A DNA stretch of 63,973 nt, filler included, from Craspedostauros australis (GCA_030167865.1; 14 parts of 14 records of this genome joined end to end with filler, not necessarily neighbours in it), one strand, 5' to 3'. Counted from the whole stretch's first letter, positions 1 to 63,973 are shown. Notes: generated from the letters alone by a model not told the origin. Translations and numbers: made by a program.

Positions 1-409
1 TGGAGCATCGACGAAACATGAATACCTCAGCCGCAGATTGCAGGCGCACGAGACGGAGATCTTCCATGTCCGTCCAGTGACACCCAGCCGACCGCAATAC
101 ATCGGTAGCGATATTCACTTCTCGTGCGGACTGGAAGTTGATAGCTTCAACCTCATGGACAACAACACCGTCGAGATCAACCTCAAGCGCGACTTGGAGC
201 GGTTGGGCAAGTACATTTACGTGTTCGTGCCCGTCATCAACACCGCTTCCGTTCGTGTCAAAGTTGGTGGCAAGCAGGGGACGTGGAGTATCCACTCGCA
301 AGTCCCACAGAAAGGAGGCCCGAACAGCTGCGGCTCCATTCTGCGGATCGCCATCGACATCAAAGCGGATGGTTCAGAAGATGATGGGATGGTGTCGATT
401 CTATTTTGA
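1..409 (+). CDS. 3' part of a probable alpha-galactosidase (GH36-like C-terminal domain), 5'-truncated by the window edge
   Basis: The frame is open from the window start to TGA at 407-409. The motif P-x-YIGSDIHFSCGLEV resembles C-termini of GH36-type alpha-galactosidases as recalled (not searched). Identical to the copy at 8875-9283. Confidence 0.45.
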   Translation, partial: GASTKHEYLSRRLQAHETEIFHVRPVTPSRPQYIGSDIHFSCGLEVDSFNLMDNNTVEINLKRDLERLGKYIYVFVPVINTASVRVKVGGKQGTWSIHSQVPQKGGPNSCGSILRIAIDIKADGSEDDGMVSILF

Positions 410-839
410 TGGGTTGCAGCCAGAATCGCGGCACTATCGTCCTCGACTGGTACTCTACACATCGCGATATGACTTGCCGGCACATTCCCGTTCAAGTGCA
501 GAAGCGTTCGCAGAACAAACATAGAAATCTACTCTCAAGATACTATCACTCCTACTCATTCACGAATGTTGTCAAACATGAATAGCCTTGCTGTCGTCCG
601 TTAGATTTCGCGCCAACACGACACGACAAAACTGCCAACCACCAAGCGACAACATCCAGTTGCGTTTTCCAACCAACTCCAAACACAAGCACACACCCAT
701 CACGACAGAGTCTCCGAGTCCATCTTCATCACTTGGCCGACCTCACGACATTCCCCACAATCTCCAACTTCAACAGCGGAGCAGTCATTCCAGTGGACGC
801 ACTCTACAATACACAGAGAGTAACAGAGTCGTCAGCATC

Positions 840-1234
840 ATGGATAGCACCACACAGACAGGCGCCACGCCGCTGCCAATCATGCGCGGTGTGGAGTACC
901 GATGCGGAGACTGCGGTGCCCGCAACATGATCAAGGGAGGCGATCCCGTGCGATGTCGGCAATGCGGGTTCCGCATCCTCTACAAGACGCGCACGAAGCG
1001 ATGTAAGTGGAACTATGTTGCGATGCGCTGTGATGGAATGTGCTATGCTGTGCCGTGGCTTGTCTTTATGAGAATGAATGCACTCAACGCGGGCCTGAAA
1101 TCCACTCACAACGACACCCTGCAAATTGATGTCGCTCCTACCTTCAAACCGGACGATTTTTGCTTCCACCATGGATACTTCTACGAATCCGCGACGATGA
1201 TGCAACAATAGTGATCCAGTTTGAAGCGCGATAG
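840..1234 (+). CDS. RPB12: RNA polymerase I/II/III shared subunit RPABC4 (Rpb12); exons 840-1002 and 1212-1234
   Basis: Zinc ribbon Y-x-CGDCG...[19 protein letters not shown]. A GTAAGT donor at 1003 and a TAG acceptor ending at 1211 give the canonical end LIQFEAR*. Confidence 0.95.
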
Positions 1235-2280
1235 CGATCAATTGGAAATACCGTAGCGGAAGACGGGGCCTTGCTTTGATGAAACCGCGGACGGAATTTA
1301 CGACAGCATAGACGATGACAGCGGATGCCGTCGGGTGGGCGATGAATTGCTCGACGCAGCAACGCAAAGCAACAGGTGAAGAAATGGAGGGAGCGAAGCT
1401 GCACCGTAGCGAATATGCACAGAGCCGACGTCGCGGCTGCATATGTGCAATGGAAAGTTGAAGAGGCCACAAGATGTGAATGATGCATCACACACCATCA
1501 TCGGAATATTGGCAGAGAATCAATGGCGAATGGACCTGCTTTGTTGGGACACAGCGAATGACCATAAAACTCGAACGATCGAAGACTATGCCTTGGACGC
1601 ATTCACTGCAACCTTTTCAGCGACAAGGATGGGATGATGATTGCCGATGATTGCCGGTGCAGTTCCCATCGCGATTCACCCAAATGGTGGACAATGACCG
1701 CTGTTTCAATCAGCGCAGCGTGTGTCAAGAAACGGTACATCCATGAGGGCATACGCCGGGCGTCGCTGACATTACATGACAGCCTGGCGCCGGCACAATA
1801 AAGTTGCGGAAGGCGACGTACATAGTGGATACTTGATTGCATAAACTGAAAGCAACAGAGAACAATAACCAGATCAAGAGTTGCGCAACTCATGAAAAGT
1901 CACAAGATCTTTCATCCCTCTCTGGTGCTTGAATCCTCTTCACAGTCCATATTTCGTGCGGACCGCTGCTCGTTGATCATACTCTTGTGCTTTTCCAAAG
2001 GCTTGAGGTGATGCCTGCGCACCGCCGATTCTCTGAAACGTCTGCAGTTTCTTCGGCGATAGTCCTCCATGACGGCCGTCTTCGATCTCAAAGTTATAGT
2101 TCTCATCGAACGCATCGACGGGGGCGCCCAAACACACACAGCATCAATGCCAGAAAAGGAAGCACAAATGCGCTGCACACCTGAAAGTCCATGATCTGCC
2201 AATGTCGAACGTTTCGTGAAATGGAAATGAACGAAGGCTCTGTCAAATAAGTTCATCCACTGTTCTATTTGGTCTTTGCC

Positions 2281-5200
2281 CTATGCATAATCCGACTTAT
2301 GCTGGCGCAACAGCATGTCGACCTTCTTGTTCGCGCCCCACTGTCCGTATAGATTGATGGACTCCTCCAAATGGATCTTCGCCTTCTCCTTGTTTCCTCT
2401 GCGAGCATAGAAAGCAGAGTATCTCTCATTCACAAGGGCCTGGTCGTGAATAAGCGACTGTCGCCGCGTCATTTGGATGGCCTCGTCGTATTGCTCGATT
2501 GCTTTCTTGTCTTGTTTCTTCAGAGAGTACTTTTCAGCATCCAACAGCGCAATGTACGGGATGCAATTCGGATTGCCCTTCTTGGCCCACCTCTTCAATA
2601 TCTTCAGGAATGTGCGAGCGTGCTTGGTGTAGTAGGATGGTTTGCATTTGTGTGCCATCCCGTAACAGCAGAGTGCACTATGGAACAGTGCAGGAGGCAG
2701 ATAGTAACTGGATGGTAGCGCCTTGACCCAATCCAGGCAAGATTTGATTGCAATTTGGGAACCAATTTCATGCTCGCCAAAGTAGGCTGCAAGATACAGC
2801 TGGAATATCCTGCGAGTCATGTCTTGAGCATCTGCTAGCGCATGGTTGGCATCATACGCTTCGTTTGTTTCGTTGTATGCATCCCCAATCAATTGGGTTG
2901 TGTGGTTGGAGGCACCTCGAAGGTTCAAGACAAGCTGCCATAGCATGAGGGTCAGCTGGTATTGGAGGTTCTGCTGGAAATCTCGCATGGTGTTGCTGTG
3001 AACCAGTGCATCTTCGTCGAGAGAGTCCAGCGGTTGCCCGGCGACGAGGCTGAAGACGAGAGAGCCATACAGAGACCAAGTACCAGTTTCCACGTCACCA
3101 GTGGACATACTTAGCCTTGAAGCCTCCAGCATGGGACTGATACTTTCTTCAAACGGATGATTCCAATGACGAATGCCGCATTGGTGATAGTGTATAGTCT
3201 TGCCATCAAAGCTGGGATCATCCGATATCTTGGTGATTCTCAGCGCTATCTTCCCACACTTTTGAGCCACATCGAAGCGCTCCAGTATGCAAACCTCGAG
3301 AATTCCGGCGAAGGCCAGAGCCGATGCCGAATACATCGTGATTCCTTGTTTCAAGCTCAGCCTCAATGCCTTCACAGTGATCAAAGGCACGAGATCGGGT
3401 GCGCTCAAGTAAGCGATCATTGTGAACTTGTCCAATGTCTTCATGACGGCTTGACGATGTTCGTCATTTGATAACGACAGCGTGTCTCTCAAGTCTTCTT
3501 CCAGCCGTCGAACTATGCTCTGGGTTGATATTATTCCTCGGAGAATGTAGATCATCCGACCCAGGGTGGTGGAAGGAAGATTGCAACCAAGCTGTGACAA
3601 CAGGTCAAGGCACATATCCACGGGCCCTTCCTCTTCAGTATTCTCTGTTTCCGAGAAAGAGATGTCGATCAGGACGTGATATGCACGGACCTTGCCCAGT
3701 ATGCCACAGTTCTGATTGATGACGGCCTTGCAGTATGATCGTGAGGCGGCGAAGCTGGTGATCACGAGATGGCTCTCCGCTGCCGATGAGTACAGCTCCA
3801 GGCTCTCCTCACTCAGCGTCTGCCAGTGATCATCTGGAAGGAGATCGATCGCCAAGGCGAAATATGAAGACGCCAGATGGAAGGCCGATGCACTGGCGGC
3901 CTGCTGCCCAGCCTTGTGGTTGAGCATGATGATCCTCATTCGACGATCCAACGCCTGACGGCTGGGCATGAGATCGGGTCTCGTGTCGAGAAGATTGGTG
4001 ATCATGAAGATCTTGTCGTTGAGGTCGTTCTCAGATAGCGCGTACAGCAGGATCTCTCCAACACGATACTTGAGCTCCGAGAGCTGGTCTTCTGTGGGTA
4101 TCATGGATAGTGCGGCTTCTTGGACCTTGTCATGGATAAAGGCGTATTGGACGGATTTGGCCCGTCTGACTCGCGTACTCTTGTTGCTGGTGGATGTCTC
4201 TTTGGAGCTGCCATCGCTAACTGTGGAGCTTTGGTGATCAAGCACTTGTACTTTCTTGAGCAATGCTTCTCTGTCGAATGTCTGGAGCATGGCGATGATC
4301 TCATCCTCCTTGACGATCTTGGTGACTTGGAATACCTCGCGGAAGAACTTGGAGTGACTGGAGTGGATGAAGAGGCCCGTGATGACTGCGCAGACGTGCG
4401 AAGTAGAGAACGTGGCTCCGAGGCAGGCCGCGATGGATAGTACCCAGTGCGTGGAGGCGGACTTTTGGAGCCTCATCTTCATGAGGTCCATGATGTTGTC
4501 ACCCGCAGCCGCAGATCTGTAAGTGATCTCGTTGACATCCCAGGCCCATGCTGCTGCGTGGCTGGCGTCATTCGTGACTCCTGATACTTCTGGGAGTGTC
4601 GCCGCTGCTGTTGTTGGCGGTGTCGGCGGTGTTGGTAGATGATTCTGGGTGATGAGACCGTCCTTGACGAGTGAGTCAAGGTACTGCTGGATGAAGAACA
4701 TGTTGCCAGCCGTCTTCCCGTGCACGATCTCTGCCAGAGGCATCAAGTGTGCGAGCGATGATGCAGCTTCGGAATGATCGGGATGATCGCCTTCGTCTCC
4801 TTCATGCGAAGATACACGGAAGAGGCGCTGGAGGTACACTGCTACCTCATCCACGCTCAGATCCTCGACTGAGAGCTTAATGATCCGAATGGACCGCTCT
4901 CTCTTCGATTCCTCCAACGATGCCAGAGTCGCCTTCAGAGTCTGGTTCTCATCCAACATGTTCGAACGGTACAGTCCGATGATGGTCAGCGATGTGCTTC
5001 TGCTGTCCAGCAGCCAGGACTGGATGAGACCCAGCGAGGCTCGATCAGCCCACTGAAGGTCGTCGATGGCCATGACTACTGGGCAGTAGCTGCAGAGGAT
5101 CTGCATGAACCTGCGCAACACGTAGGTGATTCGTTGTGTGTGGCTTTTGTAATTCATGGACAAGCCGCTACCCCACACACTGCTGCCGACAGAGGGGCAG

Positions 5201-6168
5201 ACGGATTCGTCGCTGACACCGTGAAGCGATGTCGGCAATGGTAATGCCAAATTCGGGTGTGTAGCTGATGTGGCGGAACCCGGGGGGTTGCCATTCCCAA
5301 CAGCCTGCTGCGATGTCTTCACGGTTGTCAGCATTTCAATGTTAGGGATGACGTGGGATAGCAGCGCTAGCTCTCCCATCGATAGCCCTTTCGACACCAA
5401 CGTCGCGAGTGTCTGACGCTTCGATCCAGGGCCCTCAGTGCTTGCCTGGTGTTCTGTCGAGGCCTTCACTTCTGACTGAGCCCTGTTTGCCACCTGTTCG
5501 CATAGCTCCGCCATGGCTGACTGGATACCTGTGTACGGGACACCCTCCTTCTTGGTGGATAATTCGCATTTTCCTGTTGCGAAGAAGCCATCGAAAGGCG
5601 CGTCTGTGTCATTGTTGCTGTCGTTGATGTTGGCTTGATCTGGACCGACGAAGCATGCTGTTTGAGGCAGCAAGCTTTTGCAGACTTGCTCGACGAGTGC
5701 TGACTTGCCGCTTCCGGACTGCCCAGAGATCAAGACTAACGACCGAACGTGGTTTTGAGCGGTGGATGCGATGGTTGTATTTGGCACGGGCGACGATGGC
5801 AGCGGCGATGGCGGCAAGTCCTTGGTTTCTACATCGCTGCCGTTGCTACTTGTGGCAGTTCCACTGGCCGTGCTGCTGCTGCTACTACAAGCGTGGATGC
5901 ATGTATTTCCCTCAACCCCGTTGGTCGATGAGATTGGATCTTTCGGAAGGCTGGCTGCAGGCCCTTGGTTCAGAACCGAATATGTTTTCTTTTTTTGTTG
6001 GTTCTCGATTGCGTTGAGCAATACACGGATCTCCTTGTCACGTCCAACCAGGCCGACCTTGTCGAATGCGAGGCATGCCGTCACCTCGGTTGCATGCGTT
6101 GGCATTGTTGCTGTTGCGATTGGTGTTGCTGCCATCGCTTCAAGTTGTGTGGTTGTTATCGTGATCAT
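2281..6168 (-). CDS. STAND/AAA-type ATPase with C-terminal helical (TPR-like) repeats, COG3899-like, 1295 aa
   Basis: LVGRDKE, Walker A GQSGSGKS, Walker B MAIDDLQWAD, GNMFFI, FIHDKVQEAA and a C-terminal A-x-YGQWGA-x-x-KV motif. Long uninterrupted ORF. Confidence 0.85.
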   Translation of the reverse strand: MITITTTQLEAMAATPIATATMPTHATEVTACLAFDKVGLVGRDKEIRVLLNAIENQQKKKTYSVLNQGPAASLPKDPISSTNGVEGNTCIHACSSSSSTASGTATSSNGSDVETKDLPPSPLPSSPVPNTTIASTAQNHVRSLVLISGQSGSGKSALVEQVCKSLLPQTACFVGPDQANINDSNNDTDAPFDGFFATGKCELSTKKEGVPYTGIQSAMAELCEQVANRAQSEVKASTEHQASTEGPGSKRQTLATLVSKGLSMGELALLSHVIPNIEMLTTVKTSQQAVGNGNPPGSATSATHPNLALPLPTSLHGVSDESVCPSVGSSVWGSGLSMNYKSHTQRITYVLRRFMQILCSYCPVVMAIDDLQWADRASLGLIQSWLLDSRSTSLTIIGLYRSNMLDENQTLKATLASLEESKRERSIRIIKLSVEDLSVDEVAVYLQRLFRVSSHEGDEGDHPDHSEAASSLAHLMPLAEIVHGKTAGNMFFIQQYLDSLVKDGLITQNHLPTPPTPPTTAAATLPEVSGVTNDASHAAAWAWDVNEITYRSAAAGDNIMDLMKMRLQKSASTHWVLSIAACLGATFSTSHVCAVITGLFIHSSHSKFFREVFQVTKIVKEDEIIAMLQTFDREALLKKVQVLDHQSSTVSDGSSKETSTSNKSTRVRRAKSVQYAFIHDKVQEAALSMIPTEDQLSELKYRVGEILLYALSENDLNDKIFMITNLLDTRPDLMPSRQALDRRMRIIMLNHKAGQQAASASAFHLASSYFALAIDLLPDDHWQTLSEESLELYSSAAESHLVITSFAASRSYCKAVINQNCGILGKVRAYHVLIDISFSETENTEEEGPVDMCLDLLSQLGCNLPSTTLGRMIYILRGIISTQSIVRRLEEDLRDTLSLSNDEHRQAVMKTLDKFTMIAYLSAPDLVPLITVKALRLSLKQGITMYSASALAFAGILEVCILERFDVAQKCGKIALRITKISDDPSFDGKTIHYHQCGIRHWNHPFEESISPMLEASRLSMSTGDVETGTWSLYGSLVFSLVAGQPLDSLDEDALVHSNTMRDFQQNLQYQLTLMLWQLVLNLRGASNHTTQLIGDAYNETNEAYDANHALADAQDMTRRIFQLYLAAYFGEHEIGSQIAIKSCLDWVKALPSSYYLPPALFHSALCCYGMAHKCKPSYYTKHARTFLKILKRWAKKGNPNCIPYIALLDAEKYSLKKQDKKAIEQYDEAIQMTRRQSLIHDQALVNERYSAFYARRGNKEKAKIHLEESINLYGQWGANKKVDMLLRQHKSDYA

Positions 6169-7747
6169 GGGCTCGTGGCAATTTCGCGCCGGTTTGATCT
6201 ACTTTTGTGACACCAAGAAGTGCGGGTGGCCAGAGCGCTCATGCCAGCACCAAGGTCCTACTCGCAACTTGGATGTACACCAAGCCGAGCATCGTCAATG
6301 CCACACGGAGGGGCGTTGAATGGTGGATTCGAAGCAGAGTAGGGAATCTGGGTTCATCCCAGTCAGTGTTTCCGTTCTGGGTTTCAGAAGGATCGAGCCC
6401 AACTATAGCTAATTGTCTGTATCCTGCTGTGGTGCCAATTCGCGCGCACAAGCGCGTCCACGTCCCACGAAAGGGCACTTCCCGCTTTTCGTGTCAGCAA
6501 GATCGAGGGAGTGTCTAGAGGGAGAGGTCCACGACCCTGTTTCCACTCCGTGCTGCCTTTCATGAACCTTTCCTGTCGCCAAACCTGCTTTTGTTTTTCG
6601 TGGTTGTTCCCTTGGGAAAGGTTTGGTTGACATCAACCGGACTGATACCAACTTGATTGTTGTCATTCCGCTATTGACGGACGTCGGTTCACAGCACGTT
6701 CTGTGAGCAGCGCAGTCTCTTGACACATTTGGGGAGGCTTGAGAGGCGTACCGAATCGCTTCAGGCCACCTGCTCATCCTATTGAACGGTCGAGCGAAGA
6801 CCCTCGATAAATTGGCAGGGCCGATTTTGATCCTTGGTCGTACGACAATACGAGGTAAGCGCGTGCCTCAGCATATGGTACAAGTTACAAGAAAGATATT
6901 CTGTTCGACTTGTTTTTGTTCGTGGTGAGGCATCAACCACGATAATAGAGTGTGTCCGTTTCTCTAATCTGGCCACGCCTGATATCTTGGACGGGCCTTT
7001 CTTCACTTTGGACAGTATCCGCCTACCCAGTGTCTTGAATCAATGCATCTCTGAGGTTCGTTGGGTGGTATTGGTCTTGACAAGGTACGAAGATGGTGCC
7101 CACAAGGCATGCCGTTACGGTGTTGATTGACGCTTTTTTGCACGAAATCTTTTGCAGCCCACGATCGCTCTGAGTGCTCCGCCAGCTCCCCCGTCCTCGT
7201 TTGGATCGTCGCGCGTTCTCTCGGAGAAGGAGAACAACAAGAAAGCCACCTGCGGGACACGAATATACGTACGTATGGCACCATGTGACGAGATAGATGG
7301 CGCCAGTGCATGGTGCATCGGAGTCGAGTACCATCTGGAATGCAGTTCTGAACGAGGCGAAAATGTCTCCAGCTCGTGGAATACTTGCGACGTCAGGGGC
7401 GACACCTTACGCGTTTGAGTTGGGACGCCCCAATGTTGTTTCCCAGCAGTGGACTCGCCTGGTTTGGACGAGGACGCTGCTTGGCTCTGGTGACAACTAG
7501 CAACTTAGGAATGCATTGTAACTGTGCTGCTAATTGTGAGTGTAATTATGTATGGATGTTGCTTCATTGAGTTGCTTGGCATTCGCGTTGCTATCTGAAG
7601 TTTCTCCTCTTTTGGTTTGAATGTATCGTGCATCCGTGTCATTGGTGGGCGGGACTGTTTGAACCAATCATGCCTCTCTTCCAGGATCCGATTTGAAGTA
7701 GTATACTGTGCGGGGCGGTAGAGCTATGCTTCTGGGATCCTTCTCAG

Positions 7748-7850
7748 TCTCGGATACGATCGTGTCACATGTCTGACTCTCGGATACCTTCGAGTCGATC
7801 GATTCGTGCCTTGGATACCAGTTGAGTCCCGCATGTGATTCTCGGATACC
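7748..7850. repeat. Four copies of a 10-bp motif TCTCGGATAC spaced 30-31 bp apart
   Basis: Copies start at 7748, 7778, 7809 (variant CCTTGGATAC) and 7840. The array runs almost to the contig end at 7864. Confidence 0.7.
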
Positions 7851-7864
7851 ATATTATCCCACAC

Positions 7865-7964
7865 NNNNNNNNNNNNNNNNNNNNNNNNNNNNNNNNNNNN
7901 NNNNNNNNTTAATTAATTAANNNNNNNNNNNNNNNNNNNNNNNNNNNNNNNNNNNNNNNNNNNN
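7865..7964. other. Artificial contig linker (N44-TTAATTAATTAA-N44). Others at 11084-11183, 27557-27656, 35307-35406, 38637-38736, 40909-41008, 43363-43462, 51634-51733, 56174-56273, 58158-58257, 59693-59792, 60937-61036 and 62688-62787
   Basis: An identical 100-nt spacer with stops in all six frames occurs 13 times. Confidence 0.99.
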
Positions 7965-9283
7965 GTCATCGTCTATGCTGTCGTAAATTCCGTCCGCGGT
8001 TTCATCAAAGCAAGGCCCCGTCTTCCGCTACGGTATTTCCAATTGATCGCTATCGCGCTTCAAACTGGATCACTATTGTTGCATCATCGTCGCGGATTCG
8101 TAGAAGTATCCATGGTGGAAGCAAAAATCGTCCGGTTTGAAGGTAGGAGCGACATCAATTTGCAGGGTGTCGTTGTGAGTGGATTTCAGGCCCGCGTTGA
8201 GTGCATTCATTCTCATAAAGACAAGCCACGGCACAGCATAGCACATTCCATCACAGCGCATCGCAACATAGTTCCACTTACATCGCTTCGTGCGCGTCTT
8301 GTAGAGGATGCGGAACCCGCATTGCCGACATCGCACGGGATCGCCTCCCTTGATCATGTTGCGGGCACCGCAGTCTCCGCATCGGTACTCCACACCGCGC
8401 ATGATTGGCAGCGGCGTGGCGCCTGTCTGTGTGGTGCTATCCATGATGCTGACGACTCTGTTACTCTCTGTGTATTGTAGAGTGCGTCCACTGGAATGAC
8501 TGCTCCGCTGTTGAAGTTGGAGATTGTGGGGAATGTCGTGAGGTCGGCCAAGTGATGAAGATGGACTCGGAGACTCTGTCGTGATGGGTGTGTGCTTGTG
8601 TTTGGAGTTGGTTGGAAAACGCAACTGGATGTTGTCGCTTGGTGGTTGGCAGTTTTGTCGTGTCGTGTTGGCGCGAAATCTAACGGACGACAGCAAGGCT
8701 ATTCATGTTTGACAACATTCGTGAATGAGTAGGAGTGATAGTATCTTGAGAGTAGATTTCTATGTTTGTTCTGCGAACGCTTCTGCACTTGAACGGGAAT
8801 GTGCCGGCAAGTCATATCGCGATGTGTAGAGTACCAGTCGAGGACGATAGTGCCGCGATTCTGGCTGCAACCCATCAAAATAGAATCGACACCATCCCAT
8901 CATCTTCTGAACCATCCGCTTTGATGTCGATGGCGATCCGCAGAATGGAGCCGCAGCTGTTCGGGCCTCCTTTCTGTGGGACTTGCGAGTGGATACTCCA
9001 CGTCCCCTGCTTGCCACCAACTTTGACACGAACGGAAGCGGTGTTGATGACGGGCACGAACACGTAAATGTACTTGCCCAACCGCTCCAAGTCGCGCTTG
9101 AGGTTGATCTCGACGGTGTTGTTGTCCATGAGGTTGAAGCTATCAACTTCCAGTCCGCACGAGAAGTGAATATCGCTACCGATGTATTGCGGTCGGCTGG
9201 GTGTCACTGGACGGACATGGAAGATCTCCGTCTCGTGCGCCTGCAATCTGCGGCTGAGGTATTCATGTTTCGTCGATGCTCCA
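7965..9283 (-). repeat. Exact reverse-complement copy of 1-1319 (overlapping contigs)
   Basis: ORF sets are identical and coordinates sum to 9284. The copy begins exactly at a contig edge. Confidence 0.95.
8050..8444 (-). CDS. RPB12: RPB12, redundant copy of 840-1234
   Basis: Reverse complement of 840-1234. Confidence 0.9.
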
Positions 9284-9520
9284 TCGCCATTCTGTTCTGC
9301 TTGAGTGTCTGCCGTTGGTGTCGTGTGATCAATCCACTGGCACTGCCCGGACCAGAAAGAAAAGACATGATAGCCGTCGTGGGAATGCGATCGCGAAGAT
9401 GGGGAAGCGGGCAATGTTTCGCCGTCGCGGTCGGCACTATCTAGAAGTTTGCCTGTATCATGTGGCGTCTGAAGTGCTGTCCGAGGCACCCGCACCTCGG
9501 ATGGCTCGTCAGACCAGTTG
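8875..9520 (-). CDS. 3' part (last exon or fragment) of a probable alpha-galactosidase
   Basis: NWSD...YHVFSFWSG...YIGSDIHFSCGLEV. The frame is closed by TGA at about 9538-9540. There is a possible acceptor CTCGGTAG ending at 9521, but no upstream exon is recognisable in the contig. Confidence 0.45.
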
Positions 9521-9524
9521 CTAC

Positions 9525-10061
9525 CGAGCATGTGGTGTCAAGCACGAGGTCCCTTGGAGCCTTGCGCTGTACGCGATCTACCAATCAGTCTGCAACTCGA
9601 TTCATGATTGGTCTTTCGTTGCAGTGCTTTGTGGCACACCCATGATGAAATCGGTATTGCGGTTCCGCGGCGCCGATGTCCAAGGACGGTTGCTATACTT
9701 CGGATTCCGCGTCTACGAAGCCTCGTACATCACATTCGCAGATGGCGCTGTGATCGACGATTGCATCGTCAACGGTCACTCGGGTGTGTTCTCGAAGGTG
9801 ACATTGGGAACCTCGTACATCGATGGTGTGATGCATCCATCGTCCTTCGTGCTGATGAGAAAGGGACCGGCGACTGCTCCAACTACGACTTCATTGGTTG
9901 AGCATGCCGCAGGGAAGATGATCACCGACAGCCAACCATCGGCCAAAGGCCAGGATTGCACAACGTCTGACGCACCAGTATCGCTGGAGGACGAAGATCG
10001 CGAATCCGCAGAGTCGCTTGCTCCAAGTGATCACTGTGGAGAGGAGGTGGACATCGTGTGA
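9525..10061 (+). CDS. C-terminal fragment resembling the Pls/PosA-type NRPS terminal domain
   Basis: GTPMMKSVLRFRGADV-x-G...ITFADGAVIDDCIVNGH...VTLG matches the recalled GTP-x4-LR-x-LGA-x-IG / GDGAV / H motif order. No plausible 5' part is present. Confidence 0.45.
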   Translation, partial: RACGVKHEVPWSLALYAIYQSVCNSIHDWSFVAVLCGTPMMKSVLRFRGADVQGRLLYFGFRVYEASYITFADGAVIDDCIVNGHSGVFSKVTLGTSYIDGVMHPSSFVLMRKGPATAPTTTSLVEHAAGKMITDSQPSAKGQDCTTSDAPVSLEDEDRESAESLAPSDHCGEEVDIV

Positions 10062-11513
10062 AGCTTGTGATCGAGTCGCAACAGTTGTGGTGACCGCATC
10101 GCCGACATCCACATCACCTCTCCATCAATACCGCCACTCATCATCATGACGCACGTCAACGCTCGCACATGAAAGTGTTGGAAGTGACGTTGTGCAATGG
10201 TATGGCGCGATCGCAACAAACAAGAAGAATTGGAGGCAGAATGCCGTCATCCACCAATACCATTAGAATTGCAGTCTTATCAACATTACAAAGCGCGGGA
10301 TTGGCAACATGCAGATGTTCATGGTGCCATACGATGGAGAGCATGGCGTGGTGCTAAACACAGTGCCGACGAGAGTGTTACCTGTCTCGTCTTTCCCATG
10401 TGTCTCGACCGTTGCCAATGCCATTGCCGATGCCATCAACAACGTCATTGGCATTGCTTGACGAGTGAGCCGCCTGTTCCACGACAGGATGTCATTGTTC
10501 GTGGTTGTGTTGATGTGTTGGTTGTTGGCGACATTTCGAAAGGGAGAATGATCTTCATCAATAACGTCCATTCAACCGTCTATTCCCATAGTGACTTCCA
10601 ACAAACCACGCAGTCCTCGCTTCGCCGCGCATAGCAACCTTGTTGGGCTTATCTCCTCCTAAATACCGTTCCCACACGACGCGCCGGGTGGTGTTTCCGG
10701 GATCTCGCGGACTCGCCCACGCCGGAATTCCATCGCTCAAATTTCGCAAGAGAGGCGAACCGATCAGTATAGTACCCAACGTGAGGATTTGTAACGTGTG
10801 ATGATGCATTGGTACTCGCACACGTAGCTTTGTACGTGGAATAGTACTGGTAGTGGCAAGTGTCAGCCTTTCTCACTCGCATCCATGGCGTGCGCCTTCC
10901 CTCTACAACGCTCTTCCTACTACTCGCATCAACTGGTTGTCCTTGTCGTCAATCTCCATTTCATCAACTCAAATCGACTTCCATTCTCAACTCCACCTTC
11001 ATCTCACAATCTCAAACTTTGCAAACTCTGCAACGTTCAATCACAGCAACAACCAGAGTATCAACACAACAACAAACAAACAANNNNNNNNNNNNNNNNN
11101 NNNNNNNNNNNNNNNNNNNNNNNNNNNTTAATTAATTAANNNNNNNNNNNNNNNNNNNNNNNNNNNNNNNNNNNNNNNNNNNNTCCTGCATCACCAATGG
11201 AACGTGACATCTGGAGAGCAGAAGGACACCTACTGACGTCGACAGGATGTCATCGTGTCACCACGTCAACATCTGTCTCCAGGTCAGAGCAGGAGGCAAA
11301 GATCCAATGACCGAAGGGCATCAAGATCATGGACACTGAAGATGAACTTCAAATGGCGAGTACTCATGGAGTAGGAGCCAGTATTGAATGAACGGAGTGT
11401 CGAATGCGGAGTACGCATCGAACACGGAGTATCGTGTAGCGCAAGTACACGATGATGAGAGAGAGAGAGTAAAGAGAGAAGAGCGAGAGAGCATCTCGCA
11501 TACCAACTCATAG

Positions 11514-12182
11514 TCAGAGACAGAATCTACAAAACAGATTGAAGTGCCAAGAGCATCGGGCAAGAGAACGAACGGACACCCAGAGGATCGGAGTGCCAAC
11601 GTAATGAAACAACAAACGAACGACTATCAACCAACACCATCTTCCACGATCGTAGGTTACCGTGAGCGGAACTTGCCAACAGGCTTGCAGTAGTCCTTTG
11701 ACTAGAGCTGTGCTAATCAACTTGCATACATGGATGAACACAGTCATACCATTTTCATCTGGAACGTTCCCTCTGCAGTTGTGGTTCTTGGCAAGGTACA
11801 AGGCAACCTTGATCGAGTTGCGCATGCATGCGCCATGGATGGGCAAACAGTCACCACGAGAGGGCAGGAGTAGGCTAGTGCCAGCAAGGCACAGTGAGTA
11901 TCGAGCGATGTCAAGGTGATCGAAGCAGCAAGCAGCGTATAGCGCGCCATACCCAGCTTCGCCCAGCACATCCACATTGGCACCACACTGCTCCACCACG
12001 AATCGCACGATGTCATGCGAGTTCGCACAGCATGCGTGGAACAACTACGACCGTCCCTTGTGGTCAGGGAGTTCGTTGACATCAGGATGTCGAGCATCCA
12101 TAAGATGCTCCTGGAAGACCAGGACATTTCCAGCAAAAACATCGCAGAAGAGTTGGTCCGTAATCGAAGAGGGAAGAGACAT
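11514..12182 (-). pseudogene. Ankyrin-repeat protein with an in-frame premature stop
   Basis: GRS*LFHACC...DIVRFVVEQCGANVD, GYGALYAACC and LPIHGAC are ankyrin-like units. TAG at 12047-12045 separates two same-frame ORFs. Confidence 0.7.
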
Positions 12183-14954
12183 CGCTGTGCGGTATTGTTG
12201 ATGGGGATACGAATTGGGAGAACAAAGAAGACTCAATTAGAATGCAATCAACACAGGTGCCTGTCGCAAATACAACGACGTCAGAGACGTGACAAGAACA
12301 GGAGAGTAGAAGCAAAACACAAGGGATCAATCAGTGCGAACAGAACAGTGATCCAGAGATGGCGAGTAATCGATTGTTGGAAATCCAGGGTGGTGTGATA
12401 GTAGAAAGCTAATCGTTTGTTAGAATCTACTTCTCTGAACTGTGAGCTCTTCATGGCTCTCGATTGCAAAGTCCAATCTCCTCCTGAGATTGCCGTGGGT
12501 CCCTCTGTTGGTCTAGCAGGCATCCATCTTGCATTCATCGCAAATTCACCATGGACATGCATGCACCACCGAGCACCCCATGTTCGTGCACATTAGCACG
12601 TTGTCCTCCGCTGATAGTTTCGATGCCGTAGACATCAACGAGTCGTAGGCATGACACAGATCGGCTCATTCGATCAGATCACGATATCTCATGCGTTGCG
12701 GGAACGCCTTGGTTGGGAGCTCGTTCAGCTCCTTGATCATCAAACATCTCCGATCATCTCCGATCTACTCCGGTCGACTCCGATCGTTTCTCTTTGTTTC
12801 TTCGCCGATCACTTCACCGGCTTCCTGGAGGTTCCTCATACCAGGTTCGTTCACAAGCCATCTCACACTTCGTGATGTTTGCGTTCTCCCAGTACTCTTT
12901 TCTTATTGGTTGCGACATGGGGGCCGTAGTCGCTCGTATCGTGATGTTGGTCACGATTCCAACATCCCTGCCCCCTGCGACATACACGTGTGATTGGCGT
13001 TCCTGCATTGGAGTCATGAACGCCAAAGTACGGTTCGCATTCGGCACGTGTCGTTCTCCACCGCATGAAACGTGCAGCTCACATTTTTCTGTGTCACAAC
13101 GATCAAACGTGGGAGTTGCGGTAATGTAGAATATCCCGACGCTCGGTTCCTTACTCTTGGGAGGTGCGGCAATATGGTGTTTCAGAACACCCGATTCCTG
13201 ACAATCGATGGCCACATGCAGCATAGTAGGTACTACAATCGCAGCACACAAGGATGAAGATGATTGCATCAAATTCCACAAGTGGCATGCAGAACCATGA
13301 TAGGTACAGTAGACAGCAGCACAACGAGGTCAGTGGAACAGTCACTTTGCACGTGGCTTACTGATGAATTGGATGGAGAAAATGAAGTAGGATGAATTGC
13401 AAGAGTATGCAGACAACTATTGGACCACAGGCAAGGGCNTTGGCGCAACCGTGCGTACGAATGTGAGTAGGAGCAGAGGGGAGAGCAAGGGAGCAGCAAC
13501 TAGCAGGATCTGCATGATGAAGCCTGAGGAGACGACAAGGATGACACGAGCAGGAAGCAGGCACCAACATGGATACCATGGACGATTATAGTATGGTGCA
13601 AAGTGACGCATTGCCTTTCAGTTGAGTCTGACGAAGGTAGGAGTGCGCGATGAGCAGCACGCTGTGTGTATGGATGTGCCTATGTATTTTAGTCTACTTC
13701 GTCACAGTGGGTACGCACGGGAGAATAGCGGAGAACCCGATTCACTGCCGAAGATAAACTGAGTGTGCCGGATGAGGCGCATGCTCTATACGAATGGTAT
13801 CACATCACATTTGTAGTACCATACCAAGGTACTCGGTACATGGTATACACAGAGGAGCTCGAAGAGAGTTCAGAGGTCGCAGACATTTCAACCCACGTCA
13901 TCATGTCCAGCAACGTGACAACCTGTCAGGCTTGCCGGGAACGTCATTGCGAAGGGATCTCTCCAAAATTGCCGCGGATCCCAAAACACTGAACGGCAAC
14001 CAACCGAACTGCGAGCCGGCAAGGTGCTGCAAACTCGTCCGAGCGGAGTAGTAGTGCCCTTGGGAACGACAACACCACCTGAATTCGCTGCAAAGAAAGA
14101 CCAAAATGGTGAGACGCAGAACATCAAATTCTTGTTGGTGATGCTGCGGTGTTGTTCCAAGCCACGAAACCGAGCAACAAGCGCAGAACGCATCTTGCAC
14201 ATGCTCGGCTGCGGACCATCATGCTCCACTCACCATGACAACACTGGAACTGTCGCCTGTCATCTCTCCAATGTTGCACGGAGGAAGAGTCGAGTGGCTC
14301 CTTGGTGGATCGGTGCAACGATACCTTGTACAGTATACTAGAATAGAATAGTAATTCGCTGTCGTGCACGCGTTTTCTCTCGCTCGTCGGAGCCGAAAGG
14401 TCGGCCCATCACTCCGAACATCCCGATTAGCCTCTGGAGCGGTGGGGCCGCAAACACCCTCGGACAGAGTAGTCCTACCCCATGATCGCGGTGTGAGTGC
14501 CAGGGATGTCTCTCAACGACAGTGATTCCACACCGAGAATAGTTTCCCCCTCTTGTTCTCGCAAATTGTTTCGCGGAAAGTTCATCGAGTTCCAGGTTTG
14601 ACAAGTTCACGATCAATAGCAAGAAGCTAGAGAGGGAGCAGGTTAGAGACGAGAGCGAGCGACGATTGGCCTCGATCTGACCGCAGATCTGTCCGAAGAT
14701 CACGCAACAGGCTCACGGCATGCCATTCAAACCACAATCAGCAGTCATCATACCTATTACATGATGTTATGCAACACAAGCTCCATGAAACTGAGAGACT
14801 ACGAAGGCAACCTGATATAGAATACTAGATATGAACTACCGGTGTCCATTTCCGTGGAAACAGATTACGGATACTCCAGAAGCGAAGTTTGTTGCCGACA
14901 TGGCCATTCGAAAGCATGACCTTCGTATCGCCAGGTGGCGCAATGATCGACAGC

Positions 14955-16308
14955 TCAATCATCGAAGCAGCCCGGTGGAGTTGGACAGATGGATGGATCG
15001 GAGCCTGCAATGCCAATGAAGTTAGCTTTGGCGTACTCAATGAGCTTCGTCGTCTTCACATCCTCACCATCCATCGCGGCAAGGTTTGCGCCGACGATTA
15101 TCGCGCAGTTGCTGAGCGCTCGCGATGCACGTGGATACTCCAAGAAGTCACAGAAGGTATCAAAAAAGAGCGTGCCCTTGTCGTGCGCGACGAAGTACCC
15201 CACCATCATGAAGCGGACGACTTCGCGTTCGGTACGACGAAGATTTTGAGTGATTGGTGTTTCCCCACCTTGTGCGAGCAGTTCTGGAATGGAACTTGGT
15301 TCAACAACGCTCCTCAAGTATGGAGGGAATAGGCTGTTCACAGCTGTCTCGAAAAGGAATGGTTGTATAGTATCTAGGCCTTCCAAGAAGTCGGTAAGTC
15401 CATCCCCGATACTGATGGAAGAGACAGCAGATGGCAAGAAGAAACGTTGACCAGTCGCATCGGTGATCACGCCGCCAATCGTCCCTGTGTCGGTCAGTGA
15501 CCCAGTCGCAATCGCAACAGTCGCGAGCAGAGGGTTGTCAAAGCCACCAGGGAGGCCTTGTTGGATCCCCCCTTGCAGACGTTGGATCAGCTCGTCGGTC
15601 ACGAGTGGAGACTGGCCGAAGATTGCCTTCAGCAAGGCTGTATCTGTCAAGATTTGTCCCTTGACGCCTTTCATTTGGATTCTCGCCAGTTGTGTGTTGT
15701 CGATGGCAGGATCCAACGACCAAAACTCGATGAGCTTCTTCAGAGTGTCACAACAAACCTCAGTGAACTGTCCGTTTCGTCCGATCCCTGGATTGCCCGC
15801 CACACAGGCATCTGGGCCCGCGACACTTGTGAGCGTGTAAGCAGTGGTGGCTCCAACACCGCTAAAATCAATGGCACCAAACTGCTCAAGCTGCCGGAGG
15901 AGCTCCTTGTTTTGAATTTGAGCAAGTTCCCCGTAAAACCATTCAGTTTGCCTGTTTCTCCAGGCTTCAGTGTTGACCTCCGTTTCATCTGACGAGAATC
16001 CTCCGAGCTTGGAGTCCTTGGACTGAGAGCCGCCGTTGGCACCCTTGAGGTTGCGGGTCTTCTGCATCATCACTTGCGTTTCTATTGGCGTTCACGGTGC
16101 AGTTGGGGAGGGATAAAGAGAGTTGCGATAAAATGTGAAACGCAGTGCAAACGGAGTCGTGAGTTGGAGGGTCATTCGGTGGTCGTCGCGTGTGATGTTT
16201 GACTGCGTGATGTTATCTTGAGATGTTGTGCGTACCTTGGCCCAAGGTGAAGCCCATGACGGAGCTCATGATGGAGAGGAACATAGTTGCTTTGCCGAAG
16301 GAAACCAT
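14955..16308 (-). CDS. Secreted protein resembling diatom neutral zinc metallopeptidases but lacking HExxH; exons 16308-16236 and 16081-14955
   Basis: The signal-peptide exon MVSFGKATMFLSIMSSVMGFTLGQ splices (GT...AG) in frame to the 372-aa ORF. RNL propeptide-like motif. NPLL, IGDG, RRTE and GYFVAH motifs. Confidence 0.6.
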
Positions 16309-17967
16309 GATGAAGATCAGATGTTTGGATGAGAATAGAATGGAGACTTCTGGTGTGGTTGTGTTTGTGAATGCGGATAGGTGCTGGCTGTTGACTGTTG
16401 TTCGTTGTTTTGGTTGTCAGCGAATGCTTTTTGTGAGGATGAGGAGTTGCGACGAGTAAACACCATCCAAGAAGAAGCGTGAGCAGAGTGTTGTGTGGCG
16501 TGCTCCATCGTGCGGATATGCACTCTTGCTGGCAAATGGTATTCACTTTTCTCGTGCTGCGGTTGTGCCCGTTGGACGCAACGGTGAAGCTCGTCAAGTG
16601 AACTCAGTCTTGTTCGCAAAAAAAAAAAACAGAGCACGAGCCAGCCGTGGATTCTGGGGTGACATCACTCGTCGAGTTGACACGATACCGTGCTTCTTTC
16701 GTCGATCCAACATCGCTTCAAGAGTTCCAGCCAAATCGATCGTGTGTTCCCACCAGCACCGTTTATCCATTGCATAGTTGGCAGGGTATCGCGGAACTCT
16801 CGCTCTCTGACCGCGTGAGGAGTGATGCGCAGTGAAGGAGACGACAGGTGCTACTTTCTTGACCCAAGGAGGCCTTGCGCTGCGGACGACCTGTAAAGAA
16901 TTGGTTTAGTATCAATGCGAGACCCCGCTCAACTCGCGTTCGCGACCATGATCACCGAGACGACACAGTTGGGCAGGGTGCGGATGATACTATCTTGATA
17001 GCGGCGCTGCAACGTTGGCCCGAATCGCCACACCACTTGAGATGCATGCTCGTTCGCTCACCACGGAGGCAGCCGGATTTTCTCTGTTCGCACATGCCTG
17101 AGCCGAATGTTTACTCCATCACTTCGATCATCTTGACGAGTCTCCAGATTGGCGTGTTCAAGATCGGAGTACGATCTCTTCTATCCTGAGTGCTACATGC
17201 CTCATCTTTAGGGTTTGGCAGCCCAACATGACTGTGGAGATCGAGAGCGCATCACATTTGTTTGGGATCGGATATGCTTCCGCGAGCGCTGTTGCCGCAT
17301 TTAGTTGCCATTTGCGGATGCAGTTCCTGCTGGCATACCGTGCCTTCGAAACACTTGCGGCGTGTGCTGGCTTCTATTATAGCTTGTATCGTCCAACGCA
17401 GTGCTGCTGAGTGGCATCCGAGCACGGTATCAGCCCTGATTGAGCAGATCTTATCCATGCGTTCAGGCCTTGGAAAGTGGTTGATGGGCACAACACGTCG
17501 ATGCTAATTTGCGAGTCGCTGTGTCAGCGGTGATCGACTGGTATCGAGTGGCATCGAATGGTATCCTTTCAGATCTGCTTCCTTAATCCCCCTTCCGACC
17601 TCTCTTGGCTAGCTCCCCTCTCTGGTGGCCTCCGTTGATGGGTCGGGTTGCCGTTTGATTTCTTGCTTCCTTGCTTAGATACCAACACGGATGGACGAAC
17701 AGACGACATTGCGTTCCGAAACTCGGAAAATGATCTTGTCGTTGTTTGTTTTCTCGTTTGTTTTCTCGTTTGTCTCCTCCCCCACCATGGTGTGCGGTAC
17801 CTGCGATCGATGATGGCGAAGGGACAACCACCTCTGCTGGCTCTCGAGAGACCCAACAAGAGGATCAAAAGCAAAAGAAACAACCGAAAAGAAATCAAGA
17901 GAGACGGCTGAGACGATATCAAAGAAGGAAGCAGGAGGAAGGATCAACATAAAAGTATTATATAGTC

Positions 17968-20900
17968 ATGGCGGTCGAGATCGTGTCCAAGACGAAGGTG
18001 GGAGGTGTCAACGGAGGCATCTACCACCGCATCAAGCATGCGTCAACGTCCACCAAGACGGACATGATCTTCGGGCTTTACCTGCCAAGATGCCACCAAT
18101 CGACGAAGGAGCCGACGCCCATCCTCTTCTGGCTCAGTGGATTGACGTGCGATGACACCAACTTTGCCAACAAGGCTGGCAGCAAGGCCTTCGAACAGGC
18201 TGAGAAGGAGGGCATCGCGCTCGTCATGCCGGACACGTCGCCGCGTGGCGATGACTCCGTTCCAAACGTCGATTCCTACGACATGGGCAAAGGAGCAGGC
18301 TTCTACGTCGATGCGACGGAGGAGCCGTACAAGACCAACTATCAGATGTACACCTACATCACGGTTGAGCTCCCTGAAGTCTTGGAGAAGAATTTCAGAG
18401 TGGGAATGTTTGGGCTTCGCGCCATCTGCGGCCAGTGAGTTACACCCATGCGCATCGTGCAAGCGCAATCATATGTATTATACTATGCAAGCACTATCAT
18501 ACAGGAACTATTACATGAGGCAAGAACCATCATACGAGCACAAGCATTGCCGTGCATGCCAGCTCTGTCCAACGAGTATGGTACATTGTGGATGCAAGCA
18601 TTCGTCGGAACGAACCATGCCATCAGCAACACAGCAACGGCGATCCTCACACGTTCGAACCCCTTCTCTTCGTCTGGTTCAACCTTGTCCAACCTCGTCC
18701 AACCACCCACTCACTCGATACATGCCAAATTGGTGTCATCTGAATGTCCATTTGCATTTGCATCGTTCTTCTCGGCGCAATTTGAGCCTTCGTTTTGGTT
18801 GCTATGCTATGCTATCGTATGCTCTGCTCGACTGTACTCGTCAACCCATTTCCGGCATCATCCTCGACGGCGCATCGTGCTGCTCCTCGCGCAATTAGCT
18901 CCATGGGAGGACACGGCGCTTTGACAATTGCGTTGAAGTCTCCGACCAGTTGGGTAAGTTGTTCTGTTCCTGCTGTGCATCGGCAGGGCAGGGGAGGAGG
19001 ACTGTTGCCGAGACGCGCCAAGACGCCACATCATCCTTGAAAGGGTGCTTGCGGAATCAAAAATGCTCACAACACTCATTCATTCACATGACATTCACAT
19101 GGCATTCTCCATCATTAATTATCTTCCGCCATTGCACCCTCCCGCATCCATCACACCTCATACATTCGGTAGGTATCTGTGAGTGCATTCTCGCCCATCT
19201 GCAACCCAACGAAAGTGCCATGGGGCCACAAGGCTTTCAAGGCATACCTAGGGAGCGTGGAAGCAGGAGAAGCGCACGACGCCACCTGCTTGCTGACCGC
19301 CCCCGTCCCGCAGTTTGATAACATCCTCATCGATCAGGGGACTGATGACGAATTCCTCTTGGGTCAGCTCACCACGGATGTCTTCTTCAACCAGGCCAAC
19401 AAGGTCGGGCAGAAGGTCACCATCAACATGAGGAAAGGGTTCGATCATTCCTACCACTTCATCGCTGCGTTCATCACGGACCATGTGGCTCACCATGGCC
19501 TGCGACTTCGCATGAAGCTGCGGGCCATGAGAGCCACGTACTCGACCTACAACTTTTCGACGACGAAGGGCAAGCCCATCAAGTGCAAGGCGATGATCGC
19601 CAAGAAGCCGCAGGAACCGCTCACGCAGGAAATGATTACGGTGGATCCGCCAAAGAAGGGGGAAATCCGCGCCAAGGTTATCGCGAACTCGCTCTGCCAT
19701 GCCGATATCTACGCATTGAACGGCGAAGACCCACGAGCTCATTTCCCATGCATATTGGGGCACGAGACTGGCTGCATCGTGGAGTCTGTCGGGGAAGGCG
19801 TGACTTCCGTCCAGCCCGGTGACCACATCATCCCATGCTATACCCCACAGTGCTGCGAGACCACGTGCGAGATCTGCCAATCCTCAAAGTCGAATCTGTG
19901 CCGGGCAAACCGAGCGACGCAGATGAAGGGCGTGATGGCCGATGGAACGGTGCGGTTCCATGACAAGGACGGCAAAGACATCCACCACTTCATGGGTTGC
20001 TCCGCCATGACCGAATACACCGTGCTCCAAGAGATTTCATGCGCCAAGATATCCAAGGAAATCGCTCTTGACCAAGCATGCGTGTTTGGTTGCAGCGTGA
20101 GCACCGGGCTTGGGGCCGTGTGGAACACATGCAAAGTCGAAGTCAACTCGTCGGTTGCCGTGTTTGGTTTGGGTGCAGTCGTAAGTGTTTGTGATGGTGG
20201 GATATGGCGCAACCGCGCAGCTGATGCCCGCCGTAACTGCGTGGCTGGTGTGATGTGCATTCGTGGAGGCCAATACGAACACCAGTGGAGTGTGGTGTGG
20301 CGTGGCACGGCATCGCATCGCACTGCTTCATGGTGCACATCATCCTTACACTCACACTCATCTTGTTTCTTTCTTTCCTGCGACATCATTTTCACCATTG
20401 CTATCCAACTCTGCGCCTTGCTGACTTGGCTCACCTACATACGAAGGGATTGGCCGTTGTGCAAGGAGCGAAGCTTGCGGGTGCATCGAAGATCATTGCC
20501 GTGGACACCCAGAGCGCGAAGTTTGATTTAGCCAAGCGGCTTGGTGCGACGGAGTGTGTCAATCCGGACAAGCTAGGCATCCCGGTGCAAAAGTACATCG
20601 CAGGCACCTTCACCCCATCAGGCGTCGACTACTCGTTCGATTGCTCTGGCAACGCGAAGCTGATGCAGCCGGGCCATGACTGTTGTCACAAGGCGTGGGG
20701 CACGTACTGCTTGATCGGCGTTGCCACATCAGGCCACGAAGTGTCGGTGCGTCCGCCCAAGCTGGAAACTGGACGCAAGTTGGTGGTGTCATCCTTTGGT
20801 GGGTTCAAATGCAGGAAGGACATCCCCAATCTCGTGCTGCAGTCTCTTGATGGTGTCATCCCGATCGAGGACTACTGCACGCACGTCTTCGATGGCATCG

Positions 20901-20968
20901 CCTCAACCAACGACGCCGTTCTGGCATTCCACAAGGCTGACTGCCATCGGTGCGTCGTGCGGTACTAG
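17968..20968 (+). CDS. Fusion of S-formylglutathione hydrolase (ESD/FrmB-like) and class III ADH / S-(hydroxymethyl)glutathione dehydrogenase (ADH5/FrmA-like); exons 17968-18434, 18899-18953, 19173-20180 and 20447-20968
   Basis: Hydrolase half: WLSGLTC, PDTSPRG, GHSMGG restored by splicing, DQG-x-DD and DHSY. It continues in one frame into the ADH half: CH-x-D, GHE, a structural Zn Cys cluster, FGC, GLGAVG and AVD. All three introns are GT-AG and in phase. Confidence 0.93.
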
Positions 20969-21487
20969 ATACCAGTCGCCGTGCAGGCGCTGTGGTATGA
21001 GCCCCGTTCGGACATCTTCCGCTCTGTCGAACTGCTTCATGATAATGGCACATACATCATTCATACGTATTCTCGTACGCACGTTAAGTAGAGCATTCTA
21101 TGACATGACTTTACAGAGTAATCATAGGACTGTCATGGAACGCGAAATCGAAGTCAAGCCATCCATCGAGGTAATCGATAGCGTAGATGCGGGCATACGG
21201 GGCGTCGTGGTTGCTGTTTCCTGTGCCAATCGACGAAGCTTGCACTTTGGAGATTGATCTTCTCCAACATGAACAAAGTCTTCGACGAGGAGGAGCGAGT
21301 ACCGACCAGAGTTGGCCATGTTTCTGCTGACAGAATCCGCTCATACTGCAACAGTCATGACTGTCTGTGTTAGCTCCCAGCGGCCTGATGGGCTCAGTTG
21401 CATTTGACAGCAACCACACACAGACACTGCATCGTATCATCATTTCGTTTTGTTTGGGGTTGTTTCCTTTTGATTTTCTATTTGGAT

Positions 21488-21697
21488 TTAGATGGTCTTG
21501 CGCTCAAGACCTGGTGGAAGCGACTGGGTGAGCTTGTTGGCCTTCTCAGAGTCAGTGACAACGAGTGTGTACAACAGACGAGAGCATCGGATCTTGAATT
21601 TCGTCTGCGTATCACGCTTCTTGATCTTGACGAGCTTGGCGTCCGCTCTGCGGGCCTTCTGCAAGAAGTCTCTGATATCGGTGATTTGCTTTGGCAT
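21488..21697 (-). CDS. RPL38: 60S ribosomal protein L38 (eL38), 69 aa, intronless
   Basis: [21 protein letters not shown]...[15 protein letters not shown]...[10 protein letters not shown]. Confidence 0.97.
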
Positions 21698-23517
21698 GTT
21701 GCTGTGTGTGTTTGACCGAGTTGGGATGGAATATCTGTGCAAGACTGTGGCATGAATCAGGAGAGTATGTGTAATGTGCATTTCGTTTCATCGGGAACGG
21801 AGAGGTGTTGCGTAGCGACGTTCGCGTCGTAGTTTCAAGTTTCATGAAAAGAGATCGATCACCAACCAACACAAAATCAAATTGAAAGGCAGGAGAGAAA
21901 GCAGTTGGTGGTGTGAGATGTATTCGCACTCGAAGAGTCGGAGCATGTTGCTACGGGGGTGATTTCCAATGTCCAACGCAACGGCGTTCGTCATCCGCCG
22001 CCATGGCAAGCGAAAGGCTTTGATAGCGGATGCCATTTCGAGGATCGTCATCGCAGAGCTCGCTTGGAGGAAGCCCGCGACTCCCTTCGTCGCATCTTCA
22101 TGATGGGCCCTCAAGGATGCAGGGAGACCTGCAGCTCCTGTGCTTGTCATATCCGATATCCATGCAGATGGCACCCTCCATTCCATGCTCCTTCTTGGTG
22201 GAAAGCCATCTTCGTCCGAGCCATAACAGAGGCCATCACGACTTCGTTGCCTGTCCGATGCGGGTGCGCAGGTTGAAATGGTCATCGCTCCGGATGGATG
22301 TCCGTTGCTGACATCTGCCTCATCTTCCTGATCTTCCTTCCATCGCCATCGTCGAAGCCGTTCGCCGCAAACGCATCATCATCGTCAACACCGCCGCCAA
22401 CGCCATCGTCCTTACATCGTCGCTGTGTCTCAATCGCCGCGCATCGAAACCACCACCGCGAAAGCCACACACCACAACACGCCAGTACTCACCAAAACAC
22501 AACTCAACATCACGCAGCACAACACAACCCAAACGAACACGGACACAAGCAAACAACCACCCAACGACGAAGACGATGCAACAGAAACCGCAAATTCACC
22601 GACGACGCAAGGACGGAAATGGAATTCAGGTTGGTCGAATACAGTAGTAAGAGAGTAAGCGGTACTGCGATCGTCCAACAGCCCGCCGTGTCGCAGCGAC
22701 AAATCAAGTTTGAAGTCCAACTGGTCGACCATACACATGAAAGAAAAACGGCCATCCGACCTGTTGTCCACTTTTGTGCACGCATCAGAGACCTCACGCG
22801 CGCGCGCATGCTCAGTGTTCTTCTTTTGAACCGGATGAACGGTATTTTGACTTTGGGTTGTCAACAGTCACAACATCAACCACGAGCATTGTAACAAATC
22901 AGGACGAAACAACGGGAGAGAAAGGGAGAAGAGAGACAGAAATCAGCAATGCGACGACACCCCACCCTTGTCTTGTGCCGTCTCATCTTTTTGAGTTGAG
23001 GCAGTTGGTGTGACGGTGCTCCTTGTCACTTCAACCAACGAGCAAGCAAGTGCGCAGGAACAACAGAAGCAAAGACAGAATCGAAGGAAAAGGAGAGACG
23101 CAACGAAACAAAATCAAACCACAGCAAACAGAACAAGAACAACACAGGCAAGCTTGTACGATCACACGAACGGCATTCGCAAAGGTAGCCGGAAGAGTCG
23201 CAGCTTCTTTCTTCTGGTATTCCATACTCCACCATCCTGTGTCTTCCTCAGCCAGACGAGAGACGAGCACACACTACAACATCCTTGCAGCTTTGAATCC
23301 GGCATCCCCCGAGCAACAGCACTCTGGAGAGGAACGGACCTTGACTGAATCGGGCGTTCCTCGACACGCACTTGCGGCACATCCAGCCAAGGTCAACTCA
23401 CGCAAACTCATCACGACGGTTACACAAACGCAGTGAACGAGAAGACAGATCATCATCGGTGGCACCTGACGTGAAGAACCTTGGGCAGAGTGTACGCACG
23501 ATCATCGCTGCGCCAAG

Positions 23518-24017
23518 ATGGTCAAGGAAAATGATTACAAGAGTTCCAACTCGTTGCTCAAGACGGCAACCACCAGACGCTTCGGAAAGGGGCGCTTGGG
23601 ACGCGTGGCGATGCGGGCAAGGCCACCGCAGCCGCCGGTCAAGAGCGTTCAGGTGCAACAGGATGAATCCAAGATTTCCGACATGACAGATTCTGTGGAG
23701 GACGCCGTTCGCAAGACCACCGTGCGACAAGCATCAGGAACGGGATCGACGCTGTCGGCTCAGCGGACGGAGTTGTCCTCCTTCGCGCAGGCCATCAACG
23801 TCTCACCGCAGCCCCAGGCATACGTGATGCCGAAGGCCAAGATCCCCTCCAAAGCGATCAAGCCGCAGAAGAAGTCGATGCAGATTCACGAAGGCATCAG
23901 CCTCATCGCACCGTCTCCAATGACCATCGACCGCGTTCAGGTGCAGATGGGACAGGAACACGCGGCCCCCGAGTCACGGCGCTACAAACTGCAACATCAA
24001 CAGCAGGAGCAGCAGCA

Positions 24018-24060
<43 letters not shown>

Positions 24061-35406: not shown

Positions 35407-37696
35407 ATAGCAGGGAGCAACGGATCCGACTGAATAGGTGCAGAATAGTGATGAAGGCGGTTAGCGTGGCAGATGTGGTGGAAGCAAGGAGCCGGCGAGC
35501 AGTGGCGAGAAATCCAATGGAAGAAGGAAGCAAGTGGAGAGGAAGAGAGTACATCCAATGGCCAAGGCAGGGACCCGTGCCACAGAAAGACTGGGCGCTG
35601 TGGAAACAGGCTGTGACGCGCATAGCAAAGACAGCAAGGCACAGTGAGGAGTGGGAATTGGAACAGGTCAGCGTGGTACGGGCCGAGAACGGAAGAAAGC
35701 TGTGGACGCGCGAAGGGCCAAGAGAGTGGGCTGAATGGAGAAGCAAGGAAGGAATGGTTCCGGGCATGGAGCGATACCAACGCACGCAGCGAGCATCGAG
35801 CGAGCCACCGGAAGGCGGGCGAGCAGTGTTCGTGCGGGAAATACGCCAGGAGATACATGTGGTTGGAACCGGCGGCAGGGTCCAGCGGAGTCAGTCGAAA
35901 TCAGACAAACGATTAAGCAGGGCGGAAAAGCAGTGGCTGGAGGCAGTGGCTGCAGGAGAAGCAGTAGTGAGTACGGATGGATCGTTCAAAAACGGAAGAA
36001 GCACGGCGGCGTACTCACTCAACCGGCATGGGCGACGCAAGGGGTTGGTGACAGCAGCAGCAGAGGTGCAAGGCCGCAAACAAGTGCAGAGTGCGTACCG
36101 CGCAGAGCTAGGAGGGATACTCCAGGCGTTGCGGCGAGTCGAGAGCATCATACGGCGCGACCGGCAGTGTCACGACATAGCCGGCAAAACGGTGGTTGTG
36201 GCATGTGACAACAAAATGGCAGGCATCCACGCAGTCCAATACACACAAGACGTCGGTACGGCAGTCCAGCACTTCGACATTCTCCGGGAGATACGAGGTA
36301 TACAAAGTGGGCTGCCAGTGCGACTACGATACAAACACGTGTATGGCCACCAGTTGGAAAGAGACCGAGGAGTTGCACGGGACGAATTCGCCTTTTGGAA
36401 CGACGAGGTCGATAAGCAGGCCGGAGAAGCGCAGTCGGGCGCAACACAGTGCAGGGACAGTGAGGAGGGAGGCAACGAGTGGTCGGTGTGGCTGGACGGT
36501 GAGAAGGTGTGCACGAGGGTGACGGAAACGCTCCGCAGATATGTACAAGGCCAACGGACCACAGGATGGCAGCGCAAAGTAGGGCGCATCCGTAAGGAGC
36601 AGATGTCGGCAGTGGATGTTCAGGCGGCGAGGTTGGCCATGGGGCAGATCACGACAAGGCGCAGACAGTGGGTGGCAAAGCACGCATGCAGCTTCGGGCC
36701 AGTCGGCAGAAATATGCACAAGTGGAAATTCTGGGCGACCAATCTGTGCCCAATATGCGGGCAGTGTGAGGAAACGACGGATCACGTCATGCAGTGTCAG
36801 CACCCAACGGCCGTGGCGGTGCGACGGGCAGCTATGAAAGAATGGGAAACAGGATTGCTGGCAGGGCGAGGAAGCGGATTGATGGTGCGCGAGTTAGTCA
36901 GGCAGGTCGGCGCATGGTGTGACGGTCTGAGACTGGAAGGCGAGCAAGGGCCACAATTGAGCAAGGCAGTCGCAGAGCAGGCAAGTATAGGATGGAATAT
37001 GATGGTGAGAGGCAGATGGTCTAAGAAATGGGGACTAATGCAAGAGCAGATGATGGAGCTCCACGAGCAGCCAGGGACAGCGGCGAACTGGATTGCAAGA
37101 GCAATTGTGGGGCTGTGGGAAGTGCGGTGGAAGGCGTGGGAAGCGCGAAACAAGGTGTTGCACGAAAGCGAGTCAGGGATCGCGGTAGCGAAGCTGACGA
37201 GGGAAGCGGCGCGTGCAGTACGCAAAGAATGGAGGAAAGGCGTGGGCAACCTAACGGGGGATGACGCAAGACTGCTGACCCTCACAACGGAGGCAGCAGT
37301 GAGACGACAATCAGCAGCGAATCAGTTGACGTGGGTGAAGCACGTGCAGGCGGCACGGGCGGCCAGCGCTAGACGGAAACGGAAAAGGTCCGATTCGACA
37401 ACAACAGTGGCAGGAAGGGCAAGGCGAGTCAGATCGCGGCGTTAAGCGCGCAAGCAGACAAGCAGCCCCTCGGCCTTACAAAAAGAGAGTGAAGAGCATA
37501 GCGGAGGATTCCGGATGCCCAGTGCGGTATGTTTTATGGCCCGGTGGAGTGGCAACCAGCGGTAGACCCAGGAGTGAGGGACCTAGGTAGGTCGTTCGAG
37601 CGCAGTCGGCCCGTATGGGTTCGCTGTGAGCCGGCGACGTTAAAGCTTTCGAGGCAACCCTCTGATGAGGGAATAATCAGTGCGTTATTATTATTA
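35407..37696 (+). mobile_element. 3' half of an RNase H-bearing non-LTR retrotransposon (Ambal-like); ORF ends at 37445, then 3' UTR and (TTA)4 tail
   Basis: RNase H motifs TDGS, SAYRAELGG, CDN, HVYGHQ and N-x-x-VD-x-x-A. Zn finger CPICGQCEETTDHVMQC. TTATTATTATTA at 37685-37696. Confidence 0.88.
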
Positions 37697-38636
37697 CTCG
37701 ATTGCACAGCTCGATGTGGAGTTGCCTATTTAGAATCTGACCCTGAGGGAGGTGATCATGAACCTCAGATCGTCCAGGAACCCAGACTTCGCTCTCTTCA
37801 TGTTGATTGACACAGGCAGGATGGACCGCAACAGAACTGTCTTCGTATTCCATCCCAAACGGAGAATCGAAGCGCTGGAACTCATTTCGAAGCTCACCTT
37901 CTTTTGCAGCAAGAAGTTCGACCAAAATTGTCAAGGGTGGTTCACACCAGAGGCGTGGGCACAGAACCAGTATTATGAAGTAGACTGGGAGACAGGCCTC
38001 ATTCGGAGCAAGGAGGAAATGGGAGATGGGGCAGCTGGTTCAAGCTGGTGGCAACTTCCTCGACCTCGATGCAGAGGAAATGGTGGAGCTCACCCCAGCG
38101 GACGTGGGGTGGGAAGGATACGTGGATAAGGACGGGAACATGAAACCATTGTTCACCCTCGGCGTGTTCCTGACGTTTGACGGCGTCGATGACCAACAGG
38201 TCCAGGTGCTGCGGAAGAAGTCGGAGGACTTCGCGGGACAGATGCGTCACGCTCAGCTGTCTCCGGAAGACGCCAAGTCGGCCCTTACGTTGCGCTTTAT
38301 CAAGTCCATTGAGTACGTGATGGGGGTTTCTCAACTCACGCGCCATCAGTGGCGGCGCATCATGGCCCCAGCACTCTTGGCGGCCCTCCCAAAGATGGGA
38401 TGCGCAAGAACGTTCCCACGGGATCTGGTGTACGCTCCAGTCTCCCTCGGGGGATTGGGAGTCCCAAATCCGGTCCATCGGCAAGTGATCAAGCAACTGC
38501 AATTGCTTTTTGACGAGGTGCATGGCGACACGTCTACAGGGCGAATGCTCGTGTGCTCAATACAGGCGATCAAGGCAGAGCTGGGTATCGGAGGGTCTCT
38601 GTTCTCACAACCGTTCGACCAACTGCACCAGTGCGT
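37697..38636 (+). mobile_element. Decayed LINE remnant: ORF1-like fragment joined to a post-RT/thumb region
   Basis: LD...TLREVIMNL...WFTPEA...DWETG with a stop and frameshift. From about 38140, PLFTLGVF...FPRDLVYAP...GGLG is clearly homologous to 56620-56960. Confidence 0.65.
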
Positions 38637-38736
38637 NNNNNNNNNNNNNNNNNNNNNNNNNNNNNNNNNNNNNNNNNNNNTTAATTAATTAANNNNNNNN
38701 NNNNNNNNNNNNNNNNNNNNNNNNNNNNNNNNNNNN

Positions 38737-40908
38737 ATAGCAGGGAGCAACGGATCCGACTGAATAGGTGCAGAATAGTGATGAAGGCGGTTAGCGTGGC
38801 AGATGTGGTGGAAGCAAGGAGCCGGCGAGCAGTGGCGAGAAATCCAATGGAAGAAGGAAGCAAGTGGAGAGGAAGAGAGTACATCCAATGGCCAAGGCAG
38901 GGACCCGTGCCACAGAAAGACTGGGCGCTGTGGAAACAGGCTGTGACGCGCATAGCAAAGACAGCAAGGCACAGTGAGGAGTGGGAATTGGAACAGGTCA
39001 GCGTGGTACGGGCCGAGAACGGAAGAAAGCTGTGGACGCGCGAAGGGCCAAGAGAGTGGGCTGAATGGAGAAGCAAGGAAGGAATGGTTCCGGGCATGGA
39101 GCGATACCAACGCACGCAGCGAGCATCGAGCGAGCCACCGGAAGGCGGGCGAGCAGTGTTCGTGCGGGAAATACGCCAGGAGATACATGTGGTTGGAACC
39201 GGCGGCAGGGTCCAGCGGAGTCAGTCGAAATCAGACAAACGATTAAGCAGGGCGGAAAAGCAGTGGCTGGAGGCAGTGGCTGCAGGAGAAGCAGTAGTGA
39301 GTACGGATGGATCGTTCAAAAACGGAAGAAGCACGGCGGCGTACTCACTCAACCGGCATGGGCGACGCAAGGGGTTGGTGAAAGCAGCAGCAGAGGTGCA
39401 AGGTCGCAAACAAGTGCAGAGTGCGTACCGCGCAGAGTTAGGAGGGATACTCCAGGCGTTGCGACGAGTCGAGAGCATCATACGGCGTGACCGACAACGT
39501 CACAACATAGCCGGTAAAACGGTGATTGTGGCATGCGACAACAAAATGGCAGGCATCCACGCAGTCCAATACACACAAGATGTCGGTACGGCAGTCCAGC
39601 ACTTCGACGTTCTCCGGGAGATACGAGGTATACAACGCAGGCTGCCAGTGAGACTACGATACAAGCACGTGTATGGCCACCAGTTGGAAAGAGACCGAGG
39701 AGTTGCACGGGACGAATTCGCTTTTTGGAACGACGAAGTCGATAAGCAGGCAGGAGCAGCGCAGTCGGGCGCCATGAAGTGCAGGGACAATGATGGGGGA
39801 GGCGACGAGTGGTCGGTGTGGCTGAACGGTGAGAAGGTGTGTACGAGGCTGACGGAGACGCTCCGCAACTACGTACAAGGCCAACGGACCACAGGATGGC
39901 AGCGCAAAGTAGGGCGCATCCGTACGGAGCAGATGTCGGCAGTGGATATTACAGCGGCGAGGTTGGCCATGGGGCAAATCACGACAAGGCGCAGACAGTG
40001 GGTGGCAAAGCACGCATGCAGTTTCGGGCCAGTCGGCAGAAATATGCACAAGTGGAAATTCTGGGCGACCAATCTGTGCCCAATTTGCGGGCAGTGCGAG
40101 GAAACGACGGATCATGTCATGCAGTGTCAGCACCCAACGGCCGTGGCGGTGCGACGGGCAGCTATGAAAGAATGGGAAACAGGACTGTTGGCCGGGCGAG
40201 GAAGCGGGTTGATGGTGCGCGAGTTAGTCAGGCAGGTCGGAGCATGGTGTGACGGTTTGAGACTGGAAGGCGAGCAAGGGCCACAATTGAGCAAGGCAGT
40301 CGCAGAGCAGGCAAGTATAGGATGGAATATGATGGTGAGAGGCAGATGGTCTAAGAAATGGGGACTAATGCAAGAGCAGATGATGGAGCTCCACGAGCAG
40401 CCAGGGACAGCGGCGAACTGGATTGCAAGAGCAATTGTGGGGCTGTGGGAAGTGCGGTGGAAGGCGTGGGAAGCGCGAAACAAGGTGTTGCACGAAAGCG
40501 AGTCAGGGATCGCGGTAGCGAAGCTGACGAGGGAAGCGGCGCGTGCAGTACGCAAAGAATGGAGGAAAGGCGTGGGCAACCTAACGGGGGATGACGCAAG
40601 ACTGCTGACCCTCACAACGGAGGCAGCAGTGAGACGACAATCAGCAGCGAATCAGTTGACGTGGGTGAAGCACGTGCAGGCGGCACGGGCGGCCAGCGCT
40701 AGACGGAAACGGAAAAGGTCCGATTCGACAACAACAGTGGCAGGAAGGGCAAGGCGAGTCAGATCGCGGCGTTAAGCGCGCAAGCAGACAAGCAGCCCCT
40801 CGGCCTTACAAAAAGAGAGTGAAGAGCATAGCGGAGGATTCCGGATGCCCAGTGCGGTATGTTTTATGGCCCGGTGGAGTGGCAACCAGCGGTAGACCCA
40901 GGAGTGAG
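38737..40908 (+). mobile_element. Second variant of the Ambal-like LINE 3' half
   Basis: Offset by 3330 bp from 35407. Flanks are identical and substitutions are confined to about 39382-40257. Confidence 0.88.
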
Positions 40909-41008
40909 NNNNNNNNNNNNNNNNNNNNNNNNNNNNNNNNNNNNNNNNNNNNTTAATTAATTAANNNNNNNNNNNNNNNNNNNNNNNNNNNNNNNNNNNN
41001 NNNNNNNN

Positions 41009-41653
41009 TCACCAACCCCTTGCGTCGCCCATGCCGGTTGAGTGAGTACGCCGCCGTGCTTCTTCCGTTTTTGAACGATCCATCCGTACTCACTACTGCT
41101 TCTCCTGCAGCCACTGCCTCCAGCCACTGCTTTTCCGCCCTGCTTAATCGTTTGTCTGATTTCGACTGACTCCGCTGGACCCTGCCGCCGGTTCCAACCA
41201 CATGTATCTCCTGGCGTATTTCCCGCACGAACACTGCTCGCCCGCCTTCCGGTGGCTCGCTCGATGCTCGCTGCGTGCGTTGGTATCGCTCCATGCCCGG
41301 AACCATTCCTTCCTTGCTTCTCCATTCAGCCCACTCTCTTGGCCCTTCGCGCGTCCACAGCTTTCTTCCGTTCTCGGCCCGTACCACGCTGACCTGTTCC
41401 AATTCCCACTCCTCACTGTGCCTTGCTGTCTTTGCTATGCGCGTCACAGCCTGTTTCCACAGCGCCCAGTCTTTCTGTGGCACGGGTCCCTGCCTTGGCC
41501 ATTGGATGTACTCTCTTCCTCTCCACTTGCTTCCTTCTTCCATTGGATTTCTCGCCACTGCTCGCCGGCTCCTTGCTTCCACCACATCTGCCACGCTAAC
41601 CGCCTTCATCACTATTCTGCACCTATTCAGTCGGATCCGTTGCTCCCTGCTAT
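41009..41653 (-). mobile_element. Third, partial copy of the Ambal-like LINE; apparent 5' junction near 41653
   Basis: Reverse complement of 35407-36051. Confidence 0.85.
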
Positions 41654-43462
41654 GAGCCCGATCAGTGAGTCGACCTGCACTTTGAAATGGACCTCCAGAA
41701 ATATTGTCTCGGATATCCAGACCGAGCACATATTCATAATCCTTGTAGGTCTAATACAAATAATTAACCGTTGCATTTTTTAGTTAGATCCTATTTTAAC
41801 TTTTATGGACCGATGGATGTGCGCATTTTTCGATCTCTTTCGGGTTTCAGCCTCTTGCTTCCGACTAAATCGATCCAAGTTAACCCTCTGCTGTTCTTTG
41901 TTTCGGCAACTGTGTTCCGATTTTGAATTGTTTAGTCTCTTTTTCAGGTGTTCGGATGAGGCCATCCAACAGCCCATCCACGATAGCACTAGTTGTAGAG
42001 TTTTGGGAGAAGCGGTGAATGCGCGTTTACATGCATTCAACCATGTACTAGCCCGATCCGTCATCGGCGTCACGCACCTAGATACTTCGTCATCAAACAC
42101 CAATGATATCACGATGCGCAACATCATCAGGTCTGCTTCGTTGTGGCGAAGTGGTTGAGTGGGGTTGGTACTCCTTGAGTGTTTTGTGTTGTGTGTTTTG
42201 TTGGACCGTTGGTAAAATTGTTGGTAAATCTCCACATCCCCCAACATGTGAGGCCGGTTGAGAGTGGCAAACTCGACACACCGACATGGAAGTGGAGCAA
42301 CACCAACAAAATACCACAATAGCCGTCCAACGGTATGCTTGGCGCCGCAACAACCAGCCGGCCAATTCAAGATTCAAGCATATCGCCGTCACCGCCATGC
42401 AACCCTTGGTGGGTGGACGAGCGGAGGCGGGAAGAGGGGTTGATTTGGGGCCGTCGTAGGCCCCAGAAATACGATCGCAATTTGGCCCCAAATCGGCTCG
42501 TTGGTTTTGGCCTGTGTGTGCCACACACAGGCCATATCAGCGCCTACGGATACGCAAGACGCCTCAAGGAGGCCAAGACAAAGGCACCCTCGAAGTTTGA
42601 GGCTCGCGGAGCACCGGGAAGGTGTCCGCGCGGAGGAAAAGGTGGTTTTCAAGAGTTTTGGTTGAGGCTTGCGCGGCACCAGTCGTGTGGCTTTGGCTGT
42701 GAGGGGCGATGGAAAGACGCCCCTCAATCGTCAAGCCACCCATACAAGATGGGTGCGGCATTGGCTGAAGATGGGCATCGAGAAGTATGCTCCGCTCAAG
42801 TTGTCTGGAAGAGGCTGCAGCTGACCATATCTGCAGAATGGTCGTTGTTCATGAGACCAAAAAATGCACCACCACATCATCATATGGAGGTGTATCACGT
42901 CGGCCAGGCACTCCCAGCCCATTCTGGATGCATCCGCGTGTCGCCATGGAGTGTGGGAATGCACGAGGAGCGCTTGGAGGGGGCTGAAAGGATTGTATGG
43001 ATGAGGTATGGATCCGTATCCATACCACATCCGGATTGAACACGTTTTTTGGCAATTGCTCTGTTTCAGTGTGTGGCTGCATTGCTGCATGCAGAGCCGA
43101 TGTCTGTGGCCAGCCTTCATGGAGTCGATAGCTGGGGGGTATGCAGAGCGAATGGTATGCACAGTTTGCTGAAATACAAGGATGATGATGATGATCATGT
43201 GTGCTCATTGGAGGGCAACATTGTGGCATCAACATTTTTTCCGAATCCACCACACAACACACAGCAAACCAACATGAGTTCCAAAATATTTTCTATTGTA
43301 ATTTAACTTCGATATTATGATTAAACGATAGTCAGGCGTCTGAATGCAATGTTTAGATTTAANNNNNNNNNNNNNNNNNNNNNNNNNNNNNNNNNNNNNN
43401 NNNNNNTTAATTAATTAANNNNNNNNNNNNNNNNNNNNNNNNNNNNNNNNNNNNNNNNNNNN

Positions 43463-46400
43463 GTTTCCACCAAGTTCGAGAACAATCAGAACGACCAACA
43501 GCCGCTCGAGAGCGTGAGGTCGGCCATCAGCAAGCTCTGCTTCAGCATCGCGCAGTTGCAGCACGATACGGCGTCGGCATCAATTCCTTGCCCGGCCGCA
43601 TCCAAAAGCCGCGAGCAGCTGCGCCAGTTCCGGAAGGACCAGTACAAGAGGTTGAAAACGGCGATTTCGAGGGGATTGGGACGCACGGCACTCGCCGTCC
43701 TCTCGAAGCAGGTGCCGAACCTCGTTGATATTGTGGGGACGAAGCATCGTCCACATATGAACCCCGAGAGCGGCAGAGGCGAGGGCACGTTCAGCGACTC
43801 CTGCAGCATCGGGAGCTTCTCCACCATCAGCGACTTGCATCATGCCGAACGTAGCACGCTGGATTACGGCAAGCAGGCAGATCAGCTCCGATTCGCCATC
43901 ATTCGGTTCTTCCAGATCGTCACGTCCATCACACCCATCGTCTGGATCGCCGACGATCTGCAGTGGGCTGACAAAGCCTCGATGGAAGTCATCGAGAAGT
44001 GCCTGCTGGATGGCAGAGTCTCGTCCCTCATGGTCGTGGCCACCTATCGATCCAACGAGATCTCCCACACACTGAAAACAGCCTTGGACAAGTTGAAGGC
44101 GACGCATCACGAACGATCGCTGCACCTGGCACGCATCAACGTCGACGATTTCAGCACCGACAACGTCAAAGAGCTGCTGATACAGCTGCTCGATCCAAAG
44201 TCTCCACGCATGGTCGACCAGCTCGCCTCCACCATCTACGAAAAGACCCACGGTAACGTCTTCTTCATCCAGCACTTCATCCGCATGCTGGTCGACAACG
44301 ACTTGCTCAACTACAACATCGGCCTGACGAAGTGGTCCTGGAACGATGACAATGTTCGCAAACGATCATCGGCAACGAACAACGTCCTCGACCTGCTCAC
44401 GGACAAGTTGCAACACTCCGAGGAGGCGCACATCGTGCTCCCGCTCATGGCGTGCCTGGGCAACACCACCACCGTCGACATGATCCGCCGTGCCGTCGAA
44501 GGATTCTCCGAGCATTCGGGACACTCTGACTGGTTTCGCAACATGTTTGGCCAGTCGCCCCTTGACGTGGCCAAGGAGCTATCGATGATACTGGACACGT
44601 GCCAAAAGGAAGGCTTCATCTTGCAATCCAGCCAGCAGTACAATGTGGTTAGCACAGCGTCTCCATCAAATTCCGGTGAAGACGAGAAGAACGCAGCGGG
44701 GGATAACGATAGTGGTGCCATCAACCAGCGAAGAGAAGCATCCAACCAAGCCATCGCCAGGAATCTCAACGCTAACCCCAACGCCAGCACCAACGCCAAC
44801 GCCAACGCCAACACCAGCGTAGATACAGATATAAACACAGGCGTGGACACAGGCATGGACGCAGGCACTGAGAAGTCCGTTTCCTTCGTGCATGACAAAG
44901 TCCTGGAAGCTGCGCTCAACCTCGTGCCTTCCGACAAGCTCCCCGAGCTGCGGTTCCGTATCGGCGAGATCTTCGTCGAGAGCCTCGACGATGAAGACCT
45001 GCGGGATTCCATCTTCGTCATCGCCAACCTCATCAATTCTCGTCTCGATTTGCTCCCGGCGCATGTTGGATCACGGTGCCATCCCTTGCGATTCCGCGTG
45101 TCTCAGCTCAACTACCAGGCGGGATGTGATTCCGTCGCATGCGCGTCATTCCGAATAGCTGCAGATTACTTCAAGCATGCCATCGAACTGCTGCCAAACG
45201 ATCACTGGGTGGGCGAATACACAATGTACTCGGTCCGTCTCTACACAGCTGCCGCCGAATGCGCGTCTGTCAATTCAGACCTACGCTTGTTGGAGGAGTA
45301 CGCGCAGCCAGTGCAAGATGCGGACTGCCCGCTAGCAGACAAGATGCGAGTCTATCACGTGCTCCTTGGCACGGGGAGGAGGATCGCAAAGCCTGGCGAT
45401 GTTTCCTTCGAACCGATCGCACTTGGTCTGGAGACCTTGCGCAAGCTAGGGTGCCGGCTTCCGAAGAGTAAGGCAATGCAAAAATTCGCGACGATCACTG
45501 GCCTGATCGGTCTGTCGTCGAAGGTGAAGAACAAGTGGTCGCCTGCCGTGCTAGAAAAGCTCGAGATTACAACGGACAAAGAGGCGCGTGCCATCATGGT
45601 GACGTTAGACACTTTAGGCGACGTCTGTTACATGATGCAGCCCGACTTGATGCCGCTGATGATTCTGGAGAACGTCCACCAATCTTTCAAGCGTGGCCTC
45701 ACCACGTGGTCGCCTCCCGCATTGGCCTACTCCGGCTTGATCATCAATTGGTTCTTGGGGAACGTGAAGGCAGCCACGGCCTACGCTGAGCATGCCATGA
45801 AGTTATTGGAGGAGATGGATTGCCGTGACGCGGAGAGCCGGACCATGGTGACGGCCTACCTCGGGGTTTTCCATTGGACTCGGCCCTTCGCCATTTGTCG
45901 GCCCGAGCTGATGAAGACCTACGAAATCGGAATGTCAACAGGCGATGTGGATGCTGCCGGATGGGCCATCTTTCAGTTCCATTACATTGGTGTGTACACT
46001 GGCAGCAACCTACGACAAATGGAAGAGGGTTGTCTGCTGTACACGCAAGTTATGGATGATCATGGCATGGTGAGGCAAAGGGAAGTATTCCGTATGCTGC
46101 AGCAGGTCATATTGAATTTGCTGGGACGGTCACCTCATACGACGATGCTCAAGGGTGAAGCCTTCGACGAAGACGTGTCGCTTCCAAAGTACAAAGAAGA
46201 TGGACAGGACCTATTGGTCCTGGGCACCGGCAGTAACAAACTACAACTGGCCATGTACTTTGGAGAGCTCCAGCTTTGTGCGGACTTGTCGCTAACATCC
46301 TTTCCAATTATCATGAAGAACGCCCCAGGACAACCGGTCATCGTCTACGCCACATTGGCGGCTGCATTGAGCTGCAGCTACGCAGCGGGGAAGCATTCTA

Positions 46401-46795
46401 AGAAGCACAAAACGTACAAACAGTACAAGGCAATCGCCAAGAAGAGCCGGGGGCATCTGGAGAAATGGACTCGGGAAGGATGTCCCAACACGGATCACTT
46501 GTTGGAGATGGTCAACGGTGAACGATTCGGTTGGAAAGGGAAAACCGGGGTGGCGTATGCCCATTTCAAAGAGTGCATCCGCTTGTCAGGACGGAGAGGG
46601 CAGCTCAACATTCAGGCTTTGGCCAATGAGAGGTTAGCGGAGATGTGGCTGCGGAATGGAGAGCACGACGATGCTTCCTATCATTTCGACGAGGCACTGA
46701 GATTGTACGGAGAATGGGGCGCACCAGCAAAGGTGCGGATCCTGCGAAAGCGATTGGAGGCGACGGGGATGCTGCAAGTAGACGCATACGATTAA
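43463..46795 (+). CDS. STAND/AAA ATPase-helical repeat protein, 5'-truncated redundant copy of 52189-56173
   Basis: WIADDLQWAD, GNVFFI, FVHDKVLEAA and YGEWGA-x-AKV. Confidence 0.85.
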   Translation, partial: VSTKFENNQNDQQPLESVRSAISKLCFSIAQLQHDTASASIPCPAASKSREQLRQFRKDQYKRLKTAISRGLGRTALAVLSKQVPNLVDIVGTKHRPHMNPESGRGEGTFSDSCSIGSFSTISDLHHAERSTLDYGKQADQLRFAIIRFFQIVTSITPIVWIADDLQWADKASMEVIEKCLLDGRVSSLMVVATYRSNEISHTLKTALDKLKATHHERSLHLARINVDDFSTDNVKELLIQLLDPKSPRMVDQLASTIYEKTHGNVFFIQHFIRMLVDNDLLNYNIGLTKWSWNDDNVRKRSSATNNVLDLLTDKLQHSEEAHIVLPLMACLGNTTTVDMIRRAVEGFSEHSGHSDWFRNMFGQSPLDVAKELSMILDTCQKEGFILQSSQQYNVVSTASPSNSGEDEKNAAGDNDSGAINQRREASNQAIARNLNANPNASTNANANANTSVDTDINTGVDTGMDAGTEKSVSFVHDKVLEAALNLVPSDKLPELRFRIGEIFVESLDDEDLRDSIFVIANLINSRLDLLPAHVGSRCHPLRFRVSQLNYQAGCDSVACASFRIAADYFKHAIELLPNDHWVGEYTMYSVRLYTAAAECASVNSDLRLLEEYAQPVQDADCPLADKMRVYHVLLGTGRRIAKPGDVSFEPIALGLETLRKLGCRLPKSKAMQKFATITGLIGLSSKVKNKWSPAVLEKLEITTDKEARAIMVTLDTLGDVCYMMQPDLMPLMILENVHQSFKRGLTTWSPPALAYSGLIINWFLGNVKAATAYAEHAMKLLEEMDCRDAESRTMVTAYLGVFHWTRPFAICRPELMKTYEIGMSTGDVDAAGWAIFQFHYIGVYTGSNLRQMEEGCLLYTQVMDDHGMVRQREVFRMLQQVILNLLGRSPHTTMLKGEAFDEDVSLPKYKEDGQDLLVLGTGSNKLQLAMYFGELQLCADLSLTSFPIIMKNAPGQPVIVYATLAAALSCSYAAGKHSKKHKTYKQYKAIAKKSRGHLEKWTREGCPNTDHLLEMVNGERFGWKGKTGVAYAHFKECIRLSGRRGQLNIQALANERLAEMWLRNGEHDDASYHFDEALRLYGEWGAPAKVRILRKRLEATGMLQVDAYD

Positions 46796-47129
46796 GTGTT
46801 AAACGAGCCATCAAGATCAGATACGGGCACGTCCACATCACGAGAGAGATTGTGATATCAAGTCCAGCAGTGGACTCGGGGGAAGGGATTCCTACCACAA
46901 CTCAGAAGGAAATTGTGACGCGGTTTTCGCCATTCTACTGGTGGTCTCCGAAATTCAAGAAGTCCAACGAGTTCTGCCGCAATTGACACGATGGACAATA
47001 TGTAGTCTGAATTTAGAATCCAAAAATGTAACGAGACTTCGTGAGTCGTCGTGCGTACTCGTATGTATTACAGAGATTTGTGGAAGCGCCGTCCATACAG
47101 CCGCATCTCCTGTCGTCGCTGCCGGCGTC

Positions 47130-48540
47130 TCATTCGGAGTTGTTGCTGCTGTGTTCGTAGTCTTCGTCGTCAATACAGTCAGCTTTCATTTGGTACAACA
47201 GCACCTTCAGCGCTCTGTCCGGATCAATCGAAAGAAATGACAATGGATTTTCAATCTGTCCCGCAAATTCAAGTTCCGGTGCCTCCTCCCGCACCAATTC
47301 CTGCAAGAATGTGACCGATAGTTCCGGCGCATTCAGACACAGCATGGCCTTGCTGTTCGTGGAAGGCAATAGCAACGATGGCAATCTCCGAATCACCTTG
47401 CCGTAATCCTTCTTTGCCACGAAGGAACCCTTTTGGAAGCTGGGCGGGTCCACGAGGATGCGATCGTACGGACCCAACCTCTTGATCTTTCCCCATGACT
47501 TGAAGATGTCGTGCGCAAAGAACTTGACCTGGCTGGAGTGGTACGGATCGTTCGCTCCATTGTCACCACTGGCAGCAGCCTCGCAGAATGCGTCGTGATT
47601 CATCTCATGATTGCGCTGCCCGATCTTCAACGCGCCCTTCGCCATGTCCATGTTCACAACCTGGTACGCACCACCCGCAAGTGCCGCGACCGAGAACGCG
47701 CAGGTGTACGCAAACAAATTGAGCACGATCTGATTGTTGGCGTTGTCCTGCACCCATCTCCGGCCATTGGCCATGTCGAGGAATATGCCTTGATTCTGAC
47801 CTTGCAGCAACCGGACTTCGTATTTCAGACCATTCTCTGTCACAGTGTGCTGTCTCGGCACGGCTCCTTCCCGCAACGTATTGGATGCTGCTGAACTACC
47901 CGTCGATCGGCATTGGTACACGAAGTTGAACGTGTCTGCGGTGATCGGTGGCAATGTCACGTTGGAATAGTTTGCGTCAGTATTGTCCANTTCAANCGAC
48001 GNTACCTCTGCATGTTCGTTCAAACANCATCCATGGCGATGNCAATGGTCCTTCAAGGCTGACTGGATTGATTGGATGGAATCTTCCTCCAGCGTGGAAA
48101 AACTCGTCANAACCCAGACAGGGTGGAACCAATCCAACGCCAGATGCTCGCACCCGCGATACATCCCACCCCGACCGTGAAACACTCGTTGCGCTTCGGT
48201 GCTTTCTGTTATCGCTGTCATGTTGGACGTTGCGATGACGTCGAAGATTCCAGGGCATGTGCACATGCCTGTGGCTGTGCATTGCTGGTTTGTATCGACC
48301 TTGTCCGAGAGAATTTCTGCTGGCTTGGTTTTATACACTCTGGCGTCATCACTATCCGGCGTCAACCCCAATCTTAGTATCGTTGCTACCAATGCGGTTG
48401 GCCTCGATTTGAGTTCATGCCAATTGCAGAGACTCGGAGATGACGCCTGAAGCGATCTTGCGGACCGACGTGTCGTTGTCAGAGAACGATCATGGCTGAA
48501 CGCCGAGGGGAATGAACCTGGATGGAAAGCCAGACATGAC

Positions 48541-48580
<40 letters not shown>

Positions 48581-48680
48581 TGGGAGTGGCCGCAGCTGTG
48601 TTGCAAAAGCAAATGAAGCATGTCACTGCAATCGCCGTCGCTCTGGCAATAGCATGGTGGCTTGGATAGATCAGTCTCAT
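47130..48680 (-). CDS. Class I SAM-dependent methyltransferase, RlmI/RlmK-like, with an N-terminal targeting-like extension
   Basis: RVFHGRG, QNQGIFLDM, VLNLFAYTCAFSVAAL and DPPSFQKGSF...DY. The N-terminus has a hydrophobic stretch, poly-Ser (GAT repeat at 48538-48579) and CLAF. Confidence 0.85.
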
Positions 48681-49032
48681 GATTGCTACTATCGTGTGTC
48701 CACGTGTCGTGGAGACACATTGGTGGGGGAAGAGGATTCGTCAAACCTGAATCTCTGTGTTCCTTGAAATGAACGGTTGTGGCGGCAATGATTAGTGTTC
48801 GTGATTCGGTGTTCGCCAAGTGTTCTCTCGAATCTTCCTTCCATCCTTGACACCACCACCACGTCCACCTCCACCACCAGGCAACATCAGCCAGCGTCCA
48901 GCAATCCATTGAAACCACACACAATCGCAGCATCGCCCACATGCCTAAACAACAAACCGACAAAGAGAGATAATAGGTATCATATTGAACATTGATTGCG
49001 TGCATTTACGATGTGATGGTTTACAATTGCAA

Positions 49033-49974
49033 CTACAAGCCCTGAGTTCGGACGACTGTAGCTGGCGAGGCATAGCTGAGATGCAGGCGCAGATCAGGCC
49101 GGTTCTTCAATGTCCGAATGTACGTGTAAGCGGTCATGTGGTCTTGGGTTGTGATGCCAGCACGAGAATAGACCAGCCGGGTCCCGTTGATCTGTGCCTC
49201 GGACTTGATCCGTTCCGCCTCCGACTGTGCCTTGGATCGGATGAGCGATGCATTGGCATTTGCCGTCCTCAACGTGACGCTCTTCTCCAGCTCGATCCTA
49301 TTCACCTGTACGCTGGTCTCCTCGCGTTCTAGCTCCGCCAGCTGTAGGAACTCCTCCATGTCGTTGCGTTCGTTCTGGATGCGGCCTTCCAATTGCTTCT
49401 GTGCCACATTCTCGGGGATGCGGATGCGTCCCAAATGGAACTGATCCAACGTGCAATGCAACGACGGCTTTTCGTTCCATCGATTTCGCACCGCATCGCG
49501 GAACTTGCGTTCCACCAACCTGCGCTCTTGGAAGTACTCATTGAAGGTGACAGAGATTGCGGCGTTCTTGATGGCATCCTTGGCACGTGACACAACCACA
49601 TCCTTGTATCCTCGCGCGAGCTCTCTGTGCAGGTCAATGATCTCGTCCTCGATGAGGAAGTAGGTGAAGTCGACATCCACCTCGAAGGCAAGGCCGATGG
49701 ACTCGTTGCCGCCTCCCGCTGAAAATACAGCAAGCTCCTCGAATGACTCGGAATGCGCGTCGGCTTGGTACGTGATGAAGGTCTTGTCCGGGCCAAGATG
49801 GTAGCGCCCGCGCGTGTACACCTTGTCGTAGAATATGGTGCCAGTGGACTTGCGCTTGCTGATACCGAATTCGTAGTAGTCGATGTATCCGAAACTGAGG
49901 GGCAACAGGATGACGAAGAGGAGCAGTCCGGTCAGCAGCAGGCAGATGCCGCAATTTCTACCATCCTTTGCCAT
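49033..49974 (-). CDS. SPFH/band-7 (prohibitin/HflKC-like) membrane protein
   Basis: N-terminal TM segment, G-x-YHLGP, F-x-VDVDFTY, IRIPE and an A/E-rich coiled-coil C-terminus. Confidence 0.8.
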   Translation of the reverse strand: MAKDGRNCGICLLLTGLLLFVILLPLSFGYIDYYEFGISKRKSTGTIFYDKVYTRGRYHLGPDKTFITYQADAHSESFEELAVFSAGGGNESIGLAFEVDVDFTYFLIEDEIIDLHRELARGYKDVVVSRAKDAIKNAAISVTFNEYFQERRLVERKFRDAVRNRWNEKPSLHCTLDQFHLGRIRIPENVAQKQLEGRIQNERNDMEEFLQLAELEREETSVQVNRIELEKSVTLRTANANASLIRSKAQSEAERIKSEAQINGTRLVYSRAGITTQDHMTAYTYIRTLKNRPDLRLHLSYASPATVVRTQGL

Positions 49975-50719
49975 GGTTGTTGTTGTTGTGATATGATATG
50001 TACGTTGGAAGTGCGAGTGCTTTGATGTGTGATGTGTGGTGTGTGATGTGTGGTGTGTGATATGCACGTTGGAAGTGCGAGTGCTTTGAAGTTCTTTTTA
50101 TGAGATGCCGATCAATGTCTGCTGCTATCTATTCTCGATTGCTGGTTGTGCTGCTCTTGATGATCTGTGGGGCTGTGTTCTTGTGCTTGTTAGTTGCTCG
50201 TTTGGATACTCGTTTGGGTTGCGTGTTTGGCTTGTTCTGCCGTGTTTGGAGTCGAATCTTTTCATTCGCGCTCGTGGCTCGTGGTTGCGTTCTGCGTTTC
50301 ATTCCCGTTGGTTGATGTCACGACTCGAAACGTGATGTCGTGTCATTGATACGACACAAAGACGACAGGTCCATCGCGAAATCTCATTGTGCATTTGTCT
50401 GAAGCGACATCCGCGACATCCAGACGAGCACAAACACGCCACCAATTCCGCGAAATTCCGATTTGCAAACACGGTGTCACGACTGAAACCTGAATTGCAG
50501 ATGCGCCAAACAAAAAGATCTCCTCGCGCCCCTCGGTGCGACACCGACAGGCCTGCGACCACACTGCGTCTCATCTCTGTTGGGCACTTCACATCTTGTG
50601 TCATAAAATCAAAGAGTGAGCCAAACACAACTCGTGCTCGACACTCCACCAAATCCAACAAACCCAACGACACCAACAACTACTACAACTGCATCAAACA
50701 AAGCCGCAGCAATTACAAC

Positions 50720-51633
50720 ATGACTCGATCTTCCAAGGGTGAAGAGAGCGATGGCGACATCGGCTTCAATGCTTCGTTCAAGTCCGCCACGCCATTGATG
50801 GACGAGGGAGATGTGGAGGACGCGGCAGGTGCGGCAGATCCTTCAAGCAAGGACCACCAACGAAGTACAAGCCCTTCACGTCGGTCCCGCCAGACCGAAC
50901 GTCGTGAACTCACTCCTGGGATGATCCGAGCCAGACGCATCTCATGCTGCATTTTTGTGCTCGTGCTCGTGATCACGCTAATCGCCGTACTCGCCACCTC
51001 ATTCAAGAAGGTCGACAACACCGAGTACGGCCTGAAGTACGCCAAGTACTCAAAGGTCTTGAACGACGCATCTCAGTCGGGAGGGTTGCATGCGGGTCCT
51101 CCGGGATTCAAGTTCATCAAGTTCCCCTCGACGTTCGTCACCGCCGATCAGGAAGGAACCTGCATCTCGAGAGATGGTCTCCGAGTTGAGTTCTCCCTGA
51201 CATTCCAGTACCTCATCAAGCAAGAGAACCTGTACGACGCCGTCATTCGGTATCGCGACTTTGGCAAGTGGGCCAATATCGTCGAAGCGGCAGGGCAGAG
51301 CTCGGTCCAGCATTCATGCTCCGAATTCTTCATCTCCAACTTCCAGAACAAGCGCGGGGAGATCCAGTCGACGATGGAAGCGAATCTTCGCTCGAAGCTT
51401 GGTGGCGATCCACAAGACCCGAACGACTTTGGCGTTTTCGCCGAGGCCATCTCGCTACAACTTCGCAATGTGGAGCTGCCAACAGAGTACGACGACGCCA
51501 TCTCGAAGAAGCAGTCCGCGGAGGAAGACATCGAGCTTGCTCGGACACAACGCAAGCAGGAGATCACGAAGGCCCGGACCGAGTTCCTCGCCGCTGAGCA
51601 GGAGGCGCAAAGGATCCTGGACATTGCAGAGAC
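50720..51633 (+). CDS. Second SPFH/band-7 membrane protein, 3'-truncated
   Basis: TM segment, EYGL, GGLHAGPPG...FIKFPS, SRDGL-x-V...FQY, LQLRNVELP and a coiled coil. Confidence 0.82.
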
Positions 51634-51733
51634 NNNNNNNNNNNNNNNNNNNNNNNNNNNNNNNNNNNNNNNNNNNNTTAATTAATTAANNNNNNNNNNN
51701 NNNNNNNNNNNNNNNNNNNNNNNNNNNNNNNNN

Positions 51734-54700
51734 AAATCCATTGTCATTTCTTTCGATTGATCCGGACAGAGCGCTGAAGGTGCTGTTGTACCAAATGAAA
51801 GCTGACTGTATTGACGACGAAGACTACGAACACAGCAGCAACAACTCCGAATGAGACGCCGGCAGCGACGACAGGAGATGCGGCTGTATGGACGGCGCTT
51901 CCACAAATCTCTGTAATACATACGAGTACGCACGACGACTCACGAAGTCTCGTTACATTTTTGGATTCTAAATTCAGACTACATATTGTCCATCGTGTCA
52001 ATTGCGGCAGAACTCGTTGGACTTCTTGAATTTCGGAGACCACCAGTAGAATGGCGAAAACCGCGTCACAATTTCCTTCTGAGTTGTGGTAGGAATCCCT
52101 TCCCCCGAGTCCACTGCTGGACTTGATATCACAATCTCTCTCGTGATGTGGACGTGCCCGTATCTGATCTTGATGGCTCGTTTAACACTTAATCGTATGC
52201 GTCTACTTGCAGCATCCCCGTCGCCTCCAATCGCTTTCGCAGGATCCGCACCTTTGCTGGTGCGCCCCATTCTCCGTACAATCTCAGTGCCTCGTCGAAA
52301 TGATAGGAAGCATCGTCGTGCTCTCCATTCCGCAGCCACATCTCCGCTAACCTCTCATTGGCCAAAGCCTGAATGTTGAGCTGCCCTCTCCGTCCTGACA
52401 AGCGGATGCACTCTTTGAAATGGGCATACGCCACCCCGGTTTTCCCTTTCCAACCGAATCGTTCACCGTTGACCATCTCCAACAAGTGATCCGTGTTGGG
52501 ACATCCTTCCCGAGTCCATTTCTCCAGATGCCCCCGGCTCTTCTTGGCGATTGCCTTGTACTGTTTGTACGTTTTGTGCTTCTTAGAATGCTTCCCCGCT
52601 GCGTAGCTGCAGCTCAATGCAGCCGCCAATGTGGCGTAGACGATGACCGGTTGTCCTGGGGCGTTCTTCATGATAATTGGAAAGGATGTTAGCGACAAGT
52701 CCGCACAAAGCTGGAGCTCTCCAAAGTACATGGCCAGTTGTAGTTTGTTACTGCCGGTGCCCAGGACCAATAGGTCCTGTCCATCTTCTTTGTACTTTGG
52801 AAGCGACACGTCTTCGTCGAAGGCTTCACCCTTGAGCATCGTCGTATGAGGTGACCGTCCCAGCAAATTCAATATGACCTGCTGCAGCATACGGAATACT
52901 TCCCTTTGCCTCACCATGCCATGATCATCCATAACTTGCGTGTACAGCAGACAACCCTCTTCCATTTGTCGTAGGTTGCTGCCAGTGTACACACCAATGT
53001 AATGGAACTGAAAGATGGCCCATCCGGCAGCATCCACATCGCCTGTTGACATTCCGATTTCGTAGGTCTTCATCAGCTCGGGCCGACAAATGGCGAAGGG
53101 CCGAGTCCAATGGAAAACCCCGAGGTAGGCCGTCACCATGGTCCGGCTCTCCGCGTCACGGCAATCCATCTCCTCCAATAACTTCATGGCATGCTCAGCG
53201 TAGGCCGTGGCTGCCTTCACGTTCCCCAAGAACCAATTGATGATCAAGCCGGAGTAGGCCAATGCGGGAGGCGACCACGTGGTGAGGCCACGCTTGAAAG
53301 ATTGGTGGACGTTCTCCAGAATCATCAGCGGCATCAAGTCGGGCTGCATCATGTAACAGACGTCGCCTAAAGTGTCTAACGTCACCATGATGGCACGCGC
53401 CTCTTTGTCCGTTGTAATCTCGAGCTTTTCTAGCACGGCAGGCGACCACTTGTTCTTCACCTTCGACGACAGACCGATCAGGCCAGTGATCGTCGCGAAT
53501 TTTTGCATTGCCTTACTCTTCGGAAGCCGGCACCCTAGCTTGCGCAAGGTCTCCAGACCAAGTGCGATCGGTTCGAAGGAAACATCGCCAGGCTTTGCGA
53601 TCCTCCTCCCCGTGCCAAGGAGCACGTGATAGACTCGCATCTTGTCTGCTAGCGGGCAGTCCGCATCTTGCACTGGCTGCGCGTACTCCTCCAACAAGCG
53701 TAGGTCTGAATTGACAGACGCGCATTCGGCGGCAGCTGTGTAGAGACGGACCGAGTACATTGTGTATTCGCCCACCCAGTGATCGTTTGGCAGCAGTTCG
53801 ATGGCATGCTTGAAGTAATCTGCAGCTATTCGGAATGACGCGCATGCGACGGAATCACATCCCGCCTGGTAGTTGAGCTGAGACACGCGGAATCGCAAGG
53901 GATGGCACCGTGATCCAACATGCGCCGGGAGCAAATCGAGACGAGAATTGATGAGGTTGGCGATGACGAAGATGGAATCCCGCAGGTCTTCATCGTCGAG
54001 GCTCTCGACGAAGATCTCGCCGATACGGAACCGCAGCTCGGGGAGCTTGTCGGAAGGCACGAGGTTGAGCGCAGCTTCCAGGACTTTGTCATGCACGAAG
54101 GAAACGGACTTCTCAGTGCCTGCGTCCATGCCTGTGTCCACGCCTGTGTTTATATCTGTATCTACGCTGGTGTTGGCGTTGGCGTTGGCGTTGGTGCTGG
54201 CGTTGGGGTTAGCGTTGAGATTCCTGGCGATGGCTTGGTTGGATGCTTCTCTTCGCTGGTTGATGGCACCACTATCGTTATCCCCCGCTGCGTTCTTCTC
54301 GTCTTCACCGGAATTTGATGGAGACGCTGTGCTAACCACATTGTACTGCTGGCTGGATTGCAAGATGAAGCCTTCCTTTTGGCACGTGTCCAGTATCATC
54401 GATAGCTCCTTGGCCACGTCAAGGGGCGACTGGCCAAACATGTTGCGAAACCAGTCAGAGTGTCCCGAATGCTCGGAGAATCCTTCGACGGCACGGCGGA
54501 TCATGTCGACGGTGGTGGTGTTGCCCAGGCACGCCATGAGCGGGAGCACGATGTGCGCCTCCTCGGAGTGTTGCAACTTGTCCGTGAGCAGGTCGAGGAC
54601 GTTGTTCGTTGCCGATGATCGTTTGCGAACATTGTCATCGTTCCAGGACCACTTCGTCAGGCCGATGTTGTAGTTGAGCAAGTCGTTGTCGACCAGCATG

Positions 54701-55521
54701 CGGATGAAGTGCTGGATGAAGAAGACGTTACCGTGGGTCTTTTCGTAGATGGTGGAGGCGAGCTGGTCGACCATGCGTGGAGACTTTGGATCGAGCAGCT
54801 GTATCAGCAGCTCTTTGACGTTGTCGGTGCTGAAATCGTCGACGTTGATGCGTGCCAGGTGCAGCGATCGTTCGTGATGCGTCGCCTTCAACTTGTCCAA
54901 GGCTGTTTTCAGTGTGTGGGAGATCTCGTTGGATCGATAGGTGGCCACGACCATGAGGGACGAGACTCTGCCATCCAGCAGGCACTTCTCGATGACTTCC
55001 ATCGAGGCTTTGTCAGCCCACTGCAGATCGTCGGCGATCCAGACGATGGGTGTGATGGACGTGACGATCTGGAAGAACCGAATGATGGCGAATCGGAGCT
55101 GATCTGCCTGCTTGCCGTAATCCAGCGTGCTACGTTCGGCATGATGCAAGTCGCTGATGGTGGAGAAGCTCCCGATGCTGCAGGAGTCGCTGAACGTGCC
55201 CTCGCCTCTGCCGCTCTCGGGGTTCATATGTGGACGATGCTTCGTCCCCACAATATCAACGAGGTTCGGCACCTGCTTCGAGAGGACGGCGAGTGCCGTG
55301 CGTCCCAATCCCCTCGAAATCGCCGTTTTCAACCTCTTGTACTGGTCCTTCCGGAACTGGCGCAGCTGCTCGCGGCTTTTGGATGCGGCCGGGCAAGGAA
55401 TTGATGCCGACGCCGTATCGTGCTGCAACTGCGCGATGCTGAAGCAGAGCTTGCTGATGGCCGACCTCACGCTCTCGAGCGGCTGTTGGTCGTTCTGATT
55501 GTTCTCGAACTTGGTGGAAAC
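51734..55521 (-). repeat. Exact reverse-complement copy of 43463-47250 (overlapping contigs)
   Basis: ORF coordinates sum to 98984, and each copy has one end at a contig edge. Confidence 0.95.
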
Positions 55522-56173
55522 GAAGAAGAGCTTGCGTCGCACCACCTCGGGCTGCAGCTGATGAGCCAGCATGGACTTGCCCGAACCGGATAGGCCGGCC
55601 AACAGCGCCAGGCTGCGACGCGATTCATGACGCCGGCTTTGAGAGCGGGCGAGCTTCGGTATCGGCCGTTCTGTGGGAGCATCGCGGCCTGAGGTAGACG
55701 ACGCGGAAGGCATTTGCGCGTATTCGGAGGCGTGACGATCCAGCATCTGGTTCAGTGTCTTCATCTCCTCGCTTCTGCCCACGAGCCTGATCCGACTGAA
55801 ATCCAGCCGCTCGTGAGAGTACTCCCTCAATCGATTGGCGTTGATGCTGAGCATTCGGACGGGGCGTTGCGAGACGTTGCGCATGAGTATCGAGCCTCTG
55901 AGGTTGCTTTCCCGCCTGGATGATTGGTAATCCGACGCGCTGGAGACGGACATTTCTGTGGTGCTCGTGGTGGACGCCCTGCTTACGTCGCCGGACTGGT
56001 GACTGCGATGCGCATCTCGTTTGGAGAGCCGCAGGGGCTCCGAGTGTTCGGCCCAGTCGGCATCATCGCCGGCATCGTCGCCATCTGCGGGAGCAGACAC
56101 GATGGTGATGTGCTGTTCATCGATACTGCCGACGGCATCGACGTCGCTCGACGATTTCCGCTTGAGGCTGAAC
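52189..56173 (-). CDS. STAND/AAA ATPase-helical repeat protein (>1303 aa), paralog of 2281-6168; frame open to the contig end
   Basis: LVGRSEE, Walker A GLSGSGKS, DDLQWAD, GNVFF and HDKV. Confidence 0.85.
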
Positions 56174-56273
56174 NNNNNNNNNNNNNNNNNNNNNNNNNNN
56201 NNNNNNNNNNNNNNNNNTTAATTAATTAANNNNNNNNNNNNNNNNNNNNNNNNNNNNNNNNNNNNNNNNNNNN

Positions 56274-58157
56274 ATGTTCAATGCTATGCTCAAGTTGGGC
56301 CATGCATCCCAAGTGACGACGCCCAACGGAGAGGTCATTGAGATCCTTGGCTTGGCATTTGTTGACGACATGGATCTGGTCCGACTGGAGGTCACAGGCA
56401 GCGAAGGAACCAACACAGAGGCATTCAAGAGTATGGTCCACGACTGGAGCCGGCTGTTGAGAGTGACAGGCGGGGCGTTGGTTCCTGCTAGGTCAGTTTG
56501 GTGGGCCATCCAGCCCGAGTTCGTCAAAGGCGAGTGGGGCTGGAAGGACGTCGACACCCGCACCGCCATCCAAATCGAGGACGGAAACGGTGTCAGGTCA
56601 GAGATACCCTACAAGACGATGGACCAACCCCTGTTCACACTGGGAGTGTTCATTGACTTCGACGGCGACCAGACAGAGCAGATGCAGAGGATGAGAGCGA
56701 AGGCCAAGGATTTCGGAGGAAGAATGCAGGCAGCACAGATATCACCGGAAGACGCTAAGTCGGCGCTATCGCTGAGGTTCCTGAAGACGATCGAGTATGC
56801 CCTGCCGATGACGCAGCTTTCCAGACAACAATGGCAACTAGTCATGGCTCCGGCGCTGCTGGCGTCACTTCCAAAAATGGGAGTGTCCAGGAACTTCCCA
56901 CGGGCCCTTGTGTACGGCACAACCTCGCTTGGCGGGTTGGGAATCATTAACCCGGCCAACGCCTAGCTGATTTCACAAATACAGCTTGCGTTTGATGAGG
57001 TGCATCAAGGAACCCAGACAGGAAAGATGATCGAATGCTCTATTCTGGCACTCAAGGAAGAGCTGGGAACGGGCAGATCTATTTTCCAGTACCCCTTCGA
57101 TAGTGTGGGCCACTGTGCCACACAGTGCTGGGTGACGGGGCTATGGCAACAACTCCAAGACACCAGCATCCAGATTTATGAGACGACAACGACAGCGAAG
57201 GTCCAATGGGAAGGAGAGAGCTTCCTCACGGATATCTGACTGGAACAAAGCATCAAAGGAGCACAGCTCCGTCACCTGAACATGGTGCGCCAGAATTTGG
57301 GAGTGCTACGCTTGTCTGACATTGTATCGGCCAATGGCACAAGGATACTCGGCGAGGCTCACGACGGCACCATGGCGTCTTGCATACCCAAGCGCTGGGC
57401 CAACCAGCCGGAGCGACTACCAAGCGGATGGTGGCGAGAATGGCAACACTGGTGCAAGTCCATGTGTTTTCGAGGCCTTCTCCTGCACGAGCCGCTCGGT
57501 AGGTGGTACCGCGACGATGGGTCCTGGCGGTGATGGAAGGATACCTACGGCCACAATATATTCGACACGGGGGCACAGCCCCCACAGCGATATTCGCTTC
57601 GTCGAAACAGCAGAACCCGCAGGCAGCTCTACTCTCGGCGAGGCACAGCAGACAGTCTCCCAACAGGAGCCAAACGTGTCTTGGTGACTCTCACGGAAAC
57701 CGGCATGATGTGGGACGGCTTCGTCGGATTGGCACAGCCGATCGATGAGCGCGAAGAACCCTACGACCCAGTGGAGAATCTGCAAGGCGAACTGAGTCTC
57801 GAGGAGGCCGAGTGCGCTGCACGGAGATCCCAGCTGCTCGTGGTGAGTGACGGATCATTCAAAGATTTCAGAGGGACCGCGGCTTCTATTCTGTACGACG
57901 AGGCGACGACGGCAAGTATGACATGCCAGACGTTCGTCCCGGGCCCGTCCGAAGTGCAAAGTGCTTACAGAAGCGAACTTGCGGGAATCTGGGCGTCGCT
58001 TACCGTGATAGCCAGGATGCGAGGTCTGGACGCCTCGTGTGCGATTACCATTGCACTTGACGGCAAGCAGGCAATGTTGCAGGCCCAAGAGGATGGACTA
58101 CGCCCAGGCCAACGCGACTGGGATGTCCTGGCTGAGATTCGAGAGCTGCGGCACAGG
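56274..58157 (+). mobile_element. Decayed Ambal-like LINE fragment: RT C-terminal part, linker and RNase H start
   Basis: AFVDD, GGALVP-x-x-S-x-W, TLGV, GGLG, then SDGSFK...QSAYRSELAG. Stops at 56964 and 57237 plus a frameshift. Confidence 0.85.
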
Positions 58158-58257
58158 NNNNNNNNNNNNNNNNNNNNNNNNNNNNNNNNNNNNNNNNNNN
58201 NTTAATTAATTAANNNNNNNNNNNNNNNNNNNNNNNNNNNNNNNNNNNNNNNNNNNN

Positions 58258-59692
58258 CGACATCGGATCTTCACAACAGCACCATCACGGCCGCATCGTC
58301 AAGGGGAGGGAAGCACGCAGATAGCTTCTCCACCCTCATGTCGCCGTCCGAATCGGATACCATCTTCAGCCCACAATCGCGCAGCCAGACACCCAGTAGC
58401 ACAAGCCACAAGAAGAGCGGATCGTCGCGTCGCCTGCGCGCCCAAGGTAACTTGCTCGTTCCCGACCTGGAAAAGAAGTCCAACCATGATCGTGATTTGA
58501 AGTCGCCATCAACGCGGAACAGACACAAGACATCCAAGAAGGACGATGGTGGCAAGTCATCGCGTCATCAACACACACTGGATCAGAACGAATTGGGATC
58601 GTCGCACCAGAAGGAGGGCCGATCGAGACGCACGAAGACAGGATCATCCTCGAAGCTGGATCCAAGTGACGCTCGTGAGGCATCCGCACGAGGCGAACGA
58701 TCCACTCGTCGCAAGACTCGTTCGTCGCATCGCAGCAGCCAGGATGAGGAAGAGGTGGAACCATCCTCGCGTTCCAAGCACAAGGTTGGCCGCAGCAATC
58801 GCGACGAGCGCAAATCTGATATCAATGCCGATGCGGTGGAGGCGGCTCTGCGATCGGGGTCACGTCATCGGTCATCACGGCGCAAGGAGAGTGCACCTGA
58901 CCCTGCCGGACGCATGGCCTCGCAGGATGCCACCTCGTCAACGCCAAACCGCACTGGTAGATTGGCGCGGCAGAAGTCGTCGCGGAAGCAACGCGACCTG
59001 AAGAAGGTGACGGAAGAGGCATTGGACAATGCCGCGGATCCATCCAGCCGTTCCAGAAACAGATCGTCGCGCAAGAAGGATATGGATGACACCAATCCAT
59101 CCACGCGATCACGTCACCGTTCGACGCGCGGAAAGGGTGACCTCAACCGATCCTCGCGCAAGTTGTCCGTGGGTGATCAGCCGCAGCAGGACACTTCGAC
59201 AACAGCCGTGACAGCCACCACGGCAGAACCGTCAACTCGGTCGAGGCATCGATCATCGCGCAAACGTGAAAGCAAGAACGGAGAATCGTTGAAGAAGACT
59301 CCGTCAAAGAGCGATGTTATGGATATGTCGAAGCCGAAATCCTCCCGCGCGAAGAAATCTTCATCTCGCGAGAGCACGGAAATGAAGAACCAATCCACGC
59401 GATCGCGCCATCGATCCGCCGCACGCAAACCCAACAAACGCAATGACACGGACAAATCTGCGGCGCAGGAGGCCGCTCCCACCAAAAGCAAGAAAGGCAG
59501 CAGCAACAACGTTAGCGACAAGAGGCACCGCAGCCGCAGCGCCACGAGACGTCGGCGTGCCGATTCCATTCGCGACAGCAATCACAGCAGCAGCGAGATC
59601 GTGTCCACCTCCACGCGTTCCAAGCATCGCGTGCTGCACAAGCACCGCGATGAGGAGGATACGATGCAATCGTCTTTCCGCAAGCAAAAGTC
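58258..59692 (+). CDS. Fragment of an R/S/K-rich low-complexity protein with a repeated STRSRHRS motif
   Basis: Long open frame with about 7 variants of (P)STRS(R/K)HR. Confidence 0.65.
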
Positions 59693-59792
59693 NNNNNNNN
59701 NNNNNNNNNNNNNNNNNNNNNNNNNNNNNNNNNNNNTTAATTAATTAANNNNNNNNNNNNNNNNNNNNNNNNNNNNNNNNNNNNNNNNNNNN

Positions 59793-60936
59793 GCGCACGG
59801 CGCAGATCCTGTTCCAGGATTTTATTCTCGCCGGCCGGAAGTAGAGCGACTCTCCGGTGAACGGCTACTACCCGTTACTCGCCCATGCGGGATGCAAAAA
59901 GGCACGCCCACCAGCGTTGCGTCTCCGCTACAAACTGCCTCAACCCAAGTGCAAATCACGGGACCGGATCGTTTCATGACGTCAACGACAGTCCCGCTCC
60001 GTGCAAATGCACTTGCAGGGTCTCGCGACGACGAATGGCGCCACCGAATCCATGGTCAGTGTGATCTCGGTGCCAATGTTTGCGCGACTCCGCATGCGCG
60101 TCTCCTCTGTGACTACACCGCATTTACTACTCCTTCCAGCCTTGCAGCAGCGGACTCATCTTCGCCTGCTATGGAGTGCCCGGGAGAAGGGTACATGCGG
60201 CTATCATGTGGCGACGGCGCGCATCTTTCGGTGCACACTCTTCTGTGCCCACGGCTGGCAGACACGCTTGTGTCGCCACAGTCCATCATCAAGCAATGTG
60301 ACAACCCGTACACCAGCTTTGGCATCGAATCCACCCAGCACAGTGCTCACATCGTCTTCAAGTCTCCGGATGGCAATCTTCGAGTACCGCTGTACATTCG
60401 CAACGGTCTGTACTTCTTCGGAGGCGTTCGTCCACACGCCATGACCTTGAGACAGGCATCGCCTACGCTCCTGTCGGAACTTTGGCATCTACGGCTTGGG
60501 CATGTGGGCATGGCGCAACTGCAGAAGCTTTCCAAATGCTCCACTGGTATCCCGGCATCTGTTACAAAGCACATTCATCCGCTTCGACACTGTGACACGT
60601 GCAGCAAGGCAGGATATCAGCATGCCACACGCGGCCCCAATGACACGGCCACAGCCAATGTTGCTGGCGCTCGATTCCACGTCGACTTTGGGTTCATGAG
60701 AGCCACTGACGATGCGTACGGCCAGCGCAAGAAGTCCCAAGGCGCTCAACGAGTCATCCAATCCGTCGATGGGTTTTGCGCATACCTTCTTGTGGTCGAT
60801 GCATGTACATGCTATGTGTGGGTGTTTCTTACCAAGGACAAATCCCCGCCCATCATGGCTGTACGGCAAACCCTGACTACTTTTGGGCGCCGCGAAGGCT
60901 ATCGTGCGGTTCGTGTCGACTTGGGCGGTGAACTGG
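59793..60936 (+). mobile_element. Ty1/Copia LTR retrotransposon pol fragment (degenerate protease, GAG-pre-integrase, integrase start), diatom CoDi-like
   Basis: DLGAN, NGLY, LWHLRLGH...CDTC, FHVDFGF, YLLVVD...YVWVF and VRVD-x-GGE, in Copia domain order. Confidence 0.88.
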
Positions 60937-62188
60937 NNNNNNNNNNNNNNNNNNNNNNNNNNNNNNNNNNNNNNNNNNNNTTAATTAATTAANNNNNNNN
61001 NNNNNNNNNNNNNNNNNNNNNNNNNNNNNNNNNNNNTGCCAACTAGTAGCATGTCGGTGTGGCATGCTCTGTACAAGTAGTGCTTCAGCCTCCCATGACT
61101 TCGATTGCATCGGATGGTGTTTCATGTCCCACTTGATGCAATCCGTCTCTACTGTGTGGCTTACATGTGGCTACAACAATGTAATTTGCAACAGCCACGG
61201 TAGTATACATAATAGAGCAACGCGCGATGCATTGGACTGTCTGCTGTACGCATGCCAATAGAGGAATGATTGTGGCATGGTGCGACCTATACAAACGTGC
61301 CTACATAGTGAGGTTGCGGTTGTCATTAGGGATCTGTTGTCCTCCAATGCAATGCAGGACTTACACAGTATGAAAGGTAGACTGCTCCACTCAACGTCGT
61401 TGCAGCAGTCCATGCTGTCGGCTTGGCTGTCGCGTTCGATCAACACGTGACGATCAAACGACCGCGCATTTTGGTTGCGGGCGCGCGCTGCAGGGGGGTG
61501 CGTGACTTGAGTGGGACGCGGGAACGCTAAGAGAAACGGAGGAGGTGCCTTCTCGTAGTGGAGCTTTTTAGGCATGCAGCGCAGTTCGTGACCTTCATCA
61601 GGTAGGGAAGTTACATCAGTTCTACGTGGGGATGTGGAAAGATTCCCATCCAACATGGAAATACTACGAGGTCGAACGGAATTGTAATGTAAATTAAATT
61701 ATAATTCCGGCCCTCTCTCCCCAGCAATTCCACCCAAAAAGGGAAAGATCTCACACTGCCGTCGTGGTCACATGAAGAATACGCTCGGAATTCCAAAATA
61801 ATTTAAATTATAATTCCGGGTGGAATTACAATTTATTTCTTTGGGAAAGTGGAACAATCCCTTCAACAATGAAGTGGGATTTCTTTTTACTCTTGTACAG
61901 GGAGGAGCTCTTGCTGGCACTTGCGTCGATAGTGTTGTGCGACCCGCCATCGTCCATGTGGGATACCGCATAACAAATGCCATGTAATAGGTTACATAGA
62001 GGTTGTACTTTATTAGTTCCGCTGGAAGTACAGAACGAAGCGGGAATACCATGACTAATACCACCAGTACTATCAGGCAGGCAGGCAGGCCAATACACAA
62101 CTTGTTTGTTTGTACCGCAAATGAGACCATGTGCACATCAGGATGCACCACAAGAGTGTTTGGTGGAAAGGAGACACAAAACAGAAAC

Positions 62189-62687
62189 ATGGCCAAGCCG
62201 AAACGTTGGGTATACAGTTGCTCACAGGTGCAACTACTTAAAACGCACATCCAGACCGGAGCCATCCGACCCGAGTGGACCGCAAAAGAGGTGTGGAACA
62301 ACTCCGAAATCGCACGCCAATTCATCCAAAGCGAATTTCCCCGGAATCTGTCGAATCTGCGTGCGAAGGTCAGACAGGAGCAAAGTAAGTACCTTGGATT
62401 CATGACGTGTGCAATCATGATTTGCTCGACTACTGTGTGCGTGACTCATAAAACGTGACTAAAATTTTTTTACTCGTGATTGGGGTTTTCAGTCCAGAGA
62501 GACGCCAACGAATCTCCAACCGTGTCGGAGCTTGCTGCGCACGCGAAATCGATTCGGGAAGCTTCTCGAATGGTCCGGAACGACATCAACCTGACGAACC
62601 TAGACAACAACAACAACAACGCAACAACGCAGCCACCACCACCATCGCAACAAACAAACACCATGAAACACCCTCCTTCACCACCAG
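62189..62687 (+). CDS. Hypothetical protein, two exons (62189-62384; 62493 to contig end)
   Basis: A GTAAGT donor at 62385 and a TTTTCAG acceptor ending at 62492 join two ORFs in frame. Function unknown. Confidence 0.45.
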
Positions 62688-62787
62688 NNNNNNNNNNNNN
62701 NNNNNNNNNNNNNNNNNNNNNNNNNNNNNNNTTAATTAATTAANNNNNNNNNNNNNNNNNNNNNNNNNNNNNNNNNNNNNNNNNNNN

Positions 62788-62895
62788 CACACCCACACCC
62801 ACACTCACACTCACACTCACACCCACACCCACACCCACACTCACACTCACACTCACACTCACACCCACACTCACACTCACACTCACACTCACACT
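62788..62895. repeat. (CACACT/CACACC)n hexamer microsatellite
   Basis: Seen directly at the contig start. Confidence 0.9.
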
Positions 62896-63310
62896 GACAC
62901 AGCAAACAACGCACAACGACTGTACACACACTACACAACACAGACTACACACTCACATTCACAACGCACAACAAACGACGTACAGACCAATGACTGTACA
63001 CACACTACACAACACCCAAACGGACAAAGGGCAGACCAATTATCCACACTACAATACACTACGGACAACGCACGGACGCTAATGTACCACCCAATTCACC
63101 ATTTCCCGCAACTCCCAAATGTACCACCCAATGCCCATTTCCCACACCTCCCAAAATACCCCTAATCAACCCAAAATAGTGACAAACTTCAACACCCCAC
63201 AGCTCGCTCAATATCCACCCATTGACAAAAGCGAGCGTCACTACAGGTGCCCAAGAGCCCGCTCCAAACCACCAACCACCAAAAAGCCAAAAATAAAAAC
63301 GAATTATTGT

Positions 63311-63720
63311 TCAGGTTCCGGCTTTTATAAACCCTAACCTAAAAAATAACGCCCTTGACTTTCAGGGGTTCAGGTTTCTGTAAACCACAACCCTAACCCT
63401 AACTAACCCTAATGATGAACTTGTCGATCGTTGTCATAGTGTTCACACGAGCAACCAATGAAGCCCTAATGTACGAGGAAATAACACGGTGACGTACGAC
63501 GGCCAGACCGAAGTTTGGGTCGATTGACGGACGACGTGCAGACGTTTGTATGGGCACACAATCCACACGGTCGACGTACAGAAGTTAATGTCTGGGAAAT
63601 GATCCGCAACTCCCAAACAACACGAGATACTACGAGCCACGCGATACACCGTGTTAAACATGTACACCACGCTATACCATGATGATCATGTTTACACGCA
63701 CATCCACTTGTACACACACA
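63311..63720 (-). repeat. Telomere-like unit, degenerate (CCCTAA) remnant and subtelomeric repeat
   Basis: CCCTAACCCTAACTAACCCTAA at 63391-63412. The flanks are homologous to 34147-34230 and 34890-35215. Confidence 0.82.
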
Positions 63721-63973
63721 AGGTGCCCAGCTTTGATGGGTCCATGTCCGGTTTTGCCACCAGACTCCTTGGTTTCCAGCACGTCGAAGGCTTGGTGTTC
63801 CAGCGCACTGTGTACTGTGTCCACTCTGGAGCTCAGTTGTATCTTCCTCGAAGAGCTGCGCGGGCACGGGTACTCATTGGAACACTATTGTACCATGCTG
63901 CGCACCATCACGTCTCCAAAGTCTCTCCCCTTCAACCTTCACGTGGAGCAGATGGCGCAGGAGATCCTGGATG

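Follow-up and report, generated by a model that had tools for sequence, protein, structure and literature searches.

The window analysed here, a 63,973-nt stretch of Craspedostauros australis DNA with filler included (GCA_030167865.1), holds the 3′ parts of two LINE elements, termed A and B, whose last ~100 nt differ in sequence but appear to follow one folding plan. This raises the question of whether the common layout represents a conserved structured RNA, and what such an RNA would do for its elements. The reading we regard as probable, by analogy with known LINE tails, is that the module is a cis-acting 3′ tail of a LINE clade, recognised by the clade's own reverse transcriptase. All window features described below lie on the plus strand, with positions counted from the first letter of the window. 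The window consists of small contigs strung together, marked by 13 pairs of 44-N runs with 12 nt between them (TTAATTAATTAA wherever inspected). For this reason, A and B belong to separate contigs, and how far apart they stand here is uninformative about the genome.

Element A (35409-37696) holds the 3′ portion of a LINE ORF2, followed by the untranslated region. An assembly linker cuts the 5′ side of the ORF2, and the C-terminal 678 aa are present (35409-37445), with an RNase H-like region and a CxxC..H..C zinc knuckle. The stop codon (37443-37445) is followed by a 3′ UTR of 251 nt (37446-37696), delimited from that codon and from the sequence, which ends in a (TTA)4 tail. A second copy of A (38739-40908) is 97.5% identical over 2170 nt. 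A linker cuts this copy 12 nt before the position at which P1, the outer stem of the module, begins, and it therefore yields no second motif.

Protein searches place the A ORF2 in a large but distant set of relatives. A phmmer/HMMER search of 1.84 billion representatives retrieved 2879 relatives with E ≤ 1e-3, among which identity reaches 30% at most, and a word-index search found no close protein relatives in the near-length class. Full-length relatives measure 1850-1940 aa. Among those scanned, RVT_1 scored above its cut-off in two of five full-length sequences, zf-RVT was present in three of four, and a weak N-terminal Exo_endo_phos match (E 0.003-0.04, below cut-off) occurred in three of four. 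On A itself, Pfam returned only zf-RVT, below cut-off (E 0.0036). Two ORF2 alignments were used, A1 with 44 sequences and A2 with 10. The RNase H-like carboxylates and histidine and the CxxC..H..C knuckle are invariant in both. In alignment A2, D190, E233, D267, H314, N331, D335, C447, C450, H459, and C463 show no variation. A PDB profile search with alignment A2 gave no match at E ≤ 1. In a protein-language-model Atlas, the clusters nearest to A are unnamed and their known members are mostly Bacillariophyta; RNase_H clusters also lie near A, with scores of 0.93-0.95.

Element B (31043-31419) is a 377-bp, 5′-truncated LINE insertion. A 16-nt target-site duplication, TGGTACCAATGCGATA, flanks it on both sides (31027-31042 and 31420-31435). 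Duplication and 5′ truncation together are the signature of target-primed reverse transcription, and B is a true retrotransposed copy. BLASTP of its reading frame (31045-31311) against A detected no similarity. The same frame matches the ORF2 profile of alignment A1 at E 4.6e-8, over positions 481-570 of 574, and the profile of alignment A2 at E 3.7e-7, with the match reaching the profile's C-terminus. In the remaining five frames of B, E against the ORF2 family profiles was ≥ 0.54. On these matches B is a LINE of A's ORF2 superfamily, more than a look-alike. In a profile-guided alignment, 16 of 72 residues are identical between the A and B proteins. Given the profile matches and this level of identity, the original description of two divergent LINE families is correct. 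The possibility that B is a SINE was rejected, since its frame is an ORF2 C-terminus and ARAGORN found no tRNA-like head.

Several features of an APE-type LINE were found, namely the duplication and 5′ truncation of B, and RVT_1 and the weak Exo_endo_phos matches in relatives. The endonuclease type is deduced from those relatives, because the copies in the window lack the N-terminal half. The clade would consist of APE-type LINEs that bear an RNase H, and the proteins most similar to theirs come mostly from diatoms.

The module itself is ~100 nt long and combines three to four predicted helices with invariant unpaired blocks. Its order is P1 around a variable P2, a G(U/G)UAAA linker, P3, P4, UAAUC, a short conserved spacer, and the short U/A-rich repeat tail. 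Every stem and linker named in the original prediction is present in the sequence at the coordinates given for it, with some corrections of extent. In A, P1 and P2 form a long irregular hairpin (37591-37638). P1 pairs GTCGTT (37591-37596) with GGCGAC (37633-37638), and its 5′ strand is followed by CGA. The inner hairpin P2 (37601-37628), which contains the GGCCC-GTAT-GGGTT originally recognised, is longer than had been claimed and consists of 6 bp, a C/C mismatch, and 5 bp, closed by the GTAT loop. The single-stranded linker GTTAAA (37639-37644), which reads GGTAAA in B, leads to P3 (GCTT-TCG-AGGC, 37645-37655) and P4 (CCCTC-TGAT-GAGGG, 37658-37671). The block at 37674-37696 is composed of TAATCA, a 5-nt spacer, and the TTATTATTATTA tail (37685-37696).

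The corresponding elements of B begin with P1 (CTCGCT, 31332-31337, with GGCGAG, 31366-31371; together 31332-31371), again followed by CGA on its 5′ strand. P1 encloses P2 (31342-31362, CTGGTCC-TACG-GGGCCGG). The remainder lies within 31372-31419 and comprises the GGTAAA linker (31372-31377), P3 (31378-31387), P4 (31388-31400, ACATC-TAT-GATGT), TAATCA (31400-31405), and the tail TTATTA (31414-31419). The GCYT..AGGC hairpin proposed for both elements exists in both, but as P3 of B it can form only 3 bp with a 4-nt loop. In A and B alike, the module adjoins TTA repeats at the element end, which in B is fixed by the 16-nt duplication. Upstream of the module, an exact GAGTGGCAAC block occurs in A (37547-37556) and in B (31313-31322), where it overlaps the stop codon (31312-31314). 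Its only exact occurrences in the window start at 31313, 37547, and 40877, the third belonging to the second copy of A.

The likeness between A and B is confined to the tails at the nucleotide level. A blastn comparison of the B contig with A aligned only 31333-31420 with 37596-37694 (66.7% over 99 nt, E 2.7e-5), and the coding DNA gave no alignment. By this comparison, the tail has been retained while the coding sequence diverged. A covariance model was built from A alone with the originally proposed structure of 26 pairs. Searched unfiltered against both strands of the whole window, it found B at 31.5 bits (E 6.5e-6), with the next best match at E 3.6. A sequence-only model of A gave B 21.9 bits.

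Pairing within the Infernal alignment of A and B covers 98% of cells, with four pairs changed on both sides and seven on one side. The one unpaired cell pairs under the register originally proposed for P2 of B. Differences between A and B affect 15 of 46 stem positions and 13 of 48 unpaired columns; stems vary at the same pace as unpaired sequence, yet 22 of 23 pairs are canonical. Under a naive substitution null, at least 22 of 23 pairs were kept in one of 200,000 trials, although this null takes no account of the structure-guided fitting of the alignment. Such pair counts lean towards structure, because Infernal fitted the alignments to it. In a two-sequence shuffle control, 30 of 500 shuffles equalled the observed values, for a control with a floor of about 1 in 16.

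An explanation that dispenses with structural function is that the tails share ancestry, or were exchanged by template switching, and that their hairpins are incidental. Several results suit this explanation, to which we assign a small though appreciable probability. The tails have long identical blocks in common, for example, GGCGA.G.TAAAGC. A plain MAFFT alignment of the A and B tails, made on sequence alone, has no shared consensus fold (SCI 0.20, z +0.37), and whole-UTR folding energies are ordinary (z -0.49 for A and -1.23 for B). The structure-fitted alignment, at a similar identity (0.61 versus 0.59 with MAFFT), gives SCI 0.86 and z -7.2, with none of 300 shuffles as good. A test independent of alignment was also applied, in which the variable segments between conserved blocks were folded and compared with shuffles. 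The P4 segment beats its shuffles in both elements (p 0.0002-0.002 in A, 0.005 in B), the P2 segment gives p 0.02-0.05 in A and 0.025-0.09 in B, and P3 alone is no better than shuffles (p 0.11-0.23).

A third and independent instance bears on the choice between incidental and functional hairpins. It was found by protein alone, in a scan of a prokaryote genome collection with alignment A2. The contig, L007, is 2472 nt long, is filed under a Bacteroidota metagenome-assembled genome (MAG), and encodes a LINE ORF2 relative (ORF 3-1523); we infer that it is a eukaryotic passenger in the Bacteroidota bin. Its ORF2 is 29% identical to that of A (E 6e-49) and matches the ORF2 profile at E 1.6e-175, with the match extending to the profile end. 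A model built from A and B found a single match in L007 at 2229-2338, on the strand of the ORF (32.4 bits, E 5e-7). The motif predicted from A and B is retained in a further family, in which the layout is kept with new compensatory changes; the A-only structure model scores 28.1 bits on L007, versus 8.4 bits for the sequence-only model. The module lies ~705 nt past the stop codon and before TTATTTATTTAA, where the element end is putative, without a duplication.

In sequence, the L007 module reads GTCGTT ... GGCGAG, GTTAAA, GCCG-CAT-TGGC, TAGTT-TGAT-AACTA, and TAATCT, followed by TTATTTATTTAA. At the outer end of P1, G stands opposite G. For P2, L007 has an entirely different hairpin of 7 bp (2243-2249 with 2258-2264), extended by four more pairs. 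The unconstrained minimum free energy fold recovers P1/P2, P3, and P4, and the P2 and P4 segments exceed shuffles at p 0.024 and p 0.0003, respectively. Two elements of the original description, CGA after P1 and the upstream GAGTGGCAAC block, hold for A and B and are not kept in L007. CGA is absent after P1 there, and GAGTGGCAAC at up to three mismatches occurs 19 times against 19.4 expected, with no excess. At this chance level, GAGTGGCAAC was rejected as part of the family motif.

Across A, B, and L007, the original proposal is borne out that divergent LINEs end in a structured RNA that is conserved and covaries. When the three sequences are aligned, pairing holds for 96.9% of cells, and seven of 26 pairs have changed on both sides (one in P1, one in P2, one in P3, and four in P4). 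The P3 change is found in L007. P4 has five pairs, of which four have undergone such double changes, with every cell paired. All three modules lie downstream of ORF2 on the same strand, the ORF2 identities among the three families are 22-29%, and at least two assemblies are represented. In the shuffle control, none of 500 shuffles reached any of the five measures. For controls of this type it should be kept in mind that, with few related sequences, they may be exceeded without any structure.

This last property can also be read in favour of ancestry or tail exchange. Against that explanation, the differences concentrate in stems while pairing is kept, as the seven double changes contrast with 0-2 (and 28-59% pairing) in controls in which partners were slid by one to three columns. 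P2 is built from unrelated sequence in each family, yet a hairpin results each time (p 0.02-0.09 each), and the neighbouring coding DNA has diverged past alignment. The structure term adds ~10 bits for B and ~20 bits for L007, and by these scores structure is conserved beyond sequence.

Further searches bear on the specificity of the model. No additional module match was found in the window or in the genome of L007, and 150 related prokaryote genomes gave no match at E ≤ 0.01. In JGI metagenome contigs, a 23-nt core of the module occurred at six loci, five of them nearly identical and one other; these are unrelated, lack the hairpins and the tail, and reach a best model score of 16.4 bits (E 0.13). 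In viral contigs, neither the 23-nt core pattern nor a looser pattern had a match, and of 39 pattern matches obtained with protein alignment A2, none was confirmed.

Comparison with known RNA classes addresses other possible identities of the module. Rfam, which holds a UnaL2 model, gave no match in the whole window at the gathering threshold with release 15, UnaL2 and R2 included. The statement that the motif fits no known class holds as far as sequence and structure models go, as no Rfam family matches. At E ≤ 10, the three tails returned only SNORD127 and SNORD46, and B returned none. A C/D box snoRNA was rejected on these scores (SNORD127, 19.1 versus 45 bits; SNORD46, 13.4 versus 40 bits). 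The terminal stem that the snoRNA model places on the A tail uses flanking DNA beyond the tail of the element.

The original prediction had also offered an unclassified ribozyme. As considered here, this would be a self-cleaving RNA that sets where the LINE transcript ends on its 3′ side. Several helices together with invariant unpaired nucleotides would fit this proposal, as would the 7-nt CTGATGA in P4 of A, a string that presumably resembles a hammerhead core. The string is not retained in B, and in none of the three tails was a ribozyme family of Rfam 15 detected at E ≤ 10. In addition, known small ribozymes have helices closed around a junction or pseudoknot, whereas the helices here stand in series. 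A ribozyme is therefore the least credible of the readings considered, and this part of the prediction finds no support. A related proposal, of a new 3′-end-defining RNA for LINEs without poly(A) that acts by self-cleavage or switching, is only slightly less doubtful. By eye, the TGAT of the P4 loop region has the conserved TAATCA block as an alternative partner in A and B, and more weakly in L007. If the proposal were true, a P4/TAATCA switch or self-cleavage would free or uncover the repeat tail, making it available for priming.

Recognition by the reverse transcriptase offers the most economical account of the module. In this model, the ORF2 protein of the element would bind the module on its own RNA. 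The helices would provide shape, and the invariant unpaired blocks may supply base-specific contacts for the ORF2 protein. Binding would set the U/A-rich repeat tail at the nicked target DNA, and target-primed reverse transcription would begin within the tail. Such recognition would explain why even the 377-bp truncated B keeps a complete module together with its duplication. Two properties of a stringent tail were found, an extreme 3′ position before the repeats (A and B) and a structure kept across families.

A structured RNA could instead serve another task, such as 3′-end formation, stability, or the binding of a host factor or ORF1. Structure combined with conserved unpaired blocks would suit any sequence-specific RNA-binding partner. 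On the other hand, a place directly before the repeat tail and presence in the heavily 5′-truncated B are both predictions of reverse transcriptase recognition. Another task for the RNA is unlikely on this balance, and recognition by the element's own enzyme is the reading retained here.

Precedents for tail recognition exist in several LINE groups. According to one report, the ORF2 protein of stringent-type LINEs binds a stem-loop in the 3′ tail, and this is needed for retrotransposition (PMC4176376). A second source describes 3′ ends common to many LINE/SINE pairs (PMC3472496). In the L2 clade, UnaL2 of eel and ZfL2-1 and ZfL2-2 of zebrafish carry a conserved 3′-end hairpin with an internal loop, located just before short tandem repeats as the present module is; there the cognate ORF2 protein recognises the hairpin, which retrotransposition requires (PMC4176376, PMC1636434). 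The LINEs described here differ from that clade in several respects. Their ORF2 combines an RNase H-like domain with a zinc knuckle at the C-terminus, and the tail unit is TTA or TTTA, unlike that of L2-clade LINEs. The module is also larger than the single L2 stem-loop, with three or four helices and invariant linkers.

R2 elements provide a second comparison. Their structured 3′ UTR is bound by the protein of the element to start target-primed reverse transcription (PMC11194090). Unlike the present LINEs, R2 relies on a restriction-like endonuclease and inserts at a specific rDNA target. Its 3′ UTR exceeds the module in length and has no sequence relationship to it, and the module had no Rfam match. 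A monocot L1 lineage has a conserved 3′-end structure in common with SINEs, in another host group and another clade. Unlike in that lineage, no partner SINE was found here, as B carries an ORF2 C-terminus. The Drosophila I factor is an RNase H-bearing LINE that ends in an A/T trinucleotide repeat tail instead of poly(A). Its repeat unit differs in composition from the present tails, and to our knowledge it has no structured module in common with these LINEs.

Knowledge of LINE recognition tails comes mainly from animals (L2, R2) and a few plants. For the LINEs of diatoms and their kin, full-text literature searches turned up no account of such a 3′ element. The principle is already known, and this particular module matches no Rfam family. 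It is a fair candidate for a new Rfam family once more tails have been collected. As such, the module may serve as a marker in the annotation of this LINE clade and in the search for its non-autonomous partners. It would also provide a concrete RNA-protein pair with which to address how an RNase H-bearing, zinc-knuckle ORF2 chooses its template.

The stop codon is separated from P1, the stem that opens the structured 3' tail module, by a spacer of 145 nt in element A (37446-37590), a LINE copy comprising the C-terminal part of ORF2 and the 3' UTR, and by one of 17 nt in element B (31315-31331), a 5'-truncated insertion. In L007, a contig from another assembly that carries a related LINE, the corresponding distance is about 705 nt. 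The stop codon of element B overlaps GAGTGGCAAC, a short block upstream of the module. Between ORF2 and the tail module, L007 also contains a 167-codon stop-to-stop frame (1805-2308, plus strand) that extends into the module.

Genomic context is delimited by 13 joins at positions 7865-62787, where N44-TTAATTAATTAA-N44 linkers with stops in all six frames connect separate contigs. Features on either side of a linker are therefore not genomic neighbors. One low-complexity open frame of 1380 codons (23470-27612, plus strand), which includes a (CAG)21 run at 24001-24065, extends into such a linker. The contig carrying element B starts with a tandem satellite with a period of 211 nt and sub-periods of 90 and 120 nt (27631-28272), and ends in about 13 copies of the telomere-type repeat TTAGGG (35230-35306). 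These terminal repeats place element B approximately 3.8 kb from a chromosome end. A short AACCCT run, likewise of telomere type, lies close to the end of the window (63389-63412). Just downstream of element B, on the opposite strand, two long open frames of 335 and 436 codons (31392-34060, minus strand) gave no Pfam match at E <= 0.01.

Other LINE fragments occur in the window. A 5'-truncated reverse transcriptase (RT) fragment of another LINE (37697-38636) immediately follows the tail of element A and shares its orientation; tblastn maps residues ~760-1180 of relatives to 38011-38637. This head-to-tail arrangement suggests insertion beside, or into, older copies. At the DNA level, the RT fragment shares 67.6% identity with positions 56626-57067, which fall inside a plus-strand fragment of a different family of the same clade as element A (56274-58157). 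Another fragment of this clade (41009-41651, minus strand) starts at a contig edge and is 100% identical to 35409-36051. Neither of these two clade fragments reaches a 3' end.

Within the module itself, visual inspection of positions 37662-37680 and 31393-31405 showed the TGAT of the P4 loop region and the conserved TAATCA block to be mutually complementary. This complementarity, also counted by eye, spans 5 bp in element A, 4 bp in element B, and 3 bp in L007. Such an alternative TGAT/TAATCA pairing and the P4 hairpin would be mutually exclusive.
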